NCBI RefSeq assembly: GCF_054482525.1
Contig: NZ_CM137006.1
Direction: 5' to 3' (one strand)
DNA length: 64,000 nucleotides
In this document: in pieces, positions 1-64,000 of the stretch
Numbering within the stretch: the stretch's first letter is position 1
Layout: every line of letters begins with the position of its first letter
The notes under the pieces: generated by a model
What the model was told of the DNA's origin: nothing
What the model saw: the letters and a program-made list of their open reading frames with translations, nothing else
Databases searched by the model: none
Position numbers and translations under genes: made by a program

Positions 1-1158
1 GATCTCCACCAGCGCGCGCTGCAACAGGGGCTGGCGTCACATTTTGTCTACGGCTACGGCAAAGGCGGCAAAGAGAGCGTCAGCCATCAAAACTATCCGC
101 AGGTCATCAAACATACGCCGCGGATGACCGCGATGGCGAACATTGCGTTGTTTCGTCTGTTTAATCGCGATCTGTTTGGCAATTTCAATGAGTTATATCG
201 CACTATTACCCGCACACCGGGTCCGGTGGTCCTGCATTTTCATGTGCTGCACAGCTACTGGTTGAATCTAAAGAACGTAGTGCGTTTTTGTGAAAAGGTA
301 AAAAAACATAAACCGGATATCACACTGGTCTGGACGCTGCACGACCACTGGAGCGTTACCGGACGCTGCGCCTTTACCGACGGTTGCGAAGGCTGGAAAA
401 CGGGCTGCCAGAAATGCCCGACCTTAAATAATTATCCGCCGGTGAAGATTGATCGCGCACACCAACTGGTGGCGGGTAAACGCCAGTTATTCCGCGAGAT
501 GCTGGCACTGGGCTGTCAGTTTATTTCCCCCAGCCAGCATGTGGCTGATGCTTTCAATAGTCTGTACGGTCCAGGGCGTTGCCGGATTATCAATAATGGC
601 ATTGATATGGCAACCGAAGCGATTCTGGCGGACTTGCCTCCGGTGCGCGAAACCCAGGGCAAGCCGAAAATCGCGGTGGTGGCGCATGATCTGCGTTACG
701 ACGGCAAAACTAATCAGCAACTGGTGCGTGAGATGATGGCGCTGGGCGACAAAATCGAACTGCATACCTTTGGTAAGTTCTCGCCGTTCACCGCTGGCAA
801 CGTGGTTAATCACGGCTTTGAAACTGACAAGCGCAAGTTGATGAGCGCGCTCAATCAGATGGATGCGCTGGTATTCAGTTCTCGCGTCGATAACTACCCA
901 CTGATTTTGTGTGAGGCGTTATCAATTGGCGTGCCGGTGATTGCCACCCATAGCGATGCGGCGAGGGAAGTGCTGCAAAAATCCGGCGGTAAAACCGTCA
1001 GCGAAGAAGACGTGCTGCAACTGGTGCAGTTAAGCAAACCGGAAATCGCGCAGGCGATATTTGGTACCACGCTGGCTGAGTTCAGCCAACGCAGCCGCGC
1101 CGCCTACAGTGGACAACAGATGCTGGAGGAGTATGTCAACTTCTATCAGAATCTGTAG
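1..1158 (+). CDS. wcaC: Colanic acid biosynthesis glycosyltransferase WcaC (5' end truncated by window edge)
   Basis: Frame 1 is open from base 1 with no stop before the listed ORF 124..1158; GT4-like C-terminal domain; position immediately upstream of wcaD/wcaE/wcaF in conserved order. Confidence 0.85.
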   Translation, partial: DLHQRALQQGLASHFVYGYGKGGKESVSHQNYPQVIKHTPRMTAMANIALFRLFNRDLFGNFNELYRTITRTPGPVVLHFHVLHSYWLNLKNVVRFCEKVKKHKPDITLVWTLHDHWSVTGRCAFTDGCEGWKTGCQKCPTLNNYPPVKIDRAHQLVAGKRQLFREMLALGCQFISPSQHVADAFNSLYGPGRCRIINNGIDMATEAILADLPPVRETQGKPKIAVVAHDLRYDGKTNQQLVREMMALGDKIELHTFGKFSPFTAGNVVNHGFETDKRKLMSALNQMDALVFSSRVDNYPLILCEALSIGVPVIATHSDAAREVLQKSGGKTVSEEDVLQLVQLSKPEIAQAIFGTTLAEFSQRSRAAYSGQQMLEEYVNFYQNL

Positions 1159-2350
1159 CTACCTGCTGCTGCCGCTGATCTACCTGCTGGTTAACGTCAA
1201 AATCGCCCAGCTTGGCGAAAGTTTCCCCATCACCATCGTCACTTTTTTACCTGTCTTGTTACTGCTGTTTTTAGAACGCATCAGCGTTAAAAAATTGATG
1301 ATTGCCTTAGGGATTGGCGCGGGACTCACGGCGTTTAACTACCTGTTTGGTCAGTCGTTGGATGCCAGTAAATACGTCACTTCAACCATGCTGTTTGTCT
1401 ATATTGTGATCATTATTGGCATGGTGTGGAGTATTCGCTTTAAAACGATTTCGCCCCACAACCACCGCAAGATATTACGCTTTTTTTATCTGGTGGTCGG
1501 GTTGGTGGTGGCGCTGGCGGCGGTGGAGATGGCGCAAATTATCCTCACCGGCGGCAGCAGTATTATGGAATCGATTTCGAAATATCTGATTTACAGCAAC
1601 AGCTATGTGCTGAATTTCATCAAATTCGGCGGCAAGCGCACGACAGCACTTTATTTCGAACCGGCATTTTTCGCTCTGGCATTAATCTCAATTTGGCTCA
1701 GCATCAAACAGTTTGGTATCAAAACCCCTAAAACCGATGCTATGATTCTCGCAGGGATAATATTATCCGGATCGTTTTCAGGGGTTATGACCTTTATCCT
1801 GTTTTATTTGCTGGAGTGGGCATTTCAATATCTGAATAAAGAGGCGATTAAGAAAAAGTTACCGTTAGCATTGATTTCTCTGGCTGTATTCCTGGTTGGT
1901 GTGGTAATCGCGTTTCCTTATATTTCCACCCGTCTGGGCGATTTAGGTACGGAAGGATCGTCATCATATTATCGTATTGTCGGTCCGCTGGTGATGGTCG
2001 GTTATTCTTTGACCCATATTGACGGTGTAGTCAGATTTGGCTCACTTTATGAATATGTCGCATCATTCGGAATATTTAACGGTGCGGATGTCGGAAAAAC
2101 CATAGACAATGGTTTGTATCTGCTGATTATTTATTTTTCCTGGTTCGCAGTGTTTTTATCGCTGTGGTACATGGGGAAAGTGATAAAAATGATGATCAAC
2201 GCTTTTGGTGATAACCGCAATTTTCGCGTGCAATTATATCTTTTTACTCCGGTATCGCTGTTTTTTACCGGTTCGATATTTAGCCCGGAATATGCATTTT
2301 TAATCGTCTGTCCGTTTATTTTGCGAAAAGCGTTAAATATTACGAGGTAA
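1133..2350 (+). CDS. wcaD: Colanic acid polymerase WcaD (multi-pass membrane protein)
   Basis: ORF 1061..2350; internal Met at 1133 ([10 protein letters not shown]...) gives 405 aa; highly hydrophobic; synteny between wcaC and wcaE. Confidence 0.85.
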
Positions 2351-2354
2351 GAAC

Positions 2355-3101
2355 ATGTTGCTTAGCATAATCACTGTCGCGTTTCGTAACCTCGCAGGGA
2401 TAGTCAAAACACATGCCTCGCTGGCGCATCTGGCGCAGGCGGACGATATCAGCTTCGAATGGATTGTTGTCGATGGCGGTTCCAATGACGGCACCCGTGA
2501 GTACCTGGAAAATCTCAATGGTATCTATAACCTACGCTTTGTCAGCGAACCAGATAACGGTATCTACGACGCCATGAACAAGGGCATTGCGATGGCACAA
2601 GGCAAGTTCGCGTTGTTTCTCAACTCAGGTGATATTTTTCATCAGGATGCCGCAAATTTTGTCCGTAAGTTAAAAGTACAAAAAGATAACGTGATGATCA
2701 CTGGCGATGCGCTGCTGGATTTTGGCGACGGGCATAAAATTAAACGTAGCGCCAAACCGGGCTGGTATATTTATCACAGCCTGCCCGCCAGTCATCAGGC
2801 GATATTTTTCCCGGTATCCGGCTTGAAAAAATGGCGTTATGACCTGGAATATAAAGTTTCTTCTGATTACGCGCTGGCGGCTAAAATGTATAAAGCTGGT
2901 TATGCATTTAGAAAACTCAATGGCCTGGTGTCTGAATTTTCTATGGGTGGAGTATCTACCACCAATAATATGGAATTGTGTGCTGACGCCAAAAAAGTCC
3001 AACGACAAATATTACATGTGCCTGGCTTCTGGACTGAATTATCCTGGCATTTACGCCAACGTACTACCTCAAAGACGAAAGCCTTATATAACAAAAGCTG
3101 A
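2355..3101 (+). CDS. wcaE: Colanic acid biosynthesis glycosyltransferase WcaE (GT2)
   Basis: 248 aa; GT2 motifs ([19 protein letters not shown]); synteny. Confidence 0.88.
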
Positions 3102-3116
3102 ATATAAGGGAAAACG

Positions 3117-3665
3117 ATGCAGAATTTAAGTGGTTTCTCGGTACCGAAAGGGTTCCGGGGCGGCAACGCTATTAAAGTGCAATTGTGGTGGGCAGTACAG
3201 GCAACATTATTTGCCTGGTCGCCACAAGTATTGTATCGCTGGCGGGCATTTTTATTACTTTTATTCGGGGCAAAAATAGGAAAAAACGTAGTTATTCGTC
3301 CGTCAGTAAAAATTACCTATCCGTGGAAATTAACTTTAGGTGATTACGCGTGGGTCGGCGATGAGGTCAATTTATATACCCTCGGTGAAATAACCATTGG
3401 CGCACATTCGGTGATATCGCAAAAAAGTTATTTATGCACCGGGAGCCACGACCATGCAAGTCAACATTTCACCATTAACGCCACGCCTATTGTGATTGGC
3501 GAGAAATGCTGGCTGGCGACAGATGTTTTTGTTGCCCCTGGCGTCACGATCGGCGACGGCACCGTCGTGGGTGCACGAAGCAGTGTTTTTAAATCGCTTC
3601 CGGCAAATGTGGTTTGCCGGGGGAATCCCGCAGTGGTGATACGCGAACGCGTTGAAACTGAATAA
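3117..3665 (+). CDS. wcaF: Colanic acid biosynthesis acetyltransferase WcaF (hexapeptide-repeat)
   Basis: 182 aa; left-handed beta-helix acetyltransferase-like repeats (IGDGTVVGARS); synteny. Confidence 0.88.
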   Translation: MQNLSGFSVPKGFRGGNAIKVQLWWAVQATLFAWSPQVLYRWRAFLLLLFGAKIGKNVVIRPSVKITYPWKLTLGDYAWVGDEVNLYTLGEITIGAHSVISQKSYLCTGSHDHASQHFTINATPIVIGEKCWLATDVFVAPGVTIGDGTVVGARSSVFKSLPANVVCRGNPAVVIRERVETE

Positions 3666-3690
3666 ATTCAAAAATACAGAGGAATAAGAC

Positions 3691-4812
3691 ATGTCAAAAG
3701 TCGCTCTCATCACCGGTGTAACCGGACAAGACGGTTCTTACCTGGCAGAGTTTCTGCTGGAAAAAGGTTACGAGGTGCATGGTATTAAGCGTCGTGCATC
3801 GTCATTCAACACCGAGCGCGTGGATCACATTTATCAGGATCCGCACACCTGCAACCCGAAATTCCATCTGCATTATGGCGACCTGAGTGATACCTCCAAC
3901 CTGACGCGCATTTTGCGTGAAGTACAGCCGGATGAAGTGTACAACCTGGGTGCAATGAGCCACGTTGCAGTTTCTTTTGAGTCACCGGAATATACCGCAG
4001 ACGTTGATGCGATGGGTACGCTGCGCCTGCTGGAGGCGATCCGCTTCCTCGGTCTGGAAAAGAAAACCCGTTTCTATCAGGCTTCCACCTCTGAACTGTA
4101 CGGTCTGGTGCAGGAAATTCCGCAGAAAGAAACCACGCCGTTCTATCCACGCTCTCCGTATGCGGTCGCCAAACTGTATGCCTACTGGATCACCGTTAAC
4201 TACCGCGAATCCTACGGCATGTATGCCTGTAACGGTATTCTCTTCAACCATGAATCCCCGCGCCGCGGCGAAACCTTCGTTACCCGCAAAATCACCCGCG
4301 CAATCGCCAACATCGCTCAGGGGCTGGAGTCGTGCCTGTACCTCGGCAATATGGATTCCCTGCGCGACTGGGGCCATGCCAAAGACTACGTAAAAATGCA
4401 GTGGATGATGCTGCAACAGGAACAGCCGGAAGATTTCGTTATCGCGACCGGCGTTCAGTACTCCGTGCGTCAGTTCGTGGAAATGGCGGCAGCACAGCTG
4501 GGTATCAAACTGCGCTTTGAAGGCACGGGCGTTGAAGAGAAGGGCATTGTGGTTTCCGTCACCGGGCATGACGCGCCAGGCGTTAAACCGGGCGATGTGA
4601 TTATCGCCGTTGATCCGCGCTACTTCCGTCCGGCTGAAGTTGAAACGCTGCTCGGTGACCCGACCAAAGCGCACGAAAAACTGGGCTGGAAACCGGAAAT
4701 CACCCTCAGAGAGATGGTGTCTGAAATGGTGGCTAATGACCTCGAAGCGGCGAAAAAACACTCTCTGCTGAAATCTCACGGCTACGACGTGGCGATCGCG
4801 CTGGAGTCATAA
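3691..4812 (+). CDS. gmd: GDP-mannose 4,6-dehydratase (colanic acid copy)
   Basis: 373 aa; N-terminal Rossmann motif [12 protein letters not shown]; SDR-type YxxxK; followed by fcl. Confidence 0.95.
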
Positions 4813-4814
4813 GC

Positions 4815-5780
4815 ATGAGTAAACAACGCATTTTTATTGCTGGCCATCGCGGGATGGTCGGTTCCGCCATCAGGCGGCAGCTCGAACAGCGCGGTGATGT
4901 AGAGCTGGTATTACGCACCCGCGATGAACTGAACCTGCTGGACAGCCGCGCCGTGCATGATTTCTTTGCCAGCGAACGTATTGACCAGGTCTATCTGGCG
5001 GCGGCGAAAGTGGGCGGCATTGTTGCCAACAACACCTATCCGGCGGATTTCATCTACCAGAACATGATGATTGAGAGCAACATCATTCACGCCGCGCATC
5101 AGAACGACGTGAACAAACTGCTGTTTCTCGGATCGTCCTGTATCTACCCGAAACTGGCAAAACAGCCGATGGCAGAAAGCGAGTTATTGCAGGGTACGCT
5201 GGAGCCGACCAACGAGCCTTACGCCATTGCCAAAATCGCCGGGATCAAACTGTGCGAATCTTACAACCGCCAGTACGGACGCGATTACCGCTCAGTCATG
5301 CCGACCAACCTGTATGGCCCGCATGACAACTTCCACCCGAGTAATTCGCATGTGATCCCTGCATTGCTGCGTCGCTTCCACGAGGCGACGGCACAGAATG
5401 CACCGGACGTGGTGGTATGGGGCAGCGGTACACCGATGCGTGAATTCCTGCACGTCGATGATATGGCGGCGGCGAGCATTCATGTCATGGAGCTGGCGCA
5501 TGAAGTCTGGCTGGAGAACACCCAGCCGATGCTGTCGCACATTAACGTCGGCACGGACGTTGACTGCACTATCCGCGAGCTGGCTCAAACCATCGCCAAA
5601 GTGGTGGGTTACAAAGGTCGGGTGGTTTTTGATGCCAGCAAACCGGATGGTACGCCGCGCAAACTGCTGGATGTGACGCGCCTGCATCAGCTTGGCTGGT
5701 ATCACGAAATCTCACTGGAAGCGGGGCTTGCCAGCACTTACCAGTGGTTCCTTCAGAATCAAGACCGCTTTCGGGGGTAA
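4815..5780 (+). CDS. fcl: GDP-L-fucose synthase (GDP-4-keto-6-deoxymannose epimerase/reductase)
   Basis: 321 aa; [10 protein letters not shown] Rossmann motif; immediately downstream of gmd. Confidence 0.95.
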
Positions 5781-5782
5781 TG

Positions 5783-6262
5783 ATGTTTTTACGTCAGGAA
5801 GACTTTGCCACGGTAGTGCGCTCCACACCGCTTGTCTCTCTCGACTTTATTGTCGAGAACAGTCGCGGCGAGTTTCTGCTTGGCAAAAGAACCAACCGCC
5901 CGGCGCAGGGTTACTGGTTTGTGCCGGGAGGGCGCGTGCAGAAAGACGAAACGCTGGAAGCCGCATTTGAGCGGCTGACGATGGCGGAACTGGGGCTGCG
6001 TCTGCCGATAACAGCAGGCCAGTTTTACGGTGTCTGGCAGCACTTTTATGACGATAACTTCTCCGGCACGGATTTCACCACTCACTATGTGGTGCTCGGT
6101 TTTCGCTTCAGAGTCGCGGAAGAAGAGCTGTTACTGCCGGATGAGCAGCATGACGATTACCGCTGGCTGACGCCGGACGCGTTGCTCGCCAGTGACAATG
6201 TTCACGCTAACAGCCGCGCCTATTTTCTCGCTGAGAAGCGTGCCGGAGTACCCGGATTATGA
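5783..6262 (+). CDS. gmm: GDP-mannose mannosyl hydrolase (Nudix)
   Basis: ORF 5744..6262; tandem ATGs at 5780/5783 abut the fcl stop; Nudix-like region; 159-160 aa. Confidence 0.88.
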
Positions 6263-7482
6263 AAATACTGGTCTACGGCATTAACTACTCGCCGGAGTTA
6301 ACCGGCATCGGCAAATACACCGGAGAGATGGTGGAATGGCTTGCGGCACAAGGTCATGAGGTGCGGGTCATTACCGCACCGCCTTACTACCCGCAGTGGC
6401 AGGTGGGCGAGAACTATTCCGCCTGGCGGTACAAACGAGAAGAGGGGGCCGCTACGGTGTGGCGCTGCCCGCTGTACGTGCCAAAACAGCCGAGCACCCT
6501 GAAACGCCTGTTGCATCTCGGCAGTTTTGCCGTCAGCAGTTTTTTCCCGTTGATGGCGCAACGTCGCTGGAAGCCGGATCGCATTATCGGCGTAGTGCCA
6601 ACGCTGTTTTGCACGCCGGGAATGCGCCTGCTGGCGAAACTCTCTGGCGCGCGTACCGTGCTGCATATTCAGGATTACGAAGTGGATGCCATGCTGGGGC
6701 TGGGCCTTGCCGGAAAAGGCAAAGGCGGCAAAGTGGCACAGCTGGCAACGGCGTTCGAACGTAGCGGACTGCATAACGTCGATAACGTCTCCACGATTTC
6801 GCGTTCGATGATGAATAAAGCCATCGAAAAAGGCGTGGCGGCAGAAAACGTCATTTTCTTCCCCAACTGGTCAGAAATTGCCCGTTTTCAGCATGTCGCA
6901 GACGCCGATGTTGATGCCCTTCGTAACCAGCTTGGCCTGCCGGATAACAAAAAAATCATTCTTTACTCCGGCAATATTGGTGAAAAGCAGGGGCTGGAAA
7001 ACGTTATTGAAGCAGCCGAACGTCTGCGCGATGAACCGCTGATTTTTGCCATTGTTGGGCAGGGCGGCGGCAAAGCGCGGCTTGAAAAAATGGCGCAGCA
7101 GCGTGGACTGCACAACATGCAATTTTTTCCGCTGCAATCGTATGACGCTTTACCCGCACTGCTGAAGATGGGCGATTGCCATCTGGTGGTGCAAAAACGC
7201 GGCGCGGCAGATGCCGTATTGCCGTCGAAACTGACCAATATTCTGGCGGTAGGCGGTAACGCGGTGATTACCGCAGAGGCCCACACAGAACTGGGGCAGC
7301 TTTGCGAAACCTTTCCGGGCATTGCGGTTTGCGTAGAACCGGAATCGGTCGAGGCGCTGGTGGCGGGGATCCGTCAGGCGCTCCTGCTGCCCAAACACAA
7401 CACGGTGGCACGTGAATATGCCGAACGCACGCTCGATAAAGAGAACGTGTTACGTCAATTTATAAATGATATTCGGGGATAA
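6259..7482 (+). CDS. wcaI: Colanic acid biosynthesis glycosyltransferase WcaI (GT4)
   Basis: 407 aa; GT4 fold; synteny between gmm and cpsB. Confidence 0.88.
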
Positions 7483-7484
7483 TT

Positions 7485-8921
7485 ATGGCGCAGTCGAAAC
7501 TCTATCCAGTTGTGATGGCAGGTGGCTCCGGTAGCCGCTTATGGCCGCTTTCCCGCGTACTTTACCCCAAGCAGTTTTTATGCCTGAAAGGCGATCTCAC
7601 CATGCTGCAAACCACCATCTGCCGCCTGAACGGCGTGGAGTGCGAAAGCCCGGTGGTGATTTGCAATGAGCAGCACCGCTTTATTGTCGCGGAACAGCTG
7701 CGTCAACTGAACAAACTCACCGAGAACATTATTCTCGAACCGGCAGGGCGTAACACGGCACCTGCCATTGCGCTGGCGGCGCTGGCGGCAAAACGTCATA
7801 GCCCGGAGAGCGACCCGTTAATGCTGGTCTTGGCGGCGGATCATGTGATTGCCGATGAAGATGCGTTCCGCGCCGCCGTGCGTAACGCCATGCCATATGC
7901 CGAAGCGGGCAAGCTGGTGACCTTCGGCATTGTGCCGGATCTCCCTGAAACCGGTTATGGCTATATTCGTCGCGGTGAAGTGTCTGCTGGTGAGCAGGAT
8001 ACGGTGGCCTTTGAAGTGGCGCAGTTTGTCGAAAAACCGAATCTGGAAACCGCTCAGGCCTATGTGGCAAGCGGCGAATATTACTGGAACAGCGGTATGT
8101 TCCTGTTCCGCGCCGGACGCTATCTAGAAGAACTGAAAAAGTATCGTCCGGATATTCTCGATGCCTGTGAAAAAGCGATGAGCGCCGTCGATCCGGATCT
8201 CGATTTTATTCGCGTGGATGAAGAAGCGTTTCTGGCCTGCCCGGAAGAGTCGGTGGATTACGCGGTCATGGAACGTACGGCAGATGCCGTTGTGGTGCCG
8301 ATGGATGCGGGCTGGAGCGATGTCGGCTCCTGGTCCTCTTTATGGGAGATCAGCGCCCACACCGCCGAGGGCAACGTTTGCCACGGCGATGTGATTAATC
8401 ACAAAACTGAAAACAGCTATGTGTACGCCGAATCTGGTCTGGTCACCACCGTCGGGGTGAAAGATCTGGTGGTGGTGCAGACCAAAGATGCGGTGCTGAT
8501 TGCAGACCGTAACGCGGTACAGGATGTGAAAAAAGTGGTCGAGCAGATCAAAGCCGACGGTCGCCATGAGCATCGGGTGCATCGCGAAGTGTATCGTCCG
8601 TGGGGCAAATATGACTCTATCGACGCGGGCGACCGCTACCAGGTGAAACGCATCACCGTGAAACCGGGCGAGGGCTTGTCGGTACAGATGCACCATCACC
8701 GCGCGGAACACTGGGTGGTTGTCGCGGGAACGGCAAAAGTCACTATCGACGGTGATATCAAACTGCTTGGTGAAAACGAGTCCATTTATATTCCGCTGGG
8801 GGCGACGCACTGCCTGGAAAACCCGGGGAAAATTCCGCTCGATTTAATTGAAGTGCGCTCCGGGTCTTACCTCGAAGAGGATGATGTGGTGCGCTTCGCG
8901 GATCGCTACGGGCGGGTGTAG
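7485..8921 (+). CDS. cpsB: Mannose-1-phosphate guanylyltransferase (colanic acid copy)
   Basis: 478 aa; [15 protein letters not shown] nucleotidyltransferase motif; C-terminal cupin domain. Confidence 0.93.
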
Positions 8922-9022
8922 CAGTTGAATAATCAACCGGATTAATTCTCCGGTAAATAACGACAAAAACAAAATTGGCCGTTTCGGTCAGGGCCAACTA
9001 TTGCCTGAAAAAGGGTAACGAC

Positions 9023-10393
9023 ATGAAAAAATTAACCTGCTTTAAAGTCTACGATATTCGCGGGAAATTAGGCGAAGAACTGAATGAAGATATTGCCTGG
9101 CGTATTGGTCGCGCCTATGGCGAATTTCTTAAACCGAAAACCATTGTTTTAGGCGGTGATGTCCGCCTCACCAGCGAAACCTTAAAACTGGCGCTGGCAA
9201 AAGGTTTACAGGATGCGGGCGTCGATGTGCTGGATATTGGCATGTCCGGCACCGAAGAGATCTATTTCGCCACGTTCCATCTCAGCGTGGATGGCGGCAT
9301 TGAAGTTACCGCCAGCCATAACCCGATGGATTACAACGGCATGAAGCTGGTGCGCGAAGGGGCTCGCCCGATCAGCGGCGATACCGGACTGCGCGACGTC
9401 CAGCGTCTGGCAGAAGCCAATGACTTCCCTCCTGTCGATGAAACCAAACGCGGTCGCTATCAGCAAATCAATCTGCGTGACGCTTACGTTGATCACCTGT
9501 TCGGTTATATCAACGTCAAAAACCTCACGCCGCTCAAGCTGGTGATCAACTCCGGGAACGGCGCGGCGGGGCCGGTGGTGGACGCCATTGAAGCCCGCTT
9601 TAAAGCCCTCGGCGCACCCGTGGAATTGATCAAAGTGCACAACACGCCGGACGGGAATTTCCCCAACGGTATTCCTAACCCGCTGCTGCCGGAATGTCGC
9701 GACGACACCCGCAATGCGGTCATCAAACACGGCGCGGATATGGGCATTGCCTTTGATGGCGATTTTGACCGCTGTTTCCTGTTTGACGAAAAAGGGCAGT
9801 TTATCGAGGGCTACTACATTGTTGGCCTGCTGGCAGAAGCGTTCCTCGAAAAAAATCCCGGCGCGAAGATCATCCACGATCCACGTCTCTCCTGGAACAC
9901 CGTTGATGTGGTGACTGCCGCAGGCGGCACCCCGGTAATGTCGAAAACCGGACACGCCTTTATTAAAGAACGTATGCGCAAGGAAGACGCCATCTACGGT
10001 GGCGAAATGAGCGCCCACCATTACTTCCGTGATTTCGCTTACTGCGACAGCGGCATGATCCCGTGGCTGCTGGTCGCCGAACTGGTGTGCCTGAAAGGGA
10101 AAACGCTGGGCGAACTGGTGCGCGACCGGATGGCAGCGTTTCCGGCAAGCGGTGAGATCAACAGCAAACTGGCGCACCCCGTTGAGGCGATTAATCGCGT
10201 CGAACAGCATTTTAGCCGTGAGGCGCTGGCGGTGGATCGCACCGATGGCATCAGCATGACCTTTGCCGACTGGCGCTTTAACCTGCGCTCCTCCAACACC
10301 GAACCGGTGGTGCGGTTGAATGTGGAATCGCGCGGCGATGTACCGCTGATGGAAGCGCGAACGCGAACTCTGCTGACGTTGCTGAACGAGTAA
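9023..10393 (+). CDS. cpsG: Phosphomannomutase (colanic acid copy)
   Basis: ORF 8975..10393; start taken at MKKLTCFK (456 aa); phosphohexomutase active-site TASHNP. Confidence 0.93.
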
Positions 10394-10447
10394 TGTCGGA
10401 TCTTCCCTTACCCCACTGCGGGTAAGGGGCTAATAACAGGAACAACG

Positions 10448-11842
10448 ATGACAAATCTAAAAAAGCGCGAGCGAGCGAAAACCAATGCATCGTTAATCTC
10501 TATGGTGCAACGCTTTTCAGATATCACCATCATGTTTGCCGGACTATGGCTGGTTTGCGAAGTCAGCGGACTGTCATTCCTCTACATGCACCTGTTGGTG
10601 GCGCTGATTACGCTGGTGGTGTTCCAGATGCTGGGCGGCATCACCGATTTTTATCGCTCATGGCGCGGTGTTCGGGCAGCGACAGAATTTGCTCTGTTGC
10701 TACAAAACTGGACCTTAAGCGTGATTTTCAGCGCCGGATTGGTGGCGTTCAACAATGATTTCGACACGCAACTGAAAATCTGGCTGGCGTGGTATGGGCT
10801 GACCAGCATCGGACTGGTGGTTTGCCGTTCGTGTATTCGCATTGGGGCGGGCTGGCTGCGTAATCATGGCTATAACAAGCGCATGGTCGCGGTGGCGGGG
10901 GATTTAGCCGCCGGACAAATGCTGATGGAGAGCTTCCGTAATCAGCCGTGGTTAGGGTTTGAAGTGGTGGGTGTCTATCACGATCCGAAACCGGGCGGCG
11001 TTTCTAACGACTGGGCGGGTAACCTGCAACAGCTGGTCGAGGATGCGAAAGCGGGCAAGATTCACAACGTCTATATCGCGATGCAAATGTGCGACGGCGC
11101 GCGAGTGAAAAAGCTGGTCCATCAATTGGCGGACACCACCTGTTCGGTGCTGCTGATCCCCGATGTCTTTACCTTCAACATTCTCCATTCACGTCTTGAA
11201 GAGATGAACGGCGTTCCGGTGGTGCCGCTTTACGACACGCCGCTTTCCGGGGTTAACCGCCTGCTCAAACGTGCGGAAGACATTGTGCTGGCGACGCTTA
11301 TCCTGCTGCTGATCTCCCCGGTGCTGTGTTGCATTGCGCTGGCGGTAAAACTCAGTTCACCTGGGCCGGTTATTTTCCGCCAGACTCGCTACGGCATGGA
11401 CGGCAAGCCGATCAAAGTGTGGAAGTTCCGTTCCATGAAAGTGATGGAGAACGACAAAGTGGTGACCCAGGCGACGCAGAACGATCCGCGCGTCACCAAA
11501 GTGGGGAACTTTCTGCGCCGCACCTCGCTGGACGAATTGCCGCAGTTTATCAATGTGCTGACTGGCGGGATGTCGATTGTCGGGCCACGTCCGCACGCAG
11601 TGGCGCATAACGAACAATATCGCCAGCTCATTGAAGGCTACATGCTGCGCCATAAAGTGAAACCGGGCATTACCGGCTGGGCGCAGATTAATGGCTGGCG
11701 CGGCGAAACTGACACGCTGGAGAAAATGGAAAAACGCGTCGAGTTCGACCTTGAGTACATCCGCGAATGGAGCGTCTGGTTCGATATCAAAATCGTTTTC
11801 CTGACGGTATTCAAAGGCTTCGTTAACAAAGCGGCATATTGA
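10448..11842 (+). CDS. wcaJ: Undecaprenyl-phosphate glucose-1-phosphate transferase WcaJ (initiating transferase)
   Basis: 464 aa; N-terminal TM segments plus C-terminal bacterial sugar transferase domain; synteny. Confidence 0.92.
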   Translation: MTNLKKRERAKTNASLISMVQRFSDITIMFAGLWLVCEVSGLSFLYMHLLVALITLVVFQMLGGITDFYRSWRGVRAATEFALLLQNWTLSVIFSAGLVAFNNDFDTQLKIWLAWYGLTSIGLVVCRSCIRIGAGWLRNHGYNKRMVAVAGDLAAGQMLMESFRNQPWLGFEVVGVYHDPKPGGVSNDWAGNLQQLVEDAKAGKIHNVYIAMQMCDGARVKKLVHQLADTTCSVLLIPDVFTFNILHSRLEEMNGVPVVPLYDTPLSGVNRLLKRAEDIVLATLILLLISPVLCCIALAVKLSSPGPVIFRQTRYGMDGKPIKVWKFRSMKVMENDKVVTQATQNDPRVTKVGNFLRRTSLDELPQFINVLTGGMSIVGPRPHAVAHNEQYRQLIEGYMLRHKVKPGITGWAQINGWRGETDTLEKMEKRVEFDLEYIREWSVWFDIKIVFLTVFKGFVNKAAY

Positions 11843-11843
11843 T

Positions 11844-13322
11844 ATGAGCTTACGTGAAAAAACCATCAGCGGCGCGAAGTGGTCGGCGATTGCCACGGTG
11901 ATCATCATCGGCCTCGGGCTGGTGCAGATGACCGTGCTGGCGCGGATTATCGACAACCACCAGTTCGGTTTGCTTACCGTGTCGCTGGTGATCATCGCGC
12001 TGGCAGATACGCTTTCTGACTTCGGTATCGCTAACTCGATTATTCAGCGAAAAGAAATCAGCCACCTTGAACTCACCACGCTGTACTGGCTGAACGTCGG
12101 GCTGGGGATCGTGGTGTGCGTGGCGGTGTTTTTGTTGAGTGATCTCATCGGCGACGTGCTGAATAACCCGGACCTGGCACCGTTGATTAAAACATTGTCG
12201 CTGGCGTTTGTGGTGATCCCCCACGGGCAACAGTTCCGCGCGTTGATGCAGAAGGAACTGGAGTTCAACAAAATCGGCATGATCGAAACCAGCGCGGTGC
12301 TGGCGGGCTTCACTTTTACGGTGGTTAGCGCCCATTTCTGGCCGCTGGCGATGACTGCGATCCTCGGTTATCTGGTCAATAGTGCGGTAAGAACGCTGCT
12401 GTTTGGCTACTTTGGCCGCAAAATTTATCGCCCCGGTCTGCACTTCTCGCTGGCGTCGGTAGCACCGAACTTACGTTTTGGTGCCTGGCTGACGGCGGAC
12501 AGCATTATCAACTATCTCAATACCAACCTTTCAACGCTGGTGCTGGCGCGTATTCTCGGCGCGGGCGTGGCAGGGGGATACAACCTGGCGTACAACGTGG
12601 CCGTTGTGCCGCCGATGAAACTGAACCCAATCATCACCCGCGTGTTGTTTCCGGCATTTGCCAAAATTCAGGACGACACCGAAAAGCTGCGCGTCAACTT
12701 CTACAAGCTGCTGTCGGTGGTGGGGATTATCAACTTTCCGGCGCTGCTGGGGCTGATGGTGGTGTCGAATAACTTTGTACCGCTGGTCTTTGGTGAGAAG
12801 TGGAACAGCATTATTCCGGTGCTGCAATTGCTGTGTGTGGTGGGGCTGCTGCGCTCAGTGGGGAACCCGATTGGTTCGCTGCTGATGGCGAAAGCGCGGG
12901 TCGATATCAGCTTTAAATTCAACGTATTCAAAACCTTTCTGTTTATTCCGGCGATTGTTATTGGTGGGCAGATGGCGGGCGCGATCGGCGTCACGCTCGG
13001 CTTCCTGCTGGTGCAGATTATCAACACCATTCTGAGTTACTTCGTGATGATTAAACCGGTGCTCGGTTCCAGTTATCGCCAGTACATCCTGAGTTTATGG
13101 CTGCCGTTTTATCTCTCGCTGCCGACGCTGGTGGTCAGTTATGCGCTGGGCATTGTGCTGAAAGGGCAACTGGTGCTGGGGATGCTGCTGGCGGTGCAAA
13201 TAGCCGCAGGCGTGCTGGCGTTTGTGGTGATGATTGTGCTGTCGCGCCATCCGCTTGTGGTGGAAGTGAAGCGTCAGTTTTGTCGCAGCGAAAAAATGAA
13301 AATGCTTTTACGGGCGGGGTGA
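11844..13322 (+). CDS. wzxC: Colanic acid repeat-unit flippase WzxC
   Basis: 492 aa polytopic membrane protein of the polysaccharide-biosynthesis (Wzx) family; synteny. Confidence 0.9.
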   Translation: MSLREKTISGAKWSAIATVIIIGLGLVQMTVLARIIDNHQFGLLTVSLVIIALADTLSDFGIANSIIQRKEISHLELTTLYWLNVGLGIVVCVAVFLLSDLIGDVLNNPDLAPLIKTLSLAFVVIPHGQQFRALMQKELEFNKIGMIETSAVLAGFTFTVVSAHFWPLAMTAILGYLVNSAVRTLLFGYFGRKIYRPGLHFSLASVAPNLRFGAWLTADSIINYLNTNLSTLVLARILGAGVAGGYNLAYNVAVVPPMKLNPIITRVLFPAFAKIQDDTEKLRVNFYKLLSVVGIINFPALLGLMVVSNNFVPLVFGEKWNSIIPVLQLLCVVGLLRSVGNPIGSLLMAKARVDISFKFNVFKTFLFIPAIVIGGQMAGAIGVTLGFLLVQIINTILSYFVMIKPVLGSSYRQYILSLWLPFYLSLPTLVVSYALGIVLKGQLVLGMLLAVQIAAGVLAFVVMIVLSRHPLVVEVKRQFCRSEKMKMLLRAG

Positions 13323-13393
13323 GTTGTTGTTTTAGGCACTGGCAATAAAAACAACAACATAACCTCACCTGGCATCAAATTTATGAGGAAAAA

Positions 13394-14674
13394 ATGAAAT
13401 TACTTATTCTGGGCAACCACACTTGCGGCAATCGTGGCGACAGCGCCATCCTGCGAGGCTTACTTGATGCCATCAACATCCTCAATCCACATGCCGAAGT
13501 GGACGTGATGAGCCGCTATCCGGTCAGTTCTTCCTGGCTACTCAACCGCCCGGTAATGGGCGATCCGCTGTTCCTGCAAATGAAACAACATAACAGCGCG
13601 GCGGGCGTTGTCGGGCGCGTTAAAAAAGTCCTCCGTCGCCGCTACCAGCATCAGGTATTGCTCTCACGCGTCACCGACACTGGCAAGCTGCGTAATATCG
13701 CCATCGCCCAGGGATTCACCGACTTCGTGCGCCTGCTGTCAGGTTACGACGCCATTATTCAGGTCGGCGGATCGTTTTTTGTCGATCTCTACGGCGTGCC
13801 GCAGTTTGAACATGCGCTTTGCACGTTTATGGCGAAAAAGCCGCTGTTTATGATTGGTCACAGCGTCGGCCCCTTCCAGGATGAGCAATTTAACCAACTG
13901 GCGAACTACGTTTTCGGTCACTGTGACGCGCTGATCCTGCGCGAGTCGGTTAGCCTCGATCTAATGAAACGCAGCAATATCACCACTGCAAAAGTGGAAC
14001 ATGGCGTCGATACCGCGTGGCTGGTCGATCACCACACAGAAGATTTCACCGCCAGCTATGCCGTCCAACACTGGCTGGACGTTGCCGCACAACAGAAAAC
14101 GGTGGCAATTACCCTGCGCGAACTGGCACCGTTCGACAAACGTCTCGGCACCACTCAACAAGCGTATGAAAAAGCCTTTGCCGGGTTGGTCAATCGCATT
14201 CTCGACGAAGGGTATCAGGTGATTGCGCTCTCCACCTGTACGGGCATCGACAGCTATAACAAAGACGACCGCATGGTGGCGCTCAACCTGCGCCAGCACA
14301 TCAGCGATCCTGCCCGTTATCACGTAGTGATGGATGAACTCAACGATCTGGAAATGGGCAAAATTCTCGGTGCCTGTGAACTCACCGTCGGTACGCGCCT
14401 GCACTCGGCTATTATCTCGATGAACTTTGCCACTCCGGCAATTGCCATCAACTATGAACATAAATCCGCCGGGATTATGCAGCAGCTGGGGCTGCAAGAG
14501 ATGGCGATTGATATCCGTCATTTATTAGACGGCAGCCTGCAAGCGATGGTTGCGGATACCTTAGGCCAGCTTCCGGCGCTGAATGCGCGACTTAGTGAAG
14601 CCGTCAGTCGTGAGCGTCAGACAGGAATGCAGATGGTGCAGTCAGTGCTTGAGCGCATCGGGGAGGCGAAATGA
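13394..14674 (+). CDS. wcaK: Colanic acid pyruvyl transferase WcaK
   Basis: 426 aa; polysaccharide pyruvyl transferase-like; synteny. Confidence 0.88.
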   Translation: MKLLILGNHTCGNRGDSAILRGLLDAINILNPHAEVDVMSRYPVSSSWLLNRPVMGDPLFLQMKQHNSAAGVVGRVKKVLRRRYQHQVLLSRVTDTGKLRNIAIAQGFTDFVRLLSGYDAIIQVGGSFFVDLYGVPQFEHALCTFMAKKPLFMIGHSVGPFQDEQFNQLANYVFGHCDALILRESVSLDLMKRSNITTAKVEHGVDTAWLVDHHTEDFTASYAVQHWLDVAAQQKTVAITLRELAPFDKRLGTTQQAYEKAFAGLVNRILDEGYQVIALSTCTGIDSYNKDDRMVALNLRQHISDPARYHVVMDELNDLEMGKILGACELTVGTRLHSAIISMNFATPAIAINYEHKSAGIMQQLGLQEMAIDIRHLLDGSLQAMVADTLGQLPALNARLSEAVSRERQTGMQMVQSVLERIGEAK

Positions 14675-15891
14675 AGGTCGGCTTCTTTTTACTGAAATTC
14701 CCGCTGTCGTCAGAAACCTTCGTCCTCAACCAAATCACTGCGTTTATTGATATGGGCTTTGAGGTGGAGATTGTCGCGCTGCAAAAAGGCGACACCCAGA
14801 ACACCCACGCGGCATGGACGAAATACAACCTTGCCGCCAGAACCCGCTGGTTACAGGACGAACCTACGGGCAAAGTGGCGAAGCTGCGCCACCGCGCCAG
14901 CCAGACCTTACGCGGCATTCATCGTAAAAATACCTGGCAGGCGCTCAACCTCAAACGCTATGGTGCCGAGTCGCGGAACCTGATTTTGTCTGCCATTTGC
15001 GGCCAGGTCGCAACACCGTTTCGCGCCGATGTGTTCATCGCTCATTTTGGCCCGGCGGGGGTAACCGCAGCAAAACTACGGGAACTGGGTGTCATTCGCG
15101 GCAAAATCGCTACTATCTTCCACGGCATTGATATCTCCAGTCGGGAAGTGCTCAACCACTACACCCCCGAATATCAGCAACTGTTTCGCCGTGGCGATTT
15201 GATGCTACCGATAAGCGAGCTGTGGGCCGGAAGGCTGCAAAAAATGGGCTGCCCGAGGGAAAAAATCGCCGTATCGCGCATGGGCGTGGACATGACGCGC
15301 TTTAGCCCGCGTCCGGTGAAAGCGCCCGCAACGCCGCTGGAAATCATTTCCGTCGCACGCTTAACCGAGAAAAAAGGCCTGCATGTGGCGATTGAAGCCT
15401 GCCGTCAGTTGAAAGAGCAGGGCGTGGCATTTCGCTATCGCATCCTCGGCATTGGCCCGTGGGAACGACGCCTGCGCACCCTCATCGAACAATATCAACT
15501 GGAAGATGTGGTGGAGATGCCGGGCTTTAAACCGAGCCATGAAGTGAAAGCGATGCTCGATGACGCGGATGTCTTCCTGTTGCCATCGGTAACGGGTGCG
15601 GACGGTGATATGGAAGGTATTCCGGTGGCACTAATGGAAGCGATGGCGGTCGGCATTCCAGTAGTTTCCACTCTGCATAGCGGAATACCGGAACTGGTAG
15701 AGGCCGATAAATCCGGCTGGCTGGTGCCTGAGAACGATGCTCGCGCACTGGCGCAACGACTGGCGGCGTTTAGCCAACTGGACACCGACGAACTGGCTCC
15801 GGTCGTCAAACGCGCACGCGAAAAAGTCGAACACGATTTTAACCAGCAGGTGATCAATCGAGAACTCGCCAGCTTGCTGCAGGCTTTATAG
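14671..15891 (+). CDS. wcaL: Colanic acid biosynthesis glycosyltransferase WcaL (GT4)
   Basis: 406 aa; GT4 motif region ([28 protein letters not shown]); 4-bp overlap with wcaK. Confidence 0.88.
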
Positions 15892-15901
15892 AGGAGAACG
15901 C

Positions 15902-17296
15902 ATGCCATTTAAAAAACTCTCCCGACGCACCTTCCTGACGGCAAGCTCGGCGCTTGCCTTCCTCCATACCCCTTTCGCTCGCGCACTTCCCGACCAACAG
16001 AGCGTTAACATTAACGACTACAACCCTCACGACTGGATCGCCTCATTTAAACAAGCCTTCAGCGAAGGGCAAACAGTCGTCGTGCCTGCCGGATTGGTTT
16101 GCGACAATATCAACACCGGCATCTTCATTCCTCCTGGCAAAACGTTACACATCCTTGGAAGCCTGCGCGGCAACGGCAGAGGGCGATTTGTTTTACAGGA
16201 CGGCAGCCAGGTGACAGGGGAGGAGGGCGGCAGTATGCATAACATCACCCTGGATGTGCGTGGTTCTGACTGCACCATCAAAGGGTTGGCGATGAGCGGC
16301 TTTGGCCCGGTAACGCAGATTTATATCGGCGGCAAAAACAAACGGGTCATGCGCAACCTGACCATCGATAACTTGACCGTTAGCCACGCTAATTACGCCA
16401 TTTTACGCCAGGGATTTCATAACCAGATTATCGGTGCCAACATCACCAACTGTAAGTTCAGCGACTTACAGGGCGACGCCATTGAATGGAACGTGGCAAT
16501 TAACGACAGTGATATTTTGATTTCCGACCACATCATCGAGCGCATCAACTGTACTAACGGAAAAATCAACTGGGGCATTGGCATAGGCCTTGCGGGAAGT
16601 ACCTACAATAACAATTACCCGGAAGACCAGACAGTGAAAAATTTTGTTGTGGCGAATATCACGGGATCGGATTGTCGGCAGTTGATACATGTTGAAAATG
16701 GTAAACATTTTGTTATTCGTAATATCAAAGCCCGCAATATCACACCGGATTTCAGTAAGAAAGCAGGTATTGATAACGCCACAGTTGCTATTTATGGTTG
16801 TGACAACTTTGTGATTGATAATATTGAAATGATTAATAGTGCCGGGATGTTAATCGGCTATGGGGTAATTAAAGGCAAATATCTCTCGATACCGCAGAAT
16901 TTCCGGGTGAATAATATTCAACTGGATAATACTCATCTTGCTTATAAATTGCGCGGCATTCAAATCTCCGCCGGGAATGCTGTCTCCTTTGTGGCGCTGA
17001 CTAACATTGAGATGAAGCGTGCGTCGCTGGAGTTACACAACAAACCGCAACATCTTTTTATGCGTAATATCAATGTGATGCAGGAATCCTCAGTTGGACC
17101 CGCATTGAGCATGAACTTCGACATGCGCAAAGACGTACGAGGTGTCTTTATGGCGAAAAAAGAAACACTGCTATCTCTTGCAAATGTTCATGCGGTGAAT
17201 GAAAGAGGGCAAAGCTCTGTCGATATCGACAGGATTAATCACCATATTGTTAATGTGGAAAAGATTAACTTTAGATTGCCGGAACGGAGGGAGTAG
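15902..17296 (+). CDS. wcaM: Colanic acid biosynthesis protein WcaM (secreted, beta-helix-like)
   Basis: 464 aa; N-terminal signal/Tat-like ([13 protein letters not shown]); last gene of wca cluster by synteny. Confidence 0.88.
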
Positions 17297-17453
17297 ATTT
17301 GCGACCATTCATAAACTTACTGGATATAATGTTCTAAAAGATTATAATCCTCACACTAACTGTTAAAGCTGGGGCTGGGCAGCATTGACTACTCAGGGAA
17401 GGTACTCATCTTTATCTTGTGTTTCTTACGTAACAACCAGACTAAAGTGATTT

Positions 17454-18449
17454 ATGAACGATAACGTTTTGCTCATAGGAGCTTCCGGATTCGTAGGAAC
17501 CCGACTACTTGAAACGGCAATTGCTGACTTTAATATCAAGAACCTGGACAAACAGCAGAGCCACTTTTATCCAGAAATCACACAGATTGGCGATGTTCGT
17601 GATCAACAGACACTCGACCAGGCGTTAGCCGGTTTTGACACTGTTGTACTACTGGCAGCGGAACACCGCGATGATGTCAGTCCTACTTCTCTCTATTATG
17701 ATGTCAACGTTCAGGGTACCCGCAATGTACTGGCGGCCATGGAAAAAAATGGCGTTAAAAATATCATCTTTACCAGTTCCGTTGCTGTTTATGGTTTGAA
17801 CAAACACAACCCTGACGAAAACCATCCACACGACCCTTTCAACCACTACGGCAAAAGTAAGTGGCAGGCAGAGGAGGTGCTGCGTGAATGGTATAACAAA
17901 GCACCAACAGAACGTTCATTAACCATCATCCGTCCTACCGTTATCTTCGGTGAACGCAACCGCGGTAACGTCTATAACTTGCTGAAACAGATCGCTGGCG
18001 GCAAGTTTATGATGGTGGGCGCAGGGACTAACTATAAGTCCATGGCTTATGTTGGAAACATTGTTGAGTTTATTAAGTACAAACTGAAGAATGTTGCCGC
18101 AGGTTATGAGGTTTATAACTACGTTGATAAGCCAGACCTGAACATGAACCAGTTGGTTGCTGAAGTTGAACAAAGCCTGAACAAAAAGATCCCTTCTATG
18201 CACTTGCCTTACCCACTAGGAATGCTGGGTGGATATTGCTTTGATATCCTGAGCAAAATTACGGGCAAAAAATACGCTGTCAGCTCTGTGCGCGTGAAAA
18301 AATTCTGCGCAACTACACAGTTTGACGCAACGAAAGTGCATTCTTCAGGTTTTGTGGCACCGTATACGCTGTCGCAAGGTCTGGATCGAACTCTGCAGTA
18401 TGAATTCGTCCATGCCAAAAAAGACGACATAACGTTTGTTTCTGAGTAA
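17454..18449 (+). CDS. gne: NAD-dependent sugar 4-epimerase (Gne-type; UDP-GlcNAc/GalNAc-related epimerase)
   Basis: 331 aa; N-terminal Rossmann GASGFVG; SDR-like YGKSK; located between wcaM and galF, where K-12 as I recall it has no gene but other E. coli lineages carry gne. Confidence 0.75.
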   Translation: MNDNVLLIGASGFVGTRLLETAIADFNIKNLDKQQSHFYPEITQIGDVRDQQTLDQALAGFDTVVLLAAEHRDDVSPTSLYYDVNVQGTRNVLAAMEKNGVKNIIFTSSVAVYGLNKHNPDENHPHDPFNHYGKSKWQAEEVLREWYNKAPTERSLTIIRPTVIFGERNRGNVYNLLKQIAGGKFMMVGAGTNYKSMAYVGNIVEFIKYKLKNVAAGYEVYNYVDKPDLNMNQLVAEVEQSLNKKIPSMHLPYPLGMLGGYCFDILSKITGKKYAVSSVRVKKFCATTQFDATKVHSSGFVAPYTLSQGLDRTLQYEFVHAKKDDITFVSE

Positions 18450-18691
18450 TGCAGACGAGTCAGAGAAAAAAGGACCAGGTTAGACTACGATTATTCGGAA
18501 AGAGGTACTGATTAAATTATCAGTATGTGGATTTCCGAGTAATCCGAGTAACCCAGATGCTGATGGTGTGTAGTGTTATCGTAAGGTTTAATCAAAGTTA
18601 TGCGGAGCTAAGCTTTGGTATATAGCCATAACGTTTGGCTAACCTATGGCAATAATTTACGCACTATCAGCCACTTAGAGGTAGGAAAAGA

Positions 18692-19585
18692 ATGACGAAT
18701 TTAAAAGCAGTTATACCGGTAGCAGGTCTTGGGATGCATATGTTGCCTGCCACTAAGGCGATACCCAAAGAGATGCTACCGATCGTCGACAAGCCAATGA
18801 TTCAGTACATTGTTGACGAGATTGTGGCTGCAGGGATCAAAGAAATCCTCCTGGTAACTCATGCGTCCAAGAACGCGGTCGAAAACCACTTCGACACCTC
18901 TTATGAATTAGAATCTCTCCTTGAACAGCGCGTGAAGCGTCAGCTGCTGGCGGAAGTGCAGTCGATCTGTCCACCGGGAGTGACCATTATGAACGTGCGT
19001 CAGGGCGAACCTTTAGGTTTAGGCCACTCCATTTTGTGTGCGCGACCCGCCATTGGCGACAACCCATTTGTCGTGGTACTGCCAGACGTAGTGATCGACG
19101 ACGCCAGCGCCGACCCGCTGCGCTACAACCTTGCTGCCATGATTGCGCGCTTCAATGAAACGGGCCGTAGCCAGGTGCTGGCAAAACGTATGCCGGGTGA
19201 CCTTTCTGAATACTCCGTTATTCAGACCAAAGAGCCGCTGGATCGTGAAGGCAAAGTCAGCCGCATTGTTGAATTTATCGAAAAACCGGATCAGCCGCAG
19301 ACGCTGGACTCAGACATCATGGCCGTTGGTCGCTATGTGCTTTCTGCGGATATTTGGCCGGAACTTGAACGCACTCAACCTGGTGCATGGGGGCGTATTC
19401 AGCTGACTGATGCCATTGCTGAACTGGCGAAAAAACAGTCCGTTGATGCAATGCTGATGACCGGTGACAGTTACGATTGTGGCAAGAAAATGGGCTATAT
19501 GCAGGCGTTTGTGAAGTATGGACTGCGCAACCTGAAAGAAGGGGCGAAGTTCCGTAAAGGTATTGAAAAGCTGTTAAGCGAATAA
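18692..19585 (+). CDS. galF: UTP-glucose-1-phosphate uridylyltransferase regulatory subunit GalF
   Basis: 297 aa; nucleotidyltransferase motif [23 protein letters not shown]; flanks O-antigen cluster as expected. Confidence 0.95.
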
Positions 19586-19838
19586 TGAAAATCTGACCGG
19601 ATGTAACGGTTGATAAGAAAATTATAACGGCGGTGAGGATTCGTGGGGCTAATTGTACTCATTGCCTCATTCTTTCTTTATACCGTTCTAAATATGAGTA
19701 ACAATAACTTTTCAATAGGCATTTATTGTGGGAGGCTGAGATTTTCTCCATCTCTGAAGCGATTTGGTAAAACGTTCAGAGTTAAGCTTTTCGAACTAAC
19801 CATAACGGTTAATGCTAGTTACAACTAGGACATGCATG

Positions 19839-19877
19839 CAGTACGCTGGTAGCTGTTGAGCCAGGGGCGGTAGCGTG
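19839..19877 (+). promoter_or_regulatory. JUMPstart element with ops site (GGCGGTAGCGTG) for RfaH-dependent antitermination
   Basis: Sequence cagtacgctggtagctgttgagccaggggcggtagcgtg read directly; 39-bp JUMPstart consensus ending in the 12-bp ops motif, ~80 bp upstream of the first O-antigen gene. Confidence 0.85.
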
Positions 19878-19957
19878 AATTAAATGTTTATCCCATATTA
19901 CTTAACAAATTGTAAACTATCGTGCAAAATAAGACTTGTTAAGTACGTAGGCTCGTT

Positions 19958-21193
19958 ATGTTAAAAAACATCATCTATTTATTAAGCGTTCAAGGTGGCA
20001 ATTATATATTTCCATTGGTCACACTGCCTTATCTTGTCAGGATCCTTGAACCTACAGGATACGGGATATATGGGTATAGTTTTGCTGTGGTCCAATATTT
20101 TATATTATTTATTGATTACGGATTTAACTACTCAGCGCCCAAAATCATATCAATATCAAGGGAAAATACTGATTCCATAAGTAAAGTTTTTTGGAATGTA
20201 ACGTTTATCAAAATAATTGCAGCATCTCTTGGTTTGTTAATTATTTATTTAATTTCGGAATTGAATATCATTGATTACCAAATTAAATTTATCATTCTTG
20301 CATACATATCTGTCGTAGGAAATTTAATATATCCAGTATGGTTTTTTCAAGGGCTGGAAAAAATGTTAGGAATAGCGATAAGTATGTTTTCCGCACGCTT
20401 ACTTACACTATGTTTAACATTTTTATTGGTTAAAAGTGAAAAGGATCTTGGTATAGCGATAACAATACAATCATCAATAACAGTTATTGCAGGTATAATA
20501 TCTACATATTTTTTATTTTCTCTTAAAAAAATAATATGGGTACCACCATCCTTATCCAAAATGAAAGAGTTAATTTATGATGGATGGCATTACTTCATTT
20601 CCTCTGCAGCAATAAGCCTTTATACTACTAGTTCAACAATAATATTAGGTGCATTATCAGGAACAACTGCAGTGGGATATTTTATCGCTGCAGATAAAAT
20701 TAGGCTTGCACTACAAGGCGTTATTGGTCCTATAACCCAAGCTGTTTTTCCTAGAGTAACTTATATAATGAAGGATAATCATGACGATGGACTATTATTA
20801 GCCAGGAAAGTGTTTCGATGGCAATTTTCACTGATGTTCGTACTTTCCATATTTCTTTACTTTTTTGCAGACGATATAATTTTAATCATGTATGGAAAAA
20901 CGTATCATGAATCTTTAGAAATACTCAAGGTTTTAGCTTTTACTCCAGCAATAGTTACGGTAAGTAATTATATTGCAATTTTAGTAATGATCCCTATTGG
21001 TATGAAAAAAGAATTTACAAAAATTATTACTACCAGTGGATTAATAGGCCTACTGATAATTACTTATTTGACTAATGAATACTCAGGAGTTGGTACAGCA
21101 ATAGGAGTTATTTCAACTGAGTTTATAATAATGGCGAGATTTTACTTTTTGATTAAGAAAACAAATAAATTAAATAATTTAAATTTATTGTAG
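19958..21193 (+). CDS. wzx: O-antigen flippase Wzx
   Basis: 411 aa, ~12 predicted TM segments, polysaccharide biosynthesis protein family N-terminus; AT-rich; first gene after JUMPstart. Confidence 0.75.
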   Translation: MLKNIIYLLSVQGGNYIFPLVTLPYLVRILEPTGYGIYGYSFAVVQYFILFIDYGFNYSAPKIISISRENTDSISKVFWNVTFIKIIAASLGLLIIYLISELNIIDYQIKFIILAYISVVGNLIYPVWFFQGLEKMLGIAISMFSARLLTLCLTFLLVKSEKDLGIAITIQSSITVIAGIISTYFLFSLKKIIWVPPSLSKMKELIYDGWHYFISSAAISLYTTSSTIILGALSGTTAVGYFIAADKIRLALQGVIGPITQAVFPRVTYIMKDNHDDGLLLARKVFRWQFSLMFVLSIFLYFFADDIILIMYGKTYHESLEILKVLAFTPAIVTVSNYIAILVMIPIGMKKEFTKIITTSGLIGLLIITYLTNEYSGVGTAIGVISTEFIIMARFYFLIKKTNKLNNLNLL

Positions 21194-21201
21194 GGCTAAC
21201 A

Positions 21202-21927
21202 ATGAATAAACCAACTTTAACAATAGTTACCGTTGTGTACAATGGCGAAATGTATATCGAAGATACTATAAAAAGTGTCTTATCACAAAACTGCAATGAT
21301 GACATTGAATATATTATAATTGATGGTGCATCAACGGATAATACTCTAAATATTGTTAATTCTTACAAAAATGAAATTTCATATATCATTTCTGAAAATG
21401 ATAATGGTATATATGATGCAATGAATAAAGGTGTGTTAAAAGCATCTGGAAATTATATAGGATTTATAAACGCTGATGATTTTTATAATAAAGATGTATT
21501 ATGTCAAGTAATAAAAGTAATGAAAGAAAATAAATATGATGTTATTTATGGAAATATGTCTTTGGTAGAGGCTGATAGCTTGGATGTTATTCAGGTCCGG
21601 AGGCCTAAAGACTGGAAACTACATATAGATATGAATTTAAGCCATCCGGCCACATTTATTAGAAAAGATATCCACAGAGAAAATTTATTTAATACTAGCT
21701 ATAAAATTGCTTCTGATTATGATCTTTTGCTAAAATTGAAGAAACAAGGTTATATCTTTCATTATATTGATAAAAATATCTCTTCGATGAGAAATGCCGG
21801 CCTTAGCGCTAAAAATGTAAAATTAGCATTGGAGGAAGCGAGACAAATCCGAAAGAAAAGAAACGGGAAATTATATGCGGCGTTAGCAGATATTTACCTA
21901 TTTATGAGAAAAGTTATAAAAAGATGA
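21202..21927 (+). CDS. Glycosyltransferase family 2 (WcaE-like)
   Basis: 241 aa; motifs IIDGASTDNT and [11 protein letters not shown] shared with WcaE (2355..3101). Confidence 0.8.
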   Translation: MNKPTLTIVTVVYNGEMYIEDTIKSVLSQNCNDDIEYIIIDGASTDNTLNIVNSYKNEISYIISENDNGIYDAMNKGVLKASGNYIGFINADDFYNKDVLCQVIKVMKENKYDVIYGNMSLVEADSLDVIQVRRPKDWKLHIDMNLSHPATFIRKDIHRENLFNTSYKIASDYDLLLKLKKQGYIFHYIDKNISSMRNAGLSAKNVKLALEEARQIRKKRNGKLYAALADIYLFMRKVIKR

Positions 21928-23159
21928 TTAATAGAAACATAAAAATTAGTGCTTCATTTATTTCAATAATTTATTTGCCTTTTGCTTTATTATTAGCAAT
22001 GATTGAAATGATTAATGGGGCCAGATGGAGTGTTTATGTATGTTCATTTATGCTAGGGGTACTAGCATTTTTGTTAATACCTTATGAAAATTGGGATTTG
22101 ACTAGGCATTATGAAACATATTTATATGTTAGTCAAACATCACTAAACAAAGTTTTTGAAAATAGTGACAATAGATATATTACAATAAATACTGTTATTT
22201 ATTTATTTAAATCTTTAGGAATAAAAAAAGAATTTTTACCTTTTTTTTCAACATTTTTATCATATATTTTTTATTTTAATATATATGTTAATCACATTAA
22301 AAAATACAATCCGGAATTATCTCATAGATGTATATATTTATATATTCTAATAAGCGTAATCCCATTTTTTGCTATAGCTAGTTCATTGCGGCAATATCTT
22401 GCATTTAGTATTATGCTTTATATGATCATACAGTATTTCACCAGTGAAAATAATAGGTATAAGTCACAAAAAATTATATTCTCTGCAATTATTTCATGTT
22501 GTATTCATCCCAGCGCAATACTATTGCTAGGTGTTTTTTTTGTTAGCAAATTAATAAGACTTAACAAAACAATATTGTATTTAATAATATTAGTTCTAAT
22601 CCTTAACCATGATGGATTAATATCTTCTTTGCTATTTCAATTGATTAGGCCATTATTGGAAAGCTTAGGTTTTTACTTTCCCGAATATATGGACTCTGTA
22701 ACCATAGGCATAAGCAATAGCTTGCTGAGCACTAATGAATATATCTTGAATAAGATCATATTACCGTCAGTGTTTTTTATTTTTACTTTTATCTATTTAA
22801 TTTTATTTAATAAAAAAATGACGAGGCAAGAGTCACAAATCAAAAATTTTTGCAGTTTACTTCTTTTGCTGATATGCCTTTTATCGTTATCGCCTGATTT
22901 ATTTTATCGATTTTCCATTTTCTGGGTGTTATTATATAGTTATATATTTTTCTCCTACGATATTAATAAAATTAGCAAACTATGTAAGCATCTGATCTTC
23001 TTAATACTCATTACCGCATGTTCAATCATAAATTTGGCACAGGCAAATATGGGTAAAGATATTATTTATGTGTCTTGGTGCGATATATTGTATAAGCCCT
23101 CATTATTCCTATTCAATAAAGAAGTTAAATCAGCAGAATATATAAGAGTGAGTCAATAA
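21924..23159 (+). CDS. wzy: O-antigen polymerase Wzy (putative)
   Basis: 411 aa, very hydrophobic, multiple TM helices, no soluble-enzyme motifs, very AT-rich; typical of Wzy in O-antigen clusters. Confidence 0.6.
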   Translation: MINRNIKISASFISIIYLPFALLLAMIEMINGARWSVYVCSFMLGVLAFLLIPYENWDLTRHYETYLYVSQTSLNKVFENSDNRYITINTVIYLFKSLGIKKEFLPFFSTFLSYIFYFNIYVNHIKKYNPELSHRCIYLYILISVIPFFAIASSLRQYLAFSIMLYMIIQYFTSENNRYKSQKIIFSAIISCCIHPSAILLLGVFFVSKLIRLNKTILYLIILVLILNHDGLISSLLFQLIRPLLESLGFYFPEYMDSVTIGISNSLLSTNEYILNKIILPSVFFIFTFIYLILFNKKMTRQESQIKNFCSLLLLLICLLSLSPDLFYRFSIFWVLLYSYIFFSYDINKISKLCKHLIFLILITACSIINLAQANMGKDIIYVSWCDILYKPSLFLFNKEVKSAEYIRVSQ

Positions 23160-23160
23160 A

Positions 23161-24228
23161 ATGTCCATTGGAGTCTTTAAGCTGTATGAAAATAAAATAG
23201 GTGGCACTGAGAAAGCAGTTGAAAATCTAATTGATATATTAACTAAAAACAGCCTACAAGTGAGATGTTTTTCAGCAATAAACGCACAAGAGATACAAGT
23301 TAGAGAAGATAATCGGAAAACCTACTTATTCCAAGACAATACTGCATATGAAGAAAGCAAATTAAGGTTTTACATTAAATATTTGTTTTTTTTGAGTGCC
23401 AAAAGTAAAGACCTTGAATTAATAATTTCCACGGATATAGCTACATCATCATTATTGTTATTGATTGGTTTTTTTCGGTGTAATAAGAATAAAATTATTT
23501 GCTGGGAACATTATCCATTTGACAAGAATAGTATTTTTTGGAGAAAAGTATTTAAATTTCTTTTGTCTCTTAATAAAAAAGCTGTAGTAGTTTGTAATTC
23601 TCACAAGGAAAAAGATAAGTTTACTTTTTGTAAAAGGGTTGTAATTATACCAAATTCAATCAAAACGCAAAAATATAAGCGCATACATCAAGGAAAAGAA
23701 ACTCTTGATTTGATTTATATTGGTCGGATTGTTAAAGATAAAGGAGTTGAAAGGTTAATTAATGCAGTAATAAATCACCCGTCTACAAAAAAGTATGTTT
23801 TACACATTGTAGGAGGTGGTCAAGAGCTGGAGTATCTCAAATCTAAATATAAGAATAACAACCAAATACACTTTCATGGACCGAGTTTAAACACAGATGT
23901 TTTTTTGGCAAAAAGTGATGTTTTTGTATCCGGTTCATACTTTGAATGTTTTCCTGTTACAATACTTGAAGCTATGTCCTACGGATTACCTGTAATTTCA
24001 ATGGATATATCTGGAGGGACAAGTAGCGTGATTTCTTCATCGGGTGGCGGATTTGTGTGTCAATCTCAAATTGAATTTCAGGAAAAACTAACTTACTTTG
24101 AAGATAATGTTAAACGAACCGAACACGGAAATGCAGGATTCCTATTCGTGAATAGACATTATACAGAAGAAATAGTTAGTGCTCAGTGGATGAGTTTGAT
24201 CAATCGAGCCAATAGTCAAGAAAATTAA
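23161..24228 (+). CDS. Glycosyltransferase family 4 (GT1 fold)
   Basis: 355 aa; C-terminal motif FPVTILEAMSYGLPVIS typical of retaining GT4 enzymes. Confidence 0.75.
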   Translation: MSIGVFKLYENKIGGTEKAVENLIDILTKNSLQVRCFSAINAQEIQVREDNRKTYLFQDNTAYEESKLRFYIKYLFFLSAKSKDLELIISTDIATSSLLLLIGFFRCNKNKIICWEHYPFDKNSIFWRKVFKFLLSLNKKAVVVCNSHKEKDKFTFCKRVVIIPNSIKTQKYKRIHQGKETLDLIYIGRIVKDKGVERLINAVINHPSTKKYVLHIVGGGQELEYLKSKYKNNNQIHFHGPSLNTDVFLAKSDVFVSGSYFECFPVTILEAMSYGLPVISMDISGGTSSVISSSGGGFVCQSQIEFQEKLTYFEDNVKRTEHGNAGFLFVNRHYTEEIVSAQWMSLINRANSQEN

Positions 24229-24248
24229 GGTATTGGAGCTATTAAAGT

Positions 24249-25265
24249 ATGAGCATACTTGTGACTGGTGGGGCTGGCTATATTGGCTCACATGCTATAT
24301 TAACTTTATTGCAAAATGGATATGATGTTATATCGCTAGATAATTATTGCAATTCCTCTCCAAAATCTCTAGAACGAGTAGAGGAAATTTGCTTATCTAA
24401 GATAAAAAAATTACGTGGTGATATTAGAGATAGACATATATTAAAAAATATCTTTTCAAAATATAATGTTTCTACTGTAATGCATTTTGCGGGTTTAAAA
24501 TCTGTTAACGAGTCCATTAAAAAACCATTAGAATATTACGACACAAATCTTTTGGGGACTCTAATATTACTTGATGAAATGCAGAAAGCGAATATTTCTA
24601 ATCTAATTTTTAGTTCGTCTGCTACTGTCTATGGCAATCCTCATTATGTTCCAATATCTGAAAAACACCCTGTCGGTGAGGTGATCAATCCGTACGGTCG
24701 TTCAAAGTTTATGGTGGAACATATATTGCGTGATTTTTGTAACGCGAATAGCGACGCAAATATCACAATACTAAGATATTTTAATCCTGTAGGTGCTCAT
24801 AAGACTGGATTAATTGGAGAAGATCCTTTAGGAACTCCTAATAACCTGTTTCCCTATGTTGCGCAAGTCGCAATTGGAAAATTACCCTATCTAAATGTTT
24901 TTGGTAATAAATATATGACAAAAGATGGAACAGGTGTAAGAGATTATATCCATGTAGTCGATTTAGTTGAGGGGCATCTTGCCGCTTTAAAAAATCTCAA
25001 TAGAAACCGGGGGCTTAAAGTTTTTAATTTAGGCACTGGTCAAGGTTATAGTGTGTTAGATATCATCGACGCTTTTAAACTGGAAACAGGACGCGATATA
25101 CCTTTCCGTATCGTTTCTGAGCGAAATGGAGATGTGGCTGAATGTTGGTCCGATCCTTCCTTAGCAAACGAGCAGCTAAGTTGGGTTGCTAAAAGGACTC
25201 TTAATAATATGGTGGAAGATGCATGGAGATGGCAAACAATGAATCCAAATGGATATAAAGAGTAA
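24249..25265 (+). CDS. UDP-glucose/UDP-galactose 4-epimerase (GalE family) encoded inside the O-antigen cluster
   Basis: 338 aa; TGGAGYIGSH Rossmann motif, SSSATVYG and YGRSK catalytic motifs of GalE-type epimerases. Confidence 0.85.
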   Translation: MSILVTGGAGYIGSHAILTLLQNGYDVISLDNYCNSSPKSLERVEEICLSKIKKLRGDIRDRHILKNIFSKYNVSTVMHFAGLKSVNESIKKPLEYYDTNLLGTLILLDEMQKANISNLIFSSSATVYGNPHYVPISEKHPVGEVINPYGRSKFMVEHILRDFCNANSDANITILRYFNPVGAHKTGLIGEDPLGTPNNLFPYVAQVAIGKLPYLNVFGNKYMTKDGTGVRDYIHVVDLVEGHLAALKNLNRNRGLKVFNLGTGQGYSVLDIIDAFKLETGRDIPFRIVSERNGDVAECWSDPSLANEQLSWVAKRTLNNMVEDAWRWQTMNPNGYKE

Positions 25266-25333
25266 ATTGAAACAATTATAATCATCCATTTCATTGCTTA
25301 CTGTATTGTTATCTATATATATGAAAACAAAAA

Positions 25334-26341
25334 ATGAAAATATTATATGATGGGATTGTGAAAAGTTTACAATCATATGGTGGTATCACTGTATACTTTG
25401 AAGAAATCATTAAGAGATTAAAAAATGACGAATACAAATTCATTCAATTTAATGATAAAAATGAAAATCACAATGATGATCTCCATCGGCCATGCCGGTT
25501 TTTAGAACGATATAGATGTTTTGAAGCATTAAAAAGTGATTCAGATTACAGTATATTTCATTCTACATATTATCGGGTTCCGAAAGATGGGGAATATGCG
25601 GTTGTGACCACGGTCCACGATTTCACATATGAATTGTATATGAAAGGACTTCGGCGCAATGTTCATAGCTTACAAAAAAGATGGGCTGTGAAACATAGCG
25701 ATGCAATCATTTGTGTCTCTAATAATACAGCCAAGGATTTAATTAATTTCTTTAAGGTTGATGAAAAAAAGATACATGTTATTCATAATGGTGTATCGGA
25801 AGATTATAGACACTTAAATCTAGAAAAAGAAAATTTTGTGCTTTTTGTCGGTGCTCGTTCAGGATATAAAAATTTTGAGCTTGCAGTTAAAGCCGTTTCT
25901 AAACTTTTTGATACTAATCTTAAAATAGTCGGCGGAGGTGGTTTAAATAAAGCAGAAATGAAGTTACTATCTGAATATCTTCCAGAAAGATTCCAGTACT
26001 TAGGGAAGGTATCAAATGAAAAACTAAATATATTATATAATTCGGCTTATTGCTTAATCTATCCTTCAGAATATGAAGGGTTTGGAATTCCCTTGCTTGA
26101 GGCTATGCGAACTGGCTGTCCTGTGATAGCCGTAAATAGATCATCAATACCCGAGGTTGTGGGGGATAGTGCGATTTTAGTCGAAGAAGTATCAATTGAA
26201 AGTTTATTCTCAGCTTTATTAAGTGTAGAAGCTAACGCTAATGAATTAAAAAATAAAGGATTAGCGCAATCTAATAAATTTTCATGGGGGAAGTGTTTCT
26301 CCGAAACATATAATCTATATAAATCACTATCTAAGTTTTGA
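25334..26341 (+). CDS. Glycosyltransferase family 4
   Basis: 335 aa; [21 protein letters not shown] motif (E-x7-E). Confidence 0.78.
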
Positions 26342-26351
26342 GAGGTTATTT

Positions 26352-27473
26352 ATGTGTAAGAAAGCTTTAATTACAGGAATTACCGGGCAAGATGGTTCCT
26401 ACTTGGCAGAATTTCTGCTTAAAAAAGGCTATGAGGTTCATGGAATAAAACGTCGATCTTCCTTGTTTAATACTGACCGTATTGATCATATATATCAAGA
26501 CCCACACCATCGTAATTTAAAATTACAACTTCATTATGGTGATTTAACAGATACTTCTAATTTGACTCGGATATTATCTGAAGTTCAACCTGATGAAGTT
26601 TATAATCTTGGCGCAATGAGTCACGTAGCTGTTTCCTTCGAATCCCCAGAATATACAGCTGATGTTGATGCTATAGGTACTTTACGATTATTGGAAGCTA
26701 TTCGTTTTTTGGGATTAGAAAAAAAAACCCGATTTTATCAGGCGTCAACCTCTGAATTGTATGGATTAGTTCAGGAAGTTCCACAAAAAGAGACAACGCC
26801 GTTCTATCCTCGTTCACCTTATGCCGTAGCTAAACTGTATGCATATTGGATCACTGTAAACTATCGTGAGTCTTATGGAATGTATGCATGTAACGGTATT
26901 TTGTTCAATCATGAATCCCCACGTCGTGGGGAAACGTTTGTAACACGTAAAATCACACGTGCTATAGCTAATATATCGCAGGGAATAGAAAAATGCTTAT
27001 ATCTTGGCAACATGGATTCTTTACGCGATTGGGGGCATGCGAAAGATTATGTTCGTATGCAATGGATGATGCTTCAACAAGACCAGCCAGAAGACTTTGT
27101 TATTGCCACCGGCAAACAAATATCTGTACGTGAATTTGTCCGTATGTCTGCTAAAGAAGTTGGACTTGAACTTGAGTTTTCCGGTACTGGTGTTGATGAG
27201 ATTGCATTTGTTGTAAATAAAACATCAGATTGCGCCGTTGGTGTTAATATTGGTGATGTTATTGTTCGCGTTGACCCTCGTTATTTTCGACCAGCAGAAG
27301 TTGAAACTCTTCTTGGTGATCCAACAAAAGCAAAAAATGTCTTGGGTTGGGAGCCAGAGATTACAGTTGAAGAAATGTGTGCAGAAATGGTGGCTAGTGA
27401 TTTAGAAAAAGCTAAACAGCATGCACTTCTTAAAAGCCATGGTTTTGACGTGGCAGTCTCTTTGGAGCGTTAA
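26352..27473 (+). CDS. gmd: GDP-mannose 4,6-dehydratase (O-antigen copy, low GC)
   Basis: 373 aa; protein highly similar to colanic acid Gmd (3691..4812) but with divergent, AT-richer codon usage. Confidence 0.93.
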
Positions 27474-27476
27474 AGT

Positions 27477-28442
27477 ATGACCAAGAAGCGAATTTTTGTG
27501 GCTGGACATCGTGGGATGGTTGGTTCTGCTATTTGTCGTCAATTATTAGCACGTAATGATGTTGAGTTAATTGTCAAAACTCACAAAGAACTCGATTTGA
27601 CAGTTCAAAAGGATGTTGAATGTTTTTTTGAGCAAGAGAGAATAGATCAGGTTTACCTTGCAGCAGCAAAAGTAGGAGGAATTCATGCTAATAACACTTT
27701 TCCAGCTGAATTTATTTATCAGAACCTTCTTATTGAAAGCAATATTATTCACTCATCTTACAAAGCGGGCATAAAGAAACTATTATTCTTAGGGTCAAGT
27801 TGTATCTATCCAAAGTTTGCAGAACAGCCAATGAAAGAATCTGCACTTTTGACGGGAACTCTTGAGCCTACTAATGAGCCTTATGCTATTTCCAAAATAG
27901 CAGGTATAAAGCTATGTGAATCTTATAATCGCCAATATGGATGTGATTATCGCAGTGTAATGCCTACTAACTTATATGGTATGAATGATAATTTTCATCC
28001 CAATAACTCACATGTAATTCCAGCGCTTATGCGGCGTTTTCATGAAGCAAAGGAACTTGGTTTAAATGAAGTGGTTGTCTGGGGAACGGGAACTCCAAAA
28101 CGCGAGTTTTTATATGTTGATGATATGGCCGCTGCATCAGTATATGTGATGGAGCTTGATGATGAAATTTATAAAAAAAATACTCAACCAATGTTATCTC
28201 ATATTAACGTAGGTACTGGTGTTGATTGTTCCATACGTGAAATGGCAGAAACAATGGCTTTAGTTGTTGGCTATGATGGAAAAATTGTTTTTGATATAAC
28301 AAAACCAGATGGTTCGCCTCGTAAACTTATGGATGTTACACGCCTTGAGAATTTGGGTTGGAAATATCGTTATAATTTAAAACAAGGACTAGAATTAACA
28401 TATAAATGGTTTATAAATAATCTTGACTCATTTAGGAGTTAA
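27477..28442 (+). CDS. fcl: GDP-L-fucose synthase (O-antigen copy)
   Basis: 321 aa; paralogue of 4815..5780 with the same motifs. Confidence 0.93.
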
Positions 28443-28444
28443 TA

Positions 28445-28900
28445 TTGAACAAGAGATTAGAAACAGAGTTATTTAAATCAATAGTTGAACATACTCCACT
28501 AATCTCGATAGACCTTATTATAAGAAACGAAGATGGTAAGGCGCTGCTTGGTCAGCGCCTTAATCGTCCAGCACAAAATTATTGGTTTGTGCCGGGGGGA
28601 CGGATTCTTAAAGATGAGTCTTTCGAGAACGCATTCAAAAGAGTTACTTTAGAAGAATTGGGTGTTCAAATTAGCATTAATGAAGCAAAATTTCTTGGGA
28701 TTTATGAACATTTCTACAGCGACAATTTTTCTGGGACTTGTTTTTCAACTCATTATGTCGTACACGGATATGAGATTAGTTTGATGCCACATCAAATTAA
28801 CTATCCAACACTACAACATAGTACTTACAATTGGTTCGATATAGCCGAATTGTTAGCTAATTCCTCAGTTCATCAGTACACAAAAAATTATTTTAAGTGA
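28445..28900 (+). CDS. gmm: GDP-mannose mannosyl hydrolase (O-antigen copy; apparent TTG start)
   Basis: 151 aa; aligns with colanic acid Gmm (NRPAQ.YWFVPGG); no in-frame ATG near the start, TTG at 28445 just after the fcl stop. Confidence 0.8.
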   Translation: MNKRLETELFKSIVEHTPLISIDLIIRNEDGKALLGQRLNRPAQNYWFVPGGRILKDESFENAFKRVTLEELGVQISINEAKFLGIYEHFYSDNFSGTCFSTHYVVHGYEISLMPHQINYPTLQHSTYNWFDIAELLANSSVHQYTKNYFK

Positions 28901-28911
28901 AGGTTATTTAT

Positions 28912-30297
28912 ATGCTACTTCCTGTTGTAATGGCCGGTGGTTCTGGAACTAGATTGTGGCCACTTTCTCGAACACTATATCCGAAGCAATTCCTATCGTT
29001 AACTAGTCGTTTGACTATGCTACAAGAGACCTTAAGAAGGCTTGAAGGGGTTGAACATCGTCCTGCTCTGGTTATTTGTAATGAAGTTCATCGTTTTATC
29101 GTTGCAGAACAGATGCGTAATGTAAATTTAGCGAATAGTGGCATTTTACTAGAGCCGATAGGTCGTAATACAGCCCCCGCAGTTGCGCTTGCTGCTCTTA
29201 AAGCGATTTCATCAGGTGAGGATCCAATACTGCTTGTACTAGCAGCCGATCATGAAATACAAGACCAAAAGCGCTTTATATCGTCAATATTGGCTGCAAA
29301 AGAATTTGCAGAGGAAGGTAAGCTGGTAACTTTTGGTATTGTGCCAACCAAACCCGAAACTGGATATGGCTACATAAAAACCGGAGAAAATTTAAATGAA
29401 TATGGTTTTAAAGTTTCTGCTTTTGTTGAAAAGCCTGAGCTAGATGTGGCCAAAAAATATCTTGAAGATGGAGATTATCTTTGGAATAGTGGAATATTCA
29501 TGTTTAGGGCTTCTGTGTTTATTGATGAGTTGAATAAATTTAGACCAGACATACTAAAAATATGCCAACAAGCATTGAAGTCCTCTACACAAGATCTTGA
29601 TTTTATCCGTATAGATAATGACTCATTTAGTTGTTGCCCTGAAGAATCCATTGATTACGCTGTTATGGAGAAAACAACAGAGGCTGTGGTAGTTCCATTA
29701 AATGCCCACTGGAGCGATGTTGGTTCTTGGTCTGCATTATGGGAAATTAGCAGAAAAGATAAAAGTGGAAATGCAATTAGAGGAGATGTATTAATTCATG
29801 ATTCTTCTGACAGTTATCTTTACTCACAACATAGATTAATTGGTGTAGTAGGAGTTAAAGATTTAGTAGTTGTTGAAACTAAAGATGCTATTCTCGTTGC
29901 GCATAAAGATAAAGTTCAACAGGTAAAAAATATTGTAGAAAAACTTAAAGTTAATAACCGTACGGAATATCTGCAGCATCGTGAAATATTTAGGCCATGG
30001 GGCAGTCATGACTCTATAGCGGAAGGATCTCGATTTGAGGTTAAACATGTCGTTATTCATCCTGGACATAAAACTGCTAAACAGATTCATTACCATCGTA
30101 CTGAGCATTGGATTGTTGTTTCTGGAACAGCAAAAGTCCATTATGAAGATGAAATATTTCTTGTTTCTGAAAATGAATCAACTTATATACCAATAGGTGT
30201 ACCTCATTTTATTGAGAATCCAGGAAAGATCCCTTTGGAGATTATTGAGGTACGTTCAGGTGTCTACTTGGATGAAGATGATGTTGTTAGAATCTAA
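28912..30297 (+). CDS. manC: Mannose-1-phosphate guanylyltransferase (O-antigen copy)
   Basis: ORF 28897..30297; start chosen at [16 protein letters not shown] (ATG 28912) by alignment with CpsB; low-GC paralogue. Confidence 0.9.
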   Translation: MLLPVVMAGGSGTRLWPLSRTLYPKQFLSLTSRLTMLQETLRRLEGVEHRPALVICNEVHRFIVAEQMRNVNLANSGILLEPIGRNTAPAVALAALKAISSGEDPILLVLAADHEIQDQKRFISSILAAKEFAEEGKLVTFGIVPTKPETGYGYIKTGENLNEYGFKVSAFVEKPELDVAKKYLEDGDYLWNSGIFMFRASVFIDELNKFRPDILKICQQALKSSTQDLDFIRIDNDSFSCCPEESIDYAVMEKTTEAVVVPLNAHWSDVGSWSALWEISRKDKSGNAIRGDVLIHDSSDSYLYSQHRLIGVVGVKDLVVVETKDAILVAHKDKVQQVKNIVEKLKVNNRTEYLQHREIFRPWGSHDSIAEGSRFEVKHVVIHPGHKTAKQIHYHRTEHWIVVSGTAKVHYEDEIFLVSENESTYIPIGVPHFIENPGKIPLEIIEVRSGVYLDEDDVVRI

Positions 30298-30368
30298 AAT
30301 GATGCTGGATACTAATGCAACATTATTATTCGTAATGCTGTACTGACGTTATTTAATTATGATTATTA

Positions 30369-31127
30369 TTGGATGTTAAAATGAAAGTCAGTATTATTAC
30401 AGTGACTTATAATAGTGAAAAGACTTTAAGGGATACTTTAGAGTCAATAGAGTTGCAAACCTATAAAGATATAGAGTATATAATTATTGATGGTGGTTCT
30501 ACAGATAATACGTTAAAACTAATTAACGAAGTATCAACAAGAGTAACCAAATGTCTATCAGAAAGCGATAACGGTATCTATGATGCTTTAAATAAAGGTA
30601 TAAATTTATCTACGGGAGATATTATTGGATTCGTTCATTCTGATGACCTTTTAGCAAGACCTGATATTATTGAAACTATTGTAAGCCGTTTCCATGAGAC
30701 AAAAGCGGATGTTGTATACGGTGATTTGGTTTTTTTCGAAAAAAACCAAACTGATATAATCAAACGATACTGGCGTAGTGGTCCTTTTAAACGTTCTAAG
30801 CTATCATTAGGCTGGGCACCACCGCATCCATCTTTCTATATGAGGAGGGAATTATATAAAGACGATGGATATTTTGATTTATCCTATAGGATTGCTGCAG
30901 ACTATGATCAGATGGTCAGGATTTTGAAACGTGATGATATTAAAGTTATTTATGTTCCTCAAGTATTTGTAAAGATGAGATTGGGTGGGGAAAGTACCAG
31001 AATTGATAACGCGATATCAAGTACAAAGGAAATTGTAGAAGTTATGAAAAACCATAATGTAAATTGGAAAATTGCTATCATTATCAGAAAAATCTCAAAA
31101 CTAATGCAATTGTTTGCGCATAAATAA
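30369..31127 (+). CDS. Glycosyltransferase family 2 (WcaE-like), inserted between manC and manB
   Basis: 252 aa; IIDGGSTDNT and DNGIYDALNKG motifs; start may be the internal Met at 30381. Confidence 0.8.
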   Translation: MDVKMKVSIITVTYNSEKTLRDTLESIELQTYKDIEYIIIDGGSTDNTLKLINEVSTRVTKCLSESDNGIYDALNKGINLSTGDIIGFVHSDDLLARPDIIETIVSRFHETKADVVYGDLVFFEKNQTDIIKRYWRSGPFKRSKLSLGWAPPHPSFYMRRELYKDDGYFDLSYRIAADYDQMVRILKRDDIKVIYVPQVFVKMRLGGESTRIDNAISSTKEIVEVMKNHNVNWKIAIIIRKISKLMQLFAHK

Positions 31128-31151
31128 TTTTATTATTGGTAAGGTTTTTAT

Positions 31152-32522
31152 ATGAAAAAATTAACCTGCTTTAAAGCCTATGATATTCGCGGGAAATTAG
31201 GCGAAGAACTGAATGAAGATATTGCGTGGCGCATTGGTCGCGCCTATGGCGAATTTCTCAAACCGAAAACCATTGTGTTAGGCGGTGACGTCCGCCTCAC
31301 CAGCGAAACCTTAAAACTGGCGCTGGCGAGAGGTTTACAGGATGCGGGCGTCGATGTGCTGGATATCGGCATGTCCGGCACCGAAGAGATCTATTTCGCC
31401 ACGTTCCATCTCGGCGTGGATGGCGGCATTGAAGTTACCGCCAGCCATAATCCGATGGATTATAACGGCATGAAGCTGGTTCGCGAGGGGGCTCGCCCGA
31501 TCAGCGGAGATACCGGACTGCGCGACGTCCAGCGTCTGGCTGAAGCCAACGACTTTCCTCCCGTCGATGAAACCAAACGCGGTCGCTATCAGCAAATCAA
31601 CCTGCGTGACGCTTACGTTGATCACCTGTTCGGTTATATCAATGTCAAAAACCTCACGCCGCTCAAGCTGGTGATCAACTCCGGGAACGGCGCAGCGGGT
31701 CCGGTGGTGGACGCTATCGAAGCCCGCTTTAAAGCCCTCGGCGCACCTGTGGAATTGATCAAAGTGCACAACACGCCGGACGGCAATTTCCCCAACGGTA
31801 TTCCTAACCCGCTGCTGCCGGAATGTCGCGACGACACCCGCAATGCGGTCATTAAACACGGCGCGGATATGGGCATTGCCTTTGATGGCGATTTTGACCG
31901 CTGTTTCCTGTTTGACGAAAAAGGGCAGTTTATCGAGGGCTACTACATTGTCGGCCTGCTGGCAGAAGCGTTCCTCGAAAAAAATCCCGGCGCGAAGATC
32001 ATCCACGATCCACGTCTCTCCTGGAATACCGTTGATGTGGTGACCGCCGCGGGCGGCACACCGGTGATGTCGAAAACCGGACACGCCTTTATTAAAGAAC
32101 GTATGCGCAAGGAAGACGCCATCTACGGTGGCGAAATGAGCGCCCACCACTATTTCCGTGATTTCGCTTACTGCGACAGCGGCATGATCCCGTGGCTGCT
32201 GGTCGCCGAACTGGTGTGTCTGAAAGGAAAAACGCTGGGCGAACTGGTGCGCGACCGGATGGCAGCGTTTCCGGCAAGCGGTGAGATCAACAGCAAACTG
32301 GCGCAACCCGCTGAGGCGATTAATCGCGTCGAACAGCATTTTAGCCGTGAGGCGCTGGCGGTGGATCGCACCGATGGCATCAGCATGACCTTTGCCGACT
32401 GGCGCTTTAACCTGCGCTCCTCCAACACCGAACCGGTGGTGCGCCTGAATGTGGAATCGCGCGGTGATGTGCCGCTGATGGAAGAAAAGACAAAACTTAT
32501 CCTTGCGTTATTGAACAAGTAA
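31152..32522 (+). CDS. manB: Phosphomannomutase (O-antigen copy; mosaic, near-identical to cpsG over most of its length)
   Basis: 456 aa; spot comparisons of 60-bp blocks against 9023..10393 show 0-3 mismatches each; only the last ~40-50 bp diverge. Confidence 0.93.
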
Positions 32523-32685
32523 TTCAGTAATTTCATATAAATAAGTTTTAAAAGACGGAAAAGATGAGATATTCAGTGTGGTATAGCAAAGGTACTGCTA
32601 TTCACCATCTCTATGAGTGAGTTAACATCTATACCACATTTAAGCCGCACACTCGGCGGTGAACACCCCCTGACAGGAGTATACA

Positions 32686-34092
32686 ATGTCAAAGCAACAG
32701 ATCGGCGTCGTCGGTATGGCAGTGATGGGGCGCAACCTTGCGCTCAACATCGAAAGCCGTGGTTATACCGTCTCTATTTTCAACCGTTCCCGTGAAAAGA
32801 CGGAAGAAGTGATTGCCGAAAATCCAGGCAAGAAACTGGTTCCTTACTATACAGTGAAAGAGTTTGTTGAATCTCTGGAAACGCCTCGTCGCATCCTGTT
32901 AATGGTGAAAGCAGGTGCTGGCACGGATGCTGCTATTGATTCCCTCAAACCATACCTCGATAAAGGTGACATCATCATTGATGGTGGTAATACCTTCTTC
33001 CAGGACACCATTCGTCGTAACCGTGAGCTTTCTGCCGAAGGCTTTAACTTCATTGGTACCGGTGTTTCCGGTGGTGAAGAAGGCGCGCTGAAAGGTCCTT
33101 CCATTATGCCTGGTGGGCAGAAAGAAGCCTATGAACTGGTTGCACCGATCCTGACCAAAATCGCCGCAGTGGCTGAAGACGGTGAGCCATGCGTTACCTA
33201 TATCGGTGCCGATGGTGCAGGCCATTATGTGAAGATGGTTCACAACGGTATTGAATACGGCGATATGCAACTGATTGCTGAAGCCTATTCTCTGCTTAAA
33301 GGTGGCCTGAACCTCACCAACGAAGAACTGGCGCAGACCTTTACCGAGTGGAATAACGGTGAACTGAGCAGCTACCTGATCGACATCACCAAAGACATCT
33401 TCACTAAAAAAGATGAAGACGGTAACTACCTGGTTGATGTGATCCTGGATGAAGCGGCTAACAAAGGTACCGGTAAATGGACCAGCCAGAGCGCGCTGGA
33501 TCTCGGAGAACCGCTGTCGCTGATTACCGAGTCTGTGTTTGCACGTTATATCTCTTCTCTGAAAGATCAGCGCGTTGCCGCATCTAAAGTTCTCTCTGGT
33601 CCGCAAGCTCAGTCAGCAGGCGACAAGGCTGAGTTCATCGAAAAAGTTCGCCGTGCGCTGTATCTGGGCAAAATCGTTTCTTACGCTCAGGGCTTCTCTC
33701 AGCTGCGTGCTGCGTCTGAAGAATACAACTGGGATCTGAACTACGGCGAAATCGCGAAGATTTTCCGTGCTGGCTGCATCATCCGTGCGCAGTTCCTGCA
33801 GAAAATCACCGATGCATATGCCGAAAATCCGCAGATCGCTAACCTGCTGCTGGCTCCGTACTTCAAGCAAATTGCCGATGACTACCAGCAGGCGCTGCGT
33901 GATGTCGTTGCTTATGCAGTACAGAACGGTATCCCGGTTCCGACCTTCGCCGCTGCGGTTGCCTATTACGATAGCTACCGTGCCGCTGTTCTGCCTGCGA
34001 ACCTGATCCAGGCACAGCGTGACTATTTCGGTGCACATACTTATAAGCGCATTGATAAAGAAGGTGTGTTCCATACTGAATGGCTGGATTAA
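32686..34092 (+). CDS. gnd: 6-phosphogluconate dehydrogenase, decarboxylating
   Basis: 468 aa; N-terminal [19 protein letters not shown]-binding motif; canonical position after the O-antigen cluster. Confidence 0.96.
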
Positions 34093-34119
34093 TCTGATTT
34101 AACCAACAATAAAATTGAG

Positions 34120-34150
34120 GCCCGGCGTATATTGCACCGGGCTTTTTTTT
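34120..34150 (+). terminator. Rho-independent terminator downstream of gnd
   Basis: Stem gcccgg/ccgggc with 11-nt loop followed by T8 run, read directly. Confidence 0.7.
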
Positions 34151-34331
34151 GCCATTTATCTTATAGACTAAATTTCACTGCTTAATATTAACTTAATAAA
34201 TATCAGCTATTCTTATAAAGAAAATCTGAATTGTTTTTCGTTGCGTTGACCATCTTACAACGTAGCGTTAAAACTTTTAACTCTTATCAGGATGCTAAAA
34301 ACATCATGATTCACAGTTAAGTTAATTCTGA

Positions 34332-35507
<1,176 letters not shown>

Positions 35508-35649
35508 CATCTTGTTATCAGGGCTATTTACGCCCTGATTGTCTTTTGTTACTTCCTCAACAATTCATTATTTTTATCATTTATCCTATAGCATTCACGA
35601 GGATTATCGCTAAACTATGCGGACTTGGAAATTTCCGTCAGTTAGGGTA

Positions 35650-36630
35650 ATGATGAGAGTAGAAAATAATAATGTTTCTGGGCAAAACCATGACCCGGAA
35701 CAGATTGATTTGATTGATTTACTAATGCAGTTGTGGCGTGGCAAGATGACAATCATCATCTCTGTCATTGTTGCTATTGCCCTGGCTATAGGGTATCTGG
35801 CCGTTGCCAAAGAAAAGTGGACTTCCACAGCTATCGTTACTCAACCTGATGTGGGGCAAATCGCTGGCTATAACAATGCCATGAATGTTATCTATGGTCA
35901 GGCTGCACCGAAAGTGTCAGATTTGCAGGAGACGTTGATTGGTCGCTTCAGTTCTGCCTTCTCTGCATTAGCAGAAACGCTGGATAATCAGGAAGAACCA
36001 GAAAAACTTACCATCGAACCTTCTGTTAAGAACCAGCAATTACCATTGACTGTTTCTTATGTTGGGCAAACTGCAGAGGGCGCACAAATGAAGTTGGCCC
36101 AATACATTCAGCAAGTTGACGATAAAGTGAATCAAGAGCTAGAAAAGGATCTCAAAGACAACATTGCTCTGGGACGGAAAAACTTGCAGGACTCTTTAAG
36201 AACCCAGGAAGTGGTTGCGCAGGAGCAGAAAGATCTGCGCATCCGTCAGATTCAGGAAGCGTTGCAGTATGCGAATCAGGCGCAGGTGACAAAACCACAG
36301 GTTCAGCAGACTGAAGATGTGACGCAAGATACGTTGTTCCTTTTGGGGAGCGAAGCGCTGGAGTCGATGATTAAGCATGAGGCGACCCGTCCGTTGGTGT
36401 TCTCACCAAACTACTATCAGACTCGTCAAAACCTGCTGGATATCGAAAACTTAAAGGTTGATGATCTTGATATTCATGCTTACCGCTATGTGATGAAACC
36501 GACGTTACCTATTCGTCGCGATAGCCCGAAAAAGGCAATTACATTGATTCTGGCGGTGCTGCTGGGCGGCATGGTTGGCGCGGGGATTGTGTTGGGGCGT
36601 AACGCTCTGCGTAATTACAACGCGAAGTAA
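35650..36630 (+). CDS. wzzB: O-antigen chain-length determinant WzzB (polysaccharide co-polymerase)
   Basis: ORF 35617..36630; start taken at MRVENNNVSGQ (326 aa); N- and C-terminal TM segments with coiled-coil periplasmic domain. Confidence 0.9.
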   Translation: MMRVENNNVSGQNHDPEQIDLIDLLMQLWRGKMTIIISVIVAIALAIGYLAVAKEKWTSTAIVTQPDVGQIAGYNNAMNVIYGQAAPKVSDLQETLIGRFSSAFSALAETLDNQEEPEKLTIEPSVKNQQLPLTVSYVGQTAEGAQMKLAQYIQQVDDKVNQELEKDLKDNIALGRKNLQDSLRTQEVVAQEQKDLRIRQIQEALQYANQAQVTKPQVQQTEDVTQDTLFLLGSEALESMIKHEATRPLVFSPNYYQTRQNLLDIENLKVDDLDIHAYRYVMKPTLPIRRDSPKKAITLILAVLLGGMVGAGIVLGRNALRNYNAK

Positions 36631-36652
36631 TCTTTTCGGTTTTAAAGAAAAT

Positions 36653-36686
36653 GGGCAGGGTGGTGACACCTTGCCCGTTTTTTTTT
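36653..36686. terminator. Bidirectional Rho-independent terminator between convergent wzzB and hisI
   Basis: Hairpin gggcagggtg...caccttgccc followed by T9 on the plus strand and preceded by an A-rich run (T-run for the minus-strand transcript). Confidence 0.7.
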
Positions 36687-36814
36687 GCCGGCATGCGATG
36701 CTGGCGCATCTTATTCAGCCAAAATGTGCAGAGCGAATAGTAGGCCCGATAAGCTTGCGCATCGGGCAATGGCTCCGGAAGCGACAACAATATCGCATCC
36801 GCTTACCCCGCAAC

Positions 36815-37419
36815 TCACTGATGCCGTTTGCGCAGGTTCTCAATCACCGTCGTTAAATCCAGATCCTGATCCTGCAACAATACCAACAGGTGATACATCA
36901 AATCAGATGCCTCGTTGGTCAGCTCAAAGCGGTCATGTACCGTTGCTGCCAGCGCAGTTTCCACGCCTTCTTCGCCCACTTTCTGCGCAATGCGCTTGGT
37001 GCCGCTGGCATACAGTTTGGCGGTGTAGGAGGTTTCCGGGGCGGCAGATTTACGTTCGGCGAGCAGTTGTTCCAGTTGATAGAGGAACAGCCACTGGTGA
37101 GCGGTGTCACCGAAGCAGCTGCTGGTGCCTTTGTGGCAGGTCGGGCCGATGGGATTAGCCAGCACTAATAACGTGTCGTTGTCGCAGTCCGGGGCAATAC
37201 TCACTACGTTGAGGAAATTGCCCGACGTTTCGCCTTTGGTCCACAGTCGCTGTTTAGTGCGCGAGAAGAAGGTGACTTTGCCGCTTTCGATGGTTTTGTC
37301 TAAGGCTTCCGGGTTCATGTAGCCCAGCATTAACACTTCGCCGGATACCGCGTGTTGCACAATCACCGGCATCAGTCCGTCGGTTTTTTCCCAGTCCAGT
37401 TCGCGACGTTGTTGTTCTG

Positions 37420-37426
<7 letters not shown>
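36815..37426 (-). CDS. hisI: Bifunctional phosphoribosyl-AMP cyclohydrolase / phosphoribosyl-ATP pyrophosphatase
   Basis: 203 aa; last gene of the his operon by order. Confidence 0.95.
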
Positions 37427-39504
<2,078 letters not shown>

Positions 39505-39505
<1 letters not shown>

Positions 39506-40571
39506 TACAGCACTCCTTTCGACGAGGGCAGGGTGTCGCCTTCCACGCGGATGGCCTGGCGCAGGGTGCGACCAAAGGCTTTGAACAGGCTCTCTACACG
39601 GTGGTGATCGTTTTTACCTTTGGTTTTCAGGTGTAGCGTCACACCCATGGTGTAAGAGAGCGAACGGAAGAAGTGCTCGATCATTTCAGTGCTGAGATCG
39701 CCCACGCGCTGGTAGGTAAATTCAGCTTTATATTCCAGGTGCGGGCGACCAGAGATATCCAGTGCACAGCGGGCAAGGCATTCGTCCATCGGCAGCACAA
39801 AACCAAAGCGGCAAATACCGCGTTTGTCGCCAAGAGCAATTTTTAATGCTTCGCCCAGCGCCAGGCCGGTATCTTCGACGGTGTGGTGATCGTCGATATA
39901 GAGGTCGCCTTTAACGTTGATTTCCATCCGGAAACCGCCGTGGGTGGCGATCTGATCCAGCATGTGATCAAAGAATCCAACGCCGGTATTAATCTTGCTG
40001 CCACCTTCACGATCCAGCCACACCTGGACGTCAATTTGCGTCTCTTTGGTGTTGCGCACTACATGGGCGTAACGGTCTCGTTTAGTGAGTTGCTCGCCAA
40101 TCATTGGCCAGTTCAGGGTTTCGCGGTCGTAGCGTAAACCATTAATACCCATGTTTTCAGCCAGTTGAATATCGGTCGCGCGATCGCCAATCACATAACT
40201 GTTGGCGCGATCCATCGCTTGCTCAGCGAGATAACGCTCCACCAGTTTTACTTTCGGCTTACGGCAGTCGCACTCATCGGCGGGCAGGTGCGGACAAATC
40301 AGCACTTCATCAAACTGCACGCCTTGTGAGGTGAAGATCTGCATCATCAGGTTGTGCGGGCCATCGAAATCCGCCTGCGGGAAACTTTGTGTTCCCAGAC
40401 CATCCTGATTAGTGATCATCACCAGCTTGTAGCCCGCTTTTTGCAGCTTCAGCAGCTCCGGGATCACGCCAGGTTCAAAGGCGAGTTTGTCAAAACGGTC
40501 CACCTGAAAATCACTCGGCGGTTCGCTGATCAGGGTTCCATCGCGATCGATAAAAAGATACTTCTGACTCA

Positions 40572-40572
<1 letters not shown>
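39505..40572 (-). CDS. hisB: Bifunctional histidinol-phosphatase / imidazoleglycerol-phosphate dehydratase
   Basis: ORF 39505..40575; start at [14 protein letters not shown] (HAD motif), 355 aa. Confidence 0.95.
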
Positions 40573-42943
<2,371 letters not shown>

Positions 42944-42948
42944 GGCGA

Positions 42949-43848
42949 TCACTCCATCATCTTCTCAATCGGCAGGACCAGGATTGAACTGGCACCCAGC
43001 GCTTTCAGTTTTTCCATCGTTTCCCAGAACAGGGTTTCGCTACTGACCATGTGCATCGCTACGCGTTGTTGGTCACCCGCCAGCGGCAGAATGGTTGGGC
43101 GTTCGGCACCTGGCAGCAGGGCGATGACTTCATCCAGGCGTTCGGTCGGTGCGTGCATCATGATGTATTTTGATTCGCGCGCCTGGATAACACCCTGAAT
43201 ACGGGTCAGCAGTTTGTCGATCAGTTGCTGTTTGGATACTTCCATTTCGCCATCGCGCTGGATCAGGCAGGCTTTCGAGCGGTAGATAACTTCGACTTCG
43301 CGCAGGCCGTTAGCTTCCAGCGTGGCACCGGTGGAAACCAGATCACAAATCGCATCTGCCAGTCCGGCACGCGGGGCGACTTCGACAGAACCGTTCAGTA
43401 AGCAGGATTTAAAAGAGATGCCTTTCTGGTCGAGATAACGCTTGAGCAGGTGAGGATAAGAGGTGGCGATACGTTTACCGTTTAAGGAGAGTGGGCCATC
43501 CCAGGCTTCATCAACCGGCGTTGCCAGCGAAAGACGGCAACCGCCGAAATCCAGACGACGCAGGGTAAAGTAGCGCGGATCTTCACCCTGGGCGCGGCGG
43601 TTAAGCAGCTCTTCTTCCAGCACGTTTTCGCCGATAATCCCGAGGTCAACCACGCCGTCCATTACCAGACCGGGAATGTCGTCATCACGTACGCGCAGAA
43701 TATCAATCGGCATGTTTTCTGCCATCGCGATCAGGCGCTGGGTGTGAAGATTGATTTTAATGCCACAGCGCGCCAGCAATTCGCGTGAGTCATCACTTAA
43801 ACGGCCTGATTTCTGCATAGCTATGCGTAAACGAGTGTTGTCTGTCAT
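42949..43848 (-). CDS. hisG: ATP phosphoribosyltransferase
   Basis: ORF 42949..43887; start at [17 protein letters not shown], 299 aa. Confidence 0.95.
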
Positions 43849-43895
43849 TTTCTTATTCCTCTTTAAACCTGTCTGAACCGTTATCAACCGCGCAA

Positions 43896-43930
43896 TAAAA
43901 AAGCCCCCGGAAGATGATCTTCCGGGGGCT
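43896..43930 (-). terminator. his operon attenuator (leader terminator hairpin)
   Basis: Minus-strand reading gives gcccccggaag-loop-cttccgggggc followed by a U-run, between hisL and hisG. Confidence 0.8.
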
Positions 43931-43993
43931 TACTCATGCGTTCATGCACCACTGGAAGATCTGAATGTCTTCCAGCACACATCGCCTGAAAGA

Positions 43994-44044
43994 CTAGTCA
44001 GGATGATGGTGATGATGGTGGTGTTTAAATTGAACGCGTGTCAT
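43994..44044 (-). CDS. hisL: his operon leader peptide (MTRVQFKHHHHHHHPD)
   Basis: Reverse complement read directly: atg aca cgc gtt caa ttt aaa then 7 consecutive His codons, cct gac tag. Confidence 0.95.
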   Translation of the reverse strand: MTRVQFKHHHHHHHPD

Positions 44045-44294
44045 AAAAGTCTCTGTGAATGTTTATTCAACTGATGTCTTTTAACCTAAACCACTTTCAC
44101 GTTAGAAAGCAAGGGCTTTTTTATATATTTTATGGCGATGGATTTGTTTAATGAATGAGCGGGGAAAGGAGGGGGCTAAGAGGACTGACCTCTAAGCTGA
44201 CGGCACCAAAAATAGCGAAGCCTGGATTTTTCGACTCACTGACAATATCTTGATCTACAAACTAATTAATAAATAGTTAATTAACGCCCATCAT

Positions 44295-44312
44295 TGTACA
44301 ATGAAATGTACA
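44295..44312 (+). promoter_or_regulatory. yefM-yoeB operator: tandem TGTACA palindromes overlapping the promoter
   Basis: tgtacaatgaaatgtaca immediately upstream of the RBS gaggag and the yefM ATG. Confidence 0.65.
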
Positions 44313-44327
44313 AAAGAGGAGATTAAC

Positions 44328-44579
44328 ATGCGTACAATTAGCTACAGCGAAGCGCGTCAGAATTTGTCGGCAACAATGATGAAAGCCGTTGATGATCATG
44401 CCCCGATCCTTATTACTCGTCAGAATGGAGAGGCTTGTGTTCTGATGTCACTCGAAGAATACAACTCCCTGGAGGAGACGGCTTATCTACTGCGTTCCCC
44501 CGCTAACGCCCGGAGATTGATGGACTCAATCGATAGCCTGAAATCTGGCAAAGGAACGGAAAAGGACATCATTGAGTGA
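44328..44579 (+). CDS. yefM: Type II antitoxin YefM
   Basis: ORF 44301..44579; start at [17 protein letters not shown] gives 83 aa; 4-bp overlap with yoeB. Confidence 0.93.
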
Positions 44580-44830
44580 AACTAATCTGGTCTGAGGAAT
44601 CATGGGATGATTATCTGTACTGGCAGGAAACAGATAAGCGAATTGTTAAAAAGATCAATGAACTTATCAAAGATACCCGCAGAACGCCATTTGAAGGTAA
44701 GGGGAAGCCAGAACCCCTGAAACATAATTTGTCAGGTTTCTGGTCCCGACGCATTACAGAGGAGCACCGTCTGGTATACGCGGTTACCGACGATTCACTG
44801 CTCATTGCAGCATGTCGTTATCATTATTGA
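44576..44830 (+). CDS. yoeB: Type II toxin YoeB (ribosome-dependent mRNA interferase)
   Basis: 84 aa; RelE/YoeB fold C-terminal ...RYHY. Confidence 0.93.
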
Positions 44831-44912
44831 ACAGATTCATTCATAGAATGAATTGTCAGTTTTGATACGCTAGCGTAGCCTTATAGATCTAAGGTGTATC
44901 AGGAGATAACGG

Positions 44913-45737
44913 ATGAAAAAGGTCGCAATTGTCGGGTTAGGGTGGTTAGGCATGCCGCTGGCGATGTCACTTTCAGCGCGAGGCTGGCAAGTCACCGGGA
45001 GTAAAACCACACAAGATGGTGTCGAAGCGGCCCGAATGAGTGGCATTGATAGCTATCTGCTTCGCATGGAGCCTGAGTTAGTTTGCGATTCTGACGATCT
45101 GGATGCCCTGATGGATGCCGATGCGCTGGTCATTACGCTTCCGGCACGTCGTAGCGGCCCCGGCGATGAGTTCTATTTACAAGCGGTACAAGAGTTAGTG
45201 GATAGCGCGCTGGCCCATCGTATTCCCCGCATTATTTTTACCAGCTCAACATCTGTCTATGGCGACGCGCAAGGCACGGTGAAAGAAACCACCCCGCGTA
45301 ATCCGGTAACCAACAGTGGACGAGTATTAGAAGAACTCGAAGACTGGCTGCACAATTTACCCGGTACTTCGGTCGATATTCTGCGTCTTGCGGGCCTGGT
45401 CGGACCGGGGCGTCATCCCGGACGCTTCTTTGCCGGAAAAACCGCGCCTGATGGTGAACATGGTGTTAATTTAGTCCATTTAGAAGATGTTATTGGCGCT
45501 ATCACCCTGTTGTTACAGGCACCTAAAGGCGGACACATCTATAATATATGTGCGCCAGCTCACCCTGCGCGTAATGTTTTCTATCCGCAGATGGCCCGTT
45601 TACTGGGGCTGGAACCTCCGCAGTTCACAAATAGTCTGGACAGCGGCAAAGGTAAGATTATTGATGGCAGTCGGATTTGTAATGAACTGGGATTTGAATA
45701 CCAGTATCCCGATCCGCTGGTAATGCCGCTGGAGTAA
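44913..45737 (+). CDS. yeeZ: NAD(P)-binding Rossmann-fold protein YeeZ
   Basis: 274 aa; N-terminal VAIVGLGWLG; synteny. Confidence 0.85.
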   Translation: MKKVAIVGLGWLGMPLAMSLSARGWQVTGSKTTQDGVEAARMSGIDSYLLRMEPELVCDSDDLDALMDADALVITLPARRSGPGDEFYLQAVQELVDSALAHRIPRIIFTSSTSVYGDAQGTVKETTPRNPVTNSGRVLEELEDWLHNLPGTSVDILRLAGLVGPGRHPGRFFAGKTAPDGEHGVNLVHLEDVIGAITLLLQAPKGGHIYNICAPAHPARNVFYPQMARLLGLEPPQFTNSLDSGKGKIIDGSRICNELGFEYQYPDPLVMPLE

Positions 45738-45782
45738 ACGATCACGCCAGCAGGACGCCGCATACACTGCAAGGGGGCGTGT

Positions 45783-46712
45783 ATGAAACCACTGCTGGAT
45801 GTGTTGATGATCCTCGATGCCTTAGAAAAAGAAGGCAGTTTTGCGGCGGCGTCGGCCAAACTCTACAAGACGCCGTCCGCTCTGAGTTACACCGTTCACA
45901 AGCTGGAAAGCGACCTTAATATTCAATTGCTTGATCGTAGCGGACACCGCGCTAAATTCACCCGCACCGGGAAAATGTTATTAGAGAAAGGGCGGGAAGT
46001 TCTGCATACCGTGCGAGAACTGGAAAAGCAGGCGATCAAACTGCATGAAGGCTGGGAAAACGAGCTGGTGATTGGTGTGGACGACACCTTCCCTTTTTCT
46101 CTGCTTGCGCCACTCATTGAAGCTTTTTATCAACATCATAGTGTGACGCGCCTGAAGTTTATCAATGGTGTACTCGGTGGCTCCTGGGATGCCCTGACTC
46201 AGGGGCGAGCGGATATTATTGTTGGCGCGATGCATGAGCCACCATCTTCCAGTGAGTTTGGTTTCTCGCGGTTAGGCGATCTGGAACAAGTCTTTGCGGT
46301 CGCGCCACATCATCCGTTAGCCCTGGAAGAAGAACCGTTAAACCGTCGTATCATTAAACGATATCGGGCGATTGTGGTGGGGGATACTGCGCAGGCAGGC
46401 GCTTCTACGGCCTCACAACTTCTCGACGAACAAGAAGCCATTACCGTTTTCGATTTTAAAACCAAGCTGGAGCTGCAAATTAGCGGCCTTGGCTGCGGCT
46501 ATTTACCCCGTTATCTGGCGCAACGTTTTCTCGATAGTGGCGCGTTAATCGAGAAGAAAGTGGTCGCCCAAACTCTCTTTGAACCCGTCTGGATTGGCTG
46601 GAACGAACAGACCGCAGGGCTTGCCAGCGGCTGGTGGCGTGATGAAATTTTAGCAAATAGTGCGATCGCCGGTGTTTATGCAAAATCTGATGACGGAAAA
46701 TCAGCCATTTAA
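45783..46712 (+). CDS. yeeY: LysR-family transcriptional regulator YeeY
   Basis: 309 aa; N-terminal wHTH of LysR type; synteny. Confidence 0.85.
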   Translation: MKPLLDVLMILDALEKEGSFAAASAKLYKTPSALSYTVHKLESDLNIQLLDRSGHRAKFTRTGKMLLEKGREVLHTVRELEKQAIKLHEGWENELVIGVDDTFPFSLLAPLIEAFYQHHSVTRLKFINGVLGGSWDALTQGRADIIVGAMHEPPSSSEFGFSRLGDLEQVFAVAPHHPLALEEEPLNRRIIKRYRAIVVGDTAQAGASTASQLLDEQEAITVFDFKTKLELQISGLGCGYLPRYLAQRFLDSGALIEKKVVAQTLFEPVWIGWNEQTAGLASGWWRDEILANSAIAGVYAKSDDGKSAI

Positions 46713-46798
46713 AGAAAAATTATTATGACAAGCCTCTCATTCTCTTGTCATTTCCCCCCCATTTAGGCACAATGCGCCGCTGTCAAAAAATGACTAAA

Positions 46799-46830
46799 AA
46801 CCGACGTTTAATTAGCGTCGGTTATTTTTT
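46799..46830 (+). terminator. Rho-independent terminator downstream of yeeY
   Basis: Hairpin aaccgacg...cgtcggtt followed by T6. Confidence 0.6.
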
Positions 46831-46978
46831 GCTTCAAACCAATCATTCATACCAAGAGGCCGGGCTTCGTACCGGATAGATATTTACTAAAAATCGACAG
46901 TTGTTGTCGCTGAGGAATCCAAAAAAATGGGGCAATTTTTTGCTTACGCGACGGTTATCACCGTAAAGGAGAATGACC

Positions 46979-48337
46979 ATGTCGCATAACGTTACTCCAA
47001 ACACCTCTCGCGTGGAATTGCGTAAAACGCTTACGTTAGTTCCGGTTGTAATGATGGGTCTTGCCTATATGCAGCCGATGACGCTGTTTGATACATTTGG
47101 TATCGTTTCAGGCCTCACGGATGGTCATGTGCCGACAGCCTATGCGTTCGCATTGATTGCGATCCTGTTTACGGCTCTGAGCTACGGGAAGCTGGTTCGC
47201 CGCTATCCTTCTGCTGGCTCTGCATACACTTACGCCCAGAAATCCATTAGCCCGACTGTCGGCTTTATGGTGGGTTGGTCTTCTCTGCTCGACTATCTGT
47301 TCGCGCCGATGATCAACATTCTACTGGCGAAAATCTATTTTGAAGCTCTGGTGCCTTCCATTCCATCGTGGATGTTTGTGGTGGCGCTGGTGGCCTTTAT
47401 GACCGCCTTTAACCTGCGTAGTCTGAAATCCGTAGCGAACTTCAACACTGTAATCGTCGTGTTGCAGGTAGTGCTGATCGCGGTGATTCTGGGCATGGTT
47501 GTTTATGGCGTATTTGAAGGCGAAGGCGCGGGTACGCTGGCGAGCACTCGTCCGTTCTGGTCTGGCGATGCGCATGTTATCCCGATGATTACCGGGGCGA
47601 CAATCCTGTGCTTCTCCTTTACCGGCTTTGACGGCATCAGCAACCTGTCGGAAGAAACCAAAGATGCAGAGCGCGTGATCCCGCGTGCGATTTTCCTGAC
47701 CGCGCTGATCGGCGGCATGATCTTCATCTTTGCAACTTACTTCCTGCAGCTGTACTTCCCGGATATCTCTCGCTTTAAAGATCCGGATGCGTCACAGCCT
47801 GAAATCATGCTGTATGTTGCGGGTAAAGCGTTCCAGGTTGGCGCGCTGATCTTCTCCACCATTACCGTACTGGCGTCCGGTATGGCGGCGCACGCAGGCG
47901 TAGCGCGTCTGATGTACGTAATGGGTCGTGACGGCGTATTCCCGAAAAGCTTCTTCGGTTATGTACACCCGAAATGGCGTACTCCGGCGATGAACATCAT
48001 CCTGGTTGGCGCGATTGCCTTGCTGGCAATCAACTTCGACCTGGTAATGGCTACGGCGCTGATTAACTTTGGTGCGCTGGTGGCGTTCACCTTTGTTAAC
48101 CTGTCGGTTATCTCGCAGTTCTGGATCCGTGAGAAGCGTAATAAGACGCTGAAAGATCACTTCCAGTATCTGTTCCTGCCGATGTGTGGTGCGCTGACTG
48201 TAGGTGCGCTGTGGGTTAATCTGGAAGAAAGCTCAATGGTTCTGGGTCTGATCTGGGCTGCTATTGGTCTGATTTACCTGGCTTGCGTCACCAAGAGCTT
48301 CCGTAACCCGGTTCCGCAGTACGAAGACGTTGCATAA
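46979..48337 (+). CDS. plaP: Putrescine importer PlaP (APC-family amino acid/polyamine permease)
   Basis: ORF 46973..48337; start at MSHNVTPN, 452 aa; 12-TM permease. Confidence 0.9.
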
Positions 48338-48380
48338 TCTTACAAGCCGGATGACATAATCATCCGGTAAATCTCAAAAA

Positions 48381-48407
48381 GCCGGAGTTTGTCGCTCCGG
48401 TTTTTTT
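48381..48407. terminator. Bidirectional terminator between convergent plaP and sbcB
   Basis: Hairpin gccggag...ctccgg flanked by A5 upstream and T7 downstream; a second inverted repeat ccggatga/tcatccgg lies just before it. Confidence 0.7.
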
Positions 48408-48410
48408 GTT

Positions 48411-49838
48411 TCAGACGATCTCTTCCGCGTACTGCCAAAGTGCTTTTAACAGCGCCACTTTCTCTTTGTCATCGGCATATTGTTGTGCCAGCATCTGCAA
48501 TTCATCTGCATAGCCCTGCAAAAACTCTGGCGTGAAGACCTGGCGGCGGTGCTCCAGCCAGCGTTGCTGCTCGGCATAATCCAGCGTCCCCGGGAAGTTG
48601 CGCGCCCGATAATTGAACAACAGCTTTTCAATCCGTTTATCAACAAAAGTGATATCCAGTGCCGGTAAATTACGCGGCTCGGTTTCCAGCACAATTTTCA
48701 TTGCTGCACGATCGGCGTCACTGAAAAAGCCATTATAAAGCTGTGCATCCACGTTATCTGAAGGCGTAAACGGTTCGGCTTCCGCGAATATCGCCACCAC
48801 TTTTTCACGCACTTGCGGATTTTCACGCAGAATTTTCAGGTTATCGAGGCAATGCTGACGATTAATTCCCAGTCGGTCGGCATCTTCCGGGCGTAGCGTA
48901 TTCGCCTGGGCCAGCACCGGACATTTATTGATATGCACCAGTTTAACCGGAACGGCGGCGTTATCGCCAAGATCGGCTTTTGCGGTATATAGACGCTCGC
49001 GCAATGTGTCGCTATCCAGTTCCAGTAATGGCGAAATGTCTCCTGCCAAATCCACCATAATTACGGCATTGCGATTTTCAGGATGCCACGCCAGCGGTGC
49101 CACCCAGCTTGTATTGCCGCGCCATGCCCCAAACATTCCGGAAACGTGAACCAGGGGTTTCATCTGCGGAACATCAATCAACGCCATCAGTTTGTGTTTA
49201 TTACGATGGGTAAAGAGATAATCAAACAGGCGTGGCTGACGCGTTTTTACCAGTTTTGCCATCGCAATAGTGGCGTACACATCAGCCATCGCATCGTGGG
49301 CGTTGCTATGTTCAATACCATTCGCTTTGGTTAAATGCTCAAGGCGAAAGCTCGGTAGACCGTCATCATTTTCAGGCCAGTTTATTCCTTCCGGGCGCAG
49401 GGCATAGCAGGCACGCATAACATCCAGTAAATCCCAGCGCGAGTTATCATGCTGCCAGCTCCAGGCGTAAGGATCGTAGAAATTACGATAAAAAACGTTG
49501 CGTGTGACTTCGTCGTCGAAACGCACATTGTTGTAGCCCAGAATACAGGTCTTCGGTACGGTAAAAAGCGAGTGAATACGGGCGGCAAATGCGGCTTCGT
49601 TTTCTCCTTTCGCCCGAGCTTCCTGCGGGGTAATACCGGTAATTAATACTGCTCCAGGCTGGGGTAAATAGTCATCCGCGGGCTTGCAGTAAAAGACTTC
49701 GGGTTCGCCGATGACATTGAATTCGTCATCGGTGCGAATGGCTGCGAACTGTGCAGGGCGATCTAACGCGGGGTGCGTGCCAAAGGTTTCGTAATCGTGA
49801 AACAAAAAGGTAGATTGTTGCTTACCGTCATTCATCAT
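48411..49838 (-). CDS. sbcB: Exodeoxyribonuclease I
   Basis: ORF 48411..49886; start at MMNDGKQQSTFLFHDYETFG (DEDDh exonuclease motif), 475 aa. Confidence 0.94.
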   Translation of the reverse strand: MMNDGKQQSTFLFHDYETFGTHPALDRPAQFAAIRTDDEFNVIGEPEVFYCKPADDYLPQPGAVLITGITPQEARAKGENEAAFAARIHSLFTVPKTCILGYNNVRFDDEVTRNVFYRNFYDPYAWSWQHDNSRWDLLDVMRACYALRPEGINWPENDDGLPSFRLEHLTKANGIEHSNAHDAMADVYATIAMAKLVKTRQPRLFDYLFTHRNKHKLMALIDVPQMKPLVHVSGMFGAWRGNTSWVAPLAWHPENRNAVIMVDLAGDISPLLELDSDTLRERLYTAKADLGDNAAVPVKLVHINKCPVLAQANTLRPEDADRLGINRQHCLDNLKILRENPQVREKVVAIFAEAEPFTPSDNVDAQLYNGFFSDADRAAMKIVLETEPRNLPALDITFVDKRIEKLLFNYRARNFPGTLDYAEQQRWLEHRRQVFTPEFLQGYADELQMLAQQYADDKEKVALLKALWQYAEEIV

Positions 49839-50046
49839 TAGGTTAAATCCGTTATTTCTGCTATCTGCCAGAGTATCAAATATCACCGTGCTAATCAGCT
49901 TTAGCGCGACAATTTGACAGCGAGTGGCAACAAATCATGTCAGATAAAAATGAGAGGGTAGTCACATTTTCTTGCACTTTATTCCAGCCAGTTCATAAGT
50001 ATTTCCGTAAAAAGAACAGCTATTTGAAACTCCTGAGGGTTTGCTG

Positions 50047-51213
50047 TTGAAACGCCGTCTTATTATTGCTGCTTCTTTGTTCGTTTTTAACTTATCGTCT
50101 GGTTTTGCGGCGGAAAACATTCCTTTTTCACCTCAGCCTCCAGAGATTCATGCCGGGTCCTGGGTATTGATGGATTACACCACCGGACAGATCCTCACCG
50201 CGGGTAATGAGCATCAACAGCGCAATCCCGCCAGCCTGACAAAGCTGATGACGGGCTATGTCGTGGATCGCGCTATCGATAGTCATCGCATTACGCCAGA
50301 CGATATTGTCACCGTGGGGCGCGATGCGTGGGCGAAAGATAATCCAGTGTTTGTCGGTTCTTCACTGATGTTTTTGAAAGAGGGCGATCGCGTATCGGTA
50401 CGTGATTTAAGCCGTGGTTTAATTGTGGATTCCGGAAATGACGCTTGTGTTGCTCTGGCTGACTATATTGCCGGTGGGCAACGGCAGTTTGTTGAAATGA
50501 TGAACAACTATGCCGAGAAGCTGCATCTCAAGGATACGCATTTTGAAACAGTGCATGGTCTGGATGCACCTGGCCAGCATAGCTCGGCTTATGATTTAGC
50601 CGTGCTTTCTCGCGCTATCATCCACGGCGAGCCCGAGTTTTATCATATGTACAGTGAGAAAAGCCTCACCTGGAACGGTATCACCCAGCAAAACCGTAAC
50701 GGGTTATTGTGGGATAAGACCATGAATGTTGACGGCCTGAAAACGGGTCATACTTCTGGTGCCGGGTTTAATCTTATTGCTTCGGCTGTAGACGGGCAGC
50801 GTCGCCTCATTGCAGTGGTAATGGGTGCTGACAGCGCAAAAGGTCGTGAGGAAGAGGCAAGAAAATTACTGCGTTGGGGGCAACAAAACTTTACTACGGT
50901 GCAAATTTTGCACCGTGGGAAAAAGGTCGGAACGGAACGCATCTGGTATGGCGATAAAGAAAATATCGACCTGGGAACGGAACAAGAGTTCTGGATGGTG
51001 CTACCGAAAGCCGAAATTCCACATATCAAAGCCAAATATACCCTTGATGGTAAAGAACTCACCGCGCCAATTAGCGCCCATCAGCGGGTAGGGGAAATTG
51101 AACTTTACGACCGTGATAAACAGGTGGCGCACTGGCCGCTGGTTACCCTGGAATCTGTCGGGGAAGGCAGCATGTTTTCCCGCCTGAGTGATTATTTCCA
51201 CCATAAGGCCTGA
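50047..51213 (+). CDS. dacD: D-alanyl-D-alanine carboxypeptidase DacD (PBP6b)
   Basis: ORF 50041..51213 with TTG starts; SxxK (ASLTK), SGN and KTG motifs; signal peptide. Confidence 0.9.
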   Translation: MKRRLIIAASLFVFNLSSGFAAENIPFSPQPPEIHAGSWVLMDYTTGQILTAGNEHQQRNPASLTKLMTGYVVDRAIDSHRITPDDIVTVGRDAWAKDNPVFVGSSLMFLKEGDRVSVRDLSRGLIVDSGNDACVALADYIAGGQRQFVEMMNNYAEKLHLKDTHFETVHGLDAPGQHSSAYDLAVLSRAIIHGEPEFYHMYSEKSLTWNGITQQNRNGLLWDKTMNVDGLKTGHTSGAGFNLIASAVDGQRRLIAVVMGADSAKGREEEARKLLRWGQQNFTTVQILHRGKKVGTERIWYGDKENIDLGTEQEFWMVLPKAEIPHIKAKYTLDGKELTAPISAHQRVGEIELYDRDKQVAHWPLVTLESVGEGSMFSRLSDYFHHKA

Positions 51214-51299
51214 CCTTTCTTTTGCAGCAGACTGGCAGGAGTGCGAGTCTGCTCGCATAATCAACACTCATTCCTTGTGGTTTTAATATTGCAACTATA

Positions 51300-51315
51300 C
51301 TGTATATAAAAACAG
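51300..51315 (+). promoter_or_regulatory. LexA (SOS) box CTGTATATAAAAACAG upstream of sbmC
   Basis: Perfect CTGT-N8-ACAG palindrome 17 bp upstream of the sbmC ATG. Confidence 0.85.
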
Positions 51316-51331
51316 TATTAATGGAGGCGTC

Positions 51332-51802
51332 ATGAACTACGAGATTAAGCAGGAAGATAAACGTACCGTTGCAGGTTTCCATCTCGTTGGCCCGTGGGAA
51401 CAGACGGTAAAGAAAGGCTTTGAGCAGTTGATGATGTGGGTAGATAGCAAAAATATTGTGCCGAAGGAGTGGGTTGCTGTCTATTACGACAATCCAGATG
51501 AAACACCCGCCGAAAAATTACGCTGCGACACCGTCGTGACGGTACCGAATAACTTTACACTCCCCGAAAGTGAGGGCGTCATTCTGACAGAAATTTCAGG
51601 TGGTCAGTATGCGGTGGCGGTGGCTCGTGTAGTCGGTGATGATTTTGCTAAACCCTGGTATCAGTTCTTTAATAGCCTCTTGCAGGACAGTGCTTATGAA
51701 ATGTTGCCAAAGCCCTGCTTCGAGGTTTACTTGAACAATGGCGCAGAAGAGGGGTACTGGGATATCGAAATGTATGTTGCGGTGCAGCCAAAACATCACT
51801 AA
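51332..51802 (+). CDS. sbmC: DNA gyrase inhibitor SbmC (GyrI)
   Basis: 156 aa; GyrI-like small-molecule-binding domain; preceded by LexA box. Confidence 0.93.
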
Positions 51803-52001
51803 TTCATCTCAGGGCGGTGTGTTAACGCGATGACCACTCTTTTTTTTGAAAGCGAAAAGAGTAAGATGCGCCTTTCAATTTTTTCGCTCCTGCCGGGAAA
51901 TTACACTGTTCCCGGTTTGTCCGTCGGATAATTCAGAGGCGCGCCTTCTGGCCGACAGATGTGTTATGAGCGCTTTTAATCTTCATTAACGGAGTTTCTG
52001 C

Positions 52002-53060
52002 GTGCGTGCCGATAAGTCATTAAGCCCGTTTGAAATCCGGGTATACCGCCATTACCGCATTGTGCATGGTACTCGGGTCGCGCTGGCATTCCTGCTCACT
52101 TTTCTCATTATCCGCCTGTTTACTATCCCGGAAAGCACCTGGCCGCTGGTCACCATGGTGGTGATTATGGGGCCAATCTCGTTCTGGGGGAACGTTGTCC
52201 CTCGTGCCTTCGAACGTATTGGCGGTACGGTGTTGGGGTCGATTTTAGGTCTTATCGCTCTGCAACTGGAGTTAATCTCGTTACCGCTGATGTTAGTCTG
52301 GTGCGCGGCGGCCATGTTCCTTTGCGGTTGGCTGGCGCTGGGCAAGAAACCGTATCAAGGTTTATTGATTGGGGTGACGCTGGCAATTGTTGTGGGTTCC
52401 CCGACAGGTGAAATTGATACGGCGTTATGGCGAAGCGGCGATGTGATCCTCGGCTCTTTACTGGCAATGTTGTTTACCGGTATCTGGCCACAACGGGCGT
52501 TCATCCACTGGCGCATTCAACTGGCAAAAAGTCTGACCGAGTATAATCGGGTCTATCAATCTGCATTCTCACCGAACTTGCTCGAACGCCCGCGTCTGGA
52601 AAGCCATCTACAAAAACTCCTGACCGATGCCGTGAAAATGCGTGGGCTGATTGCGCCCGCCAGCAAAGAAACTCGTATTCCAAAATCGATATATGAAGGT
52701 ATCCAGACCATTAACCGCAATCTGGTTTGTATGCTGGAGTTGCAAATCAATGCATACTGGGCCACGCGCCCCAGCCATTTCGTGTTATTGAACGCGCAAA
52801 AACTTCGTGATACCCAGCACATGATGCAGCAAATACTGCTGAGCCTTGTTCATGCGCTGTACGAAGGTAATCCGCAGCCGGTTTTTGCCAATACGGAAAA
52901 ATTGAACGATGCTGTGGAAGAGCTGCGTCAGTTGCTGAATAACCACCATGACCTGAAGGTTGTGGAAACACCAATCTATGGTTATGTGTGGCTGAACATG
53001 GAAACGGCACATCAGCTTGAGTTGCTATCGAGTCTGATTTGCCGGGCCTTGCGCAAATAA
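52002..53060 (+). CDS. yeeA: Inner membrane protein YeeA (FUSC-like)
   Basis: 352 aa; several TM segments; apparent GTG start; synteny. Confidence 0.85.
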   Translation: MRADKSLSPFEIRVYRHYRIVHGTRVALAFLLTFLIIRLFTIPESTWPLVTMVVIMGPISFWGNVVPRAFERIGGTVLGSILGLIALQLELISLPLMLVWCAAAMFLCGWLALGKKPYQGLLIGVTLAIVVGSPTGEIDTALWRSGDVILGSLLAMLFTGIWPQRAFIHWRIQLAKSLTEYNRVYQSAFSPNLLERPRLESHLQKLLTDAVKMRGLIAPASKETRIPKSIYEGIQTINRNLVCMLELQINAYWATRPSHFVLLNAQKLRDTQHMMQQILLSLVHALYEGNPQPVFANTEKLNDAVEELRQLLNNHHDLKVVETPIYGYVWLNMETAHQLELLSSLICRALRK

Positions 53061-53231
53061 TTCCTGAACTTCAGAATCATCTTGCTGCTGCTTCGATTCA
53101 GCAAGGATAAAGGGTATGATAGTGATAAGGGATAAAAGCATTGTCATCTGCGGCAGCTATGAGTAATGTTGGCCCTAACGAATAGCGGTTGCTTAAACGA
53201 ATCCGACTCTCACATTATCAGGGGTATAAAA

Positions 53232-53561
53232 ATGGAAACTACCAAGCCTTCATTCCAGGACGTACTGGAATTTGTTCGTCTGTTCCGTCGTAAGAACAAA
53301 CTGCAACGTGAAATTCAGGACGTTGAGAAAAAGATCCGTGACAACCAGAAGCGCGTCCTGCTGCTGGACAACCTGAGCGATTACATCAAGCCGGGGATGA
53401 GCGTTGAAGCAATCCAGGGCATCATCGCCAGCATGAAAGGTGACTATGAAGATCGTGTTGACGATTACATCATCAAAAATGCCGAGCTCTCCAAAGAACG
53501 CCGCGATATCTCCAAAAAGCTGAAAGCTATGGGCGAAATGAAAAACGGCGAAGCGAAGTAA
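53232..53561 (+). CDS. yeeX: DUF496 protein YeeX
   Basis: ORF 53166..53561; start at [11 protein letters not shown], 109 aa. Confidence 0.85.
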
Positions 53562-53661
53562 TTCCTGTTTTATTCAATGAGGGTTGCCCGGCAACCCTCA
53601 TTGCTCATTGATTCTTTTCTGTGTATCACCGTCATCATTCCCATCTGATAACCTATTGAAA

Positions 53662-53934
53662 TTAGCGACAGCCTTCTTCTGTATGCAGCAAGGCAAAAAG
53701 TTCTGCAACTCCATTGTTATTAACCGCACTGGTTACTAACACATTGTGCGCTCCAGCTTCCCGTAACCAACTTTTCACCAAAGATATTTGTTCCATGCTG
53801 GCTAAATCTGCTTTGGTGACTACTCCAATAACAGGGCGATTCATTGACGAGGTAAAGCCTGGCGAAAAAGGGGACCACGGTGTGTCCGCATTAAGCACCA
53901 GGGCGATAATGTCTGCTTCGCAGGCGCTGACCAA
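53662..53934 (-). pseudogene. Fragment of an EutP/PduV-family GTPase (C-terminal part only)
   Basis: 90 aa ORF with G4-like TKADL and [13 protein letters not shown] segments but no P-loop; flanked by short ORFs without recognisable domains. Confidence 0.45.
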
Positions 53935-54429
53935 CAGAGCACTGTAGAGGCTGCGGTTTTATCTGTGAGGACTGGCAGCAAGATTTCCAGCCTCTTGACG
54001 GTGGGCCTGTGCAATCGTTATCAGATGCGTATAGCGATTATTCAGTGCTGCTATTGATAGCAGCTGAAAGCGAGATATCCGTACCAGAATGGCTCCCTCA
54101 TTCTGAGGGAACGACGGTAATTGTGATTGCAGAACACAATGCCCGTTTGCTGACTGGTCCGGCTGGTGGGGCTGTGGCATTGATCCATTATCTGAATGAA
54201 ATCTGTCATTCCAGAGAAACCGCTGTCAATGACGCATTTTGTCGGACGTTAACACGAGGAAGTCTGGCTATTCCGCAATGCCATCTTCTTTCGTAATGGA
54301 TTGAGAATGCTGGATTTTTAATTATATTACGCGCAGTATTAATCGCGTAAATGTTTTGCGGTCAGCAACGGTGGGGGATCCATTGTTCTGTTCAATGAAT
54401 ACCATCATACAATTGAATCAGGAGTCGGT

Positions 54430-54975
54430 ATGATGATTTTGGTGACGGGGGGCGCACGGAGCGGGAAAAGTCGCCACGCAGAGGCGCTTATTGGGGACTC
54501 TTCACAGGTTCTGTATATCGCCACCTCGCAAATCCTTGATGATGAGATGGCTGCACGGATAGAACATCATCGGCAAGGCCGCCCGGCGCACTGGCGCACG
54601 GTGGAGCGCTGGCAACATCTTGATGAATTAATTCATGCAGACATTAACCCGAATGAGGCTGTGTTGCTGGAATGCGTTACCACAATGGTGACTAATCTGT
54701 TGTTTGATTATGGCGGCGATAAAGACCCTGATGAATGGGATTATCAGGCGATGGAACAGGCGATTAATGCTGAGATTCAGTCGTTGATTGCTGCCTGCCA
54801 ACGTTGCCCCGCAAAGGTTGTATTAGTGACTAACGAAGTGGGAATGGGGATTGTGCCGGAGAGTCGTCTGGCACGACATTTTCGTGATATTGCCGGGCGG
54901 GTAAATCAGCAGTTGGCCGCTGCGGCAAATGAAGTATGGCTGGTGGTTTCGGGTATTGGAGTAAAAATCAAATGA
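54430..54975 (+). CDS. cobU: Adenosylcobinamide kinase / adenosylcobinamide-phosphate guanylyltransferase
   Basis: 181 aa; P-loop [12 protein letters not shown]. Confidence 0.94.
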
Positions 54976-55715
54976 GTAAATTATTTTGGGCGATGCTCTC
55001 ATTTATTACGCGTCTGCCTGTACCGCGTCGCTGGTCCCAGGGACTGGATTTCGAGCATTATTCTCGCGGTATTATTACTTTTCCTTTGATTGGATTATTG
55101 CTTGGCGCGATTAGCGGGCTGGTCTTCATGGTGCTGCAGGCATGGTGTGGCGTACCACTGGCGGCACTGTTTAGCGTACTTGTGCTGGCGCTGATGACCG
55201 GGGGATTCCATCTGGACGGCCTCGCTGATACCTGTGATGGCGTATTTTCTGCACGTAGCCGCGATCGCATGTTGGAAATCATGCGTGATAGCCGTTTAGG
55301 CACCCACGGCGGTCTGGCATTGATTTTTGTGGTACTGGCAAAGATTCTGGTGTTAAGCGAGTTGGCTCTGCGTGGCGAACCGATCCTTGCATCGCTGGCG
55401 GCAGCATGTGCGGTCAGCCGCGGGACTGCCGCATTATTGATGTATCGTCATCGTTATGCGCGGGAAGAAGGGCTTGGCAATGTGTTCATTGGCAAAATTG
55501 ATGGGCGACAAACCTGCGTCACACTCGGCTTAGCCGCTATTTTTGCTGCCGTATTATTGCCGGGTATGCATGGTGTGGCTGCTATGGTGGTGACGATGGT
55601 GGTGATTTTCATCCTCGGTCAGCTTCTCAAACGTACGCTGGGCGGGCAAACGGGCGATACGCTGGGTGCAGCCATAGAGCTTGGTGAACTGGTCTTCCTG
55701 CTGGCACTGCTATAA
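54972..55715 (+). CDS. cobS: Cobalamin (5'-phosphate) synthase
   Basis: ORF 54936..55715; start at MSKLFWAML overlapping the cobU stop (ATGA), 247 aa, membrane protein. Confidence 0.93.
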
Positions 55716-55726
55716 AGAGACGTGAC

Positions 55727-56806
55727 ATGCAAATACTTGCCGATTTACTGAATACGATCCCAGCCATCGATCCTGCCGCTATGTCGCGTGCACAACGGCA
55801 TATTGACGGGTTACTCAAACCTGTTGGTAGCCTGGGAAAGCTGGAGGCGCTTGCCATACAACTGGCAGGAATGCCGGGGTTGAATGGCATACCGCATGTG
55901 GGCAAAAAAGCGATACTGGTTATGTGTGCCGATCACGGCGTCTGGGAGGAAGGGGTCGCTATTTCTCCAAAAGAAGTGACAGCCATACAGGCTGAAAATA
56001 TGACCCGCGGAACAACCGGCGTGTGTGTGCTGGCAGCACAAGCGGGCGCTAACGTCCACGTAATTGATGTTGGTATTGATACTGCTGAGCCTATCCCCGG
56101 GCTTATCAACATGCGTGTCGCACGAGGTAGCAGCAATATTGCTTCAGCTCCGGCAATGAGTCGCCGTCAGGCTGAAAAGTTGCTTTTGGACGTCATATGT
56201 TATACGCGGGAGCTGGCAAAAAACGGTGTCACGCTGTTTGGTGTAGGTGAACTGGGGATGGCAAACACGACACCGGCAGCGGCAATAGTCAGCACAATCA
56301 CTGGCCGGGATCCTGAAGAAGTGGTTGGGATTGGCGCAAACCTGCCGACAGATAAACTGGCTAATAAAATTGATGTTGTGCGTCGGGCGATTACGTTGAA
56401 TCAACCAAATCCTCGGGATGGTGTTGATGTCCTGGCAAAAGTGGGTGGATTTGATTTGGTCGGAATAGCTGGAGTGATGTTAGGTGCTGCTTCCTGCGGT
56501 TTACCCGTGTTGCTGGATGGATTTCTTTCTTATGCTGCTGCGCTCGCAGCCTGCCAGATGTCTCCTGCAATCAAACCGTATCTCATTCCTTCTCACTTGT
56601 CGGCAGAAAAAGGCGCGCGTATAGCGCTGTCGCATTTGGGGCTGGAGCCTTATCTCAATATGGATATGCGTTTAGGTGAGGGGAGTGGTGCAGCTCTGGC
56701 GATGCCCATCATCGAAGCTGCTTGTGCGATATACAACAATATGGGCGAACTTGCTGCCAGTAATATTGTTCTACCGGGGAATACGACTTCTGATTTGAAC
56801 AGCTAA
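55727..56806 (+). CDS. cobT: Nicotinate-nucleotide--dimethylbenzimidazole phosphoribosyltransferase
   Basis: 359 aa; synteny cobU-cobS-cobT. Confidence 0.94.
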
Positions 56807-56870
56807 AAACGAAAAGTCTGATAAAAGCTATACTTATCGGATAGTATTCGCGACTTAGGAAAGGGACATG

Positions 56871-57803
56871 ATGCGTCGTGTAAATATTCTTTGCTCATTT
56901 GCTCTACTTTTTGCCAGCCATAATAGCCTGGCGGTAACTTATCCATTACCTCCAGAGGGTAGCCGTTTAGTGGGACAGTCGCTTACTGTAACTGTTCCTG
57001 ATCACAATACCCAGCCGCTGGAGACTTTTGCCGCACAATACGGGCAAGGGTTAAGTAACATGCTGGAAGCGAATCCGGGCGCTGATGTTTTCTTGCCGAA
57101 GTCAGGCTCGCAACTCACCATTCCGCAGCAACTGATTTTGCCCGCCACTGTTCGTAAAGGGATTGTGGTTAACGTCGCTGAGATGCGTCTTTATTACTAC
57201 CCACCAGACAGTAATACTGTGGAAGTCTTTCCTATTGGTATCGGCCAGGCTGGGCGAGAAACCCCGCGTAACTGGGTGACTACCGTTGAACGTAAACAAG
57301 AAGCACCAACCTGGACGCCAACGCCGAACACCCGGCGCGAATATGAGAAACGAGGGGAGAGTTTGCCCGCATTTGTTCCTGCGGGGCCTGATAATCCCAT
57401 GGGGCTGTATGCGATTTATATTGGCAGGCTATATGCCATCCACGGTACCAATGCCAATTTTGGTATTGGGCTCCGGGTAAGTCAGGGCTGTATTCGTCTG
57501 CGCAATGACGATATCAAATATCTGTTTGATAATGTTCCTGTAGGTACTCGTGTACAAATTATTGATCAGCCAGTGAAATACACAACGGAACCGGATGGAT
57601 CAAAGTGGCTGGAAGTTCATGAGCCGCTGTCGCGCAATCGTGCTGAATATGAGTCTGACCGAAAAGTGCCATTGCCGGTAACCCCATCTTTGCGGGCGTT
57701 TATCAACGGGCAAGAAGTTGATGTGAATCGCGCAAATGCTGCGTTGCAACGTCGATCGGGAATGCCTGTGCAAATTAGTTCTGGTTCAAGACAGATGTTT
57801 TAA
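56871..57803 (+). CDS. ldtA: L,D-transpeptidase LdtA (ErfK)
   Basis: ORF 56868..57803; signal peptide; YkuD domain with catalytic HGT...SQGCIRL. Confidence 0.92.
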
Positions 57804-57825
57804 GAGCGTTGGTAATTAGAAAGCA

Positions 57826-57853
57826 AAAAGCCTGCTTGAAAGCAGGCTTTTTT
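57826..57853. terminator. Bidirectional terminator between ldtA and asnV
   Basis: Hairpin aagcctgctt-gaa-agcaggctt with T6 downstream and A5 upstream. Confidence 0.7.
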
Positions 57854-57858
57854 GAATT

Positions 57859-57934
57859 TGGCTCCTCTGACTGGACTCGAACCAGTGACATACGGATTAA
57901 CAGTCCGCCGTTCTACCGACTGAACTACAGAGGA
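57859..57934 (-). tRNA. asnV: tRNA-Asn (GUU)
   Basis: 76-nt sequence whose reverse complement is TCCTCTGTAGTTCAGTCGGTAGAACGGCGGACTGTTAATCCGTATGTCACTGGTTCGAGTCCAGTCAGAGGAGCCA; cloverleaf with GTT anticodon and CCA end. Confidence 0.95.
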
Positions 57935-58055
57935 ATCGTGTGAACGGGGCGCATATTAATGGCAGTGCATGGTGATGTCAAAGGGTGAAATGCATTTTTT
58001 TGTTTGTTTGCTGTCAATTTCAACAAAGTGGTGAGCTTTCAATCTTATTGGGTAA

Positions 58056-58072
58056 TGAACCATCGTGGTGCA
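58056..58072 (+). promoter_or_regulatory. Putative NtrC enhancer site upstream of nac
   Basis: tgaaccatcgtggtgca resembles the TGCACC-N5-GGTGCA NtrC consensus, ~120 bp upstream of the sigma-54 promoter. Confidence 0.45.
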
Positions 58073-58189
58073 TACCCTCCTTTTATAGGGCAGGGGAACG
58101 CGACAGCTGATAAAAAGAGCCAATGACGAATCTATCATAATCTCTTATTTGACAGTTGGTTAGCTTGTACATCAACGCCAAAATAAAAC

Positions 58190-58205
58190 TGGCAAGCATC
58201 TTGCA
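58190..58205 (+). promoter_or_regulatory. Sigma-54 (-24/-12) promoter of nac
   Basis: TGGCAAGCATCTTGCA matches the TGGCAC-N5-TTGCA consensus; ~55 bp upstream of the nac ATG. Confidence 0.85.
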
Positions 58206-58260
58206 ATCTGGTTGTAAGTAATGGCGGCACTTGGGCCGATTCTTATAAACCGGAGGCAAC

Positions 58261-59178
58261 ATGAACTTCAGACGCCTGAAATACTTCGTAAAAATTGTAG
58301 ATATTGGTAGCCTGACCCAGGCTGCTGAAGTATTGCATATCGCACAACCAGCGCTCAGTCAGCAGGTTGCCACACTGGAAGGTGAGTTAAATCAACAACT
58401 TTTGATTCGCACAAAACGGGGCGTTACGCCAACTGACGCCGGAAAAATTCTCTATACCCATGCGCGGGCCATTTTACGTCAGTGTGAGCAGGCCCAACTG
58501 GCGGTGCATAACGTTGGTCAGGCATTATCGGGGCAAGTCTCGATTGGCTTTGCACCAGGAACCGCTGCGTCATCCATCACCATGCCCTTATTACAGGCGG
58601 TTCGCGCTGAATTTCCGGAGGTCGTTATCTATCTTCATGAAAATAGCGGTGCAGTGCTTAACGAAAAACTGATAAATCACCAACTCGATATGGCGGTGAT
58701 TTATGAGCATTCCCCTGTGGCTGGTGTATCCAGTCAGGCTTTACTGAAAGAAGATCTTTTTCTGGTAGGAACTCAAGATTGCCCGGGGCAAAGCGTTGAT
58801 GTTAATGCTATCGCGCAAATGAACCTCTTTCTCCCCAGTGATTACAGTGCTGTTAGACTTCGTGTTGATGAGGCTTTTTCCCTACGGCGACTCACGGCAA
58901 AAGTCATTGGTGAAATTGAGTCTATTGCCACGCTTACCGCAGCGATTGCCAGCGGCATGGGCGTTGCAGTATTACCCGAATCGGCCGCGCGTTCGTTATG
59001 TGGCGCAGTAAACGGATGGATGTCACGCATTACCACACCTTCCATGAGTCTCTCTTTGTCATTAAATTTACCCGCCAGAGCGAACTTATCACCACAGGCG
59101 CAAGCAGTGAAAGAGTTGTTAATGTCAGTGATGAGTTCTCCAGTGATGGAAAAAAGGCAGTGGCAATTGGTGAGCTAA
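58261..59178 (+). CDS. nac: Nitrogen assimilation control protein Nac (LysR family)
   Basis: 305 aa; LysR wHTH; sigma-54 promoter upstream; synteny with cbl. Confidence 0.92.
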   Translation: MNFRRLKYFVKIVDIGSLTQAAEVLHIAQPALSQQVATLEGELNQQLLIRTKRGVTPTDAGKILYTHARAILRQCEQAQLAVHNVGQALSGQVSIGFAPGTAASSITMPLLQAVRAEFPEVVIYLHENSGAVLNEKLINHQLDMAVIYEHSPVAGVSSQALLKEDLFLVGTQDCPGQSVDVNAIAQMNLFLPSDYSAVRLRVDEAFSLRRLTAKVIGEIESIATLTAAIASGMGVAVLPESAARSLCGAVNGWMSRITTPSMSLSLSLNLPARANLSPQAQAVKELLMSVMSSPVMEKRQWQLVS

Positions 59179-59279
59179 GCATTATATCGGGATGGAATAA
59201 GATGCGGGTTTTTATTATTTGTTATGCCGGGCATTAGACTTTAACAATAACGGGAAATCTGAACTGCCCGGAGTTTACC

Positions 59280-60230
59280 GTGAATTTCCAACAACTAAAG
59301 ATAATCCGCGAGGCTGCACGTCAGGATTACAACCTGACAGAGGTTGCGAATATGCTTTTTACCTCACAGTCCGGCGTCAGCCGTCATATTCGGGAACTGG
59401 AGGATGAACTTGGCATCGAAATATTTGTTCGACGAGGTAAGCGACTGCTGGGCATGACTGAACCGGGCAAAGCATTACTGGTCATTGCAGAACGTATTCT
59501 GAATGAAGCCAGTAATGTTCGTCGGCTTGCAGACCTGTTTACCAACGATACGTCTGGCGTTCTCACTATTGCAACGACGCATACTCAGGCACGTTATAGC
59601 TTGCCTGAGGTCATTAAAGCTTTTCGCGAACTTTTCCCGGAGGTTCGGCTGGAGCTAATCCAGGGTACACCACAGGAAATTGCGACGTTGTTGCAAAATG
59701 GCGAAGCTGATATTGGTATCGCCAGCGAGCGTTTAAGTAATGACCCGCAGCTCGTCGCCTTCCCGTGGTTTCGTTGGCACCATAGTTTGCTTGTTCCACT
59801 CGATCATCCCTTGACGCAAATTACACCGTTGACGCTGGAATCAATAGCGAAGTGGCCGTTAATTACTTACCGACAGGGAATTACGGGGCGCTCACGTATT
59901 GATGACGCATTTGTCCGCAAAGGTTTGCTGGCAGATATTGTATTAAGTGCGCAGGATTCTGATGTCATTAAAACCTATGTTGCTCTTGGGCTGGGGATTG
60001 GATTAGTTGCCGAACAATCCAGCGGCGAACAAGAGGAAGAGAATTTAATCCGTCTGGATACGCGGCATCTTTTCGATGCCAATACTGTATGGTTGGGACT
60101 GAAGCGAGGGCAACTTCAACGTAACTATGTCTGGCGCTTTCTGGAACTTTGTAATGCAGGACTGTCAGTTGAGGATATCAAGCGCCAGGTGATGGAGAAC
60201 AGTGAAGAGGAAATTGATTATCAGATATAG
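59280..60230 (+). CDS. cbl: CysB-like transcriptional activator Cbl (LysR family)
   Basis: 316 aa; LysR family; immediately downstream of nac. Confidence 0.92.
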   Translation: MNFQQLKIIREAARQDYNLTEVANMLFTSQSGVSRHIRELEDELGIEIFVRRGKRLLGMTEPGKALLVIAERILNEASNVRRLADLFTNDTSGVLTIATTHTQARYSLPEVIKAFRELFPEVRLELIQGTPQEIATLLQNGEADIGIASERLSNDPQLVAFPWFRWHHSLLVPLDHPLTQITPLTLESIAKWPLITYRQGITGRSRIDDAFVRKGLLADIVLSAQDSDVIKTYVALGLGIGLVAEQSSGEQEEENLIRLDTRHLFDANTVWLGLKRGQLQRNYVWRFLELCNAGLSVEDIKRQVMENSEEEIDYQI

Positions 60231-60267
60231 CAAAAAGCCCGCTATAAAAGCGGGCTTTTCAGAAATT

Positions 60268-60343
60268 TGGCTCCTCTGACTGGACTCGAACCAGTGACAT
60301 ACGGATTAACAGTCCGCCGTTCTACCGACTGAACTACAGAGGA
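60268..60343 (-). tRNA. asnU: tRNA-Asn (GUU)
   Basis: Identical 76-nt sequence to 57859..57934. Confidence 0.95.
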
Positions 60344-60503
60344 ATCGCTGTTGAGGCACATCTTAACGGCGAAAAATCTTTTGTCAAACCCGATTTTTAA
60401 ATTTCCCAACTGTTTGCCGTTTCTATCAACAGTTTGTTGCATTTGCAGACAATTTGTTGGCGAAAATCTTTGCAGCTTTGCTGATTCTCCCTCATTATTT
60501 GAA

Positions 60504-61991
60504 ATGTGGTTTCACTTTCTGCAATTAAGGTCGGCTTTGAATATCTCCTCTGCTTTACGCCAGGTTGTTCACGGCACTCGCTGGCACGCTAAACGCAAGA
60601 GCTACAAAGTGTTGTTCTGGCGCGAGATAACCCCGCTTGCTGTTCCTATCTTCATGGAGAATGCCTGTGTCCTGTTGATGGGGGTTCTGAGCACTTTTCT
60701 GGTCAGCTGGCTGGGAAAAGATGCGATGGCCGGCGTGGGATTGGCGGACAGCTTCAATATGGTCATTATGGCTTTTTTTGCAGCTATCGATCTTGGTACT
60801 ACTGTCGTTGTGGCATTTAGTCTCGGTAAGCGGGATCGACGACGAGCGAGGGTGGCGACGCGGCAGTCATTGGTGATCATGACGTTGTTTGCCGTACTGT
60901 TGGCAACGCTTATTCATCATTTTGGCGAACAAATTATTGATTTCGTCGCGGGTGATGCCACGACAGAAGTTAAAGCACTGGCGTTGACTTATCTGGAGCT
61001 GACGGTACTCAGTTATCCAGCAGCTGCCATCACTTTGATTGGTAGCGGGGCACTTCGTGGTGCAGGGAATACGAAAATACCGCTACTGATTAACGGTAGC
61101 CTGAATATTCTTAATATTATTATTAGCGGCATATTGATTTACGGCCTTTTCTCCTGGCCGGGACTGGGATTTGTCGGGGCTGGGTTGGGGTTAACCATTT
61201 CTCGTTATATTGGCGCAGTGGCAATTTTGTGGGTGCTGGCGATTGGTTTTAATCCTGCGCTAAGGATTTCGTTAAAGAGCTATTTTAAACCGCTGAATTT
61301 TAGCATTATCTGGGAAGTCATGGGGATTGGTATTCCAGCGAGTGTCGAATCAGTATTATTTACCAGTGGTCGGTTATTAACCCAAATGTTCGTTGCCGGG
61401 ATGGGGACCAGTGTTATTGCCGGGAATTTTATCGCGTTTTCAATTGCGGCTCTTATCAACTTACCCGGAAGTGCGCTCGGCTCTGCTTCTACGATCATTA
61501 CAGGCCGAAGGTTGGGGGTAGGGCAGATAGCGCAAGCAGAGATTCAGTTGCGGCATGTGTTCTGGCTGTCCACTCTTGGATTAACGGCCATCGCCTGGCT
61601 AACGGCTCCCTTTGCCGGGGTTATGGCATCGTTTTACACCCAGGATCCACAGGTTAAACATGTCGTTGTAATTCTGATTTGGCTAAATGCTTTATTTATG
61701 CCTATTTGGTCTGCCTCATGGGTGCTACCCGCTGGATTTAAGGGTGCTCGCGATGCCCGTTACGCCATGTGGGTTTCTATGTTGAGCATGTGGGGTTGCC
61801 GGGTTGTAGTCGGTTATGTGCTGGGAATCATGCTTGGTTGGGGTGTGGTTGGTGTCTGGTTGGGAATGTTTGCCGACTGGGCTGTGCGGGCCGTGCTGTT
61901 TTACTGGCGAATGGTTACTGGACGTTGGCTATGGAAATACCCTCGACCCGAGCCGCAAAAGTGTGAAAAAAAGCCAGTTGTGTCGGAATAA
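60504..61991 (+). CDS. yeeO: MATE-family efflux transporter YeeO
   Basis: ORF 60351..61991; start taken at MWFHFLQLRS (495 aa) because the longer ORF begins 8 bp after the tRNA; 12-TM MATE topology. Confidence 0.88.
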   Translation: MWFHFLQLRSALNISSALRQVVHGTRWHAKRKSYKVLFWREITPLAVPIFMENACVLLMGVLSTFLVSWLGKDAMAGVGLADSFNMVIMAFFAAIDLGTTVVVAFSLGKRDRRRARVATRQSLVIMTLFAVLLATLIHHFGEQIIDFVAGDATTEVKALALTYLELTVLSYPAAAITLIGSGALRGAGNTKIPLLINGSLNILNIIISGILIYGLFSWPGLGFVGAGLGLTISRYIGAVAILWVLAIGFNPALRISLKSYFKPLNFSIIWEVMGIGIPASVESVLFTSGRLLTQMFVAGMGTSVIAGNFIAFSIAALINLPGSALGSASTIITGRRLGVGQIAQAEIQLRHVFWLSTLGLTAIAWLTAPFAGVMASFYTQDPQVKHVVVILIWLNALFMPIWSASWVLPAGFKGARDARYAMWVSMLSMWGCRVVVGYVLGIMLGWGVVGVWLGMFADWAVRAVLFYWRMVTGRWLWKYPRPEPQKCEKKPVVSE

Positions 61992-62044
61992 ACGACAAAA
62001 TGCAGATTATTTCAGCAAACGATTTCAAATTTAAAAAACAGGCT

Positions 62045-62073
62045 TTGACATTGTGGATGGGCATCGCTAATAT
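62045..62073 (+). promoter_or_regulatory. Sigma-70 promoter of asnW (TTGACA-17 bp-TAATAT, GC-rich discriminator)
   Basis: ctttgacattgtggatgggcatcgctaatattcgcctcg read directly ~20 bp upstream of the tRNA. Confidence 0.7.
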
Positions 62074-62091
62074 TCGCCTCGTTCTCACGAT

Positions 62092-62167
62092 TCCTCTGTA
62101 GTTCAGTCGGTAGAACGGCGGACTGTTAATCCGTATGTCACTGGTTCGAGTCCAGTCAGAGGAGCCA
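62092..62167 (+). tRNA. asnW: tRNA-Asn (GUU)
   Basis: Third identical copy, opposite orientation to the other two. Confidence 0.95.
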
Positions 62168-62328
62168 AATTCAAGTTTTCATGCTTATCTGTACGTCTCT
62201 ATTTGTTTACGATTCAGTAAGTTAGCGTGAAAATCCTTCCCAGTGCGTATCTGGTTTTCTCTCTGCATCGGGATAATTTGGTGGTCAGATCTGGGGTCAG
62301 TTTGGTTCGATTCTGGAGTGACCCCCAA

Positions 62329-63591
62329 ATGTCTTTAAACGATTCTAAAATCCGCAAGTTAAAACCCTCTTCCCGTCCGGTAAAACTCTCCGACTCTCAC
62401 GGTCTGTATCTGCTCGTCAATCCGGGCGGTTCACGCATCTGGTATCTCAAATATCGTTTCAACGGAAAAGAATCCAGAGTCAGTCTTGGCGCATACCCGC
62501 TTGTCTCACTGGCAGAAGCCAGGCAACAGCGCGACGGTATCCGTAAGTTACTGGCGCAGAATATCAACCCGGCGCAGCAGCGCATGGCGGAGGAAGCGGC
62601 CTGCTCCCCTGAAAAGTGCTTTAAGGCAGTGGCGCTGGCCTGGCACAAAACCAACAAAAAATGGTCGGCTGATTATGCCGCCCGTATTCTCGCCAGTATG
62701 GAAAACCATATCTTCCCGGCGATTGGTCATCTGCCCGTTGCCACTCTTAAAACGCAGGATTTCACTGCTTTGTTGCGGGTTATCGAGGATAAAGGCTTTC
62801 TGGAAGTCGCGTCCCGAACCCGGCAGCAACTCAGCAACATCATGCGCTATGCCGTTCAGCAGGGGCTTACCGAAAGCAATCCGGCGCAGCATCTGGATGG
62901 CGTTGTCGCCTCACCCGTAAAGAACCACTACCCCGCGTTACTGCTGGAGCGGTTGCCCGAACTGCTTGGCCGCATCGGTGACTATCAGCAGGGCCGGGAG
63001 TTAACACGGCTGGCGGTGGTGCTGACGTTGCACCTGTTTATCCGTTCCAGCGAACTGCGTTTCGCCCGCTGGAGCGAGATCGATTTCAGGCACAAAATCT
63101 GGACCATCCCCGCCACCCGCGAGGCAATCGACAAAGTACGGTTTTCGGGGCGTGGCGCAAAAATACGTACCCCGCATATCGTGCCGCTCTCCCGCCAGGC
63201 GATTGCCATTCTGAAACAGATACAGGAGCTTTCCGGCCATCTGGATCTGGTGTTTCCCGGTGATCATAACTCGTACAAGCCAATGAGTGAAAACACCACC
63301 AACCGGGCGCTACGCCTGATGGGGTATGATACGAAAACTGAAATCTGCGGGCATGGACTCAGGGCGATGGCCTGTAGCGCCCTGGTGGAATCGGAGCTGT
63401 GGTCACGCGATACGGTGGAGCGGCAAATGAGCCACCAGGAGCGTAACAGCGTGCGGGCAGCCTATGTGCATAAAGCGGAGCATCTGGAGGCCAGAAAGGC
63501 CATGATGCAGTGGTGGTCGGATTATCTGGATGTGTGCCGCGAGGGGTATGTTGCGCCGTACATTTATGCCCGGCAGCATAAGGCAGCCTGA
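62329..63591 (+). CDS. P4-type tyrosine integrase (phage integrase family) adjacent to tRNA-Asn
   Basis: ORF 62227..63591; start at MSLNDSKIRKLKP (420 aa); N-terminal P4-integrase-like domain; C-terminal catalytic region with R...HxxR...Y context (HGLRAMACS..., RAAYVH). Confidence 0.9.
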   Translation: MSLNDSKIRKLKPSSRPVKLSDSHGLYLLVNPGGSRIWYLKYRFNGKESRVSLGAYPLVSLAEARQQRDGIRKLLAQNINPAQQRMAEEAACSPEKCFKAVALAWHKTNKKWSADYAARILASMENHIFPAIGHLPVATLKTQDFTALLRVIEDKGFLEVASRTRQQLSNIMRYAVQQGLTESNPAQHLDGVVASPVKNHYPALLLERLPELLGRIGDYQQGRELTRLAVVLTLHLFIRSSELRFARWSEIDFRHKIWTIPATREAIDKVRFSGRGAKIRTPHIVPLSRQAIAILKQIQELSGHLDLVFPGDHNSYKPMSENTTNRALRLMGYDTKTEICGHGLRAMACSALVESELWSRDTVERQMSHQERNSVRAAYVHKAEHLEARKAMMQWWSDYLDVCREGYVAPYIYARQHKAA

Positions 63592-64000
63592 ATCAGAAAT
63601 AGCGGAAATCATTAAAAATGTAAAAGCAGATCCTGATTGACCGGGATCTGCTTATTGTATTGAGAAGTATTACCATTTTTCTGTTATTATCAATCGGAAA
63701 GTATCTAAAAATATTTGTCCCCAAATAATTTTGGTGAAAACCAATCAATAAACCATTTATCAATAGGTAAGTACCGGAAATTATTCCAGTAGAATATTTT
63801 CAGGCGATTGCCTATTAATAAATACATTATTGATAGATAAGTGCCTTCTGTGATTTGCCCGCAAATCACAGAAGATGAAAACCTATCAATACGGGATATT
63901 TTCACGGAAATACCAATTAATACTCCAGAATATCTCCTGACCATATACTCTGAAACCTGTAAGAACTGCATCAGATATTGAGAGACCATATAGATATAAG

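Follow-up and report, generated by a model that had tools for sequence, protein, structure and literature searches.

A P4-type integrase beside asnW very probably marks the left end of a small, partly decayed tRNA islet with an Rhs polymorphic toxin and a likely immunity gene

The window, a single stretch of 64,000 nucleotides, has near its right end a tRNA-Asn (GTT) gene at positions 62092 to 62167 on the plus strand, which was called by ARAGORN and scores 72.6 bits with the Rfam tRNA model. The gene was identified as asnW by synteny with E. coli K-12, from the order nac-cbl-tRNA-yeeO-tRNA. A preliminary description of this DNA placed an integrase about 160 bp downstream of the tRNA, and the gap is 161 bp (62168 to 62328, plus strand). 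This gap is the first island DNA, as judged from the divergence from the empty site of K-12; the int promoter and arm-type sites are presumably located in it, and a simple sigma-70 scan of the segment returned no site. The integrase gene (62329 to 63591, plus strand; WP_000055679.1) is an uninterrupted open reading frame of 420 amino acids, starting at the ATG at 62329 that RefSeq has chosen and that is common to the pks and HPI integrases. All three domains of a P4-type enzyme are matched in Pfam (Arm-DNA-bind_3, Phage_int_M and Phage_integrase), and the R-K-H-R-H-Y residues of the tyrosine recombinases are present as R239, K278, H342, R345, H369 and Y379. The integrase is thus complete, as first described, and the frameshift that had been named as an argument for a degenerate remnant is absent from it.

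The DNA to the right of the window edge was read from E. coli 19KM1776 (NZ_CP151009.1), in which the window corresponds to positions 64019 to 128018, colinear and at 100% identity. Window positions 1 to 25000 match 64019 to 89018 in a single piece at 100%, and positions 61900 to 64000 match 125918 to 128018; because of this colinearity the sequence past the window edge is readable. Positions in this extended sequence carry the prefix L002, where L002 2152-2171 equals window 62152 to 62171. A repeat search and the comparison with K-12 place the attL core at the latter positions, as the 20 bp CCAGTCAGAGGAGCCAAATT that comprise the last 16 nucleotides of the tRNA gene followed by AATT. The opposite end of the island, 10.65 kb further right and outside the window, carries an exact second copy of CCAGTCAGAGGAGCCAAATT (L002 12801-12820). 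The direct repeat is exact over 20 bp and matches at 26 of 28 positions on extension; the number of chance matches expected in shuffled sequences is zero. Between the two repeats lies an insertion of 10,649 bp, and the core gene yeeN follows about 450 bp beyond its right end. K-12 provides the empty site, where asnW leads straight into the DNA found to the right of attR. This empty site aligns colinearly with attL on the side of the tRNA and with attR on the side of yeeN, and divergence between K-12 and the island starts immediately after the core. A restored attB would be asnW joined directly to ...AAATTTTAGTTTTGAGAC. The 3' end of asnW is the integration target of the island, and the genomic-island boundary proposed at this tRNA is genuine, including the suggested far-end repeat of the tRNA 3' end. 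[quoted passage not shown]

Past the integrase stop the composition turns sharply AT-rich, as had been described: GC content drops from 0.558 in the integrase to 0.325 in 63592 to 64000, as compared to 0.475 for the whole window. The accompanying proposal that AT-rich cargo begins at the window edge did not hold, since this DNA is a non-coding spacer of 1.36 kb with indels between copies. The spacer comprises 1,363 bp, of which the first 409 (63592 to 64000) are inside the window and the remainder extends to L002 4954, and it separates the integrase from a convergent second recombinase gene of the Integrase_1 type. No gene is annotated in the spacer in any RefSeq (PGAP) or PLSDB record examined, and the spacer has no Rfam match. 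Its copies are about 91% identical and differ by indels of 1, 14 and 70 nucleotides. The most conserved segment, Salmonella included, is a terminator-like hairpin with a 12-bp stem and a T-rich tail located just 3' of the int stop (63624 to 63653, plus strand). A hidden gene was considered and rejected: the three minus-strand open reading frames (94, 77 and 64 amino acids) have no NCBIfam or PHROGs matches and indels separate the copies. The similar peptide strings seen among these frames are due to an underlying DNA repeat of 131 nucleotides. Origin of the spacer from a known phage or plasmid was also discarded, as there was no phage match and a single weak match in Salmonella.

The first of the two paralogous 131-nucleotide repeats occupies 63793 to 63923 and the second lies outside the window at L002 4021-4151. 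The first contains, at 63845 to 63874, the perfect palindrome CTTCTGTGATTTGC-CC-GCAAATCACAGAAG. The two palindromes raise the alternative that the spacer is itself functional, either as a small structured RNA or as a site where the neighboring Integrase_1-type recombinase binds or recombines. Each 131-nucleotide repeat holds a perfect palindrome with 14-bp arms, the differences between the two copies are matched on both arms, the folding z-scores range from -4.8 to -5.9, and the motif is unique within the window with none expected by chance. However, any palindrome folds well on both strands by construction, the palindrome region has no Rfam match, and the adjacent recombinase is frameshifted in this strain. 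Furthermore, in 1344_LBHALD one of the palindrome copies has a mismatch that is not compensated, and the palindromes are absent from the spacers of Salmonella and SCU-485 despite conserved flanking genes, which indicates that the 131-nucleotide repeats are lineage-specific and led us to reject a conserved recombination site or RNA. A function of the spacer is accordingly quite improbable. An invertible switch, a lead taken from a paper on Fim inversion that names asnW, was dropped as well; the paper reports an asnW/asnV inversion only (PMC6458436).

Within the islet the order is integrase, 1.36-kb spacer, second recombinase (frameshifted), Ner/SfsB-like regulator, a frameshifted open reading frame, Rhs gene and a gene for a TPR/Sel1-like protein. 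The second recombinase has Integrase_1 and Phage_int_SAM_2 domains and is preceded by an EFASI RNA motif (100.8 bits against a Rfam gathering score of 51.2). A C4-type antisense RNA (62.2 against a gathering score of 45) precedes an open reading frame of 153 amino acids, with sub-threshold a1/b1-target and isrK-like matches as neighbors. As in other enterobacterial islands, the gene immediately after EFASI is an integrase gene, in agreement with the Rfam description (PMC12370729); unlike in the known EFASI contexts, the Rfam scan found no STAXI motif nearby. The C4 element recalls the C4/IsrK-type modules of enterobacterial islands and of P1/P7-type phages, and precedes here a small open reading frame and a Ner-like regulator. 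The second recombinase and the 153-residue frame were both confirmed to be frameshifted in this strain. The reading frames 3' of EFASI and C4 being disrupted, these RNA modules are probably decaying. As to the choice between a current island and a degenerate remnant, the element is in between: the ends and the integrase are intact, whereas the interior is decaying, with two backbone genes frameshifted.

The main cargo is the Rhs protein of 1,393 amino acids, whose residues 1-1254 match NCBIfam RHS_core with 2595 bits. Further matches are to DUF6531 (clear), the RHS domain, YD_repeat and, at 1177-1254, Rhs_assc_core; a match to PAAR_motif is weak (E 0.23). The protein has the build of a classical Rhs polymorphic toxin, in which a DUF6531/PAAR-like N-terminus precedes a YD-repeat shell. 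The DPxGL cleavage motif stands ahead of the variable tip and reads ...NYADPLGL/AVDIN.... The core is GC-rich (0.55-0.64) and the tip is AT-rich. The features shared with the classical E. coli Rhs elements and T6SS Rhs toxins are RHS_core, a GC-rich core with an AT-rich tip, DPLGL and a small gene in the immunity position. The usual setting of Rhs loci is chromosomal. Unlike the classical elements, the Rhs gene of the islet is inside a tRNA-integrated element with its own integrase, has no adjacent vgrG and encodes a tip for which there is no Pfam model. The annotation of the islet contains neither vgrG nor orphan tips.

The C-terminal tip comprises 139 residues (1255-1393 of the Rhs protein), and its structure is predicted with a pLDDT of 97.7. 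Sequence and profile searches of Pfam, NCBIfam and the PDB gave no match, and the tip was identified by fold search alone, with a moderate match to C80-like domains (TM score 0.5 on the query, 8-17% identity). His32 and Cys72 (tip numbering) do not vary among 35 sequences; in the model they come after strands 26-30 and 66-70, respectively, which are consecutive central strands. When the Pfam models Peptidase_C80 and DUF4347 were compared with these family members, 4 of the 35 gave E values of 0.1 or less and none reached 0.001; such sub-threshold matches place the relation to C80 at the fold level only. The tip is predicted from the model to be a compact clan-CD, C80/caspase-like His-Cys protease domain. 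The tip forms a distinct family, and a large one: an exhaustive search returned 1,189 homologues, with more than 1,000 cluster representatives, in contrast to a word-indexed search that returned 7 and falsely suggested rarity.

The C80 cysteine protease domains (CPDs) of V. cholerae MARTX and of C. difficile TcdA/TcdB are InsP6-activated self-processing domains of about 200-250 residues, compared with 139 in the islet tip. The closest known systems also include the 'Tox-Caspase' of Zhang et al. 2012, and the tip is structurally close to the P. aeruginosa T6SS effectors Tce1 and Tce2. These two are Hcp-loaded cargo and have no immunity genes, whereas the islet tip forms the C-terminus of Rhs and has the TPR/Sel1-like gene behind it. 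As Tce1 and Tce2, without immunity genes, are non-toxic in E. coli (PMC13323088), the target of the islet tip might not be bacterial.

The gene that follows Rhs encodes 182 amino acids with weak TPR/Sel1 matches. In another genome the gene after a tip with 53% identity encodes a Sel1-like protein with 30% identity to that of the islet; the small protein behind a second tip homologue is unrelated. The TPR/Sel1-like protein is most likely a candidate immunity protein, an assignment that is mainly positional in view of the weak domain matches and of the unrelated protein behind the second homologue. Homologous tips also occur in VgrG-...-Rhs operons, directly behind vgrG. Given the fold and the invariant dyad, as well as the gene order and this VgrG linkage of the homologues, we infer that a T6SS would carry the protease tip into neighboring cells and that the downstream protein would protect the producer. 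A nearly identical islet is present in PCN033 (100.0% identity; bit score 19662 versus 19673 for the self-match), a strain with an experimentally functional T6SS; the papers that describe it mention Rhs genes in the T6SS cluster only (PMC4882540, PMC6363058). A literature search for an Rhs island at asnW returned nothing relevant.

Taken together, the integrase very probably marks attL of a 10,649-bp, tRNA-integrated and partly decayed islet with an Rhs polymorphic toxin and a likely immunity gene. Mobility and toxicity are read here from sequences and structural models. The islet is an ordinary representative of known kinds.

Large islands at asn-tRNA genes offer a different explanation, in which the integrase would be the left end of a virulence island like pks (colibactin) or HPI (yersiniabactin). 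In CFT073 the pks island indeed lies at the same tRNA, asnW, as was given by way of example in the preliminary description, with an integrase at the corresponding place; in many ExPEC strains asnW is associated with colibactin and asnT with HPI (PMC7545054). Both islands share with the islet the target class (the asn-tRNA 3' end) and a P4-type integrase about 160 bp on in the same orientation, and the integrases belong to one family. The integrase comparison that had been proposed gave only 71% amino acid identity to both the pks and the HPI enzymes, and the integrase DNA is only about 72% identical to that of the pks and HPI genomes. Moreover, the 10.65 kb that precede yeeN in 19KM1776 contain no clb or ybt genes, and among the matches listed the near-identical islets all carry this small gene set. 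Identity with pks was rejected, as CFT073 has int followed by clbS-clbN and 19KM1776 has no clb genes; identity with HPI was likewise rejected, as the HPI locus has int followed by ybtS-ybtP, and ybt, irp and fyuA are absent here. Compared to pks (54 kb) and HPI (about 30-32 kb) (PMC7545054), the islet has 10.65 kb, a single Rhs toxin module and a distinct integrase lineage. A large virulence island is thus exceedingly improbable, and the large or interesting cargo expected past the window proved to be a small islet with a GC-rich Rhs core as its main content. The ROD21/EARL islands of Salmonella and other Enterobacteriaceae, compared by description, similarly have an asn-tRNA target and an adjoining integrase (PMC7074111); in contrast to these, no H-NS homologue, TIR protein or excisionase/RDF is annotated in the islet.

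The complete islet was found in 207 of 5,426 complete E. coli genomes. Its backbone comprises int, the AT-rich spacer, the EFASI-preceded convergent Integrase_1-type gene, a small open reading frame, the Ner/SfsB-like regulator and the C4-preceded frame of 153 residues, and also underlies islets of other E. coli, at asnT, asnV and asnW, as well as a Salmonella record. It recurs at asnT and asnV in MDK9L1, 1344_LBHALD and SCU-485, and also in Salmonella serovar India. This recurrence at three asn-tRNA loci and in Salmonella, along with the CCAGTCAGAGGAGCCAAATT core that is also present at asnU and asnV within the window, could mean that the element is currently mobile, with excision and transfer still allowed, perhaps through an excisionase in trans, and with the copies at asnT, asnV and asnW reflecting repeated integration. 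The intact integrase with its catalytic residues and the exact 20-bp repeats are compatible with residual mobility. Against current mobility, the annotation and the NCBIfam and PHROGs scans of the open reading frames revealed no excisionase/RDF (Xis/AlpA-type), transfer or replication genes in the islet, and two backbone genes are frameshifted. In addition, other strains have backbone copies at asnT and at asnV that carry an identical Q177* lesion in the integrase, so that this lineage came to occupy more than one locus with no integrase of its own. A known alternative route is homologous recombination among the identical asn-tRNA genes, and an asnW/asnV inversion has been described (PMC6458436). 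A currently mobile element is therefore unlikely. The frameshifts in the second recombinase and in the 153-residue frame and the lack of an annotated excisionase suggest instead that the islet probably no longer moves, or does so very rarely.

Besides the Rhs protein of the present islet with its clan-CD protease tip, the backbone was found to carry a DUF4329 tip with an NTF2 immunity protein, VgrG and PAAR fragments, and STM2901/DUF1493. A broader reading, which we offer tentatively and with some doubt, is that the backbone represents an undescribed family of small asn-tRNA islets of Escherichia and Salmonella, which would serve as interchangeable carriers of T6SS effector/immunity cassettes and would move between asn-tRNA copies after death of the integrase; the tip would then be a minimal C80-like branch without a Pfam model, serving as a toxin between bacteria and countered by a Sel1-type inhibitor.

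An integrase at asnW need not mean colibactin or another large virulence island, and here it belongs to a small competition islet, which is relevant to genome screening that uses integrase/tRNA junctions as markers. The tip family points to compact clan-CD protease-like toxin domains that are missed by current Pfam models, and the E. coli tip with its candidate immunity protein may provide a convenient system for target finding. The presence of the backbone at different asn-tRNA copies, some with the identical dead integrase, is an example of the spread of an islet without its own recombinase.

Three tRNA-Asn (GTT) genes, located by ARAGORN and named by comparison with K-12, lie inside 4.3 kb and have identical ends: asnV (57859-57934, minus strand), asnU (60268-60343, minus strand) and asnW (62092-62167, plus strand), with nac, cbl and yeeO as the surrounding ORFs. 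The full 20-bp attachment core is present at each of them because AATT adjoins each tRNA; the cores at asnU and asnV are unoccupied, and asnW is the sole occupied one in the genome of the window. The asnW tRNA is followed after 161 bp by an integrase ORF that extends from the RefSeq start (ATG at 62329, yielding 420 aa) to a stop at 63591. The protein begins with MSLND, as do the pks and HPI integrases, exhibits the Pfam domains Arm-DNA-bind_3, Phage_int_M and Phage_integrase, and contains all of R239, K278, H342, R345, H369 and Y379. GC content falls from 0.558 in the integrase gene to 0.325 across 63592-64000, and the preliminary description of an integrase beside tRNA-Asn with an AT-rich turn after its stop was accurate.

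A 2.1-kb query spanning the junction gave 100% matches in several complete E. coli genomes. Window 1-25000 corresponds in one piece, at 100%, to NZ_CP151009.1 64019-89018, and window 61900-64000 to 125918-128018 of the same record; the window is therefore colinear with 64019-128018 of strain 19KM1776, a rectal isolate from a dog in Switzerland. Sequence past the right edge was read from a 19KM1776 segment termed L002 (NZ_CP151009.1 124019-150018; L002 coordinate = window coordinate - 60000). Window 1-25000, the colanic-acid/O-antigen-side region, matches PCN033 and SCU-102 at 99.8% in two pieces across ~32.5 kb, and these strains therefore carry ~7.5 kb extra relative to that of the window.

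The 3'-terminal 16 nt of the tRNA and the adjoining AATT make up CCAGTCAGAGGAGCCAAATT, of which an exact second copy occurs at L002 12801-12820, ~450 bp ahead of yeeN, where none is expected by chance. In K-12, asnW continues directly into the sequence 3' of the second core copy in 19KM1776, whereas the sequence past the first copy is unrelated between the two strains. The repeat at both ends and the empty K-12 site thus define an insertion of 10,649 bp, L002 2172-12820, whose attL and attR cores are intact; yeeN, amn and shiA, genes of the core genome, come directly to its right. The island boundary postulated at asnW is real, the anticipated far repeat of the tRNA 3' end being exact over 20 bp, and the islet it bounds is small and partly decayed.

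A large island of the pks or HPI type, which had been cited as examples for tRNA-Asn loci, is not what occupies the site. In CFT073 the genes after the pks integrase at asnW are clbS through clbN, and an HPI locus has ybtS through ybtP in that position; the islet carries none of this cargo, and its integrase is only 71% identical in protein sequence to each of the two (DNA ~72%). It is a third lineage of the asn-tRNA-targeting family. The asnW site is listed as that of colibactin in E. coli (PMC7545054) and of ROD21 in Salmonella (PMC7074111); in the searchable literature, no Rhs islet was found described for this site.

The AT-rich DNA with which the window ends, expected to be the beginning of the cargo, is a spacer of 1,363 bp (window 63592 to L002 4954; GC 0.37-0.43). 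No gene is annotated in it in any record examined, its ORFs have no family matches, and searches returned no Rfam match, no phage match and one weak match in the plasmid collection. The stretch is not cargo; the bulk of the islet is GC-rich, and AT-rich DNA returns only around the Rhs tip and the putative immunity gene. Four spacer copies are ~91% identical and differ by 1-, 14- and 70-nt indels. A terminator-like hairpin for int (63624-63653) at the start of the spacer is its best-kept part in Salmonella. Two paralogous 131-nt repeats (window 63793-63923 and L002 4021-4151), unique within the window, each contain a perfect palindrome with 14-bp arms, at 63845-63874 in the first; where the two copies differ, a change on one arm is matched on the other, and folding is far above that of shuffles on either strand. 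Neither repeats nor palindromes exist in the spacers of Salmonella and SCU-485, which makes them lineage-specific and of little functional weight.

Right of the integrase in 19KM1776, the 1,363 bp are followed by a minus-strand 'phage integrase N-terminal domain' gene with a frameshift, an ORF of 52 aa, two further minus-strand genes (first one for a helix-turn-helix protein, then a hypothetical one that is frameshifted), an 'RHS element core protein' of 1,393 aa and a TPR protein of 182 aa; the arrangement is the same in PCN033. The second recombinase is frameshifted past residue 192, and 1 nt is missing from the 153-aa ORF. GC content is 0.54-0.60 in the backbone, 0.55-0.64 in the Rhs core and 0.32-0.36 in the region of the Rhs tip and putative immunity gene. 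Rfam scanning revealed two RNAs that RefSeq does not annotate. An EFASI RNA (RF02957; L002 5701-5828, equivalent to window 65701-65828; minus strand; 100.8 bits, gathering score 51.2) immediately precedes the gene of the frameshifted Integrase_1-type recombinase, in agreement with what PMC12370729 cites from Rfam; the scan of the 19KM1776 copy gave no STAXI motif near it. A C4 antisense RNA (RF01695; 62.2 bits, gathering score 45) and neighbouring sub-threshold a1/b1-target and isrK-like matches occupy L002 7261-7349 and 7371-7446 (minus strand), upstream of the 153-aa ORF that is frameshifted and of a Ner/SfsB-like regulator; the group resembles a P1/P7-type immunity-like module.

Residues 1-1254 of the Rhs protein match the NCBIfam RHS_core equivalog at 2595 bits; YD repeats and an Rhs-associated core are recognised, as are DUF6531 and a weak PAAR motif at the N-terminus. 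Its core terminates at DPLGL, followed by a 139-aa tip with no match in Pfam, NCBIfam or PDB sequences. An exhaustive HMMER search yielded tip homologues in 1,189 cluster representatives (E<=1e-3), found at the very C-terminal end of proteins the size of Rhs, immediately after DPxGL, as short stand-alone proteins, or as 3-6 tandem or dispersed copies in giant proteins of about 2,800-6,600 aa from other organisms (P0011-P0013, P0019-P0023). H32, G33 and C72 are invariant across a 35-sequence alignment, and the AlphaFold2 model of the tip is very confident (pLDDT 97.7, pTM 0.90). Both of the two sampled homologues lie in a VgrG-...-Rhs operon context, one followed by a Sel1-like protein 30% identical to the islet TPR protein and the other by an unrelated small protein. 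As precedents among described effectors, Tce1 and Tce2 are putative TcdB-like proteases, Tce2 being toxic to yeast in a Cys-dependent manner (PMC13323088), and 'Tox-Caspase' domains at polymorphic-toxin C-termini were listed by Zhang et al. 2012 (PMC3482391). The Rhs toxin with its putative immunity partner is the only evident working payload of the islet.

Of 5,426 complete E. coli genomes, 207 contain the complete islet at a coverage of at least 80%. Among the matches listed, the gene set is the same in 60 of 60, identity is 98.5-100%, and sources include dogs, pigs, chickens, humans and seawater. The PCN033 copy is nearly identical (100.0%; 19662 bits, compared with 19673 for the self-match), and the T6SS of that strain is functional (PMC4882540, PMC6363058). 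None of the islet components is of a new type, and many public genomes already contain the sequence in annotated form.

Divergent copies of the integrase and spacer (DNA identity 83-95%) occur at asnT and asnV of other strains. All copies share a left-end unit of int, spacer, a convergent 294-aa recombinase (Phage_int_SAM_2 and Integrase_1) and a small ORF; the Ner/SfsB-like HTH gene (110 bits) and the ~153-aa ORF are found in SCU-485, the Salmonella record and 19KM1776. That record, from serovar India (NZ_CP022016.1, 285290-295738) and labelled a 473-kb non-mobilizable plasmid, contains an intact backbone; an additional 'phage integrase N-terminal domain' gene lies upstream of it. Cargo varies from copy to copy: a DUF4329 toxin fragment with an NTF2-fold immunity protein, MazEF, VgrG and PAAR fragments, STM2901 and DUF1493 proteins, or the Rhs module in 19KM1776. 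An identical Q177* stop inactivates the P4-type integrase in MDK9L1 at asnT and asnV (L006 1569-2831 and 16162-17424) and in 1344_LBHALD at asnT (L007 16161-17423); that lineage therefore reached at least two tRNA loci with no integrase of its own, which implies that the backbone spread among asn-tRNA loci after integrase inactivation. Recombination between identical tRNA genes does occur, as manifested by the asnW/asnV inversion (PMC6458436). In CFT073 (L004 1639-5947) the asnV-asnW segment is inverted relative to K-12 and the window, with yeeN adjoining tRNA-Asn and then nac, which agrees with that polymorphism. What deserves attention is a shared asn-tRNA islet backbone with variable T6SS-related cargo, and a compact, predicted clan-CD protease-like tip family without a Pfam model.

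Follow-up and report, generated by a model that had tools for sequence, protein, structure and literature searches.

A palindrome array between two recombinase genes

The palindrome at positions 63845-63874 (P1) of the 64,000-nucleotide stretch of DNA analysed here (the window) is not a lone operator: the spacer between two recombinase genes contains several long perfect palindromes that differ in sequence, P1 among them. Based on sequence comparison, we tentatively favour a reading in which P1 would be the inner stem of one unit in an island-borne, non-coding array of composite hairpin modules, where pairing, not sequence, is maintained and has been perfected by fold-back templating.

P1 reads CTTCTGTGATTTGC-CC-GCAAATCACAGAAG, with two 14-bp arms around a 2-bp centre giving 30 bp of perfect symmetry. 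The original prediction had described a 13-bp palindrome, ttctgtgatttgc-cc-gcaaatcacagaa, at 63846-63873; its sequence and position stand, and the arms extend to 14 bp rather than 13. P1 is single-copy in the window, with no matches expected by chance at up to three mismatches (100 shuffles), and it lies far above random frequency: when the 600-bp AT-rich region was shuffled 2,000 times, no perfect arm exceeded 11 bp. It is predicted to fold into a 13-bp stem with a 4-nt loop, at -18.3 kcal/mol as RNA (z = -7.1) and -12.3 kcal/mol as DNA (z = -7.8). Predicted stable folds in the array reach -18.3 and -27.4 kcal/mol as RNA and -12.3, -17.8 and -27.5 kcal/mol as DNA, with z-scores from -7 to -12.

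The same spacer holds palindromes P0, P1, Q and P2, with P2' and P3 in other lineages and PS in Salmonella. Arms across the array span 13-26 bp (14, 18 and 26 bp among them), most palindromes are followed by a related flank, and at least five perfect palindromes with arms of at least 13 bp fall inside 700 bp. A 131-nt module recurs 228 bp away with 73% identity and the palindrome at the same relative position. This paralogous module falls just past the end of the window; its perfect palindrome measures 36 bp, lies some 70 bp out and, although beyond the view of the original prediction, is the most telling feature of the locus. Array features carry no strand assignment. The P0 position (63688-63750) holds a decayed palindrome in the window, complementary at 15/30 positions and with the flank motif TGAAAACCAATCAATA after it; APEC O78/WCHEC have a 54-bp perfect palindrome with 26-bp arms here. 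Between P0 and P1 lies a quasi-palindrome, R (63744-63834), with 43-nt arms that are 77% complementary and a centre near 63789, and the dyad centres of P0, R and P1 are spaced about 70 bp apart. An extra palindrome, AGTGATTAC-N(1-4)-GTAATCACT, with a GTGATTA half-site, is located just downstream of a minus-strand promoter-like site in the spacer, where the scan found promoter-like sites not to be enriched (6 found, 5.1 expected). Palindromes at equivalent positions are found in other lineages, most with a related flank, and also in two Salmonella islands, and in an alignment of the Salmonella and E. coli arrays only the terminator-proximal part aligns. Four CGTTACGCAGTAACG hairpins were observed in E. 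albertii.

Composite module architecture

P1 (63845-63874) is enclosed by an outer stem whose left half, TATTGATAG (63828-63836), is complementary to its right half, CTATCAATA (63883-63891). The two stems are separated by an 8x8 internal mismatch zone, with ATAAGTGC on the left (63837-63844), varying by lineage (ATAACTAC, GTAACAGT), and ATGAAAAC on the right (63875-63882). The right side is a GRTGAAAAC-like motif that recurs after most array palindromes, in the variants GATGAAAAC, GGTGAAAAG, GGCGAAAAC, GGTGAAAAT and GGTGGAAAT. Beyond the outer stem runs a non-palindromic tail, cgGGATATTTTCACGGAAATACCAATTAATAC (63892-63923), which served as a palindrome-independent search pattern; it is recognisable, with substitutions, after most modules, and a version also stands 3' of a P0-type palindrome in an aspV-linked island. 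A 141-nt fold comprises the 9-bp outer stem, the 8x8 internal loop and the inner stem, and a larger inverted repeat has 42-nt arms that are 71% complementary. The same stem-bubble-stem layout is present in P2' of STEFF_1 and, in imperfect form, in P3 and P0. Not every module is composite in this way: module 2 of E. coli PCN033 has no outer stem.

Genomic context and distribution

Over the 2 kb compared (62000-64000), the window matches E. coli PCN033 with 100% identity. The island attachment site is a tRNA-Asn (GTT) gene (62092-62167, + strand) at the asnW position adjoining yeeO. It is followed by an intact P4-type tyrosine integrase gene of 420 aa (62329-63591, + strand; Arm-DNA-bind_3, Phage_int_M and Phage_integrase domains) and by the integrase terminator hairpin, AAGCAGATCC...GGATCTGCTT, with T-rich sequence after it (63624-63653, + strand). 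This hairpin is kept in all genera examined and marks the integrase-proximal edge of the array. P1 does lie downstream of the integrase, as originally described, beginning 254 bp past its stop codon (63591) and 192 bp past the terminator hairpin. Its placement in the AT-rich start of the island is correct as to composition (32-36% GC) and not as to position: the island begins at the tRNA-Asn gene, and the AT-rich DNA is the inter-recombinase spacer.

This spacer is 1.36 kb long, unannotated, and ends at a convergent PF12834/PF12835 tyrosine recombinase gene, the PF12835 protein retaining an N-terminal SAM-like domain. Sequence searches with the PF12835 recombinase returned no solved relative and only a weak XerC-like match, too little to predict its site. 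The left end of the island consists of the P4-type integrase, the convergent PF12834/PF12835 recombinase with the EFASI RNA, a Ner-like regulator and the C4/isrK RNAs. The island family is enterobacterial and tRNA-linked, and its cargo includes T6SS, Rhs toxins and anti-phage/defence genes; 2-4 related islands are often present per genome.

The module was found in 450 of 5,426 genomes, which hold it at one place each (median) and at no more than four. All copies are chromosomal, all sampled ones lie in this island spacer, and searches of plasmids and phages returned none; in a set of 100,044 species genomes, it is confined to Escherichia. Islands with both recombinase genes intact and a 190-240-bp spacer free of such palindromes occur in Salmonella (L022-24), Klebsiella (L021) and E. 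albertii (L070); in Enterobacter (L077), the same minimal spacer goes with an intact PF12835 gene and a P4-type integrase called in two pieces. These minimal spacers keep only the single conserved terminator. Since many islands retain two intact recombinase genes yet have no modules, any role of the modules would be accessory. Module content also varies within Escherichia: only one module, a hybrid, is present in E. whittamii, P1 and P2 are missing from E. albertii, and ESDR8 carries a 70-bp deletion. Uncompensated mismatches persist, with GATTCAC in 8 metagenome contigs and two mismatches in L041, and they occur in lineages with recombinase pseudogenes.

Paired arm changes, template switching and conservation

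The 12 distinct B-type palindromes (P1, P2 and P3) have only TGATT-N8-AATCA in common. Among them, 7 of 16 arm pairs changed on both sides and 93.8% of cells are paired, counts that do not represent independent events because P1, P2 and P3 are related by descent; the covariation score was reached in none of 500 shuffles, and slid controls gave at most one such pair, with 33-39% of cells paired. Within populations, L053 carries a two-sided change (CCATG...CATGG) and WCHEC a change in the right arm only. The 14-, 18- and 26-bp arms, together with the lineage-specific extension of pairing, exceed what a dimeric protein reads. Since arm complementarity is kept and arm sequence is not, we infer that the element acts as a folded strand.

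Symmetric divergence of the arms can also come from arm-to-arm conversion alone, without selection. At P0 in one lineage, the left side of the mismatch zone has been swapped for the exact complement of the conserved right side, raising pairing from 19-24/30 to 29/30 positions. This one-step overwriting is the signature of quasipalindrome template switching, a process documented in E. coli (PMC7202029). As at the hotspots described there, one arm templates the other and an imperfect repeat becomes perfect in a single event; unlike the proposed modules, those hotspots reflect a mutational process, not a functional element. Template switching explains the perfection and symmetry of the arms; it does not account for the local conservation or for the recurrence of a non-palindromic flank.

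Among four close lineages, divergence drops to minima of about 3% at P1 and P2, against the 12-40% reached elsewhere in the spacer. P1 and P2 differ together at 0-3 of 66 positions per pair, against 8-16 predicted from the 4-fold sites of flanking genes (12-16% and 21-29%). Between deeper lineages, module divergence is on a par with that of 4-fold sites (23-41% vs 16-29%). The evidence for constraint is thus mixed, with low divergence among close lineages and near 4-fold levels among deep ones, and the former could mark a recently shared or converted segment of a mosaic island. Wobble-compatible mismatches bearing on the strand of a putative RNA were too few and split between strands, and the conserved AAGGG element showed no covariation for RNA structure.

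Alternative readings of the palindrome

We considered whether P1 is instead bound as duplex DNA by a dimeric or tetrameric protein. It could be an operator with a TGATT-N8-AATCA core, or the 10-8-10 core site of a tyrosine recombinase (TTCYGTGATT / N8 / AATCACRGAA); as core sites, P1, P2 and P3 would be heterospecific, since their central 8 bp differ. A CRP site requires TGTGA-N6-TCACA, a 22-bp site with half-site centres about 11 bp apart. The half-sites of P1, TGTGA-TTTGCCCGCAAA-TCACA, are 12 bp apart rather than 6, in keeping with the wrong spacing noted originally, and the equivalent positions read CGTGA in P2 and TTTGA in P3. The same holds for LexA, whose box is CTGT-N8-ACAG: CTGT and ACAG are 16 bp apart in P1 instead of 8, and the other palindrome types lack CTGT. 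Compared by eye, with spacing read from the sequence, P1 fits none of CRP, LexA, FNR-type, DnaA, IHF, LacI/GalR-type, P2/P4 Ogr/delta (TGT-N12-ACA), XerCD dif, hix and P1 parS; this check against known operator motifs thus returned no match in spacing or sequence. The island does encode palindrome-binding Ner-family proteins, its HTH_35 protein matching Mu Ner (1neq, 1.3e-22) and EnrR (7f9h, 1.3e-19). The targets of EnrR/Ner are short, continuous AT-rich palindromes, with the ChIP consensus AATAAATNATTTATT and the crystal core CTATAG (PMC9023278); P1 is unlike these published targets, and a Ner/EnrR operator was rejected as probably incorrect. The attP arm sites of the P4-type integrase were likewise rejected, P1 being 1.7 kb from the tRNA core and on the far side of the integrase gene.

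The geometry of lox, FRT and dif sites offers a parallel. These are sites of 28-34 bp with inverted arms of 10-13 bp around a 6-8-bp centre (loxP 13-8-13, dif 11-6-11) and adjoin recombinase genes, and P1, at 28-30 bp and between two such genes, can be drawn as 10-8-10 with conserved arms and a variable centre. The invariance of TGATT-N8-AATCA across P1, P2, P2' and P3 variants, and the extra spacer palindrome with the same GTGATTA half-site near a minus-strand promoter-like site, are further points in its favour. In the array, however, the central 8 bp form a palindrome of their own, a property not required of a crossover region, perfect symmetry reaches 18-26 bp per arm, and the unrelated palindromes P0, Q and PS occupy equivalent module positions. 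The common core may moreover be mere shared descent of paralogous modules, islands with intact recombinases exist without P1, the 64-kb window has no other copy, and dedicated scans place copies only in this spacer. A single cognate regulator does not fit, because the spacer palindromes differ in sequence. The original suggestion of a regulator-binding or recombination-associated site gained no positive support and met several contrary results; we lean against it from the sequence, and consider a duplex site of either form unlikely, if a serious contender.

An equally doubtful explanation is that the array is a functionless relic: decaying AT-rich accessory or cargo DNA whose quasi-palindromes were made perfect by replication template switching, and whose low divergence stems from recent spread or from gene conversion among the several island copies of a genome. 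The overwritten arm at P0, the modules gained, lost, fused and decayed across E. whittamii, E. albertii and ESDR8, the mismatches persisting uncompensated where recombinases are pseudogenes, the neutral divergence of deep lineages, the 2-4 related islands often found per genome and the many intact islands without modules all agree with it. Pure mosaicism, however, needs special pleading to place the local minima at P1 and P2 between far more diverged DNA on both sides in four close lineages. Template switching cannot account for a bubble motif and tail recognisable across most module types and in Salmonella, and so many long perfect palindromes within 700 bp are extreme for neutral DNA. A dispersed repeat or MITE of REP or ERIC type was rejected, given a median of one place per genome and confinement to the island spacer. 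REP/BIME and ERIC elements, which are intergenic palindromes of enterobacteria, may function within transcripts or as DNA structures bound by protein. Like the array, they are non-coding hairpin units that can cluster between convergent genes, with structure conserved above any coding signal; unlike it, they form tens to hundreds of dispersed copies of one consensus, whereas the array module is AT-rich, restricted to the island spacer and built on a different perfect palindrome in each unit.

Much less probable is that the modules are folded single-strand DNA sites, attC-like or oriT-like, for the PF12834/PF12835 recombinase or a helper-encoded enzyme; equally improbable is the wider notion of folded-strand recognition modules, read as ssDNA by that recombinase or a helper, in a slot for cargo exchange or mobilisation. 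attC sites are imperfect hairpins with conserved outer boxes that are read as folded single strands, and integrons likewise hold arrays of sequence-diverse, structure-conserved hairpins with an unpaired bubble. The diverse inner stems, the outer stem and the bubble beside a recurring motif in several modules recall this logic, and the slot between the recombinase genes carries variable cargo in other genera. Unlike integrons, the array has no IntI, R/L box consensus (GTTRRRY) or cassette ORFs, and its inner stems are perfect, with no extrahelical bases. No attC R/L boxes (RYYYAAC ... GTTRRRY) are visible by eye in the outer stem, no relaxase, IntI or HUH enzyme is found among the island annotations, and the neighbouring Pfam domains are those of the P4-type integrase and PF12834/PF12835. 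Integron-like capture at hairpins was rejected for C. braakii, where the duplicated terminator/junction is a remnant of another integrase 3' end, left by tandem accretion. As for an oriT, the hairpin-plus-flank layout is compatible, but no known nic consensus was recognised. The SGI1 mobilisation module comprises MpsA/MpsB, sgm-sRNA and an oriT with three inverted repeats, on which tyrosine-recombinase-like relaxases act (PMC9299015). The two loci have in common a small atypical protein of the tyrosine recombinase family, a nearby non-coding RNA (EFASI here), an inverted-repeat-rich non-coding region and a tRNA-linked or chromosomal island. The SGI1 oriT, however, lies upstream of mpsA and is essential, whereas the array modules are downstream, accessory, heterogeneous and missing from islands with intact recombinases.

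Very improbable, too, is an intrinsic or bidirectional terminator or insulator serving the two convergent recombinase transcripts. P1 is a strong hairpin between convergent genes, and in Salmonella a T-rich stretch comes after the PS palindrome on the recombinase strand. The P1 stem, however, is AT-rich and is followed by GATGAAAACC on the plus and GCACTTATCT on the minus strand, with no T-run on either; a terminator scan of L001 21550-23000 called three hairpins, that of the integrase among them, but neither P1 nor P2; at least four serial hairpins are unneeded; and minimal spacers manage with a single conserved terminator. A permissive Rfam 15 cmscan (E up to 1) of L001 21500-25800 returned nothing in 21600-22950, the Rfam matches elsewhere in the island being EFASI, C4, isrK and c4-a1b1. 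The lambda sib retroregulator is a single RNase III hairpin downstream of int that overlaps the terminator. It can be likened to the array by position: the array hairpin lies beyond the integrase terminator and could act only on read-through transcripts, and several hairpins are present, at least 190 bp past the terminator.

The least credible reading, a minus-strand coding sequence or recent pseudogene across P1, draws on a 99-aa hypothetical protein annotated over the site in one genome (ESDR8), on a minus-strand frame that stays open for 100 and then 91 codons in succession (only 24 of 3,000 dinucleotide shuffles had a second-longest open stretch that reached 91 codons) and on a module spacing (228 bp) equal to 76 codons, but it is largely refuted by the absence of a third-position excess (variable sites 14/14/20 by codon position), by 14-bp, 70-bp and 1-2-bp indels that break the frame differently per lineage, by the lack of any Pfam or PHROG match, by a search of 5.8 billion proteins that returned only near-identical Escherichia/Shigella ORFs of 63-126 aa, and by a longest open stretch of at least 100 codons in 6% of shuffles. 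P1 does not lie inside a verified coding sequence.

Proposed mode of action and significance

Under the tentatively favoured reading, that of a hairpin module in which pairing is maintained, a unit would run (+ strand, 5' to 3') through a 9-bp outer stem, an 8x8 zone with a GRTGAAAAC-like 3' side, a perfect inner stem and a tail of about 32 bp. The element would act when one strand folds, either as a transcript hairpin or, at the DNA level, as a hairpin or cruciform where the molecule is supercoiled or transiently single-stranded. This folded state is deduced from symmetry, and folding in vivo, the strand or molecule that would fold and any downstream role are inferred as well. Any sequence-specific recognition would sit on the bubble and tail, not on the palindrome, and arm perfection would be kept, at least partly, by fold-back (template-switch) copying between the arms. 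Our guess is that the modules may serve as cis-acting structural elements in the 3' region common to both convergent recombinase genes, where they might affect transcript processing or stability, or read-through.

For annotation the message is modest: P1 is not a CRP or LexA site or a terminator, is probably not a Ner operator, and the occasional hypothetical protein called over it is spurious. If functional, the modules would constitute a cis element not described before, at the left end that is conserved across a large enterobacterial island family. Fold-back template switching has otherwise been studied mostly with reporter constructs. Even if functionless, the array would be a natural record of this process in wild E. 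coli populations, at a locus where quasi-palindromes have turned perfect over lengths of up to 54 bp and paired arms evolve together.

Structure and genomic context of the palindrome

The palindrome under study, P1, was located where the original prediction had placed it and is perfect, with arms of 14 bp and not the predicted 13 bp (CTTCTGTGATTTGC-CC-GCAAATCACAGAAG, window 63845-63874). P1 is unique in the window (expected matches at up to three mismatches, 0), and in 2,000 shuffles of the surrounding 600 bp of AT-rich DNA the longest perfect arm did not exceed 11 bp, confirming the location, symmetry and non-randomness of the palindrome. Direct reading also bears out the original remarks on spacing, which is 12 bp between TGTGA and TCACA and 16 bp between CTGT and ACAG. 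The P1 fold is composite: positions 63828-63836 pair with 63883-63891 as an outer stem of 9 bp, P1 itself forms the inner stem, and between the two stems lies an 8x8 mismatch zone with ATGAAAAC on its right side. The same layout is present in the P2' palindrome of STEFF_1 and, imperfectly, in palindromes P3 and P0, and is absent from module 2 of PCN033. The window contains four further perfect palindromes whose arms reach 11 bp or more (30725-30750, 43901-43931, 53575-53603 and 57825-57852), of which at least the last (AAAAAGCCTGCTTGAAAGCAGGCTTTTT) resembles a bidirectional terminator.

The window ends 126 bases past P1. E. coli PCN033 is 100% identical to window 62000-64000, and sequence past the window end was read from its record (L001; window coordinate = L001 coordinate + 41999). 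The genes and other features run in the order yeeO, tRNA-Asn (62092-62167, +), a 420-aa P4-type integrase (62329-63591), its terminator hairpin (63624-63653), a 1.36-kb spacer of 32-47% GC without annotated genes and, at the far edge of the spacer, a convergent gene for a 294-aa PF12834 + PF12835 tyrosine recombinase, frameshifted in PCN033. Beyond it lie an EFASI RNA, a Ner-like HTH_35 gene, C4/isrK/c4-a1b1 RNAs, an Rhs toxin cassette and then yeeN. The EFASI RNA (100.8 bits; L001 23702-23829, -) is directly upstream of the recombinase gene, and the C4 antisense RNA, isrK and c4-a1b1 (L001 25262-25447, -) are upstream of the 153-aa ORF/Ner-like operon; the ensemble resembles an immunity module of the P1/P4 type, here within a T6SS/Rhs island. 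In other E. coli the same island left end, with T6SS or Rhs cargo, occupies asnT, asnU/V/W, aspV and a Val-Lys tRNA cluster. Three tRNA-Asn genes lie inside the window within a stretch of 4.3 kb (57859-57934, -; 60268-60343, -; 62092-62167, +), at the asnV, asnU and asnW positions, any of which is used by related islands; some other genomes show inversions between these genes, as in the TUM9757 gene order.

An array of palindromic modules

About 70 bp past the window end, a second module carries a 36-bp perfect palindrome (CACCTTCCGTGATTAACATGTTAATCACGGAAGGTG, L001 22071-22106). The next 50 bp are nearly identical after both palindromes (GRTGAAAAsCTATCAATA...GATATTTTCACGGAAwTACCAmTTAATAC), and the two 131-nt modules, 228 bp apart, share 73% identity. 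P1 is thus one unit of an array, of which no description was found in the literature searched. Equivalent positions hold P2' (centre GC) in STEFF_1 and P3, (A/G)TTTTGATTTGCATGCAAATCAAAA(T/C), in NY1601 and MFDS1019527, and a quasi-palindrome, Q, lies between modules. The arms of P0, AAAATTATTCAC-(CA/TG/CG)-GTGAATAATTTT, measure 11-15 bp in most lineages and reach 26 bp in APEC O78/WCHEC; the P0 position in the window (63688-63750) holds a decayed copy that retains complementarity at 15 of 30 positions. Two Salmonella islands contain further modules with related flanks and different palindromes, such as CGTACAAAAAATTTTGG-CC-CCAAAATTTTTTGTACG.

Other palindromes were observed in related settings. 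In E. whittamii, a single hybrid module (L011 2380-2480) combines a P1-type palindrome with a module-2-type right flank, and may have arisen by deletion between the two modules or may represent an ancestral state with one module. Past the window, AGTGATTAC-N(1-4)-GTAATCACT (L001 22748-22797), which has a GTGATTA half-site in common with P2, lies directly downstream of a promoter-like site on the minus strand (TTAACC-17-TATTAT) and was present in 4 of 11 E. coli spacers scanned (PCN033, ESDR8, STEFF_1/E67 and MFDS1019527). A Salmonella serovar India record labelled plasmid (L079 1298-1346) carries a 49-bp perfect palindrome with 24-bp arms, AAATGTAGTAATTGTATGTTGTAT-G-ATAC…, in the interval between another PF12834-type gene and the P4-type integrase, upstream of the latter.

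Among 5,426 complete E. coli genomes, 450 carried the module (median, one place per genome), in no case on a plasmid. No module match was found in 50,697 phage records, and 72,556 plasmid records gave a single match, to a brief part of the AAGGG element next to the modules. An outer-arm-only pattern returned one related match (E. whittamii) and six unrelated single palindromes from 100,044 species genomes, and a metagenome scan with a palindrome-independent flank motif recovered, apart from unrelated chance matches, just contigs resembling E. coli.

The spacer between the recombinase genes

The PF12834/PF12835 recombinase is widespread in Enterobacteriaceae (72-90% identity); its gene usually faces that of a P4-type integrase in convergent orientation and has an HTH_35 gene and a 153-aa ORF ahead of it. 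The spacer is just 190-240 bp long in Salmonella (L022-24), Klebsiella (L021), E. albertii (L070) and Enterobacter (L077), and holds nothing but the integrase terminator and a conserved element rich in AAGGG. The modules are therefore additional DNA, which in Escherichia and some Salmonella is inserted between this element and the terminator, and neither recombinase has them as an obligatory partner. The AAGGG block (L001 22290-22420, past the window; L022 6930-7030; L021 2900-3050) reads …TAAGGGTAACAGCGCCwGACCGGAAAGGGCC…, followed by CTGGYRCAG direct repeats. It is the only non-coding sequence between the convergent genes to be conserved in the four aligned genera, Escherichia, Salmonella, Klebsiella and Citrobacter, and in an Enterobacter-like metagenome contig; a search for RNA covariation in it found none, and the block is a candidate for the true cis site of the PF12834/PF12835 recombinase.

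In other genera the inter-recombinase slot holds cargo genes. Defence-like cargo lies downstream of the PF12834/PF12835 recombinase in Citrobacter/Lonsdalea (NA-iREase2 + RelA_SpoT, L019 7636-10646; HATPase_c_3 + Peptidase_U49, L076 5124-8345; a 243-aa ORF, L074 5284-6015), which suggests that cargo varies at this position. The terminator, duplicated on either side of the cargo in C. braakii, is explained there by a remnant of another integrase. In E. albertii (L072 4914-5338), four copies of hairpin CGTTACGCAGTAACG, in both orientations, bracket a 95-aa ORF next to the second recombinase gene; a single copy remains in E. coli, where the recombinase gene stops (L001 22913-22927).

Arm pairing, constraint and interpretation

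The 12 distinct B-type palindromes (the P1/P2/P3 group) have only TGATT-N8-AATCA in common. Two-sided change affects 7 of 16 arm pairs, with 93.8% of cells paired, counts that are not independent events because the sequences are related by descent. None of 500 shuffles reached the covariation score, and slid controls gave at most one two-sided pair. Recent two-sided change is seen in comparison locus L053 (CCATG...CATGG), where Q also carries a paired A>C/T>G change; WCHEC has the right-arm change only. Uncompensated decay occurs in P2 of eight metagenome contigs (GATTCAC), in L041 (two mismatches) and in L046/L066 (one, at the innermost pair). In P0 of the APEC O78/WCHEC lineage, the left side of the mismatch zone has given way to a sequence exactly complementary to the conserved right side, so that 29 of 30 positions are complementary instead of 19-24. 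This pattern is expected from quasipalindrome template switching, which is documented in E. coli (PMC7202029).

Among PCN033, WCHEC, TUM9757 and ESDR8, 3-6% of module sites differ, versus 7-17% at integrase 4-fold sites; PF12835 gene 4-fold sites differ by ~25% in the one within-group pair measured and by 16-29% over all pairs. P1 and P2 are local divergence minima (~3%, against up to 12-40% in the rest of the spacer), with 0-3 differences over their 66 positions per pair where 8-16 are expected. Between deeper lineages with other palindrome types, module divergence equals that of neutral sites. As the islands are mosaic and multi-copy, recent sharing of the segment could also account for this pattern, and the sequence comparisons are suggestive, not decisive, of constraint on the modules. 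A functionless, self-perfecting relic is a serious rival, if an unlikely one, of the reading preferred below.

Equally serious, and no likelier, is a duplex protein site. The island's HTH protein is a Ner/EnrR homologue, but the published Ner/EnrR targets differ from P1, which makes an operator of that type unlikely (PMC9023278). The lone operator or recombination site originally proposed is neither supported nor refuted by these results. A folded-DNA enzyme site is improbable. The precedent for an oriT is SGI1, which pairs a Tyr-recombinase-like relaxase with an inverted-repeat-rich oriT, but that oriT differs in layout from the modules and is obligatory in SGI1 (PMC9299015).

A terminator was rejected for P1, with no call in a terminator scan and no T-run, and Rfam had no match within the spacer. 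On the minus strand, stop-free runs of 100 and 91 codons in the same frame were reached in 6% and 0.8% of dinucleotide shuffles. This nearly open frame (one stop; 33-36% GC) runs through the modules (window 63705-63989, -; L001 22009-22242, -). A coding reading was rejected: the frame is broken differently from lineage to lineage, variable sites fall 14/14/20 by codon position, homologues are only near-identical Escherichia/Shigella ORFs of 63-126 aa, and no Pfam or PHROG family matched. The coding tests leave the mild stop-codon avoidance of the second stretch without explanation.

Of the readings considered, these results tentatively favour P1 as a structure-maintained hairpin module of a non-coding, island-specific array, the perfection of whose arms may be kept at least partly by fold-back templating.
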